Part shown: positions 1 to 64,000 of the stretch, piece after piece | Position numbering within the stretch: position 1 is the stretch's first letter | How the letters are laid out: each line of letters starts with the position of its first letter | NCBI GenBank assembly: GCA_040397175.1 | Contig: JBBAWM010000004.1 | Location: 45,673 to 109,672, forward strand | DNA from: Candidatus Limnocylindrus sp. | GTDB lineage: Bacteria > Chloroflexota > Limnocylindria > Limnocylindrales > Limnocylindraceae | Length of the DNA stretch: 64,000 nucleotides | Direction: 5' to 3' | The notes under the pieces: generated by a model | Databases searched by the model: none | What the model was told of the DNA's origin: nothing | What the model saw: the letters and a program-made list of their open reading frames with translations, nothing else | Translations under genes and position numbers: made by a program

Positions 1-1
1 C

Positions 2-715
2 AAGAAGGCAATCTTGGCCCGCGTCCTTGGTGGCGCTGGCGAAGTTGCGAACTCGAGCGTGACGCCACTCGCCTGGTTCTACAAGGACCCAGGTGCATCG
101 AAGTTTGACCTTGTTGCTGCGGCGAAGACGCTCGCAGACGCCGGTTGGAAGGACACAAATGCAAACGGCACCGTCGACAAGGACGGCGTTGAGGCAGTTC
201 TCGACTTCTGCACGACCAAGAAGGCCGTGCGCAAGTCGGTGATCTCCTACATTGCAAGTGACCTCGCCAAAATCGGTATCAAGGCTGTATACGATGCAGT
301 CTCGGGTGGTGTGTTGTTTGCGCCGTGGACCGATTCAACGGAAACCGACGCTTGTAACCTCTCACGCGGTACGTTTGACGTAGGGCTGCACGCATACTCC
401 TCGGGCATCGAGGCAGTGTCGCTCTACGGGGTGTACCACTCCTCGAAGTTTGAGCCAGATGGTCAGAATGACGCCAAGATCAGCGATCCAAAGTTGGACG
501 CCGCCTTGGAAGGTGTCAAGACCAATGTTGACTTGGACAAGATCAAGGCGGCCGCCGCGTCGGTCCAGCAGATCCTGTCTGATTCAACGGCAGAGATTCC
601 GCTCTACTACTGGCTCGGAATCGAGCTGGTGAGCGACAAGGTCATTGGGTTCGTCCAGAACCCAACGCAGGCCGGCCCGCTCTGGAACGCGGGTGAGATC
701 TCGCTGACCCAGTAA
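2..715 (+). CDS. oppA: Peptide ABC transporter substrate-binding protein (family 5), 5'-truncated by the window
   Basis: Frame is open from base 2. It shows C-terminal SBP_bac_5 features (AAKTLADAGWKD..G..DKDG; EIPLYY) and lies upstream of permease and ATPase genes. Confidence 0.85.
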   Translation, partial: KKAILARVLGGAGEVANSSVTPLAWFYKDPGASKFDLVAAAKTLADAGWKDTNANGTVDKDGVEAVLDFCTTKKAVRKSVISYIASDLAKIGIKAVYDAVSGGVLFAPWTDSTETDACNLSRGTFDVGLHAYSSGIEAVSLYGVYHSSKFEPDGQNDAKISDPKLDAALEGVKTNVDLDKIKAAAASVQQILSDSTAEIPLYYWLGIELVSDKVIGFVQNPTQAGPLWNAGEISLTQ

Positions 716-721
716 GTTCTA

Positions 722-781
722 CCGCTCCGACATACGTCGGAGCGGCAAAAAAGGCGGGGCCTTCGGGCCCCGCCTTTTTTT
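722..781. terminator. Tandem hairpins; the second is a bidirectional intrinsic terminator
   Basis: CCGCTCCGAC-ATAC-GTCGGAGCGG (722-745), then A6-GGCGGGGCC-TTCG-GGCCCCGCC-T7 (747-781). Confidence 0.9.
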
Positions 782-908
782 ATGCCCCGTGGAAGAGGGG
801 GGGCCACGAAGCGCGGGGCGGGGCGCCGCCGGGCGAACTCCCCTGTGCCTCGGGCGCCCGGTATCAGGTACGATTCGGCAACGCTCGGGGGGCGAGAAAG
901 GGGCAGGC

Positions 909-2003
909 ATGTTGAAGTTCATTGTTCGCCGCGTCGTAGTCAGCCTCGGCATCCTCCTTGGTGCAACCGTCCTCATCTATGCCCTACTCCTCGCAGCCCC
1001 TGGTGGCCCAGCCCAGAAATATGCGGGGAACCCCAAGTACACACCAGAGCAGGCCGCCGCCTACGTGAAGGCGCTCGGTCTCGATAAGCCGATTCCGGTG
1101 CAGTACTGCCGTTGGCTCGGGGCCTGCCGCCGTGATCGCGACGGAATCGATGCGCTACTTGGGCCAACTGGGCTTCCGGCAATCTTGCCCACCGGGCTGA
1201 GCGGCGTCGACACTGGGATCGCGCACGGTGATTTTGGGTATTCCTATGAGAGCGGCTCGCCCGTGATCGAGCGGCTCGGTCACGCGTTGCTACCAACTTT
1301 TATCCTTGCGCTCATCGCCTCGGTCATCTGGCTCTCGCTCGCCGTTCTCCTGGGCGTCGCCACGGCACTCCGGAACGGAACAAAGTTTGACCATATCGTG
1401 AGCATCGTCACCTACGTCATGAATTCGTTCCCCACCTTCATCTTGGGCTTCTGGCTGATCTGGATCTTTGCCGTCACGCTGCACCTCACTCCGGTGAGCG
1501 GCATGTCGGACGCGCGCCTCTCCCCCGCGTTCGGCAGTGACGCGTACTGGACCTACGTCTCCGCGAATCCTGGAACCGCGCTCCTGGATCTTGGGCGACA
1601 TCTCATTCTGCCAGTCGTTACCCTGGTAACCATCAGCATCGCCGGCGACTCGCGCTACGTGCGCCAGAGCGTCATCGAGTCGATGGGCATGGAGCATGTC
1701 CGTACGGCACGCTCCAAGGGGCTGAGCGCGCGGCGCATCAACATTCGGCACATCCTTCGTACCGGTCTCATTCCGTTTGCGACCAATATCGGTCTCGCAT
1801 TCCCGTTCTTGGTCTCAGGCGCGCTCGTCACCGAGACGATCTTTAGCTGGCCAGGTGTCGGGCGACTCACCGTTACCGCTATCGGCACCCTCGACTACCC
1901 CGTGTTGATGGCCGTGCTGACGGTTGGTGCCGTTGCCGTCTCTGTCGGCAACCTCATCTCTGACCTGCTCTACGCGATCCTTGATCCGCGGGTGCGCCTG
2001 TGA
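909..2003 (+). CDS. oppB: Peptide ABC transporter permease (OppB/DppB)
   Basis: Starts MLKFIVRR after a purine-rich SD. Contains GDFGYS, the EAA-like loop TARSKGLS, ETIFSWPGVG and the LDPRVR end. A -10-like TACGAT lies at 868-873. Confidence 0.9.
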   Translation: MLKFIVRRVVVSLGILLGATVLIYALLLAAPGGPAQKYAGNPKYTPEQAAAYVKALGLDKPIPVQYCRWLGACRRDRDGIDALLGPTGLPAILPTGLSGVDTGIAHGDFGYSYESGSPVIERLGHALLPTFILALIASVIWLSLAVLLGVATALRNGTKFDHIVSIVTYVMNSFPTFILGFWLIWIFAVTLHLTPVSGMSDARLSPAFGSDAYWTYVSANPGTALLDLGRHLILPVVTLVTISIAGDSRYVRQSVIESMGMEHVRTARSKGLSARRINIRHILRTGLIPFATNIGLAFPFLVSGALVTETIFSWPGVGRLTVTAIGTLDYPVLMAVLTVGAVAVSVGNLISDLLYAILDPRVRL

Positions 2004-2962
2004 GCAGCCTGTTGCGATCACTCCGAACGATTTTCGCGCCGAAGCGCACAGCGCGGCGCGCTCCGCAGCGGGCGATCGATGGCGGAATCTCGGAGAGCCC
2101 GTGGGGCCAGGCCCGGCGTCGCTTCTTCTCGGGGCGCATGGGCCCACTCGGCCTAGCCTTACTGGTGGCCATCTTCCTCTTCGTGATCATTGGTTCCATC
2201 GTCCTGCCGTTCGACTTCTATCACGTTCCGCAGCCAGACGAGATCAATTTCGTCGGTCGCGGCCCAGCGTGGGGTCGGCCCTTTGGTGAGACGGGGCTCC
2301 TCCAGCTTGACGTATTAACCCTCGTCGTCAATGGCGGCAAGACGTCGCTAGCAATTGGATTCTTTACCGCAATCGGCAGCATCACACTGGGTACCCTCAT
2401 CGGCGTGGTAGCGGGAACCCTCGGCGGAAAGGTCGACAGCGCGCTCATGCGCCTCGCCGATATCTTCCTGATGATCCCAACGATCTTTGTGATCCTCGTA
2501 TTGGCACGCATCTTGCAGGGGGCACACGGCGGTGGCATTTGGACGCTGATCTTCGTATTCGTCGTCTTTGGTTGGATGGGGCTCGCGCGACTGGTACGCG
2601 GGCAGGTGCTTGCGATCCGCGAGATGGAATTCGTCGAGGCCGCACGCGCCCTTGGGGTGCGCCCACTCCGTATCGCCGTACGGCACATCCTGCCCAACGC
2701 CATTGGCCCAGTCGTCGTCTCTGCGCCATTCATCGTGGGCGGCGCCATCATTAGTGAAGCCTTCATTAGCTACCTCGGCTTCGGCGTCGATGGGGCGACG
2801 CCAACCTGGGGGAACGTGCTCTCCGAATCGGCAAAGTTCCTCCAGCAGGGGAACTGGTGGTGGATCGGCTTCCCCGGACTCTTCATCGTGCTGACCTCAC
2901 TCTCCATCAACATGATCGGCGACGCGCTACGCAGCGCGCTTGACCCTCGAGGTGCAAAGTGA
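2000..2962 (+). CDS. oppC: Peptide ABC transporter permease (OppC/DppC)
   Basis: EFVEAARALG, RHILPN and GDALRSALDPR motifs; GTGA overlap with oppB. Confidence 0.9.
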   Translation: MSSLLRSLRTIFAPKRTARRAPQRAIDGGISESPWGQARRRFFSGRMGPLGLALLVAIFLFVIIGSIVLPFDFYHVPQPDEINFVGRGPAWGRPFGETGLLQLDVLTLVVNGGKTSLAIGFFTAIGSITLGTLIGVVAGTLGGKVDSALMRLADIFLMIPTIFVILVLARILQGAHGGGIWTLIFVFVVFGWMGLARLVRGQVLAIREMEFVEAARALGVRPLRIAVRHILPNAIGPVVVSAPFIVGGAIISEAFISYLGFGVDGATPTWGNVLSESAKFLQQGNWWWIGFPGLFIVLTSLSINMIGDALRSALDPRGAK

Positions 2963-3987
2963 AGCGCGCCCCACAGGGAGCGGTCATCGAGGTACGAGAC
3001 CTCAACGTCTCCTTTGCGAGCGCCGCTGGCACCGTCAAGGTGGTGGAGGGTGTCTCGTTCCACATCAATAAGGGCGAATGCCTCGCAATCGTTGGTGAAT
3101 CTGGGTCGGGGAAGAGCGTTTCAGCGCTTGCCACGATCGGCCTCCTGGTGAAGGAGCAGGCCACCGTCACGGGTTCGGTGAAATTCCGCGGTGACGAGCT
3201 GCTAGGAAAGCCAGAGTCCTACATGCGCAAGGTTCGAGGCGGCGGGATCTCGATGATCTTCCAGGAGCCGCTCTCGGCACTGAATCCAGTGCTCACCATC
3301 GGCGAGCAGATCGCTGAGGGGATCGTTGCGCATGGCCGCGGCGACTGGAAGGCTGCCCACCTCAAGGCGGTGGAGTATCTGGAGTCTGTCGAGATCGCCC
3401 AGGCTGCACGCCGGGCCAAGCAGTATCCGCACGAGCTCTCGGGTGGGATGCGCCAACGCGCCATGATCGCCATGGCCCTCGCTGGCGACCCAGAGCTGAT
3501 CATTGCGGACGAGCCGACGACCGCCCTCGACGTCACGATCCAGGCGCAGGTGCTGGAGCTCCTGCGCCGCGCGACGCGCGAGCGCGGGACGGCGCTCCTG
3601 TTGATCACCCACGACCTTGGAGTCGTGGCAGAGACCGCTGACCGCGTGGCCGTGATGTACGCGGGTCAGATCATTGAGGAGGGGCCCGCGGCGGCCGTCA
3701 TTCGAGCCCCCGCGAGCCCATATGCGCTTGATCTTGTCGCCTCCATTCCGTCATACGATCGCCGTGGCAAGGGCCTCTCGACAATTGAGGGGATGGTGCC
3801 GTCGCCAGCAAACTTCCCGAGTGGCTGCCGCTTCCATCCTCGTTGCCGATTCGCCGTTGCCGCCTGCAGCGCCGCGGTGCCACCGCTCGCGCCGCGCGGC
3901 GCATCCCGCTCGGTGCGCTGCTTCCGTGTCGACGAAATCGCCAAGGGCGCTCGACCAACAGCGAAGCGTAAGGGGGGCAGCAAGTGA
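2959..3987 (+). CDS. oppD: Peptide ABC transporter ATPase (OppD/DppD)
   Basis: GESGSGKS, LSGGMRQR, IIADEPTTALD and the C-terminal GCRFHPRC motif. Confidence 0.93.
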   Translation: MKRAPQGAVIEVRDLNVSFASAAGTVKVVEGVSFHINKGECLAIVGESGSGKSVSALATIGLLVKEQATVTGSVKFRGDELLGKPESYMRKVRGGGISMIFQEPLSALNPVLTIGEQIAEGIVAHGRGDWKAAHLKAVEYLESVEIAQAARRAKQYPHELSGGMRQRAMIAMALAGDPELIIADEPTTALDVTIQAQVLELLRRATRERGTALLLITHDLGVVAETADRVAVMYAGQIIEEGPAAAVIRAPASPYALDLVASIPSYDRRGKGLSTIEGMVPSPANFPSGCRFHPRCRFAVAACSAAVPPLAPRGASRSVRCFRVDEIAKGARPTAKRKGGSK

Positions 3988-5144
3988 CGAAGCGCGCACG
4001 TTCAACATCGGCACGCCCCCTGGTCGAACTGCGTGGCATTAAGAAGTACTTCCCAATCAGCGGAAACATCCCGCTCATCCAGAAGCGACAGTACGTGAAG
4101 GCGGTCGATGGAGTTGACCTCGCGATCGCCCGAGGTGAGACCCTCAGCGTCGTCGGTGAGTCTGGCTCGGGGAAGACGACCCTTGGGCGTGTCACCCTCG
4201 GCCTCCAGAAGGCCACAGCAGGTGAAGTCTGGTTTGACGGCACCAAGCTGTCAGATCGCAGCACTGAGGAGCGACGTAAGTTGCGCCGACGGATGCAAAT
4301 CGTCTTCCAAGACCCATTCGGCTCGCTCAACCCACGACTTCCCGTCGGCGACCAGATCGAGGAGGGGCTCCTCGCGCACAACATTGGTAGCTTGGCGCAG
4401 CGCCGCCAGCGCATGCGCCAGTCCCTCGAACTCGTCGGCCTACCCTCGGAGTATGCGGTGCGGTATCCGCACGAATTCTCGGGTGGACAGCGGCAACGGG
4501 TCGGCATCGCTCGCGCGCTCGCCTTGGACCCTGAGTTTGTCGTGCTTGACGAGCCGGTCTCTGCACTCGATGTGTCAATCCAGAGCCAAGTGCTCAATCT
4601 CCTTGCTGACCTCCGTGAGAAGAATGGGCTCACCTATATGTTCATTAGCCACAACCTTGATGTCGTTGGCTACTTCGCCGATCGCGTTGCCGTGATGTAC
4701 CTCGGCAAGATCGTTGAGATTGGGCCAGTCGCCCAGGTCTTCACGAAACCGCAACATCCCTATACCGTCGCGTTGATCTCAGCGGTGCCAAAGGTCGCGG
4801 CTCACGACGTCAAAGACCGATTGATCCTCGAGGGCGAGATCCCGTCACCGATCAATCCGCCATCGGGTTGCCGCTTCCGCACGCGCTGCTGGCTCCGTGA
4901 ACAGCTCGGCAACCCAGAGCGCTGTTCCACCGAGGAACCGAAGCTCGTCTCGACCCTTCGAGATACCTCCGTAAGCGTTGCTTGCCACTTCCCACTTGCC
5001 GATGGAGCGGCTGCAACGACACAACGCGGACGGGCTGAAATTGCCCGTGCTGCAAAGGCCACGCGCGTCGCAGCGTCGAAGGCGGCTGATCCGGTCGCAA
5101 AGAAGAAGCGGCGCGCTACGCCAGGGAGTCAGCGCAGCGCCTAG
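3984..5144 (+). CDS. oppF: Peptide ABC transporter ATPase (OppF/DppF)
   Basis: GESGSGKT, FSGGQRQR, LDEPVSALD and PPSGCRFRTRC motifs. Confidence 0.93.
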   Translation: MTKRARSTSARPLVELRGIKKYFPISGNIPLIQKRQYVKAVDGVDLAIARGETLSVVGESGSGKTTLGRVTLGLQKATAGEVWFDGTKLSDRSTEERRKLRRRMQIVFQDPFGSLNPRLPVGDQIEEGLLAHNIGSLAQRRQRMRQSLELVGLPSEYAVRYPHEFSGGQRQRVGIARALALDPEFVVLDEPVSALDVSIQSQVLNLLADLREKNGLTYMFISHNLDVVGYFADRVAVMYLGKIVEIGPVAQVFTKPQHPYTVALISAVPKVAAHDVKDRLILEGEIPSPINPPSGCRFRTRCWLREQLGNPERCSTEEPKLVSTLRDTSVSVACHFPLADGAAATTQRGRAEIARAAKATRVAASKAADPVAKKKRRATPGSQRSA

Positions 5145-6688
5145 TCCTCTCGACGACCGCCCGCAGCCTCACCCTCAGCTTGCATGACGGCGCTGTAACG
5201 CGCACGCAGCTCTGACGCTTCGTCGGCGTTGGCGCCTCGTGGTTCAATGCGTTCGGAAGGCTGCGCAATGCGTTCGGCGGCCTCGACTAATCCATGAAAG
5301 TGACCAGATGCGACGCCAGCGAGTGCCGCTGCCCCGGCCGCTGAGGCCTCGCGGTTCTGCCCGATCACGACTGGGACGGCAAAGAGATCGGCGCGCAGCT
5401 GCACCAGGGCGGCGGGCACCCGTTCGGCGCGAGAGAGCGGGCCCGGGGTAGCGCCTGTCGCGGGCCCCGAGAGCCGTACCTCGTTCACCGTGAGCCCTGC
5501 ATCACGAGCAGGGGCCAGTAGGTGCGCTACAGCAAGCGCACCCCCCTCAATGGCGGCGCGTACGAAGTGCGCAGGGCCGTGCTCGCTCGTCATCCCAACG
5601 AATGCGTCGCTCGCCGTTGCTGGATCTGGCCAGCCTGCGCTCAGAATTGGTCGGGCCATGAGCCCTTCGGCGCCGAGCGGAAGCGCGGCCGCCGCTTCGA
5701 AGAGCGCGGTGCGCCGCTCTGGAGCCGCGGCGGCCTCCCCGGCGAGCAACTCTTGAATCACCCAATCAAGAAGTCGACCCGTTCCCGCAAACGCACCTCC
5801 CACAATCAGGAGGTCACCGAATGGGAGCGGGGCTGGCCCCGCCCAAAGTCGATGCTCAAGCCGCTCCATGACGCGTTGCGATGCGGCCGTTTCAACGGCG
5901 ACCGCCACCCCGCCAGCGGTGCCACCAACATCGACGCCCGCCCCCGCGCTCGTCAGTCCCGCGCCGATCACCGCTGCAAGGCCATCATTCACCCCCGCCG
6001 CAATCGGGATCCCCGGGGTGAGCCCAAGCTCCGCAGCGGGAGCCGGCAGGAGGGTGCCGATTCGCGTGCCGGGGAACACCTCGGGCGGCATGGCACGCTC
6101 GTCAAGCCCCGCGGTCATGAGTGCGCTCCGATTGGTTGGTGAAAGGCTGCGCGCTGGATCCCAAAACGAACTCACCGCAACGCCAGAGAGACGGAAGGCG
6201 ATGGCGTCCCACGTGGAGAGCAGCCAGGCGGAAACGGCGGCCGTGGCCACACGTTCACGCAAGAGCCAACGTGCTTTCGGCAACTCACCGAGGAGCCAGC
6301 CGCTTCGACCGAGCAGGGCAGCGAGGGCGACCTCGTCCTCCGCGGCCCGACGATCACGCCACATCAAGGCCGGCCCGGCGGCCCTACCGTCAGTCCGTAC
6401 GGGGACAAGCGTCGGTCCGTGCCCGACCACACCGACGCCGAGCACCTCGACTCCTCCATCGCGCTCTGCGACCTGCAGTACTTCGTGCGTGGCGTCACAG
6501 AGTGCCTGCCACCAGCCATCGGGATCTTGCTCACGCAAATCTCTGGCCGATGCCGATGAGCTGGGCGGATTTGAGGCGCGCCGCGCTAAATGTCGTGGCG
6601 CACCTGTTTTCGCATCGACCAGGAGCACCTTGACGGATCCGCTCCCAACGTCGAAGGCGAGGAGCCCTTGACGTGGAGCGTGACGCAT
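5141..6688 (-). CDS. FGGY-family carbohydrate kinase (xylulokinase-like)
   Basis: FDVGSGSVK, EQDPDGWW, LMWRDRRA, AGVNDG and RAAIEG motifs; substrate not determinable. Confidence 0.8.
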   Translation of the reverse strand: MRHAPRQGLLAFDVGSGSVKVLLVDAKTGAPRHLARRASNPPSSSASARDLREQDPDGWWQALCDATHEVLQVAERDGGVEVLGVGVVGHGPTLVPVRTDGRAAGPALMWRDRRAAEDEVALAALLGRSGWLLGELPKARWLLRERVATAAVSAWLLSTWDAIAFRLSGVAVSSFWDPARSLSPTNRSALMTAGLDERAMPPEVFPGTRIGTLLPAPAAELGLTPGIPIAAGVNDGLAAVIGAGLTSAGAGVDVGGTAGGVAVAVETAASQRVMERLEHRLWAGPAPLPFGDLLIVGGAFAGTGRLLDWVIQELLAGEAAAAPERRTALFEAAAALPLGAEGLMARPILSAGWPDPATASDAFVGMTSEHGPAHFVRAAIEGGALAVAHLLAPARDAGLTVNEVRLSGPATGATPGPLSRAERVPAALVQLRADLFAVPVVIGQNREASAAGAAALAGVASGHFHGLVEAAERIAQPSERIEPRGANADEASELRARYSAVMQAEGEAAGGRRED

Positions 6689-6707
6689 ACGGTGCGCTGG
6701 CGCGCGG

Positions 6708-7391
6708 TTAGCGCGGACCGTCGCTCCGGCCGTGGTTCACATACCACCAGGCCGAAGGGAAGACACCAGCGGCGAGCGCGAGCTTAATCGCATCGCCGAG
6801 CAGGAACGGGGTAACCCCCTTCTCGATTGCGACACCGATCTCGAGATGCTTAGCGGTGGCGAGCCATGGCACACCGAAAGAATAAATAATCAGGCTGCCG
6901 ATTGCCATTGCGCCAACGGTGCCGATCACGCTGCGGTCCCAGCCGAGGTCGGCGAGTCGCCCAACGATCCATCCGGCGAAGAGCATCCCGACGAGGTAGC
7001 CGCCCGTGGGCGCGAACTGCAGCAGGCCCGCGTCGCTGGTGAAGAATTTCTCGATGCCGTGACTCCCGTCGCGAAAGACTGGGGCGCCGAGGATGCCGAG
7101 GGCGAGGTAGAGCGCCATGGAGGCGAGGCCGCGGCGCGCGCCAAGCGCAGCGCCAACCAGCAACACGCCGAAGGTCTGTCCGGTAATCGGCACGGGGGTG
7201 CCGGGGAGCGGGATCACGATCTGCGCGGAGGCGGCCACGATCAGGGCGCCAACAACCGCAAGCGCGAGGCCCTGCAGGCGTGCACCGAGGCGCTCTCCAA
7301 GAAAGACAGGGAAGAAGAAGTCTCCCAGCGTCACGCCGTACTCAGCGGCGGGAATCCGACCCATGGCGGGTATCGCACGTCGAATCTGCAT
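6708..7391 (-). CDS. bioY: Biotin transporter BioY
   Basis: PVPITGQTFGVLL, LG.RRG, PTGGYL.G and PFL.GD..K motifs; SD GGAGG upstream of the ATG. Confidence 0.92.
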   Translation of the reverse strand: MQIRRAIPAMGRIPAAEYGVTLGDFFFPVFLGERLGARLQGLALAVVGALIVAASAQIVIPLPGTPVPITGQTFGVLLVGAALGARRGLASMALYLALGILGAPVFRDGSHGIEKFFTSDAGLLQFAPTGGYLVGMLFAGWIVGRLADLGWDRSVIGTVGAMAIGSLIIYSFGVPWLATAKHLEIGVAIEKGVTPFLLGDAIKLALAAGVFPSAWWYVNHGRSDGPR

Positions 7392-7491
7392 CGTGAACCC
7401 TCCCTACGGGCGCCGCCCTTATGCGGAGGCGCCGACCCTCAGTCTACCCTGCGCCACCCCCCTCCCCGCAGGGTAAGATGGGCGCTGACGT

Positions 7492-7567
7492 GGTGGCCAT
7501 CGTTCAATGGTTAGGACCGTGGTTTGTGGAGCCGCAGATGAGGGTTCAATTCCCTCTGGCCACCCCA
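7492..7567 (+). tRNA. tRNA-His (GTG)
   Basis: G-1 plus acceptor stem GTGGCCA/TGGCCAC, C73 discriminator, encoded CCA, anticodon loop TT-GTG-GA and T-arm GAGGG-TTCAATT-CCCTC. A -10-like TAAGAT lies at 7474-7479. Confidence 0.95.
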
Positions 7568-7587
7568 CCACTCCTGAGGAGCCCAGC

Positions 7588-8877
7588 ATGCCCACCGTCA
7601 CATCTCGCAGACGCTTGAGCAGGGATCCTGGCTTCCTCCGACTTTGGAGCGCCGAAACGATCAGCCACCTCGGCTCGAGCTTCAGCAACCTGGCCATGCC
7701 CATCGTGGCCATTCAGCTGCTCAACGCCGGCCCTATGGAGATCGCGTGGATCAACCTCGCTGACTTCCTCCCCTTTCTCGTCTTGGGGCTCCTGATCGGG
7801 GCACTCGTTGATCGACTGCCACGCCGCGGCATCTTGATCGTTGGCGACCTTGGACGAGCACTCCTGCTGCTCTCGCTCCCCATCTCATACGCGCTCGGCA
7901 TCCTCTCCATTGCGCAACTTGTCGTCGTGGGGCTCTTACTCGGCACCTTGACCGTCTTCTTCGACGTTGCCTATCAGGCATACCTGCCGTCACTCATTCC
8001 GAAAGAGGATCTCGTTGAAGGGAACTCAAAACTCGAGATCAGTCGCTCTGCCGCGGGACTCCTTGGGCCGAGCCTTGCCGGTGCACTGATCGCCATCGTC
8101 AAAGCCCCCGCCGCGGTCGTGGTCGACGCCATCTCGTATGCGATCTCTGCACTCTTCATCTTCTCGATCAAGCCACATCACGAGTCTGTCGCCGAACAGC
8201 ACGACGCCACAGCGCCAACCGAAACAACGCCGCACGCTTCGCTGCGATCCGACATTGCCGCCGGGCTGCGGTACGTTTTCGGTCACCCTGCCCTGCGCAC
8301 GATCGGTGGCGCCACGGCAACTGCAAACCTCTTTGGCACGATTGGCGGGACGGTACTACTGCTCTTCGCCTACAAGGTGCTGGTGCTCTCCGTGGCGCTC
8401 GTCGGATTTGCTGCGACGCTCGGCTCCGCCGGTGGATTGATCAGCGCCGTGTTCGCCGACAGGATCTCCAAGAGGCTTGGCATCGGTCGCACCATTGTCC
8501 TCACGATTCCGCTGGGCGGTCCACCGATGGCGGCGCTCGCCCTCTGCCAGCCCGGAAACGACCTACTGAACACCCTCGTCATTGGCGGGGGCTTCTTCGC
8601 GATGTCTGCCTCTGCCACGCTCTACAACATCAACCAGGTGAGCTTGCGCCAGGCGCTCACCCCACCAGAAATGGCCGGGCGGATGAATGCCACGATGCGC
8701 TGGTTCGTGTGGGGCACCATTCCGATCGGCGCGCTGCTCGGTGGCATCATTGGCACAAGCCTGGGCCTGCGTGAGGCGCTGATCATTGGCGGCATTGGCG
8801 CCTCCTTCTCATTCGTCCCACTCCTCTTTGGTCCGGTCTGGAAGATCAAGGAGATGCCGACGGGGGTCGCCCCGTAG
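7588..8877 (+). CDS. MFS transporter (DHA3/MefA-like efflux type)
   Basis: About 12 hydrophobic segments; F.RLW, G.LVDRLPRR and P.EMAGR motifs; SD GAGGAG before ATG 7588. Confidence 0.88.
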   Translation: MPTVTSRRRLSRDPGFLRLWSAETISHLGSSFSNLAMPIVAIQLLNAGPMEIAWINLADFLPFLVLGLLIGALVDRLPRRGILIVGDLGRALLLLSLPISYALGILSIAQLVVVGLLLGTLTVFFDVAYQAYLPSLIPKEDLVEGNSKLEISRSAAGLLGPSLAGALIAIVKAPAAVVVDAISYAISALFIFSIKPHHESVAEQHDATAPTETTPHASLRSDIAAGLRYVFGHPALRTIGGATATANLFGTIGGTVLLLFAYKVLVLSVALVGFAATLGSAGGLISAVFADRISKRLGIGRTIVLTIPLGGPPMAALALCQPGNDLLNTLVIGGGFFAMSASATLYNINQVSLRQALTPPEMAGRMNATMRWFVWGTIPIGALLGGIIGTSLGLREALIIGGIGASFSFVPLLFGPVWKIKEMPTGVAP

Positions 8878-8976
8878 TAGCGTTACCAACACCCTGACGC
8901 TAGTGCGCTGATAGACTTCGCGACGCAGCCGTACGCGCGTTGCGCATGGCATACGTTGGCGGAGGGGGGAGCCTGG

Positions 8977-9612
8977 ATGCGATTTGGAAACGACGCACTC
9001 GGTGTGCGCCTCGCCGCCTTACTGGAGGCTGGGGACCTCAACGAGGTGGTCGTATCATCGGACCTCGTGATTCAGGCCGCCTACATGGAGTGGCGCCGTA
9101 CCACCGTGCAGCGTCGTAACGGCGAACAATACGTGCGCTACATCGTTGGTCACCCAGGTGCTGTGGCCATCCTTGCCATTGATGCGGCCAGCGACGCGGC
9201 CGTCACGCCAGCGAGCGAGATGCTCTTCGTGCGCCAGTTCCGAGCGCCAGTCGGACAGCTCCTCCTTGAGGTGCCCGCTGGAACGCTCGACCTCCATGAC
9301 GGCGTCACCGAGGAGTCGCAGTTGGCCGCAGAACGCGAGCTGGAAGAGGAGACCGGCCTTCGGGCAACCTCCTGGCGCCACCTCCAGAGCTTCTTCACCG
9401 CGCCAGGATTTACCAGCGAGCGCATGGAGCTCTATCTCGCGCTTGGCCTCTCTGCGGCTGGCCCAGGCGCCCGCACCCCGGATGAAGATGAGGCCATCGA
9501 GGCGATCCGGCTGACCATTGCCGAAGCGGTCGAAGCGGTCCGCCGGGGGGCCATCGCCGATGCCAAGAGCCTGGTGGCAATCGCCGCGGCGGAGCGCCTC
9601 GCCGCCCGATAA
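8977..9612 (+). CDS. nudF: NUDIX hydrolase, ADP-ribose pyrophosphatase-like
   Basis: HPGAV, VRQFR, EVPAG, RELEEETG and PG...E..DAKS motifs; short insertion in the Nudix box. Confidence 0.8.
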   Translation: MRFGNDALGVRLAALLEAGDLNEVVVSSDLVIQAAYMEWRRTTVQRRNGEQYVRYIVGHPGAVAILAIDAASDAAVTPASEMLFVRQFRAPVGQLLLEVPAGTLDLHDGVTEESQLAAERELEEETGLRATSWRHLQSFFTAPGFTSERMELYLALGLSAAGPGARTPDEDEAIEAIRLTIAEAVEAVRRGAIADAKSLVAIAAAERLAAR

Positions 9613-9678
9613 CCCCCGCACGGCTCGTGCGTAAATCCCTCGTACGTTGCGATATCCGCACCCCTACCCCACCTTCGG

Positions 9679-9687
9679 TGCTAGAAT
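9679..9687 (+). promoter_or_regulatory. Extended -10 promoter (TGcTAGAAT) of the aminotransferase gene
   Basis: Matches TGnTAnnnT about 45 nt upstream of the start. Confidence 0.6.
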
Positions 9688-9732
9688 CGTACCCACAGCG
9701 GTCCGCACTGCGGAATCCGCAGAGAAGGATGT

Positions 9733-11187
9733 ATGGATATGGCAATCGCACCGCTTCGGCACCTCGCGCCCACCTCGGCGCCGGCTCCCCATCGGGCCGA
9801 ACCACCCCTTGGACCCACCGTCCAGGTCGACCCCGCCCGCATTCGTGAGCTAACCGCCCGCGAGTCCGAGCGACTCGACGCGCGCACACAGGCCTCCGCT
9901 GCCGCCTACGAGCGCGCCAAGCGCTCCCTCGTTGGCGGTGTCTCGTCGAGCTACCAGAAGCGCGCGCCGTGGCCGATCTACCTTGACCGAGGACAGGGGC
10001 AGTACGTCTGGGATGTGGATGGCCACCAGTACCTCGACGTGCACAACGGCATCGGCAGCATGGTGCAAGGGCATGCGCACCCGATCATTACCGAGGCCGT
10101 GGACCGCCGCATTCGCCTCGGCTCACACTTTGCCGCGCCGACCGAAGATGCCTACATCGTTGCGGAGCACCTCGCCGCCCGTTGGGGCCTCCCCCGCTGG
10201 CGCTTCGTGAACTCTGGCTCAGAGGCCACCATGGATGCGATTCGCCTCGCCCGCGGCATCACCCGTCGCGACGGGGTGATGAAGATCTTCGGCAGCTACC
10301 ACGGGCATCACGACGCCGTGATGGTCGACATCAGCCTCTCGGTGTACGAGGGAACAGACCGCGAACACTATCCTTCCATCGCCTACGGGAAGGGGATCCC
10401 TGATGTTGTCACACAGATGACTACGGCGGTTCCCTTCAACGATGCGGGGGCGCTCGAGCGACGACTTGCCGAGCTGCAGAGTGAAGGTCGACTTCCTGCC
10501 TGCTTGATCATGGAAGCTGCGATGATGAATTGCGGCGTGATCTTGCCAGAGCCCGGATACCTTGCCGAGGTGCGACGCATTACCAAGAAGTTCGGCGTCA
10601 TCTGGATTGTCGACGAAGTCAAGACCGGCCTCACCGTTGCCGCTGGTGGTGCAACCGAACTCTTCGGCGTCAAGCCGGATCTTGTCTGCCTGGCGAAGGC
10701 GCTCGGCGCGGGGATCCCGACCGGGGCGATTGGTGGCAGCGACGAGATGTGGGCAGCGGTTGATTCAGGCGAGGTCTACATGGTTGGCACCTTCAACGGC
10801 AACCCGCTCGCGATGGCGGCGGCCCGCGCGAACCTCGAACGTGTGATGACGCCAGACGCCTATCGACATCTTGGCCAGCTGAACAGCCAACTCCTGGATG
10901 GCGCGCAGGGGATCATTGACCGCTACAAGCTCGCCGCCTACGCGGTGGGAATTCAGTCGAAAGGCGTCATCACCTTCGCGAAGTCAAAGGTTGTGGACTA
11001 TGAGTCATACAAGAGCGCCCAGCAGAAGGAGATCATCGATCTTGTCTGGCTCTGGAACATGAACCGCGGCATCTTCAGCACGCCAGGCCGCGACGAAGAG
11101 TGGACGCTCTCTGTGACCATGGCTCCGGCTGATGCTGATCACTACCTCGGTGTCTTTGAGGAGCTCGCCGCCGAACTGACGCGCTAG
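9733..11187 (+). CDS. Class III PLP aminotransferase, glutamate-1-semialdehyde aminomutase-like
   Basis: WDVDG..YLD, RFVNSGSEATM, GSYHGHHD, DEVKTG, PDL...AK (PLP lysine) and GTFNGNP motifs. Confidence 0.85.
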   Translation: MDMAIAPLRHLAPTSAPAPHRAEPPLGPTVQVDPARIRELTARESERLDARTQASAAAYERAKRSLVGGVSSSYQKRAPWPIYLDRGQGQYVWDVDGHQYLDVHNGIGSMVQGHAHPIITEAVDRRIRLGSHFAAPTEDAYIVAEHLAARWGLPRWRFVNSGSEATMDAIRLARGITRRDGVMKIFGSYHGHHDAVMVDISLSVYEGTDREHYPSIAYGKGIPDVVTQMTTAVPFNDAGALERRLAELQSEGRLPACLIMEAAMMNCGVILPEPGYLAEVRRITKKFGVIWIVDEVKTGLTVAAGGATELFGVKPDLVCLAKALGAGIPTGAIGGSDEMWAAVDSGEVYMVGTFNGNPLAMAAARANLERVMTPDAYRHLGQLNSQLLDGAQGIIDRYKLAAYAVGIQSKGVITFAKSKVVDYESYKSAQQKEIIDLVWLWNMNRGIFSTPGRDEEWTLSVTMAPADADHYLGVFEELAAELTR

Positions 11188-11216
11188 ACCCCTGCCGAAG
11201 GAATAGCCCTACGCCC

Positions 11217-13844
11217 TCAGCCTTCGCGATTGTCCTGCTGTCGCAGTACGCGCATCACGCCATCGCGCTCAAGCAGCGCAAATCGACGTAGGCGCGCCGC
11301 ATCGACCGGGGGAATTTCGTGCGTGGGGCTCGCAATGTTCTCGAGCAGCAGATCGATCGCTGCACGCATCTGGCTCGGCGCCCCCCACAGTCCAAGCGAG
11401 GCGCTGCGCGTGACAAGGTCGCGCGCGAAGGTTGCATCGGCTGACCCGAGTGCAAGCAGTGCAGTCGGGATCTGGGCAACATATGGCGCTAGTAGTTCGT
11501 GTTGCCATGGCCAGGCAAACCCGCTCGCGGCGGCGAGGGTCTTTCGCACGCTGCCGTACCCATCAGCCCGAAGGATTCGCCCCCAGGTGGCACGCTTCGC
11601 TGCAACGTTTGGGGTTGCTGCCTCAGCGGCGAGGAGGGCGCGTTCGCCGCGGTCACTCGGATCCCTCAGCGCCTCTCGCTTGAGGCGCTCGACGATGTTC
11701 GGTGCCCCAAATGATGCTGCGCGAATGAGGAGTGACCAGCGATGGTCCTGATCGATCTCCACCCCGTCGAGTGGTGTCTCACCCACCGCAACCTGCCAGG
11801 TCTCCTCGACATCCCGCGGCGTTACCGCAGCCAACACCATGACGCGCGACCAAACGATGCGCATCCCCTCACTACCGCCCGCCGCAAGCCGCGCGCGCGC
11901 GGTCTCAACGATACGGCTCCCCCAACGCTCGCGCTCGCCGTCTGGCATGTACCGGAGAAGCAGGCTGCCGAGCGTTGACTCGACGATGCCCTGCACGATC
12001 GAGGAGTCCACCTCATGGGGTAGGCGATCGATGAGGAGTTGTGCGTAGCGCGCCGACGGGTATCGACCATCGCGCACGAGCTCCCAGATGGCCATCCACG
12101 TAAGCTGGCGAAGCAGCCCATCGGGGATTGCTTCGAGCCGTGACTCGGCAAACCGGAGCGTGACATCGTCGAGGGCGAGCTTGCCAACGGCGAGATCGTC
12201 ATGGTTCGGAATCACCGCGAGTGGGAGCGACCTCCCAACGGCGCTCGGCACGTCGGTGCGCGCCCCCGTTGCCAAAACCTCGTGCGGCTCGATGATGACG
12301 GCTGCACCCTCGCCCGGGTAGAGCAGGGCAACGCGGAGTAGGTGCTCGCGCAACACCTCGTCGCCAGACACCACCTCTTGGGTGACCGTTAGGCTGCCAA
12401 TGGTGCCACTCGTGCTCGGGGTGATCAGGGCGCCAAGTCGGTTCGGCCCACTGGTGCGCAACCACTGATCGGACCAGGTGGCAAGCGAGATGCCGCTCCC
12501 CTCTTCAAGCGAGGCCAGGAAGTCGGCGAGGGTCGCATTGCCGAACGCGTGCCGCTGGAAATGCAGGCGGAGTCCCGCTGAGAAGCCCGCCCGACCGAGA
12601 CGCGCGCCGAGCTGCTTGAGCACCGCACCCCCCTTGCCGTAGGTGATGCCGTCAAAATTCAAGAAGGTCTGATCGGTGTCGGCCACCGTTCCGGCAATCG
12701 GATGGGTGGTTGGCGAATCATCCTCGATGAGCGACCAGCGCTTCAACTGCACGTTGAACTCCTGCCAGGCGGTCGTATGCTCCGAGCCCTCCGTCAGGCA
12801 GAGGGCGGCAGCGTAGGTAGCAAACGACTCATTCAGCCAGAGGTCGTCCCACCAGCGCATCGTCACCAGGTTGCCGAACCACATGTGGGCGATCTCGTGG
12901 AACACCACCTCGGCGAGATCAGTGACGTCGCTTGGCGTTGGTGTGCTGCGGAAGATGTAGCGCTCGGTGTAGGTAATGAGGCCGACGTTCTCCATGGCGC
13001 CTACGTTGAACTCGGGGCAATACACGTGATCGAGCTTCTCAAAGGGATATTCACGACCGAAGAGTTCACCGAAGTAGAGGAATGCCTGGCTCGTCATCTT
13101 CTGGAAGAGGTCGTACGAGAGGTAGCGCTCCAAGGAGCCGCGTGACCAGAGGCCAACCTGCACCGGGGTGGCGCGGCCCGGAATCGACACCTCGAAGCGT
13201 CGCCCAACGAACGGGCCAGCAGCGAAGCTAAAGAGGTAGCTCGCAAGTGGTGGGGTCTCGGCGAAGGTGTGCAGCGTGACCCCGGCGCCGTCGGGGCGCG
13301 CCTCGGTCTCCGCGCCATTGGCGAAAACGCTCCACGCCGAAGGCGCGGTGACGGTCAGCGAAAGCTTCGCCTTGACGTCGGGTTGGTCGAAGATCGGCGC
13401 CATACGATGTGCCTCATAGGGCTCAAAGTTTGTGTACACGTACTCGGCCTGGTCCTCGGGATCGATGAATCGAAACACGCCATCGCCACCGGTGTCATAT
13501 GCGTTTTCGAACGCAATATCGAGGATGTTCTCGGCGCCACCCTTCAGGTGAGCAGCTGGCAGCGTGAGGCGATAGCCGTTCCAATCAGGGACATCGATCG
13601 CGACGCCATTGAGTGTAAGCGCGTGAATCGTACGGCCACGGAAGCAAAGGAAGATCGATCCTGCGTGCCCAGCGGCAAGGGTGAAACGCGCGACGAGGTG
13701 CCCACGGAAGGTTCCCGCGTTGGCGGTTAGGTCGAGCCGAAGGTCGTAGCGCACCTGACTGACGGCCGCGGCGCGAGCTGCCGCCTCAACCTGCGTCAAC
13801 AGATCGCGGGCGTCGGCGCCGGGAGTTTCAATCGTGAGGCTCAC
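11217..13844 (-). CDS. pepN: Aminopeptidase N (M1 family)
   Basis: GAMEN, HEIAHMWFG..W..LWLNESFA and ITYGKG motifs. The GTG at 13844 is preferred over the TTG at 13850. Confidence 0.93.
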   Translation of the reverse strand: MSLTIETPGADARDLLTQVEAAARAAAVSQVRYDLRLDLTANAGTFRGHLVARFTLAAGHAGSIFLCFRGRTIHALTLNGVAIDVPDWNGYRLTLPAAHLKGGAENILDIAFENAYDTGGDGVFRFIDPEDQAEYVYTNFEPYEAHRMAPIFDQPDVKAKLSLTVTAPSAWSVFANGAETEARPDGAGVTLHTFAETPPLASYLFSFAAGPFVGRRFEVSIPGRATPVQVGLWSRGSLERYLSYDLFQKMTSQAFLYFGELFGREYPFEKLDHVYCPEFNVGAMENVGLITYTERYIFRSTPTPSDVTDLAEVVFHEIAHMWFGNLVTMRWWDDLWLNESFATYAAALCLTEGSEHTTAWQEFNVQLKRWSLIEDDSPTTHPIAGTVADTDQTFLNFDGITYGKGGAVLKQLGARLGRAGFSAGLRLHFQRHAFGNATLADFLASLEEGSGISLATWSDQWLRTSGPNRLGALITPSTSGTIGSLTVTQEVVSGDEVLREHLLRVALLYPGEGAAVIIEPHEVLATGARTDVPSAVGRSLPLAVIPNHDDLAVGKLALDDVTLRFAESRLEAIPDGLLRQLTWMAIWELVRDGRYPSARYAQLLIDRLPHEVDSSIVQGIVESTLGSLLLRYMPDGERERWGSRIVETARARLAAGGSEGMRIVWSRVMVLAAVTPRDVEETWQVAVGETPLDGVEIDQDHRWSLLIRAASFGAPNIVERLKREALRDPSDRGERALLAAEAATPNVAAKRATWGRILRADGYGSVRKTLAAASGFAWPWQHELLAPYVAQIPTALLALGSADATFARDLVTRSASLGLWGAPSQMRAAIDLLLENIASPTHEIPPVDAARLRRFALLERDGVMRVLRQQDNREG

Positions 13845-13853
13845 CGCCAAATC

Positions 13854-14924
13854 CTAGCGGGTTGCTGGGGTGAGGGCGGCACGCCAGGCGGCGAGATCGA
13901 CCTCACGGAGTCGCGGGGTTGCGGTCACCCCAGATGGTCGGCCGCGTTTCCCGATCGGCTGGCCATCGATCTCGTGAATGTCGGCGGTGAAATCAATCGG
14001 CCGAATTCCAGAGATCGCGCTCCCGACGGCGTAGGTATCAACGCGTGACTTCGCCGCCTTAAACTCGGCGATGCGCTCCAACGAGAGGCCGCCCGAGATC
14101 ACGATCTGTGCCGTCGCTGCACCGGCCGCATCGAGGGCGGCCCGCACCTCCGCGACAAGTGCAGGGGTGACGCCGCCAAGCTCACTCGCTCGATCAAGCC
14201 GAACGCCAGCAAGGGTGCCCCCGAGCGCGGCAGCAACACGCGTTGACTCCTCGGACTCATCGCGGAAGGTGTCCACGAGCACGATGCGTGGAACATCGCC
14301 CGCAATCTGTCGATCAAAGGCGAGTGCAGCTTCGACCGTGTCGCCGTAGATCAGCACGAGTGCATGTGGCATGGTGCCGACCGGGAGCCGACCAGCACGC
14401 GCGCTCCCAGCGGTCGTCGAGGCACCCGTGGCGCCACCAATGATCGCGGCGTAATCGAGCCGATCAGCGACATTGGGGTGCACGTGCCGCGCCCCGAAGG
14501 CGATCACGGGCGTTGGGGCCGCAGCATCCACGATGGCGCGGGCGGCAGTCGCCCAACCTGTGCCGTGCGCCATCATTCCCAGATACGCGGTCTCGAGGCG
14601 AACGATTGACTGATATGGCGCGCGAATACGTAAGACGACCTCCTTCGCCGCAATCTCATCGCCGTCTTTCAGCGCCCAGACCGTGGCGCGGCCGGCGGCT
14701 GCATCAGCTTCGAGCGCCAGTGAGAGGAGGCCCTTCGCTTCGTCAATGCCACAGAGGGTCGCTCCTGCGCGACGACAGAAGACCTCCATGGTGACGAGCG
14801 GGTTGCGCCCCTCCCCCGCCAAGACGCGTTCGGTGCGCAAGAAGTAGACGTCAGCGTTCTCGCCGGTGAGTAGTGCCGGGAGCGGCCTCGGGACGGGTCG
14901 CGTGGGTCGATCAAGTTCAGGCAT
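13854..14924 (-). CDS. pncB: Nicotinate phosphoribosyltransferase
   Basis: DVYF, FGAR, GTMPHAL, LVDTF, GVRLD and SGG motifs. ATG 14924 lies 6 nt after a -10-like TATGCT. Confidence 0.85.
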   Translation of the reverse strand: MPELDRPTRPVPRPLPALLTGENADVYFLRTERVLAGEGRNPLVTMEVFCRRAGATLCGIDEAKGLLSLALEADAAAGRATVWALKDGDEIAAKEVVLRIRAPYQSIVRLETAYLGMMAHGTGWATAARAIVDAAAPTPVIAFGARHVHPNVADRLDYAAIIGGATGASTTAGSARAGRLPVGTMPHALVLIYGDTVEAALAFDRQIAGDVPRIVLVDTFRDESEESTRVAAALGGTLAGVRLDRASELGGVTPALVAEVRAALDAAGAATAQIVISGGLSLERIAEFKAAKSRVDTYAVGSAISGIRPIDFTADIHEIDGQPIGKRGRPSGVTATPRLREVDLAAWRAALTPATR

Positions 14925-14959
14925 AGGCGAAGCATAGCCCCGTGGCGTGCGGTCGGAGA

Positions 14960-15469
14960 CTACCCCTCCAGCCGATCGGCAAGATCGGGCATAGCGCGGA
15001 GCAAGGGGGTGTTCCGGCGCGGGGAACCATCGTCGGCGGGTATGCGCCCTCCGATCCAGATCCATGCGGCCGTCTCGTCAAGGAGTCGATCGGCAATGAG
15101 CACCGCACGCACGAGCGCCTCAATCAGATCACGCTCCGTCGCCTGATCAGCACGCAGCTCGATGCTGAGCACCGGTCGGCCATCTTCCGCAATGCCGAAT
15201 TTCGCAAAGAGATAGGTGTCGTTCCACTCCAAGAGACGGCGATATGCCTTGCGCAGACCATCACCGAGCGGTGGTGCCAGGTGCGCCCACACGACAAGGA
15301 CGCCACCGGGGCGCGCATCGTGAATGAGTGAGAGGCGTAAGCCGCGCCGCCGCTCCCCGTCGAGCTCCAGGTCCCACACCGTCGCATCATCTCGCCGGTG
15401 TGGCGCGGGCACGGCAACGCCGTGGCGTTCAAGGAGTGCGGGGATAGATGCAACTTGAAGGAGCGCCAT
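14960..15469 (-). CDS. YbjN / type III chaperone-fold domain protein
   Basis: The pattern YRRLLEWN....AKF...EDG...L..EL is typical of YbjN-like proteins. Confidence 0.6.
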   Translation of the reverse strand: MALLQVASIPALLERHGVAVPAPHRRDDATVWDLELDGERRRGLRLSLIHDARPGGVLVVWAHLAPPLGDGLRKAYRRLLEWNDTYLFAKFGIAEDGRPVLSIELRADQATERDLIEALVRAVLIADRLLDETAAWIWIGGRIPADDGSPRRNTPLLRAMPDLADRLEG

Positions 15470-15473
15470 GCCG

Positions 15474-16766
15474 CTACCGCGCCGCGCGGCGCTGGTTCCA
15501 GGTGCGACCAGCCTTGATCGTTGCGCCGGCCTTCACCCTGCCACCATCGGGCCAATCGCTCACGCTCGCCTCAGCGTCCACCAACACATTCCTGCCGACC
15601 GACGCGCCGTCAGGAACCTCAGCCTGCTTGCCAATCACGACAAGCCCCGTCGCGAGCAGTGCTGGGTTGGCACGGTTCGGCGCACCGGGTAGATCGCCAA
15701 CCCCAACGTTCGCATCGCGACCGATGCGAACCTCCTTGTCGATGATCGCGTGATCGATGACGGCACCTGGACCAATCACCGCATCGAACATCACGATGCT
15801 GTCGCGTACCACCGCCCCACGTCCAACGCGCACGCCGGGTGATAAGAGGCTTCGCTCCACGATCCCTTCAATGACACAGCCGTGCGAGACCATGGAGCGC
15901 TCCACGCGCGCGTCGGCACCGATCCGTGCCGGGGCCCGCTCCTCGGAACGGGTGAGGATCAGCCAATCACGCTCATAGAGGTCGAGCTCGGGCTTTGGGG
16001 CGAGGAGGGCCATGTTTGCGTCGAAGTAGGCGGGGAGGGTCCCCACGTCTTGCCAGTACCCACGGAATCGGTGGGCCATCACCTTCGCGCCGCCCGCAAC
16101 CATGGCGGGCAACACATCGGCTCCAAAATCGGGACGCGCCTCGTCAAGCCAGGCAGCTAAGGCATCAGCGGTGAAGGCATAGATCCCCATGCTCGCGAGT
16201 CGGCTCGTTGGCCGCTTCGGCTTCTCCTGGAACCCGGTGATTCGACTCCGAGCATCTACGTCAACGACGCCCATGCGACGCGCATCTTCAAGGCTCACCT
16301 CGCGCACGGAGACGGTTACGTCAGCACCGCTTCGTCGGTGGGCGGCGATGAAGCGCTCGTAATCCATCTTGTAGATGTGGTCGCCGGCCAGCACCAGCAC
16401 AGTCTCGGCACCGCTTGCCACTATCTCACGGAGGTTTTGCAGCACCGCATCGGCGGTACCGCTATACCAGTTGGCGGTGTTCCCTCGGCCAACCTGTGGC
16501 TGAAGCAAGCGCACACCGCCAATGGTGCGGTCGAGATCCCACGGCCGCCCACGGCCGATATGGTCATTGAGCGAGCGGGGGTTGTACTGCGTGAGCACCA
16601 ACACATCACCAATGCCACTATTCACACAGTTCGAAAGCGCGAAGTCGATGATGCGATACTTGCCACCGAACGGAACTGCAGGCTTCGCACGAACTCCCGA
16701 GAGCACGCCGAGCCGGTTCCCCTCTCCGCCAGCAAGGATCACCGCGAGGGTACGCTCAGTACGCAG
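15474..16766 (-). CDS. glgC: Glucose-1-phosphate adenylyltransferase
   Basis: ILAGGEG.RL, RAKPAVPFGGKYRIIDF, GTADAV, GDHIYKMDY, ASMGIY and YW.DVGT motifs. The start is uncertain (CTG 16766 or GTG 16743). Confidence 0.9.
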   Translation of the reverse strand: MRTERTLAVILAGGEGNRLGVLSGVRAKPAVPFGGKYRIIDFALSNCVNSGIGDVLVLTQYNPRSLNDHIGRGRPWDLDRTIGGVRLLQPQVGRGNTANWYSGTADAVLQNLREIVASGAETVLVLAGDHIYKMDYERFIAAHRRSGADVTVSVREVSLEDARRMGVVDVDARSRITGFQEKPKRPTSRLASMGIYAFTADALAAWLDEARPDFGADVLPAMVAGGAKVMAHRFRGYWQDVGTLPAYFDANMALLAPKPELDLYERDWLILTRSEERAPARIGADARVERSMVSHGCVIEGIVERSLLSPGVRVGRGAVVRDSIVMFDAVIGPGAVIDHAIIDKEVRIGRDANVGVGDLPGAPNRANPALLATGLVVIGKQAEVPDGASVGRNVLVDAEASVSDWPDGGRVKAGATIKAGRTWNQRRAAR

Positions 16767-18204
16767 AGCAGGCCCCCCCAGGCAGGTACCTCTGAATACA
16801 GACGTATTTACCGTTCTGCAAGAGTGAAAGATGCAGGTGGGGGCCGGTAACGTTCCCCGTCGACCCAACGAAGGCGATCAGCTGTCCTGCCGCCACGATG
16901 TCACCCACATTGACGCGCCACTTCGGCTGACTGGAAACCTTCCCATCGCCGATGTGTCCGTAGATCGAGACCATGCTCTTCGAGTGGGCGATCCAGATCC
17001 AGGCGAGCGGGCGCATCCCCTTCCACACGACGCAGTAGCTACAGATGCCCGAGATCATCACCTTCCCTGCGGCTGCCGCATAGATGGGCGTGCCAGGCGC
17101 GGCCGAAATATCGACCCCGTTATGAAGGTATGGGTACCCCTTTGGGCAGGTTGAGCTCTTCGGGTAGATTGGCCAACTCACGCAGCCAAACTTCTGCGAG
17201 ATATACGGGCGACTGCCACCAACCGGCTTTACAAAGCCAGATCCGTTATGCACGATTGGCCACGTCCAACCACCCGCATACACCGTCGGGAGCCCCGCGC
17301 CGAACTGACCCTTTAAGAGCGCGTTCACCGTCGCGGTAACCCGCGCCTCTTCCACCTTCAATGCCGCAACGGCGGCGGCGAGCTTCTTCTTGTCGGCAAT
17401 CACCTTATCCATCGCCGCCTTCTGGGCTGCAATCGCCTTCTGCTGTGCGGCGATCGCGGCGGCGAGTCGCACCTTGGCGGCGTTCAATAGCGCTACCTGC
17501 TTGTCGAGGGCCGCCTTCTGCTTTGCCGCGGCAACGCGCAGTTTCTCTGTTTCGGCACGATTTGCACGAACCTGTTCTTCAATCGCGGCAAGTCGCGCCG
17601 CATCGCGACTGATGCCATCCGCAAGCTTCACATCCTCCGCGCCAAGAGCGTTGAATCCGGCGATGTCGAGCAGGATGTCGGTGAAGCTCTGCCCAGAGAG
17701 CAGAATCCAAAGTGGTGGCGTTTGGTCGGCGATGTACGCCTCCCGAATGCGAGAGGCCAGGATCGCTTGGCGTGCGGCGAGGTCACGCGCTTTCGCCTCT
17801 TGCGCTGTTACGAGCCGACTGGTCTCGGTATCGAGCACGTTCACGGCGGCGTTGAGCTTATTTAGCCCAACCTGCGCCTGCTGCACAGCGGAGCTGAGCT
17901 GCGCAACTTGCGTGGTGATGCTCGAGAGGGTTGCCGTGTTTTTTGCCAGGGCTGCGCTGGTGGAGGCGAGCTGCGCGGTGAGGGCGCCCTGCTGGGCGAT
18001 CAGTGCGTCGAGGGCCTTCTGTTGCGCCGCAAGTTGGGCCGCAAGCGCCTTCTGTTGGGCGAGGGCGTCGTCGAGGGGGTCTCCACGCACTGGTCCCGCC
18101 TGTGCCAAGCCGAGGCCGACGATCAGGAGAGGAATCGTTAGGAGGGCGCCCAATCGAGCGCGCCAAGTGCGTGCACGGTGCGCTGACGCAGGCGAGTGCT
18201 CCAT
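16756..18204 (-). CDS. Secreted coiled-coil plus M23 metallopeptidase (EnvC/MepM-like architecture)
   Basis: Signal peptide, long A/Q/K-rich coiled coil, and HNGVD, YGH and TGPHLH zinc motifs; strong SD before ATG 18204. Confidence 0.85.
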   Translation of the reverse strand: MEHSPASAHRARTWRARLGALLTIPLLIVGLGLAQAGPVRGDPLDDALAQQKALAAQLAAQQKALDALIAQQGALTAQLASTSAALAKNTATLSSITTQVAQLSSAVQQAQVGLNKLNAAVNVLDTETSRLVTAQEAKARDLAARQAILASRIREAYIADQTPPLWILLSGQSFTDILLDIAGFNALGAEDVKLADGISRDAARLAAIEEQVRANRAETEKLRVAAAKQKAALDKQVALLNAAKVRLAAAIAAQQKAIAAQKAAMDKVIADKKKLAAAVAALKVEEARVTATVNALLKGQFGAGLPTVYAGGWTWPIVHNGSGFVKPVGGSRPYISQKFGCVSWPIYPKSSTCPKGYPYLHNGVDISAAPGTPIYAAAAGKVMISGICSYCVVWKGMRPLAWIWIAHSKSMVSIYGHIGDGKVSSQPKWRVNVGDIVAAGQLIAFVGSTGNVTGPHLHLSLLQNGKYVCIQRYLPGGACSAY

Positions 18205-18244
18205 GGTTGACCTCCTCTCCTCCGCTACGGGAAGAGTATCAGCC

Positions 18245-19837
18245 TCAGCGACGGACGCCACCCCCCATGGCGAGCTCGACAAGTGAGGTGTGCGCCGCTC
18301 CCGTGGAGCCGCGACCGGCGAACGAGGCGGCACTGCGGCGATAGGCGGTCCCCGCGATATCGAGATGTACCCACGGCACGGTCACGAACTCGCGCAGGAA
18401 GAGGCCGCTGCGGATCAGCGACGCCTCGCGTGTCCCCGAATTCTGGAGGTCGGCCGACCAGGTCGACATGTTCTTCATGTAGGCCTCCGCTAGTGGATAG
18501 GGCCAATAGACCTCCCCTGCACGGCGTGCGGCAAGGTGGAACTCGTCAAGGAAGGGTGCGTCAGTGCCGCACGTCGCGGCAACCTCGCCGCCATACGCGG
18601 CATAGGCGATCCCGGTCAGCGTCGCCACATCAACAACATGCGTTGCGCCGAGCTCTCGTTCGGCGTAATGCAGCGCATCTCCGAGGATAAGGCGCCCCTC
18701 GGCATCAGTGTTCGTGATCTCGACACGCTTCCCGTTCAAGGCCGTAACCACATCGCCCGGTCGCGTAGCGTTTCCACCCGGCATGTTCTCGACGCACGCA
18801 GCGACCGCATGAATTGGGCGACCGGGGTCGAGCTGCGCAATCGTGGCCGCAGCCTCAAGTACCGCAATGGCGCCGTTCTTGTCGTGCTTCATCTCTTCCA
18901 TTTCGGCGGGTGGCTTCAGTGAGATGCCGCCCGTATCAAAGCAGACGCCCTTGCCGACCATGGTGAGACGTCGGCCGAGCGGATCCTTCGCGCCCGGCTT
19001 GCCACCTGACAACACCACAAGGCACGGCGGATTCTTGGAGCCTTTTCCAACGGCGATCAACATCCCGGCGCCCATGCGCTGCAACTGCGCCGCGGTGATG
19101 ATGGTGGCGCGCAGACCAACGGCGCGTGCGCGATCCCGCGCCTCTTCGGCAATGCCGAGCGGTGGCATCTCGTTCGCCGGAAGGTTTGACCAGCGTCGCG
19201 TGCGCACGACACCACTCGCGATGATTTCGGCGCGACGCGCGCCCTCGATTGCAGCGGCGAGATCTGTTCCAGCTGGAACGATGATCTCGAGCAGGGTGAG
19301 TGCGGCTGGTTGCGCCTCGATCACGCTCTTCCCGCCGATCCCTTCATGGAATGAACCGTCAATGACGCCGCGCACAATGAAGTCAACAGCGATGACTGCA
19401 GCATCACTCTGCTTTGCCGCAGTTGCGGAGAGGCCGGTGCCGAATGATGCGCCACCTTCGGCGCGGAGTGCCGGGGCGGTGCTGGTCAGCGCAGCAACAA
19501 TGCCGGTGGCATCAATGGCGAGCCGTGTGACCTTGCGTCCTGCAAGTCGACGCGTTGCCGCCGACGCCCAGCGCTGCAGCTCCTGTCGACCGAAGTCGGC
19601 GCGTGCGCCTGCGCCTACTAAGAGAAGGTGATCTGCGGGGAGGCGGCCGGCGCTTGTCAGCGCGCAGCTGTAGCGGCTGCCCGTCCCCTCGCCGATCGCA
19701 CGAAGCGCCGCGATGCGTCCGCCGCTCTTGCTGTCAATCTCACGCAGGTACGGCGCGTCAAGTTGATCGCTAAAGACGGGCGCGACAAGAACGCCCGCCT
19801 TGGCCGCAGCGCTCTTGGCTGTGATGATGATCCGCAT
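18245..19837 (-). CDS. pepA: Leucyl aminopeptidase (M17 family)
   Basis: VGKGVCFDTGGISLK, MK.D, NTDAEGRL and W.HLDIAG motifs. Confidence 0.93.
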   Translation of the reverse strand: MRIIITAKSAAAKAGVLVAPVFSDQLDAPYLREIDSKSGGRIAALRAIGEGTGSRYSCALTSAGRLPADHLLLVGAGARADFGRQELQRWASAATRRLAGRKVTRLAIDATGIVAALTSTAPALRAEGGASFGTGLSATAAKQSDAAVIAVDFIVRGVIDGSFHEGIGGKSVIEAQPAALTLLEIIVPAGTDLAAAIEGARRAEIIASGVVRTRRWSNLPANEMPPLGIAEEARDRARAVGLRATIITAAQLQRMGAGMLIAVGKGSKNPPCLVVLSGGKPGAKDPLGRRLTMVGKGVCFDTGGISLKPPAEMEEMKHDKNGAIAVLEAAATIAQLDPGRPIHAVAACVENMPGGNATRPGDVVTALNGKRVEITNTDAEGRLILGDALHYAERELGATHVVDVATLTGIAYAAYGGEVAATCGTDAPFLDEFHLAARRAGEVYWPYPLAEAYMKNMSTWSADLQNSGTREASLIRSGLFLREFVTVPWVHLDIAGTAYRRSAASFAGRGSTGAAHTSLVELAMGGGVRR

Positions 19838-19862
19838 CTGATCCTCCTCGCGCCCGCGACGC

Positions 19863-20795
19863 CTACTGCTTGCTGACCTTCCGCTTCAGGTAGCCGAGTC
19901 GGCCACCCATATCAACTGGAGCGAAGCCGAGCTCGCGCTCGACCGCGTCTGTTGCACCGATGTTATCGAGTGCCAACTGGCGCAACTGATCTGTTGCAAC
20001 GGGGAACGGGAAGCGAATCGCCTCAGAGATGCGCGCCACGAGCGTGATCAGCGGCACCGGCATGGGGATGATGATGCGACGCTTCCCAAGGGCGCGCGCT
20101 ACTTCACGCGTGATCTCAGCGTACGTCCAATAGCGCGGCCCACCAAGCTCAAACGAGGCCTTGATGCTCCCCTTCGGCGCGTCGAGCACCTGCACGATGG
20201 CGCGGGCCACATCGCCGACCCAAATCGGCTGGAAGCGGCTCTTCCCGTCGCCTGGCACTGGCACCGCAGGTGCAGGAATCTTGACGAGCGCTGCGACGAT
20301 GTTGAAGAAGCCATCGCGCTCCCCCCAGATCAGGCTCGGCTTGAGGATCGTCCAGTCGAGTGTCGAAGCACGAACGAAGCCCTCACCGCGCGCCTTGGAG
20401 CTGGCGTAGTGCAGCTCTGGTCGCTCCTGTACGCCAAGTGCACCGAGATGGATGAATCGCTTGATGCCAGCGGCCTCGGCGGCCGCGACAATGGTGGCGG
20501 TACCGACGGCGTTGACACGCTCGAGATCGGCGCCGTCGTTCCAGTCACGTGGTAGCGCCACAAGGTGCACGACCGCGTCGCAGCCAATCAACGCCGCGTC
20601 GAGCGAGGCGCGGTCGTTCACTGTGCCAATCCTGGTTTCTAGTTTTCCTGGGGAGGCAGCCGCGCGCGCCAGCAACGCCGTTGCACGTGCATCGCTACGC
20701 ACGAGCGCCGTAACGGAGTGTCCGGCGCCCAGCAGTGCTGGCAGCACGTGACTCCCCACGAATCCCGTCGCCCCCGTGAGAAAGACTCGCGCCAT
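19863..20795 (-). CDS. NAD(P)-binding SDR, NDUFA9-like epimerase/dehydratase family
   Basis: TGATGFVG, Y..SK, W.ILKPS and FQPIWV.DVA motifs. Confidence 0.85.
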   Translation of the reverse strand: MARVFLTGATGFVGSHVLPALLGAGHSVTALVRSDARATALLARAAASPGKLETRIGTVNDRASLDAALIGCDAVVHLVALPRDWNDGADLERVNAVGTATIVAAAEAAGIKRFIHLGALGVQERPELHYASSKARGEGFVRASTLDWTILKPSLIWGERDGFFNIVAALVKIPAPAVPVPGDGKSRFQPIWVGDVARAIVQVLDAPKGSIKASFELGGPRYWTYAEITREVARALGKRRIIIPMPVPLITLVARISEAIRFPFPVATDQLRQLALDNIGATDAVERELGFAPVDMGGRLGYLKRKVSKQ

Positions 20796-20856
20796 AGACC
20801 CTCCCTGCTCGCTTCATCGGCCTCGTTGAGCCACCGCTCCACTCTATGATGCACCG

Positions 20857-21492
20857 ATGTTTGGCGCACTGCTCGCAGGGATGTTCGCAGGCTACGCAAT
20901 CGCGGTCCCTGTTGGCGTGATCGCCGTGCTCATCATCGAGTCGGGAATGATTGGTGGCCTCCGCCGTGGCCTTGCCGCAGGCGCCGGCGCGGCGACCGTC
21001 GACCTCCTCTTCTGCTCGCTCGCGCTCGCCGTTGGCGGGCTCCTCAACCAGCTGCTTGCTGTGGCGTTAGCGCCACTCCAAGTCCTCTCCGGCGGGATTC
21101 TGATCTCCATCGGGGTGCGTGGGCTCCTCTCGCTCCGCGCCTCAAGCACCCGTGCTGACGCAGCTACCGACCCGCGGGTGCGCGGGAGCGCCCGGCAGCT
21201 CTACCTCCGCTTCATCGCTCTCACCGCGATGAACCCTGCGACGGTCCTCTACTTCTTGGCGCTCGCGATCGGACTCCCCGGTCTCGGGAGTGATCCGATG
21301 AACGCCGTCGCCTTCACCGTTGGCGCGGCGGGGGCAAGCCTCTCGTGGCAACTCTTGTTGGGGGCGATCGGTGCAGCTGCCGGTCGCATCCTGCCGGAAC
21401 GAGCGGTCACCGCAACGCGTATCGTCGGTCAGGTGCTGATCATTGGATTCGGCACGAGCATCGCCGTGGCGGCGTTGCGAAGCGTCGCTTAG
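20857..21492 (+). CDS. LysE-family translocator
   Basis: About 6 TM segments; A.PVG, G.GAA..D and T..NPAT..YF motifs. Confidence 0.85.
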   Translation: MFGALLAGMFAGYAIAVPVGVIAVLIIESGMIGGLRRGLAAGAGAATVDLLFCSLALAVGGLLNQLLAVALAPLQVLSGGILISIGVRGLLSLRASSTRADAATDPRVRGSARQLYLRFIALTAMNPATVLYFLALAIGLPGLGSDPMNAVAFTVGAAGASLSWQLLLGAIGAAAGRILPERAVTATRIVGQVLIIGFGTSIAVAALRSVA

Positions 21493-22490
21493 CCGATCAC
21501 CACGTTGCGCTCCGCAGCAAGATCGCTGCGCAGTGGGCGATCAATGAGCACGCGAATCCGATAGCGAAGCGATAGTTGCGCACCGTCGAAAACGGGTGGC
21601 GCATCCGTTGGGATCTCGAAGGTGATGAGGCTCCCCTTCGCGAGGTCGCTCGTCTGCAGTTCTGCCGCGGCGATGCGCACTGGCGGCGCCATCTTCACAT
21701 CCACATATAGTTCGACACGTGCGCCACGGCCGCCAGTTGCGCCCGGCCAACGAACGTTGACCCGCAACGGGCTGCCCGGAGCGATCGGTGGTGCCGGATC
21801 CACGTCAAGGGAGACCTCGCCCTCCGACCATGGGCCCATCATCGCCGAGGGACCGAGTGAGACCACACCGGAGCGCAAGAGGTCTGGGTTCTGTAGAACG
21901 TTGACCACGGCGGCCACACGTTCGTCTGCACCCGCCGCGATATCCCACTCAACCTGGAGCGTCCACACGACCATGTAGACACCGATGTGCACCGAGGGTG
22001 GTCCAAGTTGTGGCGCGGGCGCAAGGATCTTGAGGTCGATCTCGTCGCCCAGAGCCAGCGCGACCGGCACGACGAATTCAGTTAATGGCACGTTGGCGAA
22101 CTCGGTCGCAACGACTTCGATCCAGGTCGTGGTCTGTTCCTGATCGCCCACCTTCTCCGTGAGTGATTGCGTGATCTCGCGCACCAGGTGGCCCTTTACC
22201 GAGACGCGCGTCCCGCGCGCCTTGATCTCCTTGGTCGCGCGCACGCGCAGGTGCGCTTGGATCTCGCCGCCAACAAGGCTTCCGGGTGTCACCTCAAGGG
22301 AGCCCGAGAGGGCATCGGTACATGGGGTGAGGAGTTCCGCCCCTGTGAGGAATGCGAGGGGGTGTGCGCCGTCACGCGCCGCTAGTGTTTCGCCGTTAAG
22401 GCGGTCGAGCGGTGCTGGGAGCGACCCCGTCTTCCCTGCGTGGCGCTCCCGACCCGCTGCGCGCCAGAGGTCGAGGAAGCTACTCGCCAC
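21489..22490 (-). CDS. Hypothetical protein with two arrestin/SpoOM-like beta-sandwich repeats
   Basis: GTG 22490 overlaps the HAD gene end. Beta-strand patterns; ends FEIPTDAPPVF....LSLRYRIRVLIDRP...L..ERNVVIG. Confidence 0.6.
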   Translation of the reverse strand: MASSFLDLWRAAGRERHAGKTGSLPAPLDRLNGETLAARDGAHPLAFLTGAELLTPCTDALSGSLEVTPGSLVGGEIQAHLRVRATKEIKARGTRVSVKGHLVREITQSLTEKVGDQEQTTTWIEVVATEFANVPLTEFVVPVALALGDEIDLKILAPAPQLGPPSVHIGVYMVVWTLQVEWDIAAGADERVAAVVNVLQNPDLLRSGVVSLGPSAMMGPWSEGEVSLDVDPAPPIAPGSPLRVNVRWPGATGGRGARVELYVDVKMAPPVRIAAAELQTSDLAKGSLITFEIPTDAPPVFDGAQLSLRYRIRVLIDRPLRSDLAAERNVVIG

Positions 22491-23322
22491 GGGTCGTGCC
22501 ACTCGCAGTCGCAGCGGCAAGGATGTCGGCCATCTCCGTCGCATCGCGCGCAACCCACGTGGGCCGCTGCGCTTTCGGCAGGTCGTCAATTCGTACGGCA
22601 CCAACGCCGGCGCCAACACCCGTCATCAACAGAATGGAGCGGCACCCAGCCGCATTCGCCGCAGCGATGTCGGTCGCTGGGGAGTCTCCGATCAAGATCG
22701 CGTCGCGAATGTCGCTCCCGTCAAGCGCCGCCGCTTGCCGCAGCAGGTCGGGGGCCGGCTTCCCAATCGCCGTCGCGCGCACACCGGTCGCCGCCTCAAG
22801 TGCCGCCACCGCCGCGCCCGTGCCCGGCACGAGGCGGCCAGGATCTGGATAGTTGGCGTCGCGATTCGGCACGATGAGTGGGGCACCGGCGCGCACCGCA
22901 TCCGTGGCGACGGCAAGGTCGTGCCAATCGGACTCGCGATCAAGGCCCACCGTCACCGCATCAACCCCCCACACGGCGAGCGACTCTAGTCCATCAAACT
23001 CGGCGGTGCGGCAGGCGTCGAGCCCCGCGTCGCGCAGCTCGGCGGCGAGCCCCTCTGCCCCATAGACCAAGATGTGGCGATAGCCCGCATCAACAAAGTG
23101 CTGCGCGACGGCTGAGGCGGCGGTGATGATGCCGTGCGTTGAGAGGGGCGCACCACACGCCTCGATACGTGAGCGATACTCAACGCGGCGCAGGAAGCTG
23201 TTGTTGGTGACGTAGATCACGCGGTCGCCGCCGGCAACACGCTCGGTGAGGAGCGGGCCGACGCCAGGGACCGGCTCACTGCCGCGGTAGACAACCCCGT
23301 CAAGGTCAACACAAAGGAGCAT
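22480..23322 (-). CDS. HAD-IIA hydrolase (NagD-like)
   Basis: DLDGV, VTNNS, N.D, GKP and IGD...TDI motifs. Confidence 0.9.
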   Translation of the reverse strand: MLLCVDLDGVVYRGSEPVPGVGPLLTERVAGGDRVIYVTNNSFLRRVEYRSRIEACGAPLSTHGIITAASAVAQHFVDAGYRHILVYGAEGLAAELRDAGLDACRTAEFDGLESLAVWGVDAVTVGLDRESDWHDLAVATDAVRAGAPLIVPNRDANYPDPGRLVPGTGAAVAALEAATGVRATAIGKPAPDLLRQAAALDGSDIRDAILIGDSPATDIAAANAAGCRSILLMTGVGAGVGAVRIDDLPKAQRPTWVARDATEMADILAAATASGTTRGE

Positions 23323-23328
23323 GAGGCG

Positions 23329-23832
23329 ATGGTAGATCAGGAGCGCGTTACCCTTCGCAACGCGAAGCGCCTGCTGGTGGACGGCAACAATCTCGTCGGT
23401 GGCCGGGATGAGGGGCGCCTCAACAACCTCGAGGCAACGCTGCGCCGGACCATTACCCCAGGGGTCGAAATCGAGGTCTTCCGTGATGGGGGTGCCCGCT
23501 CCGCCGACGACAAGATCGTCGAGGCGATCGGCGCACCAGATCCTGGCTCGGCCGACCGCATCGTTGTGATCACCGACGACCGTGGCCTCGCCGTACGATG
23601 CACCGCCCTCGGCACCTCGGTCGTCAGCGCACGCTACTTCCGCGACGCCATCGGCGGCCCGCCGCGTGCCCCCCTCGCTGGAACGGGCGCACGCCCTCCA
23701 AGCATCGGCGGAACCGGTCCGCGACGTGCGGCGCCGAGTAAAGATGAGGGCGACTCCGAACGACGCTGGCGACCGGGGCGCGGGGCGACCCAGAAACGCG
23801 GCCCCTCAACGCGTCCGCCGCGCCCCCGCTAG
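23329..23832 (+). CDS. Small NYN/PIN-like (YacP-like) domain protein with a basic tail
   Basis: The acidic motifs LLVDGNNL, SADD.I and VITDDR.L match the NYN/PIN fold. Confidence 0.6.
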   Translation: MVDQERVTLRNAKRLLVDGNNLVGGRDEGRLNNLEATLRRTITPGVEIEVFRDGGARSADDKIVEAIGAPDPGSADRIVVITDDRGLAVRCTALGTSVVSARYFRDAIGGPPRAPLAGTGARPPSIGGTGPRRAAPSKDEGDSERRWRPGRGATQKRGPSTRPPRPR

Positions 23833-23841
23833 GATCCAGTC

Positions 23842-24321
23842 ATGAGTGAGATCGCCGCGCGCATCGCCGAGTTCTTCGCCTGGCTCAGCACGATCGTCCC
23901 GGCGCTGATCACCCCGAACTGGGCGGCCCTCATCGGGCTCTTGCCCCTCTTTATCGCCCCGCTCGTACTCCTCTGGCTCGTCTCCACGGGTGGCATCTGG
24001 ACGTTGGTCGGCCTCACCAAGCGCGGGGCACGCCTCAAGATCGGCACCCCGCTACCTACCCCAGCACCACTCGGCACGGACGGTCGACCGCACTTCCCCG
24101 CCGGGCGCCCGTATGCGGCGAGCGAGGCGACCATCTATCCGAATGGGAGCACCCGCTCGCTTCGTGGTGAGCCGCTCTTGATCGCTTGCCCCAGCTGCCT
24201 CGCCGTGCGCGTGGCGGAACGCAGTACCTGCGATGCCTGCGGCCTCGAGCTGCGCGCCCGAACGCCGATCGCCGTGGAGCGACCCGCTGCACCGCCTCCT
24301 GGCGGCGCGGCCCGCGCGTAA
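23842..24321 (+). CDS. Hypothetical membrane protein with a C-terminal zinc ribbon
   Basis: N-terminal hydrophobic helices and CPSC-x10-CDACG; abuts ccsA. Confidence 0.7.
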   Translation: MSEIAARIAEFFAWLSTIVPALITPNWAALIGLLPLFIAPLVLLWLVSTGGIWTLVGLTKRGARLKIGTPLPTPAPLGTDGRPHFPAGRPYAASEATIYPNGSTRSLRGEPLLIACPSCLAVRVAERSTCDACGLELRARTPIAVERPAAPPPGGAARA

Positions 24322-25242
24322 GTGGCGACCCTCTCCTTCTACCTCGTCGTCGTTGGCGGCATTGCACTCGTCGGCGCCTTTGCCCTCTACGTCGCGCACC
24401 TCGTGCTCGTAGCGCAAGGTGACCGCGCCATCACTCCACGACTCGCCGGAGCCACCACCACGGCACTGCGCGGAAACCTCGCCGAGCAGCTCGATGGTGG
24501 CGCGCCGACCGCCGCCGAATCAACGAGCACCTTGAGCGCGATCGCTGGTGCGCTTGCAGTAATCGCGACAGGATCCCTCGGCGTATCGTTAACCGCACGC
24601 GCCATCGTGGTGGGCCGCGGCCCTTGGGGGAATCTCTACGAGTTCACCGTTGCGTTCGTCTTTGGTATCTGTGCCGCCACCATCATCTTTGATCGCAAGC
24701 GTCGCCTTCCAGCGCTCAGCACCATCGCCTACGGCGTCGCACTCGCACTCCTCGCTTATGCAACGACGTTGCCGAATGCCGTTGTGGCGTTAGTGCCAGC
24801 GCTGCAGCACCCGCTCCTCCTGACGATCCATGTAGGCATGGCGATGTTGAGCTACGGCATCTTCGCCTTCGCATTTGCCGCAGGCGTCGCCTATCTCTTG
24901 CAAGGTGAGAACGACCGCTTCAGCTGGTTGCCACCGGCGAAGCGTCTCGACCTTGTTGCCTTCCGTGCGGTCACCGTCGCCTTCCCCCTCTTTGCCGGCA
25001 TGCTCATCCTCGGCTCGATCTGGGCCTCCATCGCCTGGAGTCGCTACTGGGGATGGGACCCGAAGGAGACCTCAGCACTCGCCACCTGGCTGGTCTATGC
25101 CGTCTACCTGCACGCCCGGAGCCAGCGCGGTTGGCAGGGTCGGCCCGCCGCCCTCCTCCTCGTCATCGGCTTTGTGGCGGTGCTCGCTACCTATTCAGGG
25201 AACCTCTGGTTCACTGGCCTCCACACCTACTCGGGGCTGTAA
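24322..25242 (+). CDS. ccsA: Cytochrome c biogenesis protein CcsA/ResC (system II)
   Basis: PW.NLYE, PALQ...L.IHV, the WWD motif WSRYWGWDPKET, YLH and the GLH.Y end. Confidence 0.92.
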   Translation: MATLSFYLVVVGGIALVGAFALYVAHLVLVAQGDRAITPRLAGATTTALRGNLAEQLDGGAPTAAESTSTLSAIAGALAVIATGSLGVSLTARAIVVGRGPWGNLYEFTVAFVFGICAATIIFDRKRRLPALSTIAYGVALALLAYATTLPNAVVALVPALQHPLLLTIHVGMAMLSYGIFAFAFAAGVAYLLQGENDRFSWLPPAKRLDLVAFRAVTVAFPLFAGMLILGSIWASIAWSRYWGWDPKETSALATWLVYAVYLHARSQRGWQGRPAALLLVIGFVAVLATYSGNLWFTGLHTYSGL

Positions 25243-25337
25243 CAAAGTCCCCTTACCTTCGCGCGTGCCGCGCTCTGAGCGTGCGCGCCACCTGCGCCGT
25301 GCGGCGGAATTTGTAACAAAGGCGAATTCCCACCAAA

Positions 25338-25386
25338 CCACAACATGTGCGGTAACACTCCCCTGTAACACCACCATATGTTGTGG
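25338..25386. promoter_or_regulatory. Tandem NrdR-box-like operators
   Basis: CCACCATATGTTGTGG (25371-25386) closely matches acaCwAtATaTwGtg. A degenerate copy CCACAACATGTGCGGT (25338-25353) lies 33 bp upstream. Both precede an RNR gene. Confidence 0.75.
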
Positions 25387-25394
25387 TTGAGGGG

Positions 25395-25423
25395 TTGACG
25401 CCACACCACAGGGGACATAGGAT
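25395..25423 (+). promoter_or_regulatory. Sigma70-type promoter of nrdJ
   Basis: TTGACG-17 nt-TAGGAT. Confidence 0.8.
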
Positions 25424-25523
25424 TCGTCTCCCGCTGCTTCACGGCAGGGGCTCTGCGCGCCCAATCGTTGGTTGGGAACAGAGATGGTGGGCCTCACATT
25501 TCGAGGCAGAAGAGGGAGAGAAC

Positions 25524-28448
25524 ATGGCGGGCTTGGTAGACGCTGCAAGGGCAGCAACAAAGGCAACAATCGAGAAGTCAACGGCGCAGCCGTTGCCACC
25601 GTTGAGCTTTGATGGCAAGGGCGCCAAGGGCCTCGCCTGGGATCGACGTTGGACTACCGCCGGCGTTCACCCATACGACGAAATTCAGTGGGAGACCCGC
25701 ACCGCATCTATTGGCAACGAGAGCGGTAAGAGCGTCTTCGAGCAGAAGGACGTTGAGGTGCCCGCCTCATGGTCACAGCTCGCCACGAACGTCGTGGTGT
25801 CGAAGTACTTCCGTGGACATGTTGGTAGCCCAGAGCGCGAGACGAGCGTTCGCCAGCTGATCGGTCGTGTAGCCGGTCAGATTGATGCGTGGGCTGAGCA
25901 GCAGCACTACTTCAAGTCCGATGAGGACCGCGCCGCCTTCATTGCCGAGCTGACCCACCTGCTCGTCAACCAGAAGATGGCCTTCAACTCACCAGTCTGG
26001 TTCAACGTTGGCGTTGAGAAGCGCCCACAGTGCTCGGCCTGCTTCATCAATGGTGTGCAGGACTCCATGTCTTCGATCATGGATCTCGCGAAGACCGAGG
26101 CGATGCTCTTCAAGTTCGGTTCGGGTGCAGGCTCCAACCTCTCCCCGATCCGCAGCGCCAAGGAGAAGATGAGCGGTGGCGGCACCGCCTCCGGCCCTGT
26201 CTCGTTCATGAAGGGCTTTGACGCCTTCGCGGGTGTCGTGAAGTCCGGTGGCAAGACGCGCCGCGCGGCCAAGATGGTGATCCTTGATGTGCAGCACCCT
26301 GACATCGAGCAGTTCATCGACTCAAAGGTCAGCGAAGAGAAGAAGGCCTGGGCCCTCATCGAGGCTGGCTACGATGCCAGCTTCACCGGTGAAGCCTACG
26401 GCTCGATCTTCTTCCAGAACGGGAACCACTCGGTGCGCGTGAACGACGAGTTCATGCAGGCAGTCGAGAACGATGGCACGTGGCAGACACGCGCCGTTGT
26501 TGGCGGCGAGCCCGTCGAGACGCTTAAGGCACGCGAAGTCTTCCGCAAGATGGCGGAGGCTGCGTGGGTCTGCGGCGACCCTGGCATTCAGTACGACACG
26601 GCGATCAATGACTGGCACACGTCGTCGAACACGGACCGCATCTATGCGTCGAACCCGTGCTCGGAGTACATGTTCCTCAACGACACCGCCTGCAACCTGG
26701 CCTCGCTGAACCTCATGAAGTTCGTGCGACCAGACGGTGAGTTCGACGTGGAGTCCTTCAAGTACGCCTCGCGGCTGACCCTGCTCGCGCAGGAGATCCT
26801 CGTGGACAACTCGTCGTACCCAACGCCGATGATCGATGAGAACAGCCACCGCTTCCGCCCACTCGGGCTCGGTTACGCCAACCTCGGCGCGCTCTTGATG
26901 AGCCGCGGCTTGGCGTACGACTCCGACGAGGGCCGCGCCTACGCGGGCGCGATCACCTCGATCATGACCGGCGAGGCGTATGTGCAGTCAGCTGAGACGG
27001 CGGCGGCACACGGCGGACCGTTCCTTGAGTACAAGAAGAACGAGAAGCCATTCCTTCGCGTAATTGGCAAGCACCGTGACGCCTCGCGACAGATCCCAAC
27101 CGCAACGCTGCCGAAGGACCTGGCGAAGGCGGCAACCGATGCCTGGGATCGAGCACTCGATCTCGGCACGAAGCACGGCTTCCGCAACGCGCAAGTCTCG
27201 GTGTTGGCGCCAACCGGAACGATCGCGTTCATGATGGACTGCGACACGACCGGCATTGAGCCGGACATCGCCCTGATCAAGTACAAGAAGCTCGTCGGCG
27301 AAGGCTTCCTCAAGATCGTCAACCAGACGGTTCCAGAGGCGCTCGTCAAGCTCGGCTACAACGCTGAGCAGGTCGCCGCGATCCTCAAGTACATCGATGA
27401 GCAGGAGACGATCGAGGGTGCTCCAGGCCTTAAGGACGAGCACCTCTCCGTCTTCGACTGCGCATTCAAGGCGAAGAACGGCCAGCGCTCCATCCAGTAC
27501 ATGGGCCACGTGCGCATGATGGCGGCGGCGCAGCCGTTCCTCTCCGGCGCAATCTCCAAGACGGTGAACATGCCAGAGGCTGCCACCGCCGAAGAGATTG
27601 AGAGCGTCTATCTGCAGGGCTGGAAGCTTGGCCTCAAGGCGATCGCGATCTATCGCGACGGCTCGAAGCGCTCGCAGCCGCTCAACACCAGCAAGAAGAA
27701 GGACGAAGCGGCAATCGCCGAAGTCGCCTCTGCGATCTTGCCTGGTGCCGGTGCAGCGCGACGACGCCTGCCAAAGGAGCGCACGGCCATCACCCATCGC
27801 TTCGAGATCTCCGGCCAGGAGGGATACCTCACGGTCGGTCTCTACGAAGATGGCCAGCCGGGTGAGATCTTCTTGAAGATGGCGAAGGAGGGCTCCACGG
27901 TGAGCGGCCTCGTCGACAGCTTCGCGACCTCCGTCAGCGTGGCACTGCAGTACGGCGTGCCACTCCGTGACCTGGTCAACAAGTTCGCCCACGTGCGATT
28001 CGAGCCAAGCGGATTCACCGGCAATGCCGAGATCCCACTGGCCAAGTCGATCGTGGACTACGTCTTCCGTTACCTCGGAAGCCGCTTCCTGCCAGCCGGC
28101 GATCGCGAGATCCTCGGACTGCAGGAGCGCACCGATGGTGGTCCGGTCCTCGGCGCCCTCCCATCCACGGTTCGCGTGGGTGCGGTGGAGTCGTGCGGAC
28201 CGAACTGCACCTGCGGCAAGGGCGGCAGCGCATCGGGGTCGGTCTCGGCTCCCGTAGCGATCACCACCCCGGCGCCAGTCGCTGCTCCAGCCGCACCTGC
28301 GGCAACGGGAAGCGTGTTGGCCGTCGCTGGGCTCGGCTTCCAGAACCATTCCGATGCACCGGCGTGCATGGAGTGCGGCGCGATCATGGTGCGCAATGCA
28401 GCCTGCTACAAGTGCATGACCTGCGGCACCACGAGCGGTTGCAGCTGA
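25524..28448 (+). CDS. nrdJ: Vitamin B12-dependent (class II) ribonucleotide reductase with a fused C-terminal TSCPD/NrdJb-like domain
   Basis: FNSPVWFN, QCSACFI, SNPCSE, ACNLASLN, APTGTI and YRDGSK motifs; C-terminal C..C..C..CG.TSGCS; SD before ATG 25524. Confidence 0.95.
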   Translation: MAGLVDAARAATKATIEKSTAQPLPPLSFDGKGAKGLAWDRRWTTAGVHPYDEIQWETRTASIGNESGKSVFEQKDVEVPASWSQLATNVVVSKYFRGHVGSPERETSVRQLIGRVAGQIDAWAEQQHYFKSDEDRAAFIAELTHLLVNQKMAFNSPVWFNVGVEKRPQCSACFINGVQDSMSSIMDLAKTEAMLFKFGSGAGSNLSPIRSAKEKMSGGGTASGPVSFMKGFDAFAGVVKSGGKTRRAAKMVILDVQHPDIEQFIDSKVSEEKKAWALIEAGYDASFTGEAYGSIFFQNGNHSVRVNDEFMQAVENDGTWQTRAVVGGEPVETLKAREVFRKMAEAAWVCGDPGIQYDTAINDWHTSSNTDRIYASNPCSEYMFLNDTACNLASLNLMKFVRPDGEFDVESFKYASRLTLLAQEILVDNSSYPTPMIDENSHRFRPLGLGYANLGALLMSRGLAYDSDEGRAYAGAITSIMTGEAYVQSAETAAAHGGPFLEYKKNEKPFLRVIGKHRDASRQIPTATLPKDLAKAATDAWDRALDLGTKHGFRNAQVSVLAPTGTIAFMMDCDTTGIEPDIALIKYKKLVGEGFLKIVNQTVPEALVKLGYNAEQVAAILKYIDEQETIEGAPGLKDEHLSVFDCAFKAKNGQRSIQYMGHVRMMAAAQPFLSGAISKTVNMPEAATAEEIESVYLQGWKLGLKAIAIYRDGSKRSQPLNTSKKKDEAAIAEVASAILPGAGAARRRLPKERTAITHRFEISGQEGYLTVGLYEDGQPGEIFLKMAKEGSTVSGLVDSFATSVSVALQYGVPLRDLVNKFAHVRFEPSGFTGNAEIPLAKSIVDYVFRYLGSRFLPAGDREILGLQERTDGGPVLGALPSTVRVGAVESCGPNCTCGKGGSASGSVSAPVAITTPAPVAAPAAPAATGSVLAVAGLGFQNHSDAPACMECGAIMVRNAACYKCMTCGTTSGCS

Positions 28449-28470
28449 TCTAGCGAGGAACCTCGTTCAA

Positions 28471-28503
28471 AACGCCCCGGTCGCCTCTGGCGGCTGGGGC
28501 GTT
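28471..28503. terminator. GC-rich hairpin after nrdJ (probable terminator)
   Basis: AACGCCCCGGTCGCC-TCT-GGCGGCTGGGGCGTT; the U-tract is weak. Confidence 0.6.
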
Positions 28504-28534
28504 CTGCTACAACTGACCAAAGAGGAGGCGACCG

Positions 28535-30073
28535 ATGCGCACAGTTCATGGGAGCCACGCTCGGATCTCGATTGCCGCGCTCCTCGTCGTCGTCCTCGCG
28601 ACTGGTGCCTGCAGCGCGTTGACCACCGCGTCGCCAAGCCCAACCGCCAGCTTTAGTCCAACCGGCACGATCGACTGGCAGAGTTGCCCGGTGAGCGACC
28701 CCGTCACCGGCGGAAACCCCGAACTCCTCTGCGCCACGATCACCGTGCCGCGCGACTACCTCACCCCCGATGGGCCAACGATTGACCTCGCTCTCGCCCT
28801 CCTCCCCGCCGCCGACCAGGCACATAAGGTGGGCCCGCTCCTCTTGAACTTCGGTGGCCCAGGCGCCTCCGGCGTCAACACGCTCGCTGGATCAGGTCGC
28901 GGCATTGTCCCCGCCGAGATCGGTAATCGCTTTGACCTCGTGACCTGGGATCCGCGCGGCGCTGGTAGAAGCGTGCCGGTTGACTGCCTGAGCGACGCCG
29001 AGATGGATACGTGGGCGGCGGCGCCGGGGATTCCCAATCGACCTGCGGCGAGCGATTGGGTGTCGGCACTCAACAATGCGAAGTGGTTCGCCGACAAGTG
29101 CAAGGCGGGCACGGGCGACATGCTGGCCTACATCGGCACCACCGCATCAGCGCGCGATATGGAGAGCATTCGTATCGGCCTCGGCGTCGACACGCTGGAT
29201 TATCTTGGCTTCAGTTACGGCACCGCGCTCGGCGCGGTCTATGCAACCCTCTTCCCCACTTCAACCGGCCACATGATTCTTGACGGCGCCGTCGACATGG
29301 CACCGACCGACGATTCCCAATACGGCGAGCAGGGTGTCTCCCTGCAGGGCGCGCTCAATCGACTCTTTGCCTGGTGCGACGCTGACGCCGCGTGCCCATT
29401 CGGTGGCGGCTCGTCGCGCGCCGCGTTCGACACGCTCATGAACAAGCTCGATGCTCGACCGATTCCGCTCCAGGATGGGCGATCGCTGAATTCGACACTG
29501 GCGTGGACGGGTGTGGTCTTGGCGCTCTATAACCGCGACTACTGGGATTACGCCGTGCAGGGCCTGGCAGCGGCAAAAACGGGCGACGGCAGCCTCTTGG
29601 CGCAATTGGCCGACGCGTACCTGGAGCGCAGTGAAGATGGCACCTACAGCTCCAACCTGATGGAGGCCTTCCCTGCGATTAGCTGCATTGATGCGCCGAC
29701 AACGCCATCGATCTCGCGCTATCAGGCGATCTACGAGCGATTCGTCAGCAAGGCCCCGGACTTTGCGGCGGGCCAGGCGTCGAGCGGACTCCTCTGCGGT
29801 GTGTGGCCGTACAAGAGTGCTGACCCACTCCCTGCACTCGTCAATGGCGCGGGCGCCGCGCCGATCCTGGTCGTTGGCACAACGGGCGACCCAGCAACGC
29901 CGTACGCCTGGGCGCAACGCATGGCTCACCTGTTGGAGAGCGGTCACCTGTTGACCTATGTCGGCGAGGGGCATACCGGCGTGGGCGGCAAGAGCGCCTG
30001 CATTGATGATGCCGCCATCACCTTCTTGGTGAGTGGCACCCTTCCGCCCGAGGGCACGCGTTGCAATGACTGA
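28535..30073 (+). CDS. Lipoprotein alpha/beta hydrolase, tripeptidyl-aminopeptidase (TAP/Hip1)-like
   Basis: Lipobox-like LATGAC, N.GGPG.SG, DPRG.G.S, nucleophile GFSYG, DPATPY and GEGH. Confidence 0.88.
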   Translation: MRTVHGSHARISIAALLVVVLATGACSALTTASPSPTASFSPTGTIDWQSCPVSDPVTGGNPELLCATITVPRDYLTPDGPTIDLALALLPAADQAHKVGPLLLNFGGPGASGVNTLAGSGRGIVPAEIGNRFDLVTWDPRGAGRSVPVDCLSDAEMDTWAAAPGIPNRPAASDWVSALNNAKWFADKCKAGTGDMLAYIGTTASARDMESIRIGLGVDTLDYLGFSYGTALGAVYATLFPTSTGHMILDGAVDMAPTDDSQYGEQGVSLQGALNRLFAWCDADAACPFGGGSSRAAFDTLMNKLDARPIPLQDGRSLNSTLAWTGVVLALYNRDYWDYAVQGLAAAKTGDGSLLAQLADAYLERSEDGTYSSNLMEAFPAISCIDAPTTPSISRYQAIYERFVSKAPDFAAGQASSGLLCGVWPYKSADPLPALVNGAGAAPILVVGTTGDPATPYAWAQRMAHLLESGHLLTYVGEGHTGVGGKSACIDDAAITFLVSGTLPPEGTRCND

Positions 30074-30665
30074 ACGCCTCGTCGTCGGGGTCTACGGTTC
30101 GGCGCGACTCCCTGAGAGTGATCCACGGTGGGTTGCCGCGTTCGGCATCGGCGCCGCCCTCGCCGAGGCTGGGCTCACGGTTGCCACCGGCGGCTATGAA
30201 GGAATCATGGGCGCCGTCTCCCGCGGGGCGAGGTCGGCGGGTGGTGAGGTGCTCGGATACACCGTGACCTCATGGGATGGCCTCCAGGCGAACGAGGCGG
30301 TGACGCAGCGAATCGATTCTACCGACCTCTTCGAACGGCTGCGCCGCTTCTCGGAGGCGGATCTACTGATCGGCCTCGATGGCGGGATCGGCACGCTGGC
30401 CGAGGTTTCGGTTGCATGGAACCTGCTGCAGGTGAGTGATGCCCGACCACTCCTGCTGGTTGGCGATGCCTGGGTAGAGCTGGTAGACCTCGTCCGACGA
30501 CGCCTGGTCGTTGGCCCAGCCGACCTCAACATCGTGCGCGTTCTGCCGAGCGGTACCCCCGCCAGCATGGTCCTGGCAGAGGCCCGCCTCCTTATCGGTG
30601 CACGACTTGGCGTCGGGGCGCCGTGGGAGGCATCCCACATCGCACCCTCCCCCACGGAGCGGTAG
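30066..30665 (+). CDS. LOG-family Rossmann-fold nucleotide-binding protein
   Basis: V.VYGSA, TGGY.G.M.AVSRGA and GGIGTL.E motifs. Confidence 0.85.
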   Translation: MTERLVVGVYGSARLPESDPRWVAAFGIGAALAEAGLTVATGGYEGIMGAVSRGARSAGGEVLGYTVTSWDGLQANEAVTQRIDSTDLFERLRRFSEADLLIGLDGGIGTLAEVSVAWNLLQVSDARPLLLVGDAWVELVDLVRRRLVVGPADLNIVRVLPSGTPASMVLAEARLLIGARLGVGAPWEASHIAPSPTER

Positions 30666-30675
30666 GATCCTTCAG

Positions 30676-30870
30676 ATGTTGAACCAGCCACCCCACCTCC
30701 CGACGAGTGACGAGAGCGCCCCAGCGGCCGTTGCGCCGGCACCGTCGAACGAGTTCGATCCTGGCCTAGTGATGACCTGCTGCGCTAATTGCGGGAAGCA
30801 GATGATTGATCGCAAGTGCAAGATGATCTGCGAGTGCGGCTACTTCCTCTCCTGCTCGGACTACTACTGA
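30676..30870 (+). CDS. Small Cys-rich zinc-finger protein (64 aa)
   Basis: CANCG-x6-CK-x2-C-x-CG-x4-CSD; fills the gap between the LOG gene and thyX. Confidence 0.75.
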   Translation: MLNQPPHLPTSDESAPAAVAPAPSNEFDPGLVMTCCANCGKQMIDRKCKMICECGYFLSCSDYY

Positions 30871-30871
30871 G

Positions 30872-31717
30872 ATGAGCGAGACGAAGAAGACGGGGATCCC
30901 GAAAAACCCTGGTCGACACGAGCTCGGGATGAAGGCAACGATGCTCTTCCCGAACCGTGAGATCGTCGAGCGCTCCTATGTGCCGATCATCTATACGGCG
31001 TGCCGCACCTGCTACTCCGAACTGCCTCCAGAGGAGATCTACCGCCGCGCCGAAGCGGGCGAGATTGATCCAGCAAAGCAGCGCGAACTAGTGAGTCGCG
31101 TCATTGAGTCGGGGCATGGCAGCACGATTGAACACATCGTTTTTACCTTTGCCATCACGGGCGTCACCCGAACGCTCAGTCACCAGCTCGTGCGCCACCG
31201 CGCTGGCGTGGCGTTCGACCAGCAGTCGCAGCGCTACGTGACCTTCAAGAAGGCGGCAACGATGCTCCCGGGATCGGTCGCCGAGGCCGACGAGACGGTG
31301 CGTGCCCGATTCGAGGAGGCAACCCAGGGTGCGCTGGGCCTCTACGGCGACCTCGTGGCGGCGGGGATCCCCGCCGAGGATGCGCGATTCGTCTTCCCGA
31401 ATGCGACGCGCACCAACCTCATCATGACGGTCAACCTGCGCGCGCTCATCCACATGTCGGGCTTGCGTCTCTGCACCATGGCGCAGTGGGAGATTCGTCG
31501 CCTCTTCCAGCTCATCCGCCACGAGGTATTTGCGGTGAGCCCATTCCTGGGCAGTTTCCTGGCACCGAAGTGCGTGCCGCTCGGCTACTGCGATGAGGCG
31601 GGCAATAAAGATGGGCACTGCCCAATTCGACCGCATAAAGATGAGGTCCTTGGGGCATGGGCAAAGCAGGCCGCCGACGCGAAGGCGAAGGGTCGCGCGC
31701 TTCCGATCGCCGAATAA
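30872..31717 (+). CDS. thyX: FAD-dependent thymidylate synthase
   Basis: GH.S..EH, HQLVRHR-x7-SQRY, EDARFV.P and AQWEIR motifs. Confidence 0.93.
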   Translation: MSETKKTGIPKNPGRHELGMKATMLFPNREIVERSYVPIIYTACRTCYSELPPEEIYRRAEAGEIDPAKQRELVSRVIESGHGSTIEHIVFTFAITGVTRTLSHQLVRHRAGVAFDQQSQRYVTFKKAATMLPGSVAEADETVRARFEEATQGALGLYGDLVAAGIPAEDARFVFPNATRTNLIMTVNLRALIHMSGLRLCTMAQWEIRRLFQLIRHEVFAVSPFLGSFLAPKCVPLGYCDEAGNKDGHCPIRPHKDEVLGAWAKQAADAKAKGRALPIAE

Positions 31718-31762
31718 CCCGCACCCCCATCACACATCTCCTAAATGGGAGAGGATGGGGCA

Positions 31763-33253
31763 ATGAAGCGCGCCAGCACCTCGCGGAACCCCACAAAGCC
31801 TTCACCCGTACGTGCGGCGCTCTTCACCGCCATATTCCCTGGACTTGGCCACCTCGCCCGTGGTGATCGTCGCCACGCTGCACTCTTTGTCGCGCCAGTC
31901 CTGACCCTCGTTGGCGCGGCGCTCATCGTGCTACTCCTCGGTGGAACGACACAGGTGTTAATCATCCTCCTGACCCCGGGCGCGCTCCTCCTGCTGGGAG
32001 TGCTCAATCTCCTGATCGCGACATGGAGGCTCGGTGCCCTCCTGCACCTACTCAGTGGCGCTCGCCTGCCCCATCGTGATCGTGTCGTGGTTACCGCCGC
32101 GGCGTTACTGCTCATCGTCACGCCCCACCTCACCGTCGGACGCTCACTTTTCGCCTTCGATGCCCTGCTCAACGAAACGTTTGCGACCTCATCGCCGACC
32201 CCATGGGCGAGCACCAACTCCAGCGCAACCAATACAGATAACCCCGCACCGAATGGGTCACCCGTCGTAAGCCCTGGGGCGTCGATAGGACATGGCAGCG
32301 GCATTGGCACCCTCCCCTCCCTCAATGTGACGACACCATGGACGCGACCGGGAGAGATCCCCTGGGGCGACGACGGCAAGTTTGATCTTCTGCTGCTTGG
32401 CTCCGATGCTGGCATCGATCGTTGGAGCCGCCGCATGGATGTGATGATGCTCGTAGAGGTCGACGTCGCGACCGGACGTGTTGCCATGTTTGGCTTCCCG
32501 CGCAATATGGTGAATGTCCCGCTCCCCCCAGGCGCGGCGCGAAACGCCAGTCCATGTGGATGCTTCCAGAAGCTGCTCAACGAGGTCTACACGGATGCCA
32601 CGTTCTACTACCCAGAGCTCTGGCCGGGTGAGGGAAGCGTGTCAGGGATCGCGGCAGTACGCGCGACAATCTCCGAACTCACGCAGCGTCCGATTGATTC
32701 CGTTCTGGTTGCCGACCTCTGGGGGGTCATCAAGGTAGTTGATGCCATGGGAGGAGTCGAGATGAACGTCACCGAACCGGTGTACGACAAGAACTACCCG
32801 GATCCAATCCTCGGCTCGATTCTGCTGAAAATCGACGCCGGTCAGCAACGGTTCGATGGGAGACTCGCCCTTGCCTACGCTCGGAGTCGACATCAAGACT
32901 CAGACTACGGGCGCATGCAACGGCAGCAGGCGCTCCTGCTCGCGATACGCGATCAACTGGGAGCGGGAGTGATCCTCAATGCCCCTGCCCTTGCGACGGC
33001 TGCAAAGGGGTATGTGTGGACAGATCTACCTCGGGCATCGCTGCCGAACCTGGTCGACCTCTTCTCCCGAGCCGGAAACGCTCCGGTTCGCCTAGTTCGA
33101 TTCGCACCGAACTCATTCCCGGCGTATCAGAGCCCGGCTTCGATCGCCAAGATTCGGCGGATCATAGCTGGTGCATTTCCTGAAATCAGCTTGCCGTCGC
33201 CAAGCACCGTCGCGACACCACCGCCGAGCGCGCCAGAGAACACGAGTCCATAG
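31763..33253 (+). CDS. LCP (LytR-CpsA-Psr) family protein with N-terminal TM segments
   Basis: LLLGSD, R.DVMM, PR, DAMGGV and AL.YARSRH.DSDYGRMQRQQ motifs. Confidence 0.88.
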   Translation: MKRASTSRNPTKPSPVRAALFTAIFPGLGHLARGDRRHAALFVAPVLTLVGAALIVLLLGGTTQVLIILLTPGALLLLGVLNLLIATWRLGALLHLLSGARLPHRDRVVVTAAALLLIVTPHLTVGRSLFAFDALLNETFATSSPTPWASTNSSATNTDNPAPNGSPVVSPGASIGHGSGIGTLPSLNVTTPWTRPGEIPWGDDGKFDLLLLGSDAGIDRWSRRMDVMMLVEVDVATGRVAMFGFPRNMVNVPLPPGAARNASPCGCFQKLLNEVYTDATFYYPELWPGEGSVSGIAAVRATISELTQRPIDSVLVADLWGVIKVVDAMGGVEMNVTEPVYDKNYPDPILGSILLKIDAGQQRFDGRLALAYARSRHQDSDYGRMQRQQALLLAIRDQLGAGVILNAPALATAAKGYVWTDLPRASLPNLVDLFSRAGNAPVRLVRFAPNSFPAYQSPASIAKIRRIIAGAFPEISLPSPSTVATPPPSAPENTSP

Positions 33254-33275
33254 GGGGAAAGAGTTCGCCCGAGAG

Positions 33276-33543
33276 GCCATCCGATGGTGGGGGCGACGCT
33301 TGCACGCCGGTTCCCCTCCGCTGTGAGATCGGATCGAGTCGCTCCAGCCGTAAAGCCGAGCTCCCAGGTGACCCTCCGCTCCGCCGCTGCGAGTTGCCCC
33401 GCGCTTTGGTGGTCATTCACCAGCACCGTCAGTTGCCTGCCGGTTCGATCCCGTCATCGCCACAGTTCGTGCCGCCTGGCCGATTGCTCGGTCGGCGGGT
33501 TCACCGCTGGCCCCTTCGGGCTACGAGAAGCATCGCGGTAGGC
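33276..33543 (-). ncRNA. Candidate stand-alone structured ncRNA of unknown family (~270 nt)
   Basis: Lies between convergent genes with a -10 TATAGT at 33554-33549. It has four GCAA-capped hairpins, a long-range helix and complementary ends. Confidence 0.65.
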
Positions 33544-33595
33544 GCACCACTATAGAAGGCACTTATCAACGAAGTAGCGTCAAGCGCTGCGAGAG

Positions 33596-33636
33596 TTTTC
33601 CACGGATCTGGCCCGCGTGGCGCTGGTTGTGGAAAA
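33596..33636. promoter_or_regulatory. Inverted repeat TTTTCCAC...GTGGAAAA (DnaA-box-like pair or acs 3' hairpin)
   Basis: TGTGGAAAA (33628-33636) reads TTTTCCACA on the minus strand; TTTTCCACG lies at 33596-33604. Confidence 0.45.
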
Positions 33637-33644
33637 GTGCGCGG

Positions 33645-35615
33645 TTACTCGTCGGCGGCGCCCGTATTGGCGCGAATCACCTCAACGATCGACGAATCGG
33701 CGAGTGTGGTGACGTCGCCGAGATTGCGCCCCTCGGCAATGTCGCGCAGCAGGCGCCGCATGATCTTCCCGGAGCGGGTCTTCGGAAGCTCCGGCACGAA
33801 TTCGAGGTGCTTCGGCTTGGCGATCGCGCCGATGCTCTTCCCTACATGGCCGCGTAGCTCCTCAAGGAGGGCTGGCGTTGGGTCAACCCCCTTCTTGAGG
33901 ATCACGAAGCCAACGATCGCCTGGCCGGTGAGCGGGTCGCTCTTCCCCACCACCGCCGCCTCGGCGACAGAGTGATGGTCAACGAGTGCGGACTCAACCT
34001 CAATGGTGCTGATCCGGTGCGCCGAAACGTTCATCACGTCGTCGACCCGGCCAAGGAGCCAGTAGTAGCCTTCGGCATCGCGGCGGGCGCCATCACCCGC
34101 GAAGTACGAGCCGGGGAAGCGGCTCCAGTACGTCTCCTTGAAGCGCTCTGGGTCGCCCCAGATGCCACGCAGCATCGATGGCCACGGCTTGGTGAGAGTC
34201 AGGTAGCCGCCCGAGCCGAGCGGCACGCTCGCCCCGGAATCGTCGACTACGTCGGCCGAGATGCCAGGGAGCGGGAAGGTTGCTGAGCCAGGCTTCGTCG
34301 TGGTGACGCCAGGGAGCGGACTGATCAGGATCGAGCCGGTCTCCGTCTGCCACCAGGTGTCCACGACTGGGGTGCGGCTGCCGCCGATGAGTTCGCGGTA
34401 CCAGAGCCACGCCTCCGGATTGATCGGCTCCCCGACAGAGCCGAGGAGTCGCAACGATGTGAGGTCGTGCCTCTTGGGATGTTCATCGCCCTGTCGCATG
34501 AAGGCGCGAATCGCCGTTGGGGCGCAGTAGAGAATCGTGACCTTCAGCTCTTCAACGATGGACCACCAGCGATCCCAGGCTGGCGTGTCGGGCGTCCCCT
34601 CGTACATCACTTGGGTTGCGCCGTTGCTCAGCGGTCCGTACACGATGTAGCTGTGGCCGGTCACCCAGCCAACATCGGCGGCGCACCAGTAGACATCGTC
34701 CGGCTTGATGTCGAAGACGGCACGATGCGTGAACGTGGTGCCGAGCAGGTAACCCGCGCTTGTGTGCATGATCCCCTTCGGCTTTGCCGTGGTGCCACTC
34801 GTGTAGAGCAGATAGAGCAGCTGCTCGGCAGGCATCGGATCGGCCGGGCACTCGGCAGCCTGACCTGGGACGAACTCGTGCCACCAATGATCGCGGCCGC
34901 CCTGCATTGCGGTCGTACCAGCGGTGCCCGGTTGACGCCGCTGGTAGACCAAGACGCCCGTGATGGAGGGGGTGCCCTTGAGCGCCTCATCGGCGATCGG
35001 CTTTAGTTCGAAGAAGTTCCCCTTGCGATACCCGCCGTCGGCGGTGATCAGCACCTTTGCCGCTGCATCATTGATGCGATCGGCGAGCGCGTTGGCGGGG
35101 AAGCCACTAAAGACCACGCTGTGTGCTGCTCCCAAGCGGGCGCAGGCGAGCATGGCAATTGCCACTTCAGGGACCATCGGCATGTAGATGGCGACGCGGT
35201 CGCCCTTGCTGACGCCAAGCGCCTTCAGTGCATTGGCCGTCTTCTGCACCTCGCGTAACAGGTCGTTGTAGGTCACCGTGCGACGGTCGCCTGGCTCGCC
35301 GATCCAGTGGAAGGCAACCTTATCGCCACGACCGGCGGCAACGTGGCGGTCTACGCAGTTTTCCGACACGTTGAGCTCACCGTCATCGAACCACTTTGCA
35401 AATGGGAGCTCCCACTCCAGCGTTTTCGTGAAGGGCTTCCGCCAGGTGAGGAGCTCGCGTGCCTGCTCGGCCCAGAAGGCAACAGGGTCGACGCTAGCAC
35501 GCTCATAAAGCTCTGTGCGCGCATTTGCCGCCGCAGCGGTGGCCGCGTCGGGTGGGAAGGAGAGCCCTTCAGCTTGGAAAGTCTCAATCCCGTGCTGCTC
35601 TGGCGTGTCACCCAC
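33645..35615 (-). CDS. acs: Acetyl-CoA synthetase (AMP-forming)
   Basis: YTSGTT.KPKG, SVGEPINPEAW, DTWWQTETG and PKTRSGKIMRR motifs. The GTG start overlaps the iclR stop (TAGTG). Confidence 0.95.
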   Translation of the reverse strand: MGDTPEQHGIETFQAEGLSFPPDAATAAAANARTELYERASVDPVAFWAEQARELLTWRKPFTKTLEWELPFAKWFDDGELNVSENCVDRHVAAGRGDKVAFHWIGEPGDRRTVTYNDLLREVQKTANALKALGVSKGDRVAIYMPMVPEVAIAMLACARLGAAHSVVFSGFPANALADRINDAAAKVLITADGGYRKGNFFELKPIADEALKGTPSITGVLVYQRRQPGTAGTTAMQGGRDHWWHEFVPGQAAECPADPMPAEQLLYLLYTSGTTAKPKGIMHTSAGYLLGTTFTHRAVFDIKPDDVYWCAADVGWVTGHSYIVYGPLSNGATQVMYEGTPDTPAWDRWWSIVEELKVTILYCAPTAIRAFMRQGDEHPKRHDLTSLRLLGSVGEPINPEAWLWYRELIGGSRTPVVDTWWQTETGSILISPLPGVTTTKPGSATFPLPGISADVVDDSGASVPLGSGGYLTLTKPWPSMLRGIWGDPERFKETYWSRFPGSYFAGDGARRDAEGYYWLLGRVDDVMNVSAHRISTIEVESALVDHHSVAEAAVVGKSDPLTGQAIVGFVILKKGVDPTPALLEELRGHVGKSIGAIAKPKHLEFVPELPKTRSGKIMRRLLRDIAEGRNLGDVTTLADSSIVEVIRANTGAADE

Positions 35616-36556
35616 TAGCCGGTGGCCTCGTCGTCGTCGGCTACCTCGCGCTCCTGCTCCTCGACATCGCTGTCCTTGAGGTGCGGCACGATGCCGGCGC
35701 GGCGCTGGCTGCCGCTCCAGCCCAACTTGGTGCTGATCTGCTGTGCGGCATCGCGTGCCGCAGTCACGAGTGCAGGGAGCGTTCCAGGAGTCACACGCGT
35801 TGCGGCTCCCCACACCACGACGGTGGCGATAACGGTGCCGCGCGCATCACAGATCGGCACAGCGGCGGCGGTGATCCGGTCGTCCCACTCGCCGATCGCC
35901 ACGGCGTAGCCGCGGCGGCGAATGGTGGCGAGCTCTTCGAGGAGGGCGCGCGGGTCGATAATGGTGCGCGGTGTATAGCGAACCAAACCGCGTCGAGCGA
36001 TCGAGAGAACGGTGCGCTCTGGGAGTGAGGCGAGCAGCACCTTCCCTGAGGCGATGGCGTGCATGGCGAGTGGCCGCCCAGTGATGTCGGGCATCGGCGT
36101 GAGGTTTGGTCCGTCGATCTGACAGATCGCTACCGCTGCGGCGACGCCGTCAAAGACTTCGAGGCTGACAGTTTCGTGGGTCACCTTGGCGAGCGCCTCC
36201 ATCTCAGGGAGGGCGATCGCGCGCAGGTCAAGGGTGCGTTCCGCGGATTGCGCGAGGCGAATAATGCCAACGCCGAGACGGAAGTGCCCGCTATCGCGAT
36301 CCTGTTCTACTAGGCCGCGGCGCTCGAGGGTGGAGAGGAGCCGGCTCACCGTTGACTTATGTAGATCAAGGGAGTGGGAGAGATCGGTGACCGACGCGGA
36401 ACCATCGGCGTCAGAGAGGCAGACCAAGAGCGCGGCGGCGCGATCGACGGAGCGAACGGCAGCGTCATCTGCGCCATGCGCGTGCGCTCCCCCGACCTGG
36501 TCGGGTAACTCATCGGGGTCCCGTGACGCGCCACTGCGCGTCTGTTCATTGGTCAT
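35615..36556 (-). CDS. IclR-family transcriptional regulator
   Basis: SVDRA, HTH L.KSTVSRLL.TL, H..ASGKVLLA and IR.RGYA motifs. Confidence 0.92.
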   Translation of the reverse strand: MTNEQTRSGASRDPDELPDQVGGAHAHGADDAAVRSVDRAAALLVCLSDADGSASVTDLSHSLDLHKSTVSRLLSTLERRGLVEQDRDSGHFRLGVGIIRLAQSAERTLDLRAIALPEMEALAKVTHETVSLEVFDGVAAAVAICQIDGPNLTPMPDITGRPLAMHAIASGKVLLASLPERTVLSIARRGLVRYTPRTIIDPRALLEELATIRRRGYAVAIGEWDDRITAAAVPICDARGTVIATVVVWGAATRVTPGTLPALVTAARDAAQQISTKLGWSGSQRRAGIVPHLKDSDVEEQEREVADDDEATG

Positions 36557-36709
36557 TGGCAGGTGCTCCTCCCTAGGTGGCGGATGATCCGCCCGCAGCG
36601 CGCTCTCGTCAATGGGAGGCCCTATTCGTGCTCAGCGCGCCGCGCGGGGTACCTCTAAGATGGTAGCAATAGGGGGCGCTGCCTCCATAGTGAGTACCGG
36701 GGGGGTCCC

Positions 36710-38242
36710 ATGGCGCAGGGGGGTCGAACGGCGATCATCGTGGGCAGCGGCTTCGGCGGCCTCTCCACGGCGATCCGCCTACTCTCCGACGGCTGGCAGG
36801 TCACCATTTTGGAGGCCCGACCCGAGATTGGCGGCCGCGCCTCGCGCATCCAGGAGGGTGGCTACACCTTCGACACCGGCCCGTCGCTCATCACCATGCC
36901 GTGGCTCTTCGAAGAGGTCTACGCCGCAGCCGGCGAGAAGATGTCAGACCACGTCACGCTGCGACAACTGCAGCCGGGTTATCGCATCTTCTGGACGGGC
37001 GAGGATCGCCACTTTGACTTTGGTAGCGACCGCGAGCAGCTCCTCGCCGAGATGCGCAAGTTCTCGAACCACGACGCTGATCAGCTCGAGGCGTTCCTGG
37101 CCGCATCGGGTGCGATCCACCACGAGGGGATCCTCGTCTCCGGCCGCCAGAACTTCTTGAAGCTGAAGGACTTCATCAAACTCCTCCCGACCATGGCGCG
37201 ACTGGATGCCATCCGCTACCTCGAGGGATGGGTTGGCAAGTTCTTCAAGGAGCCGCATGTGCAGCAGGCGTTCGGTTTCCACTCGCTCTTCATCGGTGGC
37301 GATCCGTCGCGCGTTCCCGCCATCTATTCGGCGCTCGCTTATCTGCAGATCGCCGATGGCATCTGGTATACCGAGGGCGGCGTCTACAGCATCATTGAAT
37401 CGTTCGGCAAGATCATTGCCAAGATGGGCGGCGTGATACGCACCAACAGCAAGGTGGATCAGATCTTGCACCGCAATGGGCGCGCCACTGGGGTTCGCAC
37501 CGCCGATGGCGAGGTACACAACGCCGACCTTGTCATCTATAACGGCGATGTGACGGCGCGTGATGCGCTTCTGCCAGATGCACCTGATGCCTTCCCATGG
37601 CGCCTCCGCCCACTGCGCACCACCATGTCGGCACACATGCTCTACCTGGGCACCAATAGGAAGCACGAGAAGCTCTTGCATCACACGCTGGTCGTGGGCG
37701 ACGATTACCACGGCTTCATTAAGGACGTCACCCGCGACCGACGGATGCCGCGCAGCAACGCCGTCTACATCCATGCGCCATCGCGCACCGAGCCCGAGAT
37801 GGCGCCGCCAGGTGGCGACTCCATTGCGATCCTCCTCCCCGTGCCGAACCTGGCATCTGGCGATGACTGGAGCGAAGCGGCTCCACGCATGCGCGATCGC
37901 ACCTTGGAGTGGTTGGAGAACTGGGGCCTCCCTGGGCTCCGCGATTCGATCGTCGTCGAACGCTCGTGGACGCCGCTCACCTTCCGTGATGAGCTCCTTG
38001 CGCCCGACGGGAATGCCTTTGCCGTAGAACCTTCGCTGCAGCAGTCGGCCTATTTCCGTCAGCCGAATCGTGATCGCACGATTGCTGGCCTCTACTACGT
38101 TGGTGGCGGCACGCACCCAGGCGCGGGGATGCCAGGGGCCCTCCTCACCTCGCAGGTGACGCAAGATCTCATTCGCGGCGACTACCCGGCCCCATTCACC
38201 TCGCGTGCAACGGGCCCAACCGGAAATCTCGTCCGCCCGTAA
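36710..38242 (+). CDS. crtI: Phytoene desaturase
   Basis: IVGSGFGGL, GY.FDTGPSLIT, FRQPNR and YYVGGGTHPGAGMPG motifs. Confidence 0.9.
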   Translation: MAQGGRTAIIVGSGFGGLSTAIRLLSDGWQVTILEARPEIGGRASRIQEGGYTFDTGPSLITMPWLFEEVYAAAGEKMSDHVTLRQLQPGYRIFWTGEDRHFDFGSDREQLLAEMRKFSNHDADQLEAFLAASGAIHHEGILVSGRQNFLKLKDFIKLLPTMARLDAIRYLEGWVGKFFKEPHVQQAFGFHSLFIGGDPSRVPAIYSALAYLQIADGIWYTEGGVYSIIESFGKIIAKMGGVIRTNSKVDQILHRNGRATGVRTADGEVHNADLVIYNGDVTARDALLPDAPDAFPWRLRPLRTTMSAHMLYLGTNRKHEKLLHHTLVVGDDYHGFIKDVTRDRRMPRSNAVYIHAPSRTEPEMAPPGGDSIAILLPVPNLASGDDWSEAAPRMRDRTLEWLENWGLPGLRDSIVVERSWTPLTFRDELLAPDGNAFAVEPSLQQSAYFRQPNRDRTIAGLYYVGGGTHPGAGMPGALLTSQVTQDLIRGDYPAPFTSRATGPTGNLVRP

Positions 38243-38246
38243 CGGC

Positions 38247-39143
38247 ATGACGCCGCAACGCGACCCGCGCGTGGAGGAGCTCCTCCCAGAGGCGCACGCA
38301 ACGATCAATCGGGTAGCGCGCAGCTTTGCCCTTGCAGCACGTTTTCTGCCAGGAGAGGTTCGGGACGACATCAACCTGCTCTATCTGGCGCTGCGTCGAC
38401 TTGACGATCTGATCGACCTGGAGGCGCCCGGTGGTTCGGTGCAGCGCGCCGACGCGGTGCGACGACTGGCGGCCATCCGCACCTGGCTGAGTACCGGAGT
38501 GATCGGAACCGGCGGCGGTGATGAGTTGGCGATCTTCGTCGACCTCCAGCGTCGCACTCCAACTCTGCCGATCGATGCTGTCGGCGCCTTCCTCGACGGT
38601 ATGGAACGCGACCTCGCTGGCCCCGTCATGGAGCGTGATGCCGATCTTGATCTCTACTGCTATCAGGTTGCGGGGACGGTGGGTCGCCTCATGGCGGCGG
38701 TCCTCGGCGTGCGCGACGGCGAAGATGAGCCGGCAGATCGCGCCGCCCGCGCCCTCGGTGCGGCGATGCAGCGCACGAACATCTTGCGTGACATCGATGA
38801 GGACCTTGCAAACGGGCGCATCTATCTGCCAGCGGGCGCCCTACAGCGCGCTGGCCTCGACCCAGCCGCAAGCAGCGGCCCCACCTCGCTGCGTGATGGC
38901 GATCGTCGCGCCCTCGTCGCCGCTGAGATTGCCCGCGCCGATGCAGACTACGAGCTTGGCGCTGCGGGGATCCGCCACCTGAAGAGCGGCGGTCGCTCCA
39001 TTCGCGTAGCGGCGAACCTCTATCGCGAGATCCTCCGGCAAATCGAGCGCGATGGGTTCAGCGTGCCACGACCGCATCGACCGGTGGTGGGGCGAGCCCG
39101 CAAACTGCTCGTCCTTGTCCGCGCCTTCGGCGGAGGTGCCTAG
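38247..39143 (+). CDS. crtB: Phytoene synthase
   Basis: SF..AA, R..DDL.D, YCY.VAGTVG and Q.TNILRDI.ED...GRIYLP motifs. Confidence 0.9.
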   Translation: MTPQRDPRVEELLPEAHATINRVARSFALAARFLPGEVRDDINLLYLALRRLDDLIDLEAPGGSVQRADAVRRLAAIRTWLSTGVIGTGGGDELAIFVDLQRRTPTLPIDAVGAFLDGMERDLAGPVMERDADLDLYCYQVAGTVGRLMAAVLGVRDGEDEPADRAARALGAAMQRTNILRDIDEDLANGRIYLPAGALQRAGLDPAASSGPTSLRDGDRRALVAAEIARADADYELGAAGIRHLKSGGRSIRVAANLYREILRQIERDGFSVPRPHRPVVGRARKLLVLVRAFGGGA

Positions 39144-39727
39144 ACCAGACCCGCGGCGCTAGCGAGCAGGCTCAGGCCGAAGAGGGCGAAGAAGAGCGCC
39201 GCGAAATATTTGATCGTTTGTGGTGAGACGCGCGATGCCAGCGCCGTTCCCGCGGCGATTGCCAGAAGGTCTGCAGCGGCCATCCCCGCCGAGGAACCCA
39301 GCCACGCCCCGATCGGCTCATGGGTTGCACCCATGGCCATGGTTTGCACCATGGTCTTATCACCAAATTCTGAGAGGAGAAAGGTGATGGTGATCGTCAG
39401 AAGCACCCAACGGCCCCCCGATTCGGTGCGATTGCGCTCCTCGTCACTGAGCGAATCGCCGCGGAGTGTCCATGCAGCAAAGCCCAGGTTCGCGACACCG
39501 GCAACGATCTTGGTGACGTTCGGGTCAAGGTGGCCCGCCGCAAAGGTTCCGACGAGCACCCAGAGTGCGTGGCCGCCAAATGTGGCGATCAGGATGCCGA
39601 CCACGACGGTACGCGTACGATAGCGGGCGGCCAGCGCCATGGCCATGAGCTGACTCTTGTCGCCAAACTCCGCGAGGAAGAGCACGACCGTAGAGATCGC
39701 AAATGCGTTGAGCGTGGTCTCTCCCAC
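39140..39727 (-). CDS. TMEM165/GDT1 (UPF0016) Mn2+/Ca2+ transporter
   Basis: Two copies of E-phi-G-D-K-[ST] (EFGDKS, EFGDKT). Confidence 0.92.
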   Translation of the reverse strand: MGETTLNAFAISTVVLFLAEFGDKSQLMAMALAARYRTRTVVVGILIATFGGHALWVLVGTFAAGHLDPNVTKIVAGVANLGFAAWTLRGDSLSDEERNRTESGGRWVLLTITITFLLSEFGDKTMVQTMAMGATHEPIGAWLGSSAGMAAADLLAIAAGTALASRVSPQTIKYFAALFFALFGLSLLASAAGLV

Positions 39728-39732
39728 GGCTG

Positions 39733-40665
39733 CTAGTGCGCGCGGGCGTAGCGAGCGAGGAGCGAGAGTGACACGACAACGATCGCCGTTCCAACCAGCT
39801 GCACGGGGGTCGTAACGTCATGCAAGAAGATCACACCGCCAATGAGCGCCACGACCGGCACGAGGGTGCTGAACTGGCTCACCGTTGTCGTTGGGATTCG
39901 TCGAGTCGCTTCGAGGTACAAGATGAAGGGTGCGGCACCGCCGAAGATTCCGGTGGAGACGGAGACGGCCCACTGCATCTCGGTCGTTGGAAGCTGAAGG
40001 TCGCCGTTGAACAACGTAACGCGCACGATCAACAATGCGAGCGAGGCGAGCGCCGCCACCAGTAGTTGCGTTGCAACGAGCGGCAGCACCGGTACGGTGC
40101 GCACGAGCTTCGACGAGAGGAGCACATATGCGGCACCACAGAAGAGGCCGAGGATGGCGAAGATGATCCCCTCCGGTTGCAAGGTGCCCGCTACTCCGGC
40201 GCCGCCGACTACGAGGCTCACGCCAATGATCGAGACCACCATCAGGATTGCGGCGCGGCGGGTTACCCTCTCCCCGAGGTAGGGGGCCGCAAGCAGGGCG
40301 ATGAGTACCGGATTCAGCGACGAGACGAGCGCAACAAAGGCACCGCTCGAGAAGATGATGCCAACGTTTCCGAGCGTGTACGCACCCCAAGGCTCAATCA
40401 GCCCAGTTGAGGAGGCGCGGAGCAGCCCTGCGTGTCGGAAACCGCCCAGTTCGCCGCGAACCGCACCGAGTGCAAGGAGCGCGAGGAAGCCAATGCCGAG
40501 TTCAATGACCAGGAACGTGTCGTTCCCCACCCCCGCCGAAAGGACGTAATCCGACGTCGTCGACCCGAAGCCCCATGCGAGTGAGGCGCCGATCGCGGCG
40601 AGGATGCCGACCGTTCGCCGAGAGGTTCCGCGAGCCGCGCCCGCGGTCCCCCCAGCAATACTCAT
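39733..40665 (-). CDS. DMT/EamA-family transporter
   Basis: About 10 TM segments in two repeats; LGERV motif. Confidence 0.85.
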   Translation of the reverse strand: MSIAGGTAGAARGTSRRTVGILAAIGASLAWGFGSTTSDYVLSAGVGNDTFLVIELGIGFLALLALGAVRGELGGFRHAGLLRASSTGLIEPWGAYTLGNVGIIFSSGAFVALVSSLNPVLIALLAAPYLGERVTRRAAILMVVSIIGVSLVVGGAGVAGTLQPEGIIFAILGLFCGAAYVLLSSKLVRTVPVLPLVATQLLVAALASLALLIVRVTLFNGDLQLPTTEMQWAVSVSTGIFGGAAPFILYLEATRRIPTTTVSQFSTLVPVVALIGGVIFLHDVTTPVQLVGTAIVVVSLSLLARYARAH

Positions 40666-42389
40666 GCCTTCGGCTTGACCCAGTTCGGCATCTCGGCCTC
40701 AAAGACCGGGAGCGGAATCTGTCCGTGACCGATAGCGTGGTCGTGGAACGACTTGATGTCGAACTTGTCACCATCGCGCTTCTCGATCGCAGCACGCGTG
40801 CGCTGAATGGCACGCTGCCCAACCTTGTAGCAGAGCGCCTGCGCTGGCCAAGCGATGTAGCGATCGGTCTCGATCTCGGCGTCGGTTCGTGGCAGCCCAA
40901 CGGACTCCATGAATGCAACACCCTTATCGCGGTCCCAGCCGAAGGCGTGGAGGCCGGTGTCAACGACGAGTCGCGCCGCACGATGCGCCTGACCCTGAAG
41001 CATGCCGAAGCGCTCCATCTCGTTGCGATAGAGGCCGAGCTCATCGGCGAGTCGCTCCGAGTAGAGGCCCCAACCCTCAACGTAGGCGTTCCCCGCAAGG
41101 TGCGAGGCGTGCTTGCGCAGGTCTGGCAAGAACTCCAACTCCATCTCCAGTGCGATCTGGAAGTGGTGGCCCGGAATGGCCTCGTGATACGTGGTTGGTG
41201 CAAGGGCGTGCAAGAAGCGTGACGGCAGGTCGTAGCCGTTCACGTAGTACGTCCCCGGGCGCGAACCGTCAGCCGCAGGGCTGAAGTAGTACGCCGCTGG
41301 TGCGTCCTTCTCCTTGAAGTCTTCAACCGCCTTCACATCGCAGCCAGCCTTCGGGAATCGCCCGAAGACCTTGCCTGCTTCGGCATAGCCACGCTCAATG
41401 TCTTCCTTGATACGAACGATGAGCGCCTCTTTCGACGCCGCGACGTTCGTTGGATCGCTCTCGGCCGCATCGCGCAGCTTCTCAATGGAGCCACCGAAGC
41501 CAAGCTTCGTCGAGATGACCTTCATCTCCTCCTGAATATCAGCCCACTCCTGGAGTCCGATCTCGTGGAGCTCCTTCGGATCAAGCTGCAGGCCGGTCCA
41601 GCCGCGGATCGCCACCTTGTAGAGCTCGGCGCCGTTCGGTGCGGAGCAGAGGCCTGGCACCTCACGCGCCTTGGTGCGGTAGCTCCCGCTGACCGCCTCG
41701 TAGTAGCGCTTGATCTGCGGGTCGACATACTCGGCAACGATCTTCTCGAGCTCGGCTCGCTCAGCGTCACCGGCAACATTCGCGGCAGTCACGATCGGTG
41801 ACTGCGCAGTCGGGATCGCCATCAAGCCTTCGAGCTGAGCGATCAGTCGCTCCGTTGAGATCTTGGAGGCGACGAGGCCGCGCTTCTCCGCCTCATGCAC
41901 GCGCGCGATCGCTTCGTCCATGAACTTCGGGAAGGCCTTGAGTCGGCTCACCAGCTTGGCGAACTTCTCAGGGGTCTTCGCATCCTGGAAGGAGACGATC
42001 TGCGGCAGGAGTGTCTGCACCCCGTCCATGTGGTCGACCGAAGAGAGGAGGTCCATGCGGTGATCGTCCTTCTCAATGGCGATTGAGCCGCCGACCGCGA
42101 TCAGGTCGCGCGTGATCTTCCACTCGATGTCGAGCCCCTCGTCGCCAATGGCCTTCGCCGCCTTCGAATACTTCTCCCACATGGCGCGGTCGCGCAGGCG
42201 CGAAGCGTCCGAGGTGTCATCAAGGGCGCCGTCGTTGACCTCGATGCCGAGGAAGGTCCCCCAGATTGGAGAGTGCGAGAGCATCTCCTTCCAGAGGTCG
42301 TCGGCTAGGGTCTTGACCGCCTGGTCGTTCGCTGAGAGTGGCTTCGACACGATTGGACTCCTCCCGGACGGACCGGAACTCTGGCTCAC
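40662..42389 (-). CDS. DUF885-family putative metallopeptidase
   Basis: HEAIPGHH.Q, EGWGLY.E, RAARLVVDTG.H and P.QA..YK.G motifs. Confidence 0.9.
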   Translation of the reverse strand: MSQSSGPSGRSPIVSKPLSANDQAVKTLADDLWKEMLSHSPIWGTFLGIEVNDGALDDTSDASRLRDRAMWEKYSKAAKAIGDEGLDIEWKITRDLIAVGGSIAIEKDDHRMDLLSSVDHMDGVQTLLPQIVSFQDAKTPEKFAKLVSRLKAFPKFMDEAIARVHEAEKRGLVASKISTERLIAQLEGLMAIPTAQSPIVTAANVAGDAERAELEKIVAEYVDPQIKRYYEAVSGSYRTKAREVPGLCSAPNGAELYKVAIRGWTGLQLDPKELHEIGLQEWADIQEEMKVISTKLGFGGSIEKLRDAAESDPTNVAASKEALIVRIKEDIERGYAEAGKVFGRFPKAGCDVKAVEDFKEKDAPAAYYFSPAADGSRPGTYYVNGYDLPSRFLHALAPTTYHEAIPGHHFQIALEMELEFLPDLRKHASHLAGNAYVEGWGLYSERLADELGLYRNEMERFGMLQGQAHRAARLVVDTGLHAFGWDRDKGVAFMESVGLPRTDAEIETDRYIAWPAQALCYKVGQRAIQRTRAAIEKRDGDKFDIKSFHDHAIGHGQIPLPVFEAEMPNWVKPKA

Positions 42390-42409
42390 TCGGTCGGTGA
42401 GCGTGGCGC

Positions 42410-44743
42410 TCAGGATAGGGTGTCTGGCGGCTCCACGGGGGCGCTGTCGCCCGCTCCCCAGCCGAGCGAGGTGAGGTCCAGCTGTGCGGCGTGTCGCTGC
42501 GGCGGTTCGGCCCCGAGATGCCCCTCAAGGTCGGCGAGACGTGGTGCCTCGAGGCGCGCCAGGGCGGCCACGCGATCGGCGGCGAGGAGGTGCCAGTTCC
42601 CCGCCTCCCAGGCGGCGGCGAGACGCTCATCGCCCGCTAAGCGGAGCTGCAGGAGCGGCACCAGTGCTGGCGCCAGCACAAGGAGACGAACCACTTCGCG
42701 ATCGCCAGCGATCTGCGCGTGACGCCGCAAGAGCAGATCGCCAATGGGGAGCGGTCCGGTGATCACCTCGCAGAGCAAGACGACGCGCCCGCGCGCATAG
42801 AGCACAGCGTCAATCGCATCGTAGGCGTCCCGATCGGAGCGGGTCCGCAAGGGCGGCGAAGAGTCAATCGGATCAACCGTGGCGCGCGCACCAAGCGTCC
42901 GTGCGCCAACGACTTGCGTGGCCAGGGCGGGGGCGACCGCGGCATAGAGACCCATGCGAGGACCGAGTTCGAGGAGTCCTGCAACGATGGCGAGGCGTTC
43001 ACGTTCAAGATCGGCGCGTGATGCACGCGCCGAACGCATGCCATCTGTCACCTCTGTGTACGCATCCAACATCGCGCTGCGTAGCTCTGGGCTCAACCCG
43101 ATCGGATCGGCATCAAGCGCAACGAGCGCGTCATCAATTCCGACGCCTGACTCCAACGCATCAACCAGGGAGAGGGCGACTGCATCGGCACGATCCGCGG
43201 CGGGGGTGGCTAGTCGCTCTCGCTCGGCCCGGCCCTCCACAAAGATGCGCCCGTCAGCCAACGCGATAAGTTGGTCAAATGATCCCGCGGGTCGAAGATT
43301 CGGATGAAGATCGGCAACGTTGCGCAGCTCTTGAGCGAGTGCTGCCGCATCGAGAAGCTCTCCTGAGGCATGCGCTGCACGAGCGCGCGCTGCGGCATAG
43401 GCCGGCAGGATTTGTCGCGGCGTTACGGGCTCGCCATGCGCGACCACGAGGTCACTGATGAGCGCGAGCTGACTCCGCGCCTGCGGGCCCCGCATCGGTG
43501 GCGCACCCAACTGCACTGTCACGGTAAGCCCAGGACTCCGGTCGTCGTCAAGTCGCCGGGTGACGCTTCCCGCAGCCCCCGCGAGACTGATCGCCGTCAA
43601 GACACCGGCGATCTGCTCTGGGTGCTCCTCCAGCTCAATGACCAGGAGTGGGTCGCGGTGCATGAGTGGATTCATTGCAACAAGGAGTCGGGCCAGTGCG
43701 GCGGCGATCGTTACCGCATCGTTCGATTGGAGTGCAACAAGCAGTGGGTCGGGCGCACCCTGTTCACCGGCCCAACGGGCCGCAATCGCACGATCAACCA
43801 GTTCGTCGGCACTGCCGCCTACGGTGATGCGCAGCAGCGCCACACGAATTGCAGGGGTGCGTGTGATGAGTGTTGCCAGGGAGGTCCGTGCAGCAGCTCC
43901 GCCGCGCACGACGATGGTGCCGCCCCCCGCAAAGGTGAGCGCCGAGAGATCACTGCTCATGGTGAGCTGTGGCGGCACGGGTTGAGAGGTCAAATACATG
44001 CGTCGACGGGCGTCAATGGCATCGAGAAGCGCCTGCCACGGTGCGACCTCCCACCAGGCCCGCCCCGCTCGTTGCGGTCGAGCCATCGCCACTGCCGCCT
44101 CAGTCACCGTGAGGCGCAGCGCCCCGAGCATTGCCGCACCCTCGGTCGAGCGCTCAAGGGCGCCGCTCAACGCATCGAGCGAGCGCAGCTGCCGCGTGCT
44201 CCAACGCGCCGCGGCACCGTCAATGGCGCCCGCGAAGCGGGCGTCGACGCGGGCGCGAAGAGCAGCCTCAAGATGCCCGGCAGTTGCGACCTCGCTCGGG
44301 AGCAGGGTTGCGGCATCTCCACCGCGTCGCCCCAGGGCACGGCAGGCAGCACAGGTGGCACGTCGTGCGGTGGGTTGCCCCTGCTCGCGGTCGGCATCGA
44401 GCGGATCGTCCCAGCGCCAGGCGGCGACTCGCACCACCTGCCCGCAGGCAGCACAACTGCTCTGCCATCCGGTGTCAAGCGCCTCGGAGACTGAGGCGAG
44501 AAGTTCCGCGGCAGCTGCCTCATATGCACGCACCGTCGGGGGGCGAAGCTCCGAGGCGATCGACCACTCGTCTACCGCGTCACGCGCGTGCAGGAGACTG
44601 CGCACCGCGCGTCGCACGCTCGCCAGCGCCAAGGCGCCACTCCGTGCGGTGAGGTCAACCGTGAGCTGATCCCGGACTGGCGCAGCGGCACTCGATGCGG
44701 TGGGCGCAAGTGCGGCGGAGAGTCGGGCGGCACTCCTGTCCAC
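42410..44743 (-). CDS. Large hypothetical protein with a C4 zinc site; possibly an eroded DNA methyltransferase-like plus PD-(D/E)XK-like fusion
   Basis: 777 aa with a good SD. Contains two CAAC motifs (the first followed by G) and a C-terminal LG..MG...IDAVLY..G....CEV pattern. Function is speculative. Confidence 0.55.
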   Translation of the reverse strand: MDRSAARLSAALAPTASSAAAPVRDQLTVDLTARSGALALASVRRAVRSLLHARDAVDEWSIASELRPPTVRAYEAAAAELLASVSEALDTGWQSSCAACGQVVRVAAWRWDDPLDADREQGQPTARRATCAACRALGRRGGDAATLLPSEVATAGHLEAALRARVDARFAGAIDGAAARWSTRQLRSLDALSGALERSTEGAAMLGALRLTVTEAAVAMARPQRAGRAWWEVAPWQALLDAIDARRRMYLTSQPVPPQLTMSSDLSALTFAGGGTIVVRGGAAARTSLATLITRTPAIRVALLRITVGGSADELVDRAIAARWAGEQGAPDPLLVALQSNDAVTIAAALARLLVAMNPLMHRDPLLVIELEEHPEQIAGVLTAISLAGAAGSVTRRLDDDRSPGLTVTVQLGAPPMRGPQARSQLALISDLVVAHGEPVTPRQILPAYAAARARAAHASGELLDAAALAQELRNVADLHPNLRPAGSFDQLIALADGRIFVEGRAERERLATPAADRADAVALSLVDALESGVGIDDALVALDADPIGLSPELRSAMLDAYTEVTDGMRSARASRADLERERLAIVAGLLELGPRMGLYAAVAPALATQVVGARTLGARATVDPIDSSPPLRTRSDRDAYDAIDAVLYARGRVVLLCEVITGPLPIGDLLLRRHAQIAGDREVVRLLVLAPALVPLLQLRLAGDERLAAAWEAGNWHLLAADRVAALARLEAPRLADLEGHLGAEPPQRHAAQLDLTSLGWGAGDSAPVEPPDTLS

Positions 44744-44768
44744 GTGAACGCCCTCTCCCTACCTGTGA

Positions 44769-45644
44769 CTAATCGTCGTTGCTGCCAGCCTCTTCACTCT
44801 CGGGAAGGAACGCATCGTCAGAGGTCTTCTCTGGCGGCTCAACGCTCGGTCGCTCGGCGATCGGCGTCTCCTCTTCGTACGTATCCTCATCATCGTCGCC
44901 GAAGCCCTCGTCATCACGGAAGAACGAGCCCTTCGTATAGGGTCGCTCGTCACTGGTGCGCGTGGCTGTTGGGAACGAGACCTTGCCGACATTGCCAGCG
45001 CTGACATGCTCTTCGCGAATGATGATGCGAATGTCGCCGCCACTGATCGAGGTGATCCCCGACGTGTAGCTGTTGCCATCGCCGATCAACTTGACGAGTC
45101 GCGCCGCGATGCGCGGCTCGACGCGGCCAATCTGCACACCGTTCGCCTTGGCGATCAGCCGATTGCCGAGGACGACTAGCTCGACGGAGTCACCAGGGTT
45201 GACCTGTGCGAGGGTTCCAGCGTCGGTGACATGCGTGAGGGCCGCGAAGCCTGTCGTGCCCGCCTCTTGGATGAAGATGCCGGCGGGCGTTGTTGCCCCC
45301 TCGGTGCTCGCGGTGGTCTTCTTGCCGACCTGCTTGATCAAGCCCTTCAGGCGCTCTAGGTTGCGCTCGGCGATGCGATTGAGCGGATCAAGGGCGAGGG
45401 TGGCCTGATACTCCTTCTTGGAGCCAGCAAGGTCGCCCTGCTCCCAGAGGCATTTGGCGAGTCGGTTCTGCGCCTCGACGCGCTCCTCAACCTTAATGGT
45501 GTCACCCAGCGCGAGGATCGCGGTGTTCGCCTCGCTTGCATCCTTCCAGCGTCCCTCTGAGGCCGCCTTCAGCGCGATGTCAGCCTGCTCCTTGGCGGTG
45601 CGGCTCGGCTTCTGGGTGGTTGGGGTCTCGTTGGCGAGGGTCAC
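44769..45644 (-). CDS. TPR protein with a HIRAN-like domain and an acidic tail
   Basis: SD GAGGAGG before GTG 45644. TPR helices (A.NRLAK...G....Y...L.LDP.N.IA), a PGD.VEL...IG.V....A..L....Y pattern and a D/E-rich tail. Confidence 0.7.
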   Translation of the reverse strand: MTLANETPTTQKPSRTAKEQADIALKAASEGRWKDASEANTAILALGDTIKVEERVEAQNRLAKCLWEQGDLAGSKKEYQATLALDPLNRIAERNLERLKGLIKQVGKKTTASTEGATTPAGIFIQEAGTTGFAALTHVTDAGTLAQVNPGDSVELVVLGNRLIAKANGVQIGRVEPRIAARLVKLIGDGNSYTSGITSISGGDIRIIIREEHVSAGNVGKVSFPTATRTSDERPYTKGSFFRDDEGFGDDDEDTYEEETPIAERPSVEPPEKTSDDAFLPESEEAGSNDD

Positions 45645-45715
45645 GGGCTCCTCCTCAATAAAGCGCATGCGGGTTGATGCCCCCCGCTCTGCTGTTGCGG
45701 AAGGATAGCCGATCG

Positions 45716-46612
45716 CTAGCGACCGACCCCGATCCAGAGGAGGGCGACCCCCGTGGCGAGCGTGAGCGCAAGGATTTCAAAGACGAGGCGTGGGTCGCGG
45801 CGCTCCCCCTCTGGGGTTGCTGCCCAGATCTCCCGGGCATAGAAGAGGACCGCCAGGCCAGCTGGCCCAGCCAGCCGCGCAACACCAACGGTGGCAAAGA
45901 GGATGGAGGCGGCACCGTTGAGGGCCGCAGCGCCGAGGGCGTCGCGCGCGATCGCGGAGGTCCGCTCCCGACGAACGCTCGACATTCCTGCAGCGAGGAG
46001 GGCCGCGACCGCGGCGCTGCCGAGGCCAACGGCGAGGATGGCGAGTGGCCCAACGGGATCTGGGCGCGCCGAAGGGGTGCTCGGAAGCGACACGATCCCT
46101 GGAACTAGGGCAGAGATGCCGATGGATGCGGCGAAGAGGACGAGGGTAAAGACCGCCAAGCTGGCAACACGATCACGGTGCAGTGCGCCGCTGCCGCTGC
46201 GGCGGAGGCGCAGCTCCCACTCCACGACGGCGCGCAAGATGCCGATCCCTGCGGTGATCGCGATCACTGCGCCGATCCCGGTTGGGACGAGCCGGACCAC
46301 TCCAGCGGTGGCCAGGGCGATCAGGCCGCCAAGCATTACCTCCGCGCCGATTGGCAGGTCACGAACCTCAGCGCGGCGCACGGCGTTCACCCCAACCGCA
46401 CCCAGCAGGGCGGCGGCGGCGCCAGCCAAGACCGTCCCCGGGCCGGTTGCAAAATGGGCAACACCTGCGGCAACACCAACGGCAACGATGGTCTCCGCCC
46501 ATGGGCGCGTGACCTCAACCTCGCCAAACTCGGCCGCCGTATCCGTCAGGGCCGCCAAGCGTGCGGCGGCGAGGGAGCGAGCGTCACGGCGGGTCGATCT
46601 TGATTGAGACAT
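45716..46612 (-). CDS. Hypothetical polytopic membrane protein
   Basis: Multiple hydrophobic segments; ATG lies 7 nt after a -10-like TACCCT. Confidence 0.7.
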   Translation of the reverse strand: MSQSRSTRRDARSLAAARLAALTDTAAEFGEVEVTRPWAETIVAVGVAAGVAHFATGPGTVLAGAAAALLGAVGVNAVRRAEVRDLPIGAEVMLGGLIALATAGVVRLVPTGIGAVIAITAGIGILRAVVEWELRLRRSGSGALHRDRVASLAVFTLVLFAASIGISALVPGIVSLPSTPSARPDPVGPLAILAVGLGSAAVAALLAAGMSSVRRERTSAIARDALGAAALNGAASILFATVGVARLAGPAGLAVLFYAREIWAATPEGERRDPRLVFEILALTLATGVALLWIGVGR

Positions 46613-46694
46613 CTAGTCAAGGGTAGCGCGAGCGAGGGCTCCCGCGTAGACTCCTCGTGACCGCAGGAGCCGGCGCACAGTATTGGAGGGCAGC

Positions 46695-48071
46695 ATGCTC
46701 CACCTCTCACGATTGATCGGGCGACCCGTTCGCGACAGCAGCGCCGACGCGATCGGTGTCATTGATGACCTGATCGCGGCGGTAGGCACCAGCCATCCCC
46801 CCATTACGGGGCTCGTGGTCCGAACTGGGCGTCGCCGTATCTACCTCGGCTGGAGCAGCGTTGAGCGCATGGACGCCGCTGGCGCCACGATCTCGGCAAC
46901 CCGCGTCAATATCAGCCGCTTCCGACGTCGCGAAGACGAAATCCTTCTGAAGGGTGACCTGCTCGACAAGCAGATCGTTGATATCGACGGCCGTAAGGTG
47001 GTGCGCGCCAACGACGTCATCCTCGACTTCGTCGAAGGGGCGATGCGCCTTGTCGCCGTCGACGTGGGCACTGCAGGGCTCTTACGCCGGCTCGGACTGC
47101 CAGATAGCTGGGTCAATCGCCTCTCAGGTGAGCAGTCGCGCGTCGCCTCGTACATCGACTGGGAGGATGTCGATCCGCTCGGCTCCACCATTGCCAGCGT
47201 GCGGCTGCGGGTTCCGCACGCGGGTCTCTCTGAGCTGCACCCGGCGGACCTCGCGACGATCGTGGACCAGCTCACGCCGCGAGATCGCGCCGACATCTTC
47301 AATACCCTTGATGAAGAGGTCGCCGCAGAGGCGCTCGAAGAGTTGGAGCCTGAGACGCGTACCGATCTGCTTGAAGATCTTGAGCCAGAGCGCGCCGCTG
47401 ACCTGTTGGAGGAGATGAGCCCCGACGAAGCGGCCGACGCCGTCGCCGAACTCTCACCACTCAGCCGCAAGGAGATCTTGCGCCTGATGACGAAGGAAGA
47501 GCGTGACGATGTTCAGGAGCTGCTGGCGCACCCCGAGAAGAGCGCGGGCGGGTTGATGACCACGGAGCATGTGGCGTTGCGTCCGCAGGCGACCGCCGCA
47601 GAGGCGCTTGCCGCAATTCGCCGTCATGAGCCCGACGCCGAGGTTGCCTTTGCGGTGTATGTCGTTGATGGTCGTCGCCGCCTGCTCGGTGAGGTGACGC
47701 TGCGCGACCTAGTACTCGCCGCACCAACTGCAACCGTTGGCGAGTTAATGGAGGACGAACCAGTCGCCGTGGAGCTCCTCGCTCACTCCGATGAGGTTGC
47801 GCGCGTCGTCACTCGATACGGGCTCGTCGCCGTCCCCGTGGTGGATGCGTCACACCGGCTCATGGGGGTCATCACGGTGAGCGATGCCCTGTGGGATGTC
47901 CTCCCCGAAGAGTGGCGCCGTGAGATGCCACGCCGCCTCCATGCAGATAGCCTCGCCGCAGCTGGCCCGCAAGAGCTCCCCGCACGCACGACCGCAAAGC
48001 GTGGTGCCAAATCGACGGTGAAGTCGCGGAAGGCAGCGCCACGCAAGAGGGGCGCGGCGAAGCGTGCCTGA
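46695..48071 (+). CDS. PRC-barrel + MgtE N-terminal + CBS-pair cytosolic protein with no TM domain
   Basis: LLDKQIVDIDG.KVVR.ND, LHPADLA, EM.PD.AAD, AGGLMTT and CBS G.ITV.D motifs. Confidence 0.88.
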   Translation: MLHLSRLIGRPVRDSSADAIGVIDDLIAAVGTSHPPITGLVVRTGRRRIYLGWSSVERMDAAGATISATRVNISRFRRREDEILLKGDLLDKQIVDIDGRKVVRANDVILDFVEGAMRLVAVDVGTAGLLRRLGLPDSWVNRLSGEQSRVASYIDWEDVDPLGSTIASVRLRVPHAGLSELHPADLATIVDQLTPRDRADIFNTLDEEVAAEALEELEPETRTDLLEDLEPERAADLLEEMSPDEAADAVAELSPLSRKEILRLMTKEERDDVQELLAHPEKSAGGLMTTEHVALRPQATAAEALAAIRRHEPDAEVAFAVYVVDGRRRLLGEVTLRDLVLAAPTATVGELMEDEPVAVELLAHSDEVARVVTRYGLVAVPVVDASHRLMGVITVSDALWDVLPEEWRREMPRRLHADSLAAAGPQELPARTTAKRGAKSTVKSRKAAPRKRGAAKRA

Positions 48072-49329
48072 GTTTCGGGTGCGTGAACTCTTTCGTCGTC
48101 GGCGCGGCGCATTTGCCTTCCTCGCGGTTGTTGGCCCGGGCCTGATCGCCGGCGTGGCGGGGAATGATGCTGGCGGCATCACCACCTACGCGACCCTCGG
48201 CTCGCAGACTGGCCTTCGCTTCTTGTGGATTCTCCCCCTCACGGCGCTGCTACTCGCTCTCGTGCAAGAGTCGGTGGCACGCCTCGGCGTTGTAACGGGG
48301 CAAGGGCTCTCCGACCTGATCCGCGAACGATTCGGCGTGCGTTGGGCACTCTTCGCCATGGTGGTGCTCCTGCTGGCAAACCTGGCAAACACCGTCGCGA
48401 ACGTTGCCGGTGCCGCATCGGCAATGGCGATCTTCAACGTACCGATCCTGCTCACTGCACCACTCGCCGCACTGATCGTGTGGCTGCTCGTGGTGTACGG
48501 CACCTATCGCAGCGTCGAGCGCATCTTCTTGGCGCTCACCGCCGTCTTCTTGGCCTACATCGCCGCCGCACTCTTGGCGAATCCGAACTGGGCTACCGTT
48601 GCCGCATCGCTCACCACGCCGAACCTTGGTGGCGTCTCGGGGGCGGAGATGCTCCTCCTCGTGGCGGTCGTTGGTACAACCGTGACGCCATACATGCAGT
48701 TCTACCTGCAGTCCGCGGTAGCCGAGAAGGGGATCGGCGTCGAAGCGCTTGGTGCAGCGCGCGCCGACGCGATCCTCGGATCAATTTGGACGAACTTCAT
48801 CGCCGCCTGCGTGGTGATTGCGACCGCGGTTGCGCTCGGATCCCTCGGCAAGCCGATCGCCTCCGCCGCGGAGGCGGCGGTGGCCCTCGAACCGCTCGCC
48901 GGATCGTTCTCAAAGATCCTCTTTGGCGCTGGCCTCTTTGGAGCGAGCCTCTTGGCGATGGCGATCATGCCGCTGACCACCGCCTTCGCCCTCTCTGAGG
49001 CCTTCGGCTTCGAATCGGGGGTCGATAAGCGGCTGCGCGAGGCACCAATCTTCTACGGCATCTTCACCGCGATCTTGGCCATTGGCGCAATCGTGGTGAT
49101 GCTCCCTGGGCTGAATCCGATCGGCGCGATCATCAGCAGCCAATACCTGCAAGGGCTCTTCCTGCCCATCGTGCTCGCCTTCATCGTGAAGCTCACGAGC
49201 AGCAAGTCGCTTCTTGGTGAGCACGTATCGCCGCGCTGGCTGCGGTTGGTGGGCTGGGGCTCCGTCGCAATCCTTGCGATCCTCAACGTTGGGATCGTGC
49301 TCGTCAACCTGATCGGTATCGCCGCCTAG
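48064..49329 (+). CDS. NRAMP-related divalent cation (probably Mg2+) transporter
   Basis: GPGLI...AGNDAGGITTY, RLG.VTG.G...LIRERFG and GTT.TPYM.F motifs. Confidence 0.88.
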   Translation: MPEFRVRELFRRRRGAFAFLAVVGPGLIAGVAGNDAGGITTYATLGSQTGLRFLWILPLTALLLALVQESVARLGVVTGQGLSDLIRERFGVRWALFAMVVLLLANLANTVANVAGAASAMAIFNVPILLTAPLAALIVWLLVVYGTYRSVERIFLALTAVFLAYIAAALLANPNWATVAASLTTPNLGGVSGAEMLLLVAVVGTTVTPYMQFYLQSAVAEKGIGVEALGAARADAILGSIWTNFIAACVVIATAVALGSLGKPIASAAEAAVALEPLAGSFSKILFGAGLFGASLLAMAIMPLTTAFALSEAFGFESGVDKRLREAPIFYGIFTAILAIGAIVVMLPGLNPIGAIISSQYLQGLFLPIVLAFIVKLTSSKSLLGEHVSPRWLRLVGWGSVAILAILNVGIVLVNLIGIAA

Positions 49330-49358
49330 GCGCAAGCGTCGCGTCGCGCAGATCCGCG

Positions 49359-50837
49359 CTACGGCGTGACTGGTGGGCCTTCGTTGAGGTGACCAGCAAC
49401 TGGCCCAAAGTATTGGGCGAGCCAGGTCTTGGTACACGTTACCGTTGCGGCAAACTTTGCTGGCGTTGGCGAGAATCGCATGTTCCCTCCGGCAAGCACG
49501 CACTTATGCAGGCTGTCGGTCCCCCCAGACATCAAGAGCGACTTCCAACCACCTGCCGCATCGGGACCGATCGCGAGTGCGGGCTGTGCATGGGCAATCA
49601 CGCCATAGATTGCCGCGACGTTGGCGCGCGTGATCGTGCCGCGCACCAGTGGTGGACCCTTGCGATACCAGCGCAGGTCCATGAGCGAGGCGAGTGTTGC
49701 GGCCTTGAATGGGCCATCAGCGCCCTGCTCTAGGAGTCGCAGGGTGATCCCCGCCACGATCCGCTGGTGCCGGAGTGCGCGTGGCCCAACGTCGTCGTAG
49801 TAGCGCGCGCGGCTAAAGCCGGTCCAGAGGTTCGTCGGCACCTTGAAGGCGCAGCTAATGTTTCCCGCTGCGCTCAGCGCCGTATCGAGCGGGCATGAGG
49901 CGTTGACGAAGTACGGACTCGTGCTGCGTACGCTCTTCGTGGTGGCGGGCTCCTTGCAATCGGCGTAACTCCAACCGTTGACCCTGCTCCCCGGATAATT
50001 ATCAGCCTTGCCTGGGCGCAGATAGAGTAGGTCGCCATACACGGCATCCGATGAGAGCTCATGGTCGCCAAAGGAGGCGCCAGCACCCTTCGTCTTGCGG
50101 AGCGTGTTCTGACGACAGCTGGCGAAGCGGGTGCGATCGTCGAGGTGCACGATGGTGTCGGCAGGTGCGATGGAGTCGAGCATGGCGCCCATAAAGTCTG
50201 CGGTGCCGAAGGTGCTTAGCGTCCAGTCATCGATCTCAATGCCGAGCGCCCAAGAGAAGTTCTCGGCGACCATGCTCGCAGCGACGATGCTGCGCTCCCA
50301 GGCTCGCTTCTTATCCCACGATGCCTTCTGCGTTGCGTTCATGGTGGCGCGCACACACTGTTGGGCGCGCACGAAGAGGGCGTTGATCTTGTCGGTGAAG
50401 GTCTTGGAGCCAGCGCGGCAGAACCCCTTTGCGAGCGATGGTTTGAGTGGGAACCCATAGAGGTCGCGCGGAATGCTATAGGCGGCGGTTTGGCCACTGA
50501 ATGAATCCACGGTGAGGAGCATCATCACGTCGGTGCGCTCGGAGCCGAGCTGGTCCTGGGGAACCTTTGCCGTTGCATCGTTCGCAGCCGACCAGGTCCA
50601 GTCCGGTGCACCAACGCTCCCCTGGGCACAGCGCTCCGCGGTCTTGTCCATCAGCGAGCCACCGCACCGCTTGTCGCTGCCGAGGAAGAGGAGCGTGTAG
50701 CGGCCGTCGGTACCGAGCACGTTCGTCGGCGTGGCGGCCACTGGGCTTGGCGGCGTACTGGCCCACACGAGGGTGACGGCGAAGATCGTCGCCAGCAGGG
50801 CGACCGCGAGTGCGTACGGGCGAGCGGTACGCGCCAC
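49359..50837 (-). CDS. Divergent Cys-rich LCP-family protein with an N-terminal signal/anchor
   Basis: LFLGSD, ERTDVMML, SIPRD, KINA and SRAR..D...R..RHQ motifs. The GTG start overlaps the fabG stop. Confidence 0.75.
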   Translation of the reverse strand: MARTARPYALAVALLATIFAVTLVWASTPPSPVAATPTNVLGTDGRYTLLFLGSDKRCGGSLMDKTAERCAQGSVGAPDWTWSAANDATAKVPQDQLGSERTDVMMLLTVDSFSGQTAAYSIPRDLYGFPLKPSLAKGFCRAGSKTFTDKINALFVRAQQCVRATMNATQKASWDKKRAWERSIVAASMVAENFSWALGIEIDDWTLSTFGTADFMGAMLDSIAPADTIVHLDDRTRFASCRQNTLRKTKGAGASFGDHELSSDAVYGDLLYLRPGKADNYPGSRVNGWSYADCKEPATTKSVRSTSPYFVNASCPLDTALSAAGNISCAFKVPTNLWTGFSRARYYDDVGPRALRHQRIVAGITLRLLEQGADGPFKAATLASLMDLRWYRKGPPLVRGTITRANVAAIYGVIAHAQPALAIGPDAAGGWKSLLMSGGTDSLHKCVLAGGNMRFSPTPAKFAATVTCTKTWLAQYFGPVAGHLNEGPPVTP

Positions 50838-51586
50838 TACATCATCACCAGGCCACCGTCGACGCCGAGCACCTGCCCGGTAACGTACGAGGCCTCGCGC
50901 GATGCAAGGTAGATCACCGCGGCGGCGATCTCGTGCGGCTCGCCGAAGCGGCCGAGCGGGGTGGCCGTCTTGACCCCCTCCTTGATTGCCTCAGGGAGAT
51001 CGGCGGTGAGTTCGGTGACGATGAAGCCTGGCGCAACCGCGTTCACGGTGATGCCACGGCTGGCAACTTCGCGGGCGGTGGCCTTGGTGAGACCGATCAT
51101 GCCAGCCTTCGCCGAGCTGTAGTTCGCCTGGCCGGCGTTCCCCGCCTGGCCCGAGACGCTCGTGATGTTCACGATGCGACCACTCTTGGCGCGCAGCATC
51201 TCCTTCACGGCGGCCTTGGTCATGTAGAAGGCGCCCGAAAGATTCGTGTCGATGACCTCGCGCCACTGCTCTGGCGTCATGCGCAAGATCAACGTGTCGC
51301 GAGTGATGCCGGCGTTATTCACGAGCAGGTCGACCTTGCCGAAGCTCTCCATTGCCTTGGCGACAACGGCGACGGCGCTGTCGGGATCGGCGGCGTCAGC
51401 CTGGAGCGCTACCGCCTTGCGACCCTTGGCGGTGATCTCGGCGACCACGGCGTCGGCAGCAGCAGTGTTCCCCTTATAGGTAATCAACACGTCGGCGCCA
51501 GCGTCGGCGAGGGCAACCGCAATGGCGCGACCGATGCCTCGGGCGCCTCCGGTCACGATCGCGGCGTATCCGTTGAGTTCAAACAT
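50837..51586 (-). CDS. fabG: 3-oxoacyl-ACP reductase
   Basis: TGGARGIG, NNAGITRD, GQANYSSAK and VDGG motifs. Confidence 0.95.
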   Translation of the reverse strand: MFELNGYAAIVTGGARGIGRAIAVALADAGADVLITYKGNTAAADAVVAEITAKGRKAVALQADAADPDSAVAVVAKAMESFGKVDLLVNNAGITRDTLILRMTPEQWREVIDTNLSGAFYMTKAAVKEMLRAKSGRIVNITSVSGQAGNAGQANYSSAKAGMIGLTKATAREVASRGITVNAVAPGFIVTELTADLPEAIKEGVKTATPLGRFGEPHEIAAAVIYLASREASYVTGQVLGVDGGLVMM

Positions 51587-51626
51587 GGAACCTCCTCTGT
51601 TGAGACTGTTGTCGCTAGTGTCGCGC

Positions 51627-52808
51627 TTAGCGGCCCTTTGCGTCTAGCAGTGCCTTAAGCGCCGCTGGCACCTCGGCAGCCTTCGCTCCCTCCTCGGGGC
51701 GCTTGATCTTGATCGTGCTCGGGTCAACCGCAGCGGCTCGCGCGCCGTGGGCTGGGTCTGCATCCCATCGCGTGACAAAGGCACCCGAGGTGTAGCCGCC
51801 GCCAAAGGCGACGGTGCAGAAAACGTCGCCCGGCTTCAGTCGGCCCGCAGCCACCGCCTCGGATAGCGCGATCGGGATGCTCGCGGCGGAGGTGTTCCCG
51901 TAGCGGTCGAGGTTGACGAAGATCTTCTCCATTGGATAGTCGATCGCCTTGGAGACGTGTTCGATGATGCGCAGGTTTGCCTGGTGTGGGATCACCAGAT
52001 CCACCTCAGAAACGGTGAGGCCGGCGCGCTCAATCGCCGCCGTTGCGACCGCTGCCATGGTCCGCGTGGCGTAGATATACGTCTTCGCCCCATCCATCTT
52101 GATCAACGGATCCGCATCGGCGCCTGATCCTCCTGGGATCCAGAGTGCGAATGCACCTGATGGATCGGCGGAGAGTTCGAAGCTGAGCGTGCCAGGGCGC
52201 GTGGCGATGTTCTGATCCTCGCGCAGGTCGAGTGCGTCGAGCACGATCGCACCCGCACCGTCGCCAAACAGCACGCAGGTAGAGCGATCGCTCCAGTCAA
52301 CAACGCGCGAGAGGGACTCCGCGCCAATCACCAAGGCGCGCTGACCGAGGCCGGCGGTGAGGAAGCCGTGAGCGACAGCGTAGGCGTAGGCGAATCCGGA
52401 GCAGGCGGCAGAGAGGTCAAAAGCGGCGGCGCGATGGCTGCCGATCGCCTCCTTGATCAGCACCGCGGTGCTTGGCATCGGGTGATCCGGTGTGAGGGTA
52501 GCCACAACGATCAGGTCAACGGAATCTGCCGAGACGCCAGCGACGGCGAGCGCGCGAGCGGCGGCGATTGCGCCCATGGAGGCGGTGGTCTCACCATCAC
52601 CGGCGATGTGTCGTTCACGGATGCCGGTGCGCGTGCTGATCCATTCGTCACTCGTCTCTACGATCTGCTCAAGGTCGGCGTTGGTGAGGACTGCCTGCGG
52701 TACCTCGTGCCCCCAACCGACGATGTGGGTCGTGCGATTCGGCAGCGCCGCTAATCCGCTTTCGCCACCGATTCGTGTTGCGTCGCCGTCTGTCACCGGC
52801 CCGCTCAT
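51627..52808 (-). CDS. fabH: Beta-ketoacyl-ACP synthase III
   Basis: WI..RTGI.ER, AACSGF, LFGDGAGA, PHQAN.RI and GNTSAAS motifs. Confidence 0.95.
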   Translation of the reverse strand: MSGPVTDGDATRIGGESGLAALPNRTTHIVGWGHEVPQAVLTNADLEQIVETSDEWISTRTGIRERHIAGDGETTASMGAIAAARALAVAGVSADSVDLIVVATLTPDHPMPSTAVLIKEAIGSHRAAAFDLSAACSGFAYAYAVAHGFLTAGLGQRALVIGAESLSRVVDWSDRSTCVLFGDGAGAIVLDALDLREDQNIATRPGTLSFELSADPSGAFALWIPGGSGADADPLIKMDGAKTYIYATRTMAAVATAAIERAGLTVSEVDLVIPHQANLRIIEHVSKAIDYPMEKIFVNLDRYGNTSAASIPIALSEAVAAGRLKPGDVFCTVAFGGGYTSGAFVTRWDADPAHGARAAAVDPSTIKIKRPEEGAKAAEVPAALKALLDAKGR

Positions 52809-53587
52809 GCTGGCTCCACCTCGATGATCGGCGACTTCGCCTTCACGAGCAGCCCATCCTGGGCAATGATGCGCACAACCCGACCCGCCTTGTCGCTCTT
52901 GATCTCATTGAAGAGCTTCATCGCCTCGATGAGGCCGATCGGCTGGCCAACCGCCACGATCGAGCCGACGGAAATAAATGCTGGAGCACCCGGAGATGGG
53001 GCGGCGTAGAAGATGCCAGTAAGCGGCGCATTCACCACGGGGCCGCTCGGTGCTGCGGAACTCGCTGTCGCGGCGGGCGCTGGCTTTGTTCCCGTTGGGA
53101 GTGGCACCGACGCGACACTCGCTGTCGTCTGCGGCGCGGCTGCAGCCGCCACCACCACGTGGCTCCCCTGCACCGCACTCCGGCTGCGCACCACCACGCG
53201 CGTCCCACCCGCGGAGAGCTCCACTTCGGCGAGGCCACTCCCGTCGGCAACGACGGCGAGGCGGTCGATGATCTCAATCAGGGCGGCATCATCACTCGTC
53301 AGTGGTAGGTTCGCTGGCAGTCGTACACCGGCACGGCTCTCCCCCTTGCGTGGTCGCGGCGGCGTGTTCGGCACTGGAGCGACTGCGCCAACCGGCAGCG
53401 CGCTCTCGATAAGGCGTGACGGGTCTCGTGGCGCGAGCCGTTCGATCGCCGGGGTCGACGGCGGCGTCACCTCACTCAGTGGTGCAACCTCAGCTGCGTC
53501 GCCACGCGCGCGGCGCGCCGCATCACGCGCCGCCTCAAGGGCACGACGTGCCCCCTTCTGGAGTCGTACGCGACGCTTCTCGGGCAT
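52805..53587 (-). CDS. accB: Biotin carboxyl carrier protein with a long N-terminal extension
   Basis: IEAMKLFNEI biotin site and thumb FYAAPSPGAP. The ATG overlaps the fabF stop (TAATG). Confidence 0.9.
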   Translation of the reverse strand: MPEKRRVRLQKGARRALEAARDAARRARGDAAEVAPLSEVTPPSTPAIERLAPRDPSRLIESALPVGAVAPVPNTPPRPRKGESRAGVRLPANLPLTSDDAALIEIIDRLAVVADGSGLAEVELSAGGTRVVVRSRSAVQGSHVVVAAAAAPQTTASVASVPLPTGTKPAPAATASSAAPSGPVVNAPLTGIFYAAPSPGAPAFISVGSIVAVGQPIGLIEAMKLFNEIKSDKAGRVVRIIAQDGLLVKAKSPIIEVEPA

Positions 53588-54861
53588 TAGCGACCCTCCC
53601 ACTTCGCAAAGAGGAGTGCTGAGTTCTGCCCACCGAATCCGAAGGCGTTGACTAGCGCCAGGTTCACCTGCTGCGCAGCGGGGGCACCCGTAACAATGTT
53701 GAGGCCAGCCGTAGCTGGATCTGGTGCGGTGAGATTCAACGTTGGATGCACGCGGCCGTCGCGCATGGCGCAGATCGTGGCAATGGAGCCGAGGCCACCA
53801 GCGGCGCCAAGGGTGTGACCGATGGCGCCCTTGGTGGCGGTGACGCTGGCACGCGAACCCTCACCAAGGATCGTGCGAATCGCTTCAAGCTCCGCCTTGT
53901 CGCCCTCAGGGGTTGAGGTGGCATGCGCGTTGACGTGATCAATGTCGGCGCCAGTGCGACCCGCCTTCGCCAGCGCACGACGTGCTGCGCGAACAGCTCC
54001 AGAGCCGCCAGGGGCTGGCAGGGTGATGTGCAGTGCGTCGGCGGTGGCGCCATAGCCAACAAGTTCGGCAAGCGGGGTTGCACCGCGCGCGAGCGCTACA
54101 TCGAGTCGCTCCAACAGCAGAATTCCAGCACCTTCGGCCATCACGAATCCATCGCGACCGCTATCGAACGGACGTGACGCGGCGGCGGGGTTGCCCCCCG
54201 TTGCTGAGGCCCCGCTGCGCGAAAGCGCACGCATATTGTTGAACCCAGCAATCACGACGGGGTGGAGCGCCGCCTCGGTGCCGCCCGCGAGTGCCACGGT
54301 GGCATCGCCGCGGCGAATCATCTCGTAGGCCTCACCAATCGCGTGACCGGCGGTGGCGCAGGCGCTCACAGCACCAAACGATGGCCCTTGCGCACCAACA
54401 TGAATCGCCACTTCGCCCGAAGCCATATTGCCGATGGCGGCGGGGACCAAGAAGGGCGAGATGCGGCCGGCACCGCGTTCGGCGAAGACGGCGGCCTGCT
54501 CGAAAATCGTGGTGGCACCCCCCAAGCCCGATCCAATGATGGTGGCCACACCCTCCGACGACTCACCGGTGGCGAAGCGCGGCGGGAGCCCCGCGGAGGC
54601 GAGTGCCTCTGCGGCAGCGGCGATGGCGAAGTGCGTGAAACGATCGAGTCGCTTGATCTGCTTCGGCTCAAGCACGTCCGACGGATCGAAGTCGATCGCC
54701 TGTCCGCCGAAGTCGACCTCTTGGCCGGTCAGGTCGAGCCCCTGCAGCGCGCGAACACCAGAGCGCCCGGCAAGAAGGCCATCCCAGAGCGCGGCGACGC
54801 CACGGCCGAGCGGTGAGACCGCCCCCATGCCCGTAACGACGACGCGCTGCTCGTTGCTCAT
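53587..54861 (-). CDS. fabF: Beta-ketoacyl-ACP synthase II
   Basis: RVVVTG.G, SACAT, HATST..GD, K...GH.LGAAG and N.FGFGG.N motifs. Confidence 0.95.
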   Translation of the reverse strand: MSNEQRVVVTGMGAVSPLGRGVAALWDGLLAGRSGVRALQGLDLTGQEVDFGGQAIDFDPSDVLEPKQIKRLDRFTHFAIAAAAEALASAGLPPRFATGESSEGVATIIGSGLGGATTIFEQAAVFAERGAGRISPFLVPAAIGNMASGEVAIHVGAQGPSFGAVSACATAGHAIGEAYEMIRRGDATVALAGGTEAALHPVVIAGFNNMRALSRSGASATGGNPAAASRPFDSGRDGFVMAEGAGILLLERLDVALARGATPLAELVGYGATADALHITLPAPGGSGAVRAARRALAKAGRTGADIDHVNAHATSTPEGDKAELEAIRTILGEGSRASVTATKGAIGHTLGAAGGLGSIATICAMRDGRVHPTLNLTAPDPATAGLNIVTGAPAAQQVNLALVNAFGFGGQNSALLFAKWEGR

Positions 54862-55607
54862 CGCACCAGCTTCCCCGTGCGCAGCGTTGCTGCGCGATAT
54901 GTGTCGCCGGTGAGTGCTCGCGCGGTGATTGCGTCAGCGACCTTCTCGGTGTCGTAGCTGGCGCGGTAGACCTCGGCGTTGATCGTCTTCTCCTCGGGAT
55001 CGATGTCGATCACGGTGAAGGCGGCGGTGGCATCGCCGTCGTACGGCATGCCAACGGAACCGGCGTCAACGAGCACCTTCCAGCCGTAATCTTTCACGCG
55101 CGCGGAGTGTGTGAAGCCCACGCAAACAACGCGTGAGTCGGTCTGGCCGAGCAGCTCGAGCGTTGTCGATGGGTCAAGGTCAGCGCTCAGCGGAATGGTG
55201 CGCGAGCCAGGCGAGGCGTGGCAGAAGGTCACCGCAATCTCGCCGTAGCGAATGCGTCGCTCGCTCGGCAGCGAACGGAGCCACTCGATGCGATCGTCGT
55301 CAAGGGCATCCGATGTCCACTCAACGGCAGCCTTTAGTCCTGGTGGCAGGCCACCGGCGAGGCTCGGAAACGAAGCGGCGTAGTCAAGATCGGACACAGC
55401 GATGTCACCGGTGCCCGCGGTCACGAGGGCCCCCTTCTTCTGCAGCTGCTGAATCAGGTCGATCGTTTCGGATGGCTGCGGCCCGAAGAGGGCGTGATCG
55501 CCAAGGATCGCGACCTGATCGGGCTTCAGGGCCGGGAGTCGCGCCACGACCGCCTCGAGTGCCGCGAGGTTGCCATGGATGTCGGAGAGTACGACGACGC
55601 GCTTCAT
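54858..55607 (-). CDS. Calcineurin-like metallophosphoesterase homologue with degenerate metal ligands
   Basis: SDIHGN, LGD, HASP and GSVG.P.DG are present, but GTGD replaces GNHD and GFTH replaces GHTH. Confidence 0.8.
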   Translation of the reverse strand: MKRVVVLSDIHGNLAALEAVVARLPALKPDQVAILGDHALFGPQPSETIDLIQQLQKKGALVTAGTGDIAVSDLDYAASFPSLAGGLPPGLKAAVEWTSDALDDDRIEWLRSLPSERRIRYGEIAVTFCHASPGSRTIPLSADLDPSTTLELLGQTDSRVVCVGFTHSARVKDYGWKVLVDAGSVGMPYDGDATAAFTVIDIDPEEKTINAEVYRASYDTEKVADAITARALTGDTYRAATLRTGKLVR

Positions 55608-55620
55608 ATCTTTCCCTTCA

Positions 55621-56093
<473 letters not shown>

Positions 56094-56097
<4 letters not shown>

Positions 56098-57470
56098 ACA
56101 CGGGCCTTCGGCGCGGCGGCCAAGATGTCGGCGGTGCCGATGGCGTCGAGCATGCCAGTGGTGGCGGTGCCGTTCAAGAACGATGGTGTCTCGAGGAGGC
56201 CAAGGAAGAAGTCGCGCGTCGTGGCCACGCCGCCAATCTCCACCTCGCGCAGTGCGGCGCGTGATCGCGCGATCGCCTCTTCGCGGGTGTTCCCCCACAC
56301 GATCAACTTGGCAAGCAGGCTGTCGTAATACGGCGGCACCTCGTAGCCGGCGTAGAGATGCGAATCGAAGCGCACCCATGGGCCGCTTGGCGAACGGAAG
56401 GTGGTGATCTCGCCCGCCTGCGGTCGGAATTCTTGTGCTGGATCTTCGGCGGTGAGTCGGAACTCAATCGCGTATCCGCGGCGCTCGATCTGCTCCTGCG
56501 TAAATGGCATCAGATCACCTGCGGCGAGGCGAATCTGCAACGCCACGAGGTCCACCCCCGTCACCGCCTCGGTCACCGGATGCTCAACCTGAATGCGGCA
56601 GTTGATTTCAATGAAGTACGGCTTCCCATCGGCGCCAACCAAGAATTCGAGGGTGCCGAGATTGCGATAGCCGGCGGCGCCGATCGCCTTCGCGGCACGC
56701 GCCAAGAACTCCTCGCGAACCTTCGGGGTGAGCGCCGTTGACGGCGACTCTTCGACGAGCTTCTGGTGCCGACGCTGTACCGAGCAGTCGCGCTCGCCAA
56801 AATGCAACGCCGTGCCCGCCTTGTCGACGGCAATCTGCACCTCAACGTGGTGCGTGTCGATTAGGTATTTCTCGAGGTAGAGCGAGCCGTCGCCGAATGC
56901 CGCCTGCGCCTCTTGCGTGCAGAGCGAGAAGAGGTGCGCCAGATCGTCGGCGCTCTGGATGACGCGCATGCCGCGACCGCCACCTCCCGCCGAGGCCTTC
57001 AAGATGACCGGATAGCCAATCTTCGCCGCGGCCTTTGCCGCCGCCGCCTCATCGGCGACCACTCCGTCGGAGCCAGGAATCGTTGGCAGGCCGTGCTTCG
57101 CCAGGAGCGCGCGCACCCCCGCCTTGCTCTCGAAGCGCTCCAGCACCTCTGCAGATGGACCAATAAAGGTGAGCCCGTGCGCGGCGGCGGCCTCGGCAAA
57201 GGCGGCGTTCTCCGACAGGAAGCCGTAGCCCGGGTGGATGGCATCGCAGCCGGTGGCGAGCGCCGCTGAGATCACCGCTGGTGCCGAGAGATAGCTGCGC
57301 TTGGCGTCGGCGGGACCGATGCAGATCGCCTCGTCGGCAACGAGCACCGCGCGCGATTCGCGGTCGGCCTCGCTAAAGGCAACGACCGCCTCGATGCCGA
57401 GCTGGCGGCAGGCGCGCAGGATGCGCAGCGCAATCTCGCCACGGTTCGCAATGAGCACACGCTTGATCAC
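56094..57470 (-). CDS. accC: Biotin carboxylase
   Basis: IANRGEIA, HPGYGFLSEN, GGGGRGMR, RDCSVQRRHQK, IQVEHPVTE and YDSLLAKL motifs. Confidence 0.96.
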
Positions 57471-57937
57471 AACTTCCCCTCGCCAACCGACTCAAGCAAG
57501 AAGAGCTCCTGGCCGTACTCCACTGGGTCGCCGGTCGCACAGCGCAGCTTCGCCACGATTCCAGCGTGGTCGGCACGCACCTCTACGGCGACACCGAGCA
57601 CATCAACGGTTGCAACGAGTGACCCCTTCGCAACCTTGCCGCCCACGTGAATATCGGGGGCCAATTTCACGAAACCCACCGCGGTGGAGTGCACCGGATG
57701 GCGGCGCTCATCGGCGGCGCTCGGCGCCGTTGCTGTGGCAGATGACGTTCCCCCGCGTGCTGCTGTAGGCGCCGGGATCGGTGCAACCGGCGCGCCAAGA
57801 TCTTCCGCACGGACGCGCACCGTGGTGCCATCGCGCTCCACCTCGATCTCCCCCAGTCCTGTCTCATGGAGTCGCTCCACGAGCACGGGAAGGAGTGAGT
57901 CGAGCAGCTCGCTGATTCGCTCAATGTTCTGCGGCAT
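57467..57937 (-). CDS. BCCP paralogue lacking the biotinylated lysine (BADC-like)
   Basis: AccB-type N-terminal segment (GL.EIE....G..VRVR) and biotinyl-domain pattern (V.S..VG; G..V..G; V.AD..G.V; GDPVEYGQ.L), with DVLG in place of EAMK. Confidence 0.8.
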   Translation of the reverse strand: MPQNIERISELLDSLLPVLVERLHETGLGEIEVERDGTTVRVRAEDLGAPVAPIPAPTAARGGTSSATATAPSAADERRHPVHSTAVGFVKLAPDIHVGGKVAKGSLVATVDVLGVAVEVRADHAGIVAKLRCATGDPVEYGQELFLLESVGEGKL

Positions 57938-57940
57938 CAG

Positions 57941-59920
57941 TTACGCCCCTGCACTATTGCGCTCGATCTCATCGAGCCACTCATCGTTGACGCCAGCTGG
58001 AACCTTGTCGCGGCTCATGCCGAAGATGGAGCGAATCGTACCGACGAGACCCTTCTTGGTTGTCGGGGCTTCATCAAAGGCACCGTAGGCGCGATAGCGC
58101 GCATACCGCGCGTCGAGCAGCGCGTTCAAGTCGCTCATGGATTCCAGCTCGTCGAACGTTGCGGAAACCTTCTCCCACATCGCGCGCGCCAAGGTCACGG
58201 TAGATTCGGCGGAGAGCGTCTCGGGTTCGGCGATGATGCCGTCGACGACGCCGAGGGCGACCTGCTCTGGCGCGGTGATGCGCAGGGCGCGTGCCGCAGC
58301 GGGCGCCTTCTCGGAGGTGCGGAACAAGATGGCGGCACACCCCTCCGGGCTGATCACCGAGTAATAGGCGTGCTCAAAGGCGAAGACGCGATCGGCGGCG
58401 GCAATGGCCAGCGCGCCGCCCGAACCACCCTCGCCCGTCACCACGGTGACGATTGGAGTGCGCAGTTCGGTCATCTTGCTGATGGCGGCGGCGATCGCCT
58501 CGGCGATGCCGTGCTGCTCCGACTCAGGACCTGGGTGCGCACCTGGGGTGTCGACCAGGGTGAGGAGCGGCAGGTGCAGGCGCTCGGCAAGCTCGAAGCC
58601 GCGCATCGCCTTGCGGTACCCCTCCGGGTGCGGCATGCCGAATCCACGGCGAATGTTGCTCTCGGTGTCGGTCCCCTTCTGGGTGCCAACCACCACAATG
58701 CGTCGCCCATCGATGCGCGCGATGCCCGCAACGATCGCGCCGTCATCACCGGCGCGTCGATCGCCGCGCAGCTCTACAAACTCAGCGCCAAGCGCCTCAA
58801 GCAGTTCAGCAGTTCGTGGTCGGTTCACCTCGCGGGCGCGCTGCACGTGGCTCCACGCCTCCGCCTCGTCGAGGTGTGGCCCGAGTTCTGGCGCCAAGTG
58901 TCGGTCGCGCTGATTTTCGAGAATCTGGTCAGCGCGATTCGCCACCTTGCTTGCGGCGTCGGCAACGGGTGACAACACTGAGCCGATCATCGCGCCAGCG
59001 CCCTGCGCCACGCCGGTGACCATGCCGCCAATCAGGCCAACGCCAGGAATGCCGATCTGTCGATAGAGCGGTACCGCTGGTGCAGGAAGTGGCTGCAAGA
59101 GTCCAAGTGCGCGCGTCAGCCAACCGCGCAGATTGCCGCGCGGCACGATCGCATCAATGAAGCCGGTCTCGAGCAAGAACTCGCTGCGCTGGAAGCCAAC
59201 GGGGAGTTCATCGCCAATGGTGCCAGCGGAGACGCGCGCGCCACTGAAGCCGATCAGTGCATTCGGTTCGGCAACGTTGAGGTCTCCGAGGGCGCCGAAC
59301 GAGGCGATGGTGCCGCCGGTAGTTGGATCGGTCAACACGCTAATGAAGGTGCCGCCACTCAACTTGAGGCGTGCGATGGCGGCGAGGGTCTTTGGCAGCT
59401 GCATCAGCGCGTAGGTCCCCTCTTGCATGCGGGCGCCGCCCGATGCCGAGACGATCACCAGTGGGAGGCGGCGGGCGGTGGCGAGTTCGGCGGCGCGGGC
59501 AACCTTCTCGCCGACGACCGAGCCCATCGAGCCACCCATGAAGAAGAAGTCCATGGCGACGAGGGAGACCTCGATGCCGCCAATGAGGGCGGTGCCGCGG
59601 ATGGCGGCGTCGCGCTCGCCGGTGGTGGCGCGGGCGGCGGCGGCCCGCTCGGGGTATCCCTTGGAGTCGGTGAAGACGATCGGGTCGAGCGAGATCAGGC
59701 TGGCGTCGGCCTCGATGAAGGTGCCCTCGTCGACCAGCTGCGCAATGCGCTCGCGGGCGGGCACACGAAAGTGATGGCCGCAGGCCGCGCAGACCTGCAG
59801 GCTCTTCTCCAAGGTCTTCTTGAAGAGGAGCTCTGAACACCCGGGGCACCGGACCCACAAATCGGGCTCGGCTCCGGGGGTCGCCTTGCGGCGTTTGAAC
59901 GGGTTCCGAAAGCTGGGCAT
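57941..59920 (-). CDS. accD: Fused acetyl-CoA carboxylase carboxyltransferase beta+alpha (AccD-AccA)
   Basis: The N-terminal half has the C4 zinc finger, F.GGSMGSVVGEK and SGGARMQEG. The C-terminal half has FGMPHPEGYRKA, DTPGA, GEGGSGGALA and YSVISPEGCA. Confidence 0.93.
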   Translation of the reverse strand: MPSFRNPFKRRKATPGAEPDLWVRCPGCSELLFKKTLEKSLQVCAACGHHFRVPARERIAQLVDEGTFIEADASLISLDPIVFTDSKGYPERAAAARATTGERDAAIRGTALIGGIEVSLVAMDFFFMGGSMGSVVGEKVARAAELATARRLPLVIVSASGGARMQEGTYALMQLPKTLAAIARLKLSGGTFISVLTDPTTGGTIASFGALGDLNVAEPNALIGFSGARVSAGTIGDELPVGFQRSEFLLETGFIDAIVPRGNLRGWLTRALGLLQPLPAPAVPLYRQIGIPGVGLIGGMVTGVAQGAGAMIGSVLSPVADAASKVANRADQILENQRDRHLAPELGPHLDEAEAWSHVQRAREVNRPRTAELLEALGAEFVELRGDRRAGDDGAIVAGIARIDGRRIVVVGTQKGTDTESNIRRGFGMPHPEGYRKAMRGFELAERLHLPLLTLVDTPGAHPGPESEQHGIAEAIAAAISKMTELRTPIVTVVTGEGGSGGALAIAAADRVFAFEHAYYSVISPEGCAAILFRTSEKAPAAARALRITAPEQVALGVVDGIIAEPETLSAESTVTLARAMWEKVSATFDELESMSDLNALLDARYARYRAYGAFDEAPTTKKGLVGTIRSIFGMSRDKVPAGVNDEWLDEIERNSAGA

Positions 59921-59940
59921 TGACCCTCCCCTAGAGGGAG

Positions 59941-59946
59941 ATGGTA
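59941..59946 (-). promoter_or_regulatory. -10-like box TACCAT upstream of accDA
   Basis: TAnnnT 20 nt upstream of the ATG, followed by SD GGGGAGG. Confidence 0.45.
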
Positions 59947-59950
59947 CCCG

Positions 59951-60769
59951 CTATGGGATGGCGATCCGCACGACCTTGGTCACTTCGCCCGCCAAAATGG
60001 CACGCTCCGTGCCGTTCACGCTCAGAATCAGCGCCCCCGTGGCCCCGTCGTGCCCAACGACGATCCCCGAGAGGATCTCCCCAGCCCCCACCTCGAGGTC
60101 TACCGAGCAGCCCTCGAGCAACTGCCGCGAACGCCAGTCAGCCACATCGAACCGCCCGTCGGCCAGGGCACCTAGGCGCCCCTCGAGCCGCGCCACGGCA
60201 TCGGTAAAGAGCGCCTCGCGATCGATCGGTCGACCTGTCGCAATCTCCAAGCTCGTCGCCGTTGCAGAGAGTGCGGGATCCAGCTTCGACACATCGCCGC
60301 GCACATTCAGTCCCAGGCCAACAATCAGCCAGGCGTCGGTGCTACCGGCATCGCCCGCCTCGGCCAACACGCCGCCTACCTTGCGAAAGCTCTGGGTCAC
60401 GCCCCCCTCGATGTTGCGCACGACCAAGTCATTCGGCCACTTCAACCCAACGGTGCCAATCTGCATGCCTGCGGCATCTTCAATCGCGTCGGCAACCGCC
60501 AACGAGAACTCGGCGGCAACGCGCCACCAGCGATCAGCATCTGTCGGCAGCGCCGAGCCAGTGCCAGCGCGCATCGCAAGGCTCATCAGCAGGCCGGTGC
60601 CCGGCGCGTCGAGCCACGTGCGGCCGCGACGACCGCGGCCAGCCGTTTGTGTTTCGGCGCGAATCAGCAGGGGCGAATCGGCGGCAACGAGCCCAGCAGT
60701 AAGTCGCTCACGTGCGACGTCGTTGGTCGAGGTGACTTCGGTGAGTCGCTCAACTGCGATGTTTTTCAG
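59951..60769 (-). CDS. birA: Biotin-[acetyl-CoA-carboxylase] ligase without an HTH domain; probable CTG start
   Basis: KWPND, KVGGVL and G.GLN motifs. The frame stays open upstream of ATG 60586 and encodes STND and QTAGRGRRGRTW. Confidence 0.88.
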   Translation of the reverse strand: MKNIAVERLTEVTSTNDVARERLTAGLVAADSPLLIRAETQTAGRGRRGRTWLDAPGTGLLMSLAMRAGTGSALPTDADRWWRVAAEFSLAVADAIEDAAGMQIGTVGLKWPNDLVVRNIEGGVTQSFRKVGGVLAEAGDAGSTDAWLIVGLGLNVRGDVSKLDPALSATATSLEIATGRPIDREALFTDAVARLEGRLGALADGRFDVADWRSRQLLEGCSVDLEVGAGEILSGIVVGHDGATGALILSVNGTERAILAGEVTKVVRIAIP

Positions 60770-60774
60770 AAAAC

Positions 60775-62028
60775 CTACTCCGCGTCGACGGCGTCTGGCG
60801 TTGCAAGATCAAACGTGTCGTGCAGCGCCTGCAGCGCGTGTGGCGCGTCGGATTCACTGACGATGCAGGTGATGCGAATCTCCGAGGTAGAGATCATCTG
60901 AATGTTGATCTTTGCATCGGCGAGCGTGCCAAACATGCGCGCGGCGTAGCCCGGCGCATTCTGAATGCCCGCGCCAACGATCGAGACCTTTGCAACGCTC
61001 TCATCAATCTCAAGGGCACGAGCGCCGATCGACGCGCGAATCTGTTCCAAAACAGGGCGCGCAGCCGCGAGATCAGCGCGTGACGTGGTGAACGAGAGGT
61101 CGGTAGTGCCATCGTGAGAAACGTTCTGCACGATCATGTCGACGTTGATGTTTGCCGCCGAGAGCGGATCGAACACCGCGCGCGCGATGCCGGGCTTGTC
61201 GGGCACGGCAACCATGGTCACCTTTGCCACCTTCGTATCGGCCGCCAGGCCGCGAACCTTATTGCGCTTCTCCACCTGCGTATCCTCCTTGATCACCGTG
61301 CCTGCGTGCTCCTCAAATGAGCTGAGCACCTCGATTGCCACGTTATTGACCCAGCCGAGCTCCACGGCGCGGGTCTGCATCACCTGGGCCCCCTGGTTGG
61401 CGAGCTCCAGCATCTCTTCGTATCCGACCACCGAAAGCTGACGGGCGGCGGGCACGGCACGGGGGTCGGCGGTGTACACCCCACGCACGTCGGTGAAGAT
61501 CTGGCAGCGATCGGCTCCCAGGGCTGCAGCCAGCGCCACCGCCGAGGTATCGGAGCCGCCACGGCCGAGGGTCGTGGTCTCTGAGCCGTCGCTCACCCCC
61601 TGGAAGCCCGCAACGATCACGACCCGGCCAGCGTCAAGTTCGGCGCGCACTCGCTTCGGTTCGATACCGGCGATGCGCCCCTTGCCATACGTACCGTCGG
61701 CGCTGATCCCCGCCTGGGCGCCGCTCAGCGACACCGCATCGGTGCCACGCGCGATGAGCGCCATGGCGAGCAGTGCCGCCGATTGAATCTCGCCCGTTGC
61801 AAGGAGTGCGTCTTGTTCGCGCGCGCTCGGAAGCGTGCCGCCCGTTACGGACGATGCCAACGCCAACAAGTCGTCGGTGGTGTCGCCCATGGCGGAAACA
61901 ACGGCAACAACATCACGTCCCGCGGCGCGATCGCGGGCGATGCGCGCAACAACGGCGGCGATGCGCTCAACGGAGCCGACCGAACTTCCGCCGTACTTTT
62001 GAACGAGCAGCTTCGACGACGCGGTCAC
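60775..62028 (-). CDS. lysC: Aspartate kinase
   Basis: VQKYGGSSV, VVSAMG, TLGRGGSDT and DV.GVYTADP motifs; two ACT domains. Confidence 0.95.
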   Translation of the reverse strand: MTASSKLLVQKYGGSSVGSVERIAAVVARIARDRAAGRDVVAVVSAMGDTTDDLLALASSVTGGTLPSAREQDALLATGEIQSAALLAMALIARGTDAVSLSGAQAGISADGTYGKGRIAGIEPKRVRAELDAGRVVIVAGFQGVSDGSETTTLGRGGSDTSAVALAAALGADRCQIFTDVRGVYTADPRAVPAARQLSVVGYEEMLELANQGAQVMQTRAVELGWVNNVAIEVLSSFEEHAGTVIKEDTQVEKRNKVRGLAADTKVAKVTMVAVPDKPGIARAVFDPLSAANINVDMIVQNVSHDGTTDLSFTTSRADLAAARPVLEQIRASIGARALEIDESVAKVSIVGAGIQNAPGYAARMFGTLADAKINIQMISTSEIRITCIVSESDAPHALQALHDTFDLATPDAVDAE

Positions 62029-63053
62029 GCCACTCCGACCGAGCGAAGGATGCGCACACCCTCTTGGTCGACCTCGATCTGCTCCGCGTGGCCGCCCACC
62101 CCTGTGGCAATCGCGACCGCGTCGAGTGCGGCAATCACCGCAGCAATGCCGTCGTCACCGCGCTCGTCATCAACGATCGTCAGTACCGAAGAGCCAGAGC
62201 CGGCGAGGCAGGCACTCGTCGCACCCGCCTCCAGCGCCGCAGTGAAGAGCCTCGGCAGCGCCGAGTACTTCTTGATGCGGTATGGCTGATGGATTCGGTC
62301 GTCGGAGAGAATCGCGAACCCGGCAACCTCGCCCGCCTCCAATGCGGTGATGCCAAGCGCTAGGCGCGATGCGTTGTGTACGGCATCTTCCATTGGCACC
62401 GCCTTTGGCAGCACGGCACGCATATCGCTGGTCTCAAAGCGCACATCGGGAATGAGCACCACCGGAATGGCGTCGTGTGGAATGTTGATGATGCGCGCCG
62501 TCAGCACTCCGTTAGCACGACCACTCGCCACGGCGCCGCCGAAGATTGCGGCGGCAACGTTGTCGGGGTGACCTTCGATCTCATCGGCCGCCGCAAAGAG
62601 GCGGTCGGTGAGCGCATCGCTAAACGACTCGAAGCAGGCGCCACTCGCCCCCGAGGCACCCGCAGCAGTGCCGGCCAGTGCGGCACCCGCGAAGAGCCCG
62701 CCCACGATGGCGGCGGCAGAAGAGCCCACGCCACGCGAGAGTGGAATGTTGTTGACCGCCGTGACGGCAAGGTCGAGTGCGTCGGCGCCAGTCACGCCCG
62801 CAATCGACAACCCCCGATAGATGGCGTCGAGCGCCATGTTCGTACGGTTATGCGCCAACTCGGCGGCACCCTCGCCTGAGGCGCCGTAGGTGATCGTCCC
62901 CTTCCCCGAGGCGGCCACGCCCGTCACCTGCACGGTGAGCTCGTTGGTCATCTCCAGGGCGAGGCCGAGCACGTCGTAGCCGGCGCCCAGGTTCGCCACG
63001 GTGGCGGGCACCGCAACGGTGACGGAACGACCGACCAAAGCTTCTGCCTTCAT
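62025..63053 (-). CDS. thrB: Homoserine kinase
   Basis: PAT.ANLG.G.D.LG, P..RG.GSSAA, EGHPDN, HQPYR and GSG motifs; SD GGAGG before ATG 63053. Confidence 0.93.
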   Translation of the reverse strand: MKAEALVGRSVTVAVPATVANLGAGYDVLGLALEMTNELTVQVTGVAASGKGTITYGASGEGAAELAHNRTNMALDAIYRGLSIAGVTGADALDLAVTAVNNIPLSRGVGSSAAAIVGGLFAGAALAGTAAGASGASGACFESFSDALTDRLFAAADEIEGHPDNVAAAIFGGAVASGRANGVLTARIINIPHDAIPVVLIPDVRFETSDMRAVLPKAVPMEDAVHNASRLALGITALEAGEVAGFAILSDDRIHQPYRIKKYSALPRLFTAALEAGATSACLAGSGSSVLTIVDDERGDDGIAAVIAALDAVAIATGVGGHAEQIEVDQEGVRILRSVGVA

Positions 63054-63073
63054 GACGCCTCCTCTGCTACTCG

Positions 63074-64000
63074 CTACCAACCGAGCGCACGGCGAACGCC
63101 GGCGACCGTTGCATCTGACGTGCGGATCTCACCGATGAGGCGCGACGCGGTGTCGGGGTCCTTTAGGCCGAAGCCGGTCATCACCGCCACGATCCGGGCG
63201 CTGCCATCAATGGATCCATCGGCGATGGCGTTGCGCAAACCGGCAATGGGTGCGGCGCAGGCGGGCTCCACGAAGATGCCGCCCAGGCGAATGATGTCGG
63301 CCTGCGCGCGTAGGATCTCGTCGTCGGTGACGGCGCGAATCATGCCGCCCGACTCGTCGCGCGCAGCGATTGCCAGGTCCCATGAGGCGGGCTTGCCGAT
63401 GCGAATCGCGGTGGCGACCGTTTCAGGATTCAACACAGGCGCACCAGAAACAAATGGCGCCGCACCCGCCGCCTGGAACCCCGCCATGCGCGGTCGGCGC
63501 TTGGTGCTGCCAATGCGCACCGCGTCGGTGAAGCCGCGCCAATAGGCGCTGATGTTGCCCGCGTTGCCAACGGGGAGCGCCAACACGTCGGGGGCGTCGC
63601 CAAGGTCGGCAATGATCTCGTGTGCCGCAGTGGCCTGGCCCGCAATGCGGTGCGGATTGATGGAGTTCACGATCTCGACCCCACCACCACCAGCGCCGAG
63701 CTCGCGCACGATCTCTAGCGCGTCGTCGAAGTTGCCATCGATGGAAATGACCTTTGCGCCAGCGGCGAACGCCTGGAGTAACTTGCCCGCGGCAATCTTG
63801 CCGGCAGGCAGCAACACAATTGCTTCGAGCCCTGCGGCGGCGGCGTAGGCGGCGGCGGATGCCGAGGTATTGCCTGTGCTGGCGCAGACAACGGCGCGTG
63901 CGCCGGACTCTGCCGCCTTGGCAACCGCCACCACCATGCCGCGATCCTTGAAGGAGCCGGTCGGATTCGCCCCTTCGACCTTCAGCCACAGGTCCGACGC
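63074..64000 (-). CDS. thrC: Threonine synthase, 5'-truncated by the window end
   Basis: K.EG.NPTGSFKDRG, CASTGNT, PVGNAGN, ATAIRIG.P and GLKDP motifs. Confidence 0.93.
   Translation of the reverse strand, partial: ASDLWLKVEGANPTGSFKDRGMVVAVAKAAESGARAVVCASTGNTSASAAAYAAAAGLEAIVLLPAGKIAAGKLLQAFAAGAKVISIDGNFDDALEIVRELGAGGGGVEIVNSINPHRIAGQATAAHEIIADLGDAPDVLALPVGNAGNISAYWRGFTDAVRIGSTKRRPRMAGFQAAGAAPFVSGAPVLNPETVATAIRIGKPASWDLAIAARDESGGMIRAVTDDEILRAQADIIRLGGIFVEPACAAPIAGLRNAIADGSIDGSARIVAVMTGFGLKDPDTASRLIGEIRTSDATVAGVRRALGW

Follow-up and report, generated by a model that had tools for sequence, protein, structure and literature searches.

CsrB is a protein-titrating RNA whose repeated identical loops are carried by multi-copy genes. 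Further described systems offer points of comparison with the RNA considered here. The raiA motif (ModT), described from Bacillota and Actinomycetota, is a stand-alone, abundant, multi-helix non-coding RNA of similar size, with conserved unpaired nucleotides and two covarying pseudoknots (PMC10861870). 6S, Ms1 and CoRP are abundant RNAs with paired ends and their own promoter; Ms1 homologues can be without BLAST similarity to one another (PMC9130861) and CoRP is genus-restricted (PMC11077062). The bacterial Y RNAs (YrlA/Yrn1) join a constant end-paired stem to a variable interior (PMC4201824). CcnA of Caulobacter crescentus is a non-coding RNA under a replication/cell-cycle regulator: it lies at the origin, is CtrA-dependent and pairs with mRNAs (PMC8959179).

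The stretch of DNA analysed (64,000 nt, hereafter the window) is C4:45673-109672 of a 1.38-Mb genome that is 91.5% complete. Its minus strand carries a conserved, folded, stand-alone non-coding RNA gene with its own predicted promoter. An earlier note, made from the letters alone, had placed an RNA gene at 33276..33543: the gene is real, and its borders have been corrected to 33521-33267, i.e., 255 nt. The same note was right about the intergenic gap 33254-33644, which is flanked by convergent genes. The features of the locus are the following.

31745..33253, plus strand: LCP-family gene (PF03816), convergent neighbour; several relatives lack it and have thyX directly opposite the RNA
30872..31717, plus strand: thyX, a convergent synteny marker conserved across relatives
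33645..35615, minus strand: acs (acetate-CoA ligase, TIGR02188), upstream neighbour
33267..33521, minus strand: structured non-coding RNA, 255 nt (conservation, covariation, shuffle test, RNA-library contigs, codon test)

Beyond the LCP-family gene lie thyX and a B12-dependent ribonucleotide reductase; the whole plus-strand run 25383-31717 comprises this reductase, a hydrolase, a SLOG protein, a small cysteine-rich ORF and thyX, and its end faces the RNA. In some clades of the genus (e.g., L176:6867-7958), as well as in the sister family, moaA stands between acs and the RNA; it was not found in the window's genome (91.5% complete). Since the flanking genes come and go on both sides while the RNA stays, the RNA gene is independent of them.

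Among 36 genomes of the same genus, 33 hold the RNA at E < 1e-40. G016 and G017 gave weak short matches only and G029 none; the contigs of the first two stop after acs, short of the expected position of the RNA, and acs was not found in G029. The identity to the window is 0.79-0.98 within the RNA (33521-33262) vs. 0.50-0.76 in the flanks (30 loci), and in more distant species the match narrows to the RNA alone. Roughly half of the columns are invariant, unpaired junctions among them. The RNA is single copy in the window's genome. In one relative a contig end (L556, G013:C35) carries a second, slightly different promoter with the 5' part of the RNA, i.e., either a strain mixture or a duplication.

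The variable columns are distributed 41/41/41 over the three codon positions and the lengths (254-261 nt) differ by non-triplet steps, so the stretch is not coding; the possibility of a small protein was rejected on this lack of codon periodicity and on these length changes. An 85-codon ORF lies antisense to the RNA (33284-33541, plus strand). It is stop-free over 82-86 codons in 19 of 23 copies, shows no codon periodicity, and is likely a by-product of GC-rich conservation.

With the Rfam 15 covariance models at the gathering threshold, the RNA is unmatched, as the earlier note had expected. The sole match in the window is a tRNA-His gene (7493-7567, plus strand). Under relaxed settings, the surroundings of the gap gave two weak unrelated matches (E 0.1 and 3.7), neither on the body of the RNA. 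Canonical rnpB, ssrA and ffs were found above cut-off elsewhere in the genome (C1:374833, C3:189215 and C2:239366, respectively), so the RNA is none of RNase P RNA, tmRNA or SRP RNA. The fourth housekeeping RNA that the note wanted to see confirmed elsewhere, 6S (RF00013), was not found in the genome; the note's reading that the RNA itself has no 6S or raiA signature agrees with RF00013 and RF03072 being unmatched there (for raiA, 0 matches at E 1). Full-text searches of the literature gave no description of this RNA, although supplementary or subscription-journal motif catalogues could hold it; in the main text of PMC13212565 the terms ncRNA, sRNA, non-coding RNA and DnaA do not occur. The lack of an Rfam match, the covariation, the RNA-confined contigs (see below) and the separate rnpB, ssrA and ffs support the proposal of the note that this is an uncatalogued structured non-coding RNA retained in a streamlined genome.

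The fold consists of two outer helices, P1 and P2, followed by a three-arm junction (P3; the P4-internal loop-P5 arm; P10).

33508..33521, minus strand: 5' strand of P1, GCCCGAAGGGGCCA, the closing helix that is constant over the whole family, also present in sister-family copies
33267..33279, minus strand: 3' strand of P1, UGGCCUCUCGGGC, then a short pyrimidine-rich tail; pairs with 33521-33508
33502..33506, minus strand: 5' strand of P2, CGGUG, paired with CAUCG 33286-33282 in 28/28 sequences and in the centroid fold
33472..33498, minus strand: arm 1, hairpin P3 with a conserved GA/CCA internal loop (covariation)
33321..33465, minus strand: arm 2, P4 (CUGUGG/UCACAG), internal loop with GAU/AUC, P5 (GGAUCGA/UCGAUCC) (covariation)
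33289..33316, minus strand: arm 3, hairpin P10, GGGG..CGGCGU-loop-GCGUCG.CCCC (covariation)

Within arm 2, P5 closes four hairpins (P6-P9) and a conserved purine strand, GGAGCGGAGGG (33382-33372). The 62 proposed pairs are formed in 97% of cells of an alignment of 23 sequences and 15 of them change on both sides, the sequences representing about five related clades so that cells are not independent and independent events are few. None of 500 shuffles reached as high a value, and slid partners pair in 31-47% (23 sequences). One of the 62 pairs (columns 102-119) was a wrong guess, formed in 2/23. A 70-pair structure that includes the outer helices is formed in 99.4% of cells (28 sequences). Homologues and covariation, the evidence that the earlier note had looked to, thus bear out a folded RNA. 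The folding energy of 33267-33521 gives z -2.52 against shuffles, 6 of 200 being as good; the span of the earlier note with flanks (33270-33550) gives z 0.05, i.e., no better than shuffles.

The ends are paired through a 13-bp P1 plus CGGUG/CAUCG of P2. In P1, pairs 2-5 hardly vary over 90 sister and 23 genus copies, and pair 6 shows an A-U to G-C exchange in 8 of the 90 sister copies (2 of 92 were dropped as mis-delimited; 4 further ones have no called end). P2 is invariant in 28/28 and hence shows no covariation; its GGUG/CAUC resembles the stem of a module of type B in the sister family.

All the motifs listed in the earlier note are present in the sequence. Among the relatives, conservation or covariation upholds the following helices: (i) the hairpin CCGCC..CCGA-loop-UCGG..GGCGG; (ii) ACCG.CAG/CUG.CGGU, UGGUG/CACCA, GCGGG/CUCGC and GCUC..GAGC; (iii) the 3' hairpin GGGG..CGGCGU/GCGUCG..CCCC; (iv) the long-range helix, in which two pairs of CUGUGG/UCACAG and one of GGAUCGA/UCGAUCC change on both sides and GAU/AUC holds likewise. 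P4 reads CUACGG/CCGUAG in the two most distant copies, and one pair of the long-range helix is C-A in 9/23 sequences. A helix GCCAGCGGU/ACUGUGGC given by RNAalifold and contained in model R1 was discarded in favour of P4, since the two most distant copies break it.

Other elements did not survive the comparison. The local hairpin GCCC-GAAG-GGGC has an A in one arm in one clade, and its strand pairs instead with the 3' end (23 genus and 90 sister copies). The complementarity of the ends was correctly seen, as P1 and P2 show, except for CGAUG/CAUCG: the partner of CAUCG is CGGUG, and CGAUG overlaps the -10. The putative pseudoknot UGACC/GGUCA has its first pair broken in 13/23 and a core pair in 2/23. 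The four GCAA tetraloops do exist in the window and are not the conserved feature: GCAA is found in 18, 21, 10 and 17 of 23 sequences, respectively, and is substituted by CUUG, CUCG, GCUA, UCUU and others. These loops are exchangeable caps. A different long-range pairing, GGUGA/UCACC, can form in 98% of cells, and the changes that preserve it are all wobble changes; it competes with P2.

These features bear on whether the RNA acts without protein, as a ribozyme or as a self-assembling structure like raiA, ROOL or GOLLD, with an interior elaborated in the genus. The many invariant columns, unpaired junctions included, the possible GGUGA/UCACC contact and the precedent of raiA, a similar-sized abundant orphan (PMC10861870), would agree with it. 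However, no self-cleaving ribozyme or intron family matched at the locus even at E 10, the tetraloops able to dock are not conserved, GGUGA is more simply used by P2, promoter and closing helix account for both ends without self-cleavage, and sister copies manage without the interior. Against the two covarying pseudoknots of raiA, one candidate here is broken and the other shows no both-side changes; moreover RF03072 is unmatched, and the present RNA has DnaA-box-like promoters and swappable interiors. We hold a protein-free role to be quite unlikely. Nothing examined speaks for ribozyme function, and of the two roles suggested by the earlier note, an RNP or protein-binding role would be the better reading.

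Part of the stretch is contained in 24 runs (19 studies; lake and river metatranscriptomes for the most part), each with at most a third of the sampled words. Contig depth was examined in 4 of them, all chosen for containing this stretch. In run X6 the summed depth is 2,606-94,697 on the RNA vs. 0-3.4 in the flanks (tmRNA 2,148-50,304), these depths being sums over relatives that give neither strand nor true level and cannot rank genes. In run X3 one 219-nt contig of depth 802 spans 33311-33515 and ends in adapter (tmRNA 1,900-4,544). In runs X1 and X2 the RNA has a depth of 8-30, below tmRNA (21; 30-304), and the contigs extend into the flanks. RNA-library contigs have adapter junctions at 33515 and 33509, which hint weakly at a 5' end nearby. 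The transcription sought by the earlier note is thus seen as contigs concentrated on the RNA (X6, X3), with a depth that carries no strand information. These data support, as distinct from measure, a discrete and abundant transcript, in some runs as deep as tmRNA.

Such abundance, together with paired ends and a length of 255 nt, would fit a lineage-specific RNA that binds RNA polymerase and does the job of 6S, Ms1 or CoRP, i.e., stores or damps polymerase in slow-growing cells. 6S (RF00013) was found neither in the window's genome (0/1) nor in 61 genomes of the order, and Ms1 (RF02566) was not found in the genome; at the locus it is unmatched even at E 10, by a model that misses distant homologues. 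Ms1 homologues may escape BLAST (PMC9130861), and a genus-restricted RNA has its precedent in CoRP (PMC11077062). However, 6S was also not found in 50 genomes of the class's other families, 21 of which have no detected member of the RNA family; since 6S is not found even where the RNA family is undetected, there is no pattern of 6S replacement. The fold is a covarying three-arm junction and not the long hairpin with a central bubble of 6S, and the sister copies are multi-copy genes of 61-236 nt, some as short as 61-75 nt. An identification with Ms1 by synteny was rejected, the neighbours being acs, moaA, the LCP-family gene and thyX, and not the HAD hydrolase, CpaE and Fic of the available Ms1 description (PMC9130861). 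Polymerase binding is therefore judged unlikely. As an observation in its own right, 6S was undetected in 111 genomes of the class.

The promoter region is described by the following elements.

33628..33636, minus strand: DnaA-box-like site 1, TTTTCCACA; TCCACA core in 31/32 promoters
33596..33603, minus strand: DnaA-box-like site 2, in reverse orientation, GTGGAAAA; GTGG(A/G)NAA in 32/32 promoters
33563..33570, minus strand: DnaA-box-like site 3, reverse, GTTGATAA (other clades: GTGGATAA), at -48..-41 relative to the conserved first base
33552..33557, minus strand: weak position for the -35, TTCTAT, 17 nt before the -10, assigned from spacing; TTGACC in many sister copies
33529..33534, minus strand: predicted -10 GATGCT, 6 nt before the conserved A 33522 (predicted start); GATGCT in 28/32 promoters

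The hexamer GATGCT is present in 28 of 32 promoters, with A2 and T6 in 32/32, whereas the -10 of the earlier note, TATAGT (33554-33549), occurs in only one of them, the window's own. An automated promoter and terminator scan found neither. Site 3 occurs as GTTGATAA in 18 and as GTGGATAA in 14 of the 32 promoters with identical spacing; its consensus GT(G/T)GATAA at -48..-41 is found at the same position, before TTGACC, in sister promoters. The box array ends 5 nt before the -35 in 32/32 genus promoters, and in sister promoters too. These sites resemble the DnaA box consensus. The DnaA of the genome carries a GGRDHSTIIHA motif, and it may be that DnaA binds the boxes and sets transcription of the RNA.

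Since dnaA lies on another contig, the RNA locus is not the origin. Just downstream of dnaA, three box-like sites and several degenerate ones (C3:183889-183963 of genome G000) likely mark the replication origin. Further intergenic box-like sites of this genome lie at C3:111342, C3:144146, C4:11782-11802 and C5:55072-55102; one of them directly precedes a TTGACA -35 with the geometry seen at the RNA promoter, and the genes beside them are presumably dnaB and an HspR-type regulator. The link to DnaA is weakened by these similar boxes at a few other promoters.

Selection might act on the DNA box cluster itself, as on a DnaA-titration site like datA, the RNA being a by-product; this would account for boxes with fixed spacing before every copy examined. 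It is hardly credible, however, given that identity is 0.79-0.98 in the RNA vs. 0.50-0.76 in the box region and that the RNA shows compensatory changes.

A promoter apparently tied to the replication regulator could also belong to a cell-cycle regulator that pairs with mRNAs through its unpaired conserved strands, e.g., GGAGCGGAGGG and the loop of P7, and CcnA is a precedent (PMC8959179). CcnA, however, is found at the origin and under CtrA, while the present RNA is off the dnaA contig and behind DnaA-type boxes. Most of the RNA is locked in helices; its longest conserved free strand is purine-rich, resembles a ribosome-binding site and not the complement of one, and is found only twice in the genome on either strand. 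Regulators that act by base-pairing usually need less than a tmRNA-like abundance. This role is thus considered rather improbable.

The RNA is not the orphan that the earlier note took it for: it is part of a multi-copy family, class-wide in extent, whose members share a promoter and a closing helix. The sister family (f2) may be CSP1-4, as we infer from PMC13212565. In 15 of 20 sister loci, acs and moaA are followed by an RNA gene facing thyX; of the remaining loci, four lack it there, and in one the RNA sits on a short contig. Synteny with acs alone missed the sister copies, which were recovered with the acs-thyX interval. The sister genes have the same boxes, a -35 that is often TTGACC, the same P1 strands and a short interior of 1-3 GAUCACAUCAA hairpins; the loop consensus is G(A/C)GAUC(A/G)C(A/C)UCAA, with 1-5 identical loops per RNA. 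Other sister modules are GGUG-CUUG-CAUC and three-arm forms with GAGCAAUC hairpins. The closing helix GCCCGAAGGGGCC / ..UUCGGGC is present in 23 genus and 90 sister copies.

A pattern of boxes plus P1 was found in 195 of 206 sister-family genomes, with 1-5 copies each, in 12/22 of the window's family, 0/61 of f3, 2/110 of f4 and 0/1 of f5; the reversed control gave 0 throughout. This pattern misses the GTTGATAA variant, the window included, and the tally takes in the unpublished genomes G402 and G379. A pattern of boxes plus loop was found in 29/29 f4 genomes (one unpublished, G253). With the two patterns, 20 genomes of f3 and 1 of f5 gave no member of the family.

At L545, L546, L489 and L522, two or three family genes stand in tandem, and every one of them has a separate box array and promoter. 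An f4 genome has a copy of sister-family type with a downstream hairpin (L558, G341:C385), which is either a transfer or a binning error. The sister RNA is followed by a second conserved hairpin without Rfam match (L471:5085-5200, plus strand; likewise in most of L466-L485), which may represent either a leader or an extension at the 3' side; the start of the gene that follows reads like a purine nucleoside phosphorylase, a name suggested by its sequence.

Of the genomes searched, those of freshwater Limnocylindrus alone yielded the 255-nt three-arm form. Model R1 detected the RNA in 16/18 genomes of the genus; in 132 sister-family genomes, with only 13 candidates scored per genome, it gave no true copy, and its single match there (G141) is inside a long reading frame and was discarded. 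The scan of public genomes gave at least 17 full model matches among 80 listed loci, all titled Chloroflexota, Limnocylindrus or Aquidulcis, and that of metagenomes at least 9 close copies among 80 listed loci. A metagenome look-alike (L379) was set aside, as it stands among eukaryote-like genes and does not match the model. Two viral pattern scans gave chance matches among the loci listed: in one, 0 of 80 listed loci fitted the model; in the other, an excess at length 66 came from a single family of protein-coding phage genes.

The window's RNA has no loop of the GAUCACAUCAA type, which occurs in many, not all, sister copies. Their interior is faintly echoed by GGCGAUGAC, located at the P4 loop, and by the stem GGUG/CAUC in P2; against a crude shuffle, 5 of 450 comparisons of interiors exceed z 3, and interior homology was detected by neither nhmmer nor the covariance model. 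A likeness of the interiors is thus only a hint. By its promoter, closing helix and position, the window's RNA is an enlarged single-copy member of an uncatalogued RNA family of Limnocylindria.

Multi-copy genes with repeated identical loops, an invariant closing helix and high abundance point to protein binding rather than catalysis. We therefore propose, with a probability of roughly 0.4, that the RNA titrates or scaffolds a protein partner, in an amount predicted to follow DnaA activity. DnaA bound to the upstream boxes would set the transcription of the RNA; P1 would protect the ends and be read by a common protein; soil relatives would tune their binding capacity via several short genes with repeated loops; and the streamlined freshwater genus would keep one gene, whose elaborated three-arm interior may present either the same binding surface or a new one.

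The absence of a repeated loop from the window's RNA weakens this reading, as do CsrA, Ro60 and Era not being found. The sister copies, as multi-copy genes with repeated identical hairpin loops, recall CsrB/RsmZ; the loop of the latter is GGA vs. GAUCACAUCAA, and the window's genome gave no CsrA (PF02599) match. The 5' strand GCCCGAAG is reminiscent of the Y RNA motif GNCGAAN0-1G without an exact match (PMC4201824). In contrast to Y RNAs, no tRNA-like domain was found in the RNA; Ro60/TROVE (PF05731), whose gene usually lies beside that of a Y RNA, was not found in 5/5 genomes, the window's (91.5% complete) included, and the idea of a Y RNA was rejected. The sister loop resembles the 3' tail of 16S, which suggested a decoy for Era; this was rejected as well, since no full-length Era stands among the matches listed for 40 genomes. 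These matches, which rank ahead of 41 weaker ones, are GTPase domains only, up to model position 202 at most and in tandem as in Der, and Era may be missing from Limnocylindria.

A wider form of the proposal, which we offer tentatively and consider doubtful, is a new housekeeping-level RNA class in which a constant DnaA-controlled promoter and closing helix with an exchangeable interior would couple an RNA-protein complex to replication initiation across Limnocylindria. One ornate 255-nt RNA would have replaced several short genes in the freshwater genus, under strong selection and near the level of tmRNA, and may have gained a function of its own.

To our knowledge, few large structured bacterial RNAs are as abundant as tmRNA, and the known ones run core processes. 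The lineage is described as genome-reduced with very short intergenic spacers (PMC13212565), and that it keeps the RNA at high identity points to an important role. The RNA family is lineage-restricted, occurs in uncultured hosts and matches no catalogued family; for a common lake bacterium, the RNA itself offers an abundant marker. The family amounts to a natural experiment, in which the same promoter and closing helix are combined with interiors that bring the RNA from 61 to 255 nt, so that constant and variable parts are separable. If the boxes bind DnaA, the replication initiator would have a direct output in this RNA.

Follow-up and report, generated by a model that had tools for sequence, protein, structure and literature searches.

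The systems closest to the locus described here are known from plants, from E. coli and from a few other bacteria, and we draw on them as far as the accessible parts of the cited papers go. In the heteromeric acetyl-CoA carboxylase (ACCase) of plants, BADC proteins are homologues of BCCP (AccB), the biotin carboxyl carrier protein, that lack the biotinylation motif (PMC11926652, PMC12706156); PMC11926652 gives their identity with BCCP as 25-30% and calls them a feature of the plant heteromeric enzyme only. Some accounts present them as inhibitors and others as assembly glue (PMC11926652, PMC12706156, PMC11889953, PMC12873504, bioRxiv 10.64898/2025.12.30.697075), the plant proteins being reported as glue in PMC11926652, and badc2 badc3 is embryo-lethal (PMC12706156). 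The E. coli enzyme has a non-catalytic BCCP site, contacted by BCCP residues V88, P145, E147 and F148: V88 and F148 pack on V49, I51, P53, A65 and I72 of biotin carboxylase (BC), E147 pairs with K8 of AccD, P145, M121 and M123 enter hydrophobic clusters, and it is mainly through M121 and M123 that BCCP contacts the AccD:BC interface (PMC11160672 supplement). For E. coli, a barrel of BCCP N-termini has been predicted, which would retain the carrier (PMC11160672), and in Chloroflexus a barrel of N-terminal BCCP hairpins assembles BC (PMC11077971). AccE (epsilon), a non-catalytic subunit that aids assembly, belongs to the actinobacterial acyl-CoA carboxylases (PMC11926652, PMC3199775).

We analysed a 64,000-nucleotide stretch of a Candidatus Limnocylindrus genome (the window), which carries an operon in the order birA, accDA, a lysine-less BCCP paralogue, accC, fabZ, a metallophosphoesterase gene, fabF, accB with an EAMK hairpin, fabH and fabG. 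Unless stated otherwise, all the features given below lie on the minus strand (-). The biotin ligase gene birA (59951..60808) has a frame open to 60808, and its start codon is not settled: the frame continues for about 70 codons 5' of the first ATG, up against the lysC stop, and offers no ATG, GTG or TTG start in that stretch. Family scans identify the accD-accA fusion (57941..59920) as a carboxyltransferase with a zinc finger; accD and accA are fused in the window's genus and in some genomes of family f2, and separate in other f2 genomes and in families f3 and f4. The accC gene for biotin carboxylase (56094..57470), whose start overlaps the stop of the paralogue, is followed by fabZ (55621..56097, predicted start), a calcineurin-like metallophosphoesterase gene to which we assign no role (54858..55607) and fabF (53587..54861), all three named from family scans. 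In families f1 and f2 the metallophosphoesterase gene has fabZ on one side and fabF on the other; in f3 it was not found at this place. The fabH and fabG genes (50837..52808) were named from sequence.

The catalytic-type AccB (52805..53587), whose ATG overlaps the fabF TAA, has an EAMK hairpin and an intact thumb Tyr. Its gene lies 3.9 kb downstream of the paralogue, in agreement with the normal accB placed about 4 kb away in the initial annotation. This AccB has a basic, Pro-rich N-terminal extension of about 95 aa (53300-53587), which opens with an Arg/Ala-rich segment conserved in three relatives of the genus (L057, L058, L060). In an AlphaFold model of AccB alone, the N-terminal module has a pLDDT of 83-86, and the barrel, at about 50, is unusable for a surface comparison.

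A scan for promoters and terminators gave counts at or below chance. Three metatranscriptome runs contained 0.06-0.17 of the sampled words, and in one of them, X1, a 533-nt contig with 5 differences covers 57642-58174, including the junction of accA and the paralogue; such contigs reveal neither transcription nor strand and do not count as evidence here. Elsewhere in the genome, about 2 kb outside the window, there is a stand-alone lipoyl domain with an intact hairpin lysine (G000:C4:42772-43804, +), and the frame after it resembles the catalytic part of a dihydrolipoyl acyltransferase, suggesting a split or frameshifted E2 gene. A second fatty-acid locus (G000:C1:196444-199989, -) holds fabD and two more fabF-like genes.

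The paralogue itself (57467..57937) encodes 156 aa. Its ATG stands 3 nt past the accDA TAA, and its TGA is shared with the accC GTG as GTGA (57470-57467). The Pfam Biotin_lipoyl family (PF00364) matches it with 34.2 bits against a cut-off of 22.1, and TIGR00531 scores 49.9 bits over residues 19-149, below its cut-off of 115.2, a value that the window's true AccB, at 108.5 bits, likewise does not reach. Its best sequence match in the PDB is E. coli BCCP (4hr7_B). A GTGA-coupled protein of 156 aa with BCCP layout between accDA and accC, as first annotated, is thus borne out by the reading frame, the Pfam match and the 4hr7_B alignment. The predicted model begins with a helix (residues 3-26) and two strands (30-35 and 38-43), a putative assembly module (residues 3-43, 57809..57931) homologous to the AccB N-terminus; a disordered linker then leads to a biotinyl-type barrel with a shortened thumb (residues 79-149, 57491..57703). 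The barrel is modelled with a pLDDT of about 96 for residues 81-150 and superposes on 4hr7_G with Z 12.8 and an rmsd of 1.2 Å over 71 residues, so that it has the biotinyl/lipoyl fold of AccB. Between the paralogue and the window's AccB the identity is 27%. Their N-terminal segments, GLGEIEVERDGTTVRVR and GLAEVELSAGGTRVVVR, align (hhalign probability 98.2 over 150 columns) and both are predicted to be helix-strand-strand, upholding the shared N-terminal segment of the initial annotation.

What the paralogue lacks is the means of carrying biotin. Its hairpin, D112-V113-L114-G115 (57593..57604), aligns with E119-A120-M121-K122 of E. coli BCCP in 4hr7_B, which places G115 at the biotin lysine K122. 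The thumb is 6 residues shorter and Tyr92 is lost. Of the 14 lysine-less rows from Limnocylindria, 13 have a thumb stretch of 12 residues and one has 10; its length is 18 in every one of the 62 lysine-bearing rows. The earlier description of a hairpin without lysine and of a lost thumb loop stands. Both the E-A-M-K biotin lysine and the thumb loop with conserved Tyr/Pro of AccB are absent, and because the lysine is absent the paralogue is not an AccB. With Gly in place of K122 and DVLG in place of EAMK, it would be unable to serve as a biotin carrier, and the absent lysine predicts that it is non-biotinylatable. We also considered a lipoyl carrier and rejected it: the hairpin has no lysine, and the best matches are BCCPs of acetyl-CoA carboxylases, with lipoyl domains scoring lower. 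PF00364 has three matches in the genome, namely the paralogue, accB and the lipoyl domain outside the window, and a search of the ESM Atlas returned Chloroflexota Biotin_lipoyl clusters only, with no named family.

The initial annotation had raised the concern that orthologues might retain MK. The paralogue query matched 57 of the 61 genomes of the order, the four misses being 71-82% complete. Reading the orthologue in 54 of the order's genomes gave no case of MK; one (L030) is cut at the hairpin, and the lysine is found in 0 of the 53 readable hairpins. EAMK is present in all 25 copies of AccB that were read at these loci. In two more families of the class, 18/18 and 2/2 genomes have accA followed downstream by a lysine-less copy, with fabD and other genes separating it from accC in the two-genome family. 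Across Limnocylindria the lysine is kept in 0 of 73 genomes with a readable hairpin. The hairpins of the best 120 protein-search matches and of the best 150 representatives all end in LG, and the lysine is absent from 390/390 of the database matches listed.

The 27 orthologues of the genus all have a Gly codon at the lysine position. Among them the median dN/dS, taken over pairs that are not independent of one another, is 0.14 for the N-terminal module (279/351 pairs past the dS filter), 0.18 for the barrel (332/351) and 0.40 for the linker (166/351). V87, G88, V139, E140 and Y141 of the barrel are invariant. The paralogue is under purifying selection. Taken together with the 0/73 count, this speaks against decay, and the conserved paralogue of the initial annotation is upheld. 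A decaying duplicate or a sequencing error, an idea to which the 27% identity to AccB and the long branches in our trees might lend some colour, is refuted: the frames are open and free of internal stops in all order-level matches, the lysine codon has been replaced by one for Gly throughout the genus with dN/dS far below 1, the predicted fold is confident, and the gene is present in 32/32 high-quality genomes of the order (a tally that may include cross-matches to AccB).

The same values bear on the idea that the gene persists only because of its N-terminal module, which would space oligomers or autoregulate acc transcription, and that the barrel is a passenger. The module does have the lowest dN/dS, and residues 1-68 of E. 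coli AccB repress accBC (PMC11160672, from the accessible part). The barrel, with its five invariant residues, is nearly as constrained, and we hold this explanation to be very improbable.

The phenomenon extends beyond the class. Our wider survey, of a kind the initial annotation had suggested, began with a profile run against 401 genomes from the phylum and went on to a reading of the loci; TIGR00531 was then run on 51 genomes hand-picked from the profile matches, 49 of them outside Limnocylindria. A fabF-type AccB with MK occurs in 31 genomes outside the class. Of these, 30, belonging to 17 families, also have a lysine-less copy that was read; in the 31st (G112) a second match is present and was not read. 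Another 12 genomes, from 10 families, showed no fabF-linked copy at the loci read, and their copy at the efp/xseA slot keeps EAMK. The other six of the 49 genomes fit neither pattern and stand outside these counts: G292 has two MK copies whose neighbours were not identified, G188, G068, G165 and G364 have only weak MK matches of other carboxylase types, and G081 has no TIGR00531 match. The lysine-less family spans much of Chloroflexota, and the pairing of a lysine-less with a catalytic BCCP is a real, conserved feature on the scale of the phylum.

At the position of the lysine these copies have G, N, Q, R, A, M, H or S. BADC proteins have a D-x-x-G hairpin, and the hairpins outside the class include QSLN, EALQ, EVLR and EIMM, so that D-x-x-G is no hallmark there. 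QSLN-type copies occur in Dictyobacter aurantiacus (L154) and other named Ktedonobacteria, among them species of the cultured hosts Dictyobacter, Ktedonosporobacter and Tengunoibacter, and a search with this type found the lysine missing in 120/120 of the matches listed. One candidate member, L135, was rejected, its hairpin being EALK with the lysine kept. Some genomes have extra lysine-bearing BCCP-like genes of other types (L250 and L251 of family f40; L257, L270 and L293 of family f51), one of those in f40 lying beside a second accC. An AccB on a 3-kb contig of family f10 (L196, G312:C32) reads as proteobacterial and is possibly a contaminant of the bin.

Outside Limnocylindria the lysine-less copies lie mostly at a pepP-efp-BCCP-xseA slot; those of family f9 (L197, L313) are away from both efp and acc genes, and a glycerate kinase gene lies near that of L197. 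Since most copies beyond the class sit between efp and xseA, and since birA is in the same operon in the window, the paralogue could be imagined to serve something other than ACCase, acting as a biotin ligase decoy, carrying a different cofactor or partnering with EF-P or XseA. In 10 families this efp slot belongs to a lysine-bearing AccB, which indicates instead that the neighbourhood is inherited. In 6/6 Limnocylindria checked, no BCCP lies between efp and xseA, xseA following directly after efp, and the gene is found between accA and accC instead. The hairpin offers no lysine to biotin or lipoate and the residue there varies freely, and BirA has no space for an N-terminal DNA-binding domain. 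A role outside ACCase therefore appears very improbable to us, and a partnership with ACCase, in some role, very probable.

Evidence on what that role might be comes from the docking residues of the E. coli non-catalytic site, as given in the accessible part of its description. By alignment with 4hr7_B, the paralogue has counterparts of all four: V87 (57677..57679) corresponds to V88, which contacts biotin carboxylase, and P138-V139-E140-Y141 (57515..57526) to P145-V146-E147-F148, which dock on AccC and AccD. At the positions of V88, P145, E147 and F148 the window's AccB has Thr, Leu, Lys and Ala. This division holds across the alignment. The lysine-less rows keep V88 (44/44), E147 (44/44), Y/F148 (44/44) and, less often, P145 (26/44), a retention that is partly built in, since the profile that found these rows has an invariant VEYG and a VEYGQ pattern served to pick the 21 outgroup rows; the loss from the catalytic fabF-type AccB rows (V88 0/29, E147 5/29, Y/F148 0/29, P145 0/29) is not built in. 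The biotin lysine is present in 0/44 lysine-less rows versus 29/29 fabF-type rows, and the thumb Tyr92 in 6/44 versus 28/29. The 12 single-type rows from the efp slot keep both the docking residues and the lysine and thumb set. The alignment rows are kin and not independent events; the two copies are nevertheless complementary in the residues they have lost. M121 is kept in 29/29 catalytic rows and is Leu in 38/44 lysine-less rows, so AccB may still dock in part. The AccC of the window, closest to 8hz5 (which we take to be the stand-alone BC2 of Chloroflexus aurantiacus), keeps I49, I51, P53, P64 and A65 at the docking site and has Ala for Ile72 and Leu for Glu71; the AccC side of the site is largely kept.

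Based on these findings, we propose an acetyl-CoA carboxylase of five subunits, in which the paralogue is probably the non-catalytic anchor. V87, P138, E140 and Y141 would hold the lysine-less copy to the N-terminus of AccD and to the non-catalytic site of AccC, while the fabF-linked AccB, which retains biotin and thumb, would shuttle between the active sites. The homologous helix-strand-strand modules at the two N-termini would join both copies in a mixed barrel, by which AccB would be tethered through its twin. The coupling to accC would set the ratio of paralogue to carboxylase, and the paralogue would be needed for efficient activity rather than being mainly an inhibitor. Of the extra non-catalytic carrier subunit first suggested, the real and conserved paralogue stands; an additional carrier is too narrow a description, since the docking residues lost by AccB are kept here. 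More tentatively, and at somewhat below even confidence, the BCCP of much of the phylum Chloroflexota could be an obligatory pair, in which a lysine-less anchor and a biotin shuttle unable to dock alone are joined by the mixed barrel, an independent bacterial version of the BADC principle. The reading leans on E. coli structures, and these ACCases may or may not form tubes of the E. coli kind.

The anchor has to be weighed against a negative or conditional regulator, which would bind AccC or replace AccB in the N-terminal barrel and so leave fewer biotin-bearing carriers, as in the inhibitor model under which BADC was first described (PMC11926652, PMC12706156, in the parts accessible). The docking surface and the N-terminal module that the paralogue has kept would serve such a protein equally, and outside Limnocylindria the gene lies apart from fab and acc genes, where separate regulation is possible. 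At the docking site there would be little to compete for, AccB itself being without V88 and F148; the stop-start coupling to accC suits a fixed ratio; and the paralogue is retained in a 1.38 Mb genome (91.5% complete) in which we found no PII gene. We regard a regulator as unlikely, and keep the anchor subunit as our preferred reading.

We suggest only a plausible history for the two copies. In an LG+G4 tree of bacterial rows (106 rows, 108 columns, hairpin columns removed), all 29 rows of fabF-type AccB group in a single clade (100/99), the lysine-less copies of Limnocylindria (14 rows) are nested with 22 lysine-less rows from the efp slot (98/93), and the lysine-less rows of the free tree fall into two separate clades of 36 and 8 rows. 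In a mixture-model tree, made with 61 of the 106 rows and with the docking columns also removed, five Limnocylindria rows (f1-f3) stand on a long branch among catalytic copies (90/95, unstarred). A single origin of lysine loss is not rejected with 106 rows (p-AU 0.41), and with 61 rows (p-AU 0.58) the constrained tree is 1.9 log-units better than the free one. The placement of the Limnocylindria copies is thus unstable between models and, since these are short proteins with little signal, the history is not settled. It may have begun with a duplication in Chloroflexota, after which each copy took over one of the two functions that a usual BCCP combines; in Limnocylindria the gene would then have left the efp-xseA slot for the acc operon, a relocation that the empty slot fits.

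If the anchor subunit is real, this natural dissection would show what the non-catalytic BCCP site is for, and plant BADCs would be predicted to act as glue by occupying the same site. The role of a structural subunit without the lysine was previously described only for plant BADC proteins in the literature seen, as far as its accessible parts go; with five gene products, the dispute over BADC as inhibitor or glue could be tested here, and the Chloroflexota pair also tests the purpose of the E. coli non-catalytic site. Since several databases label lysine-less copies as ordinary biotin carboxyl carrier proteins, annotation or expression of these ACCases would take the wrong carrier or omit a subunit. 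The initial annotation called the arrangement apparently undescribed in bacteria; in agreement with this, the searchable literature, of which coverage is partial and which does not establish absence from print, gave no account of a bacterial lysine-less BCCP, and the accessible parts of PMC3199775 and PMC11439503 hold nothing on such copies.

Among the known systems, E. coli AccB (TIGR00531; PDB 1BDO, 4HR7, 8UXZ) shares with the paralogue the helix-strand-strand N-terminus, the Ala/Pro linker and the biotinyl barrel, together with V88, P145, E147 and an aromatic residue at 148; the paralogue differs in having neither K122 nor Y92, in DVLG for EAMK and in its shorter thumb. AccE has been described as a small helical protein of subunit interaction, unlike this BCCP paralogue with a biotinyl barrel, and family scans gave no AccE match for it. 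The BC1 (fused BC-BCCP) and BC2 of Chloroflexus aurantiacus belong to the same phylum and share the N-terminal BCCP barrel, although the carriers in the accessible part of their account (PMC11077971) are lysine-bearing only. The closest likeness is to BADC1-3 of plants and algae. Like them, the paralogue is a BCCP homologue without biotin motif, its 27% identity comparing with 25-30% there (accessible text), and has folded domains and a disordered linker alongside a catalytic BCCP in a heteromeric ACCase. Unlike the nucleus-encoded BADCs of the plastid, it is bacterial, without a transit peptide, and encoded in an acc operon or at the efp slot; its setting differs also in that the window's genome yielded no PII gene. 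A catalytic partner without the docking residues is seen in Chloroflexota. In both trees the sole cyanobacterial AccB included (L164) falls outside the Chloroflexota copies, and the grouping of the paralogue with Chloroflexota BCCPs away from it makes an independent origin likely, as judged from bacterial rows only. By analogy, then, the paralogue is likely to be a bacterial analogue of BADC rather than an established member of that family.
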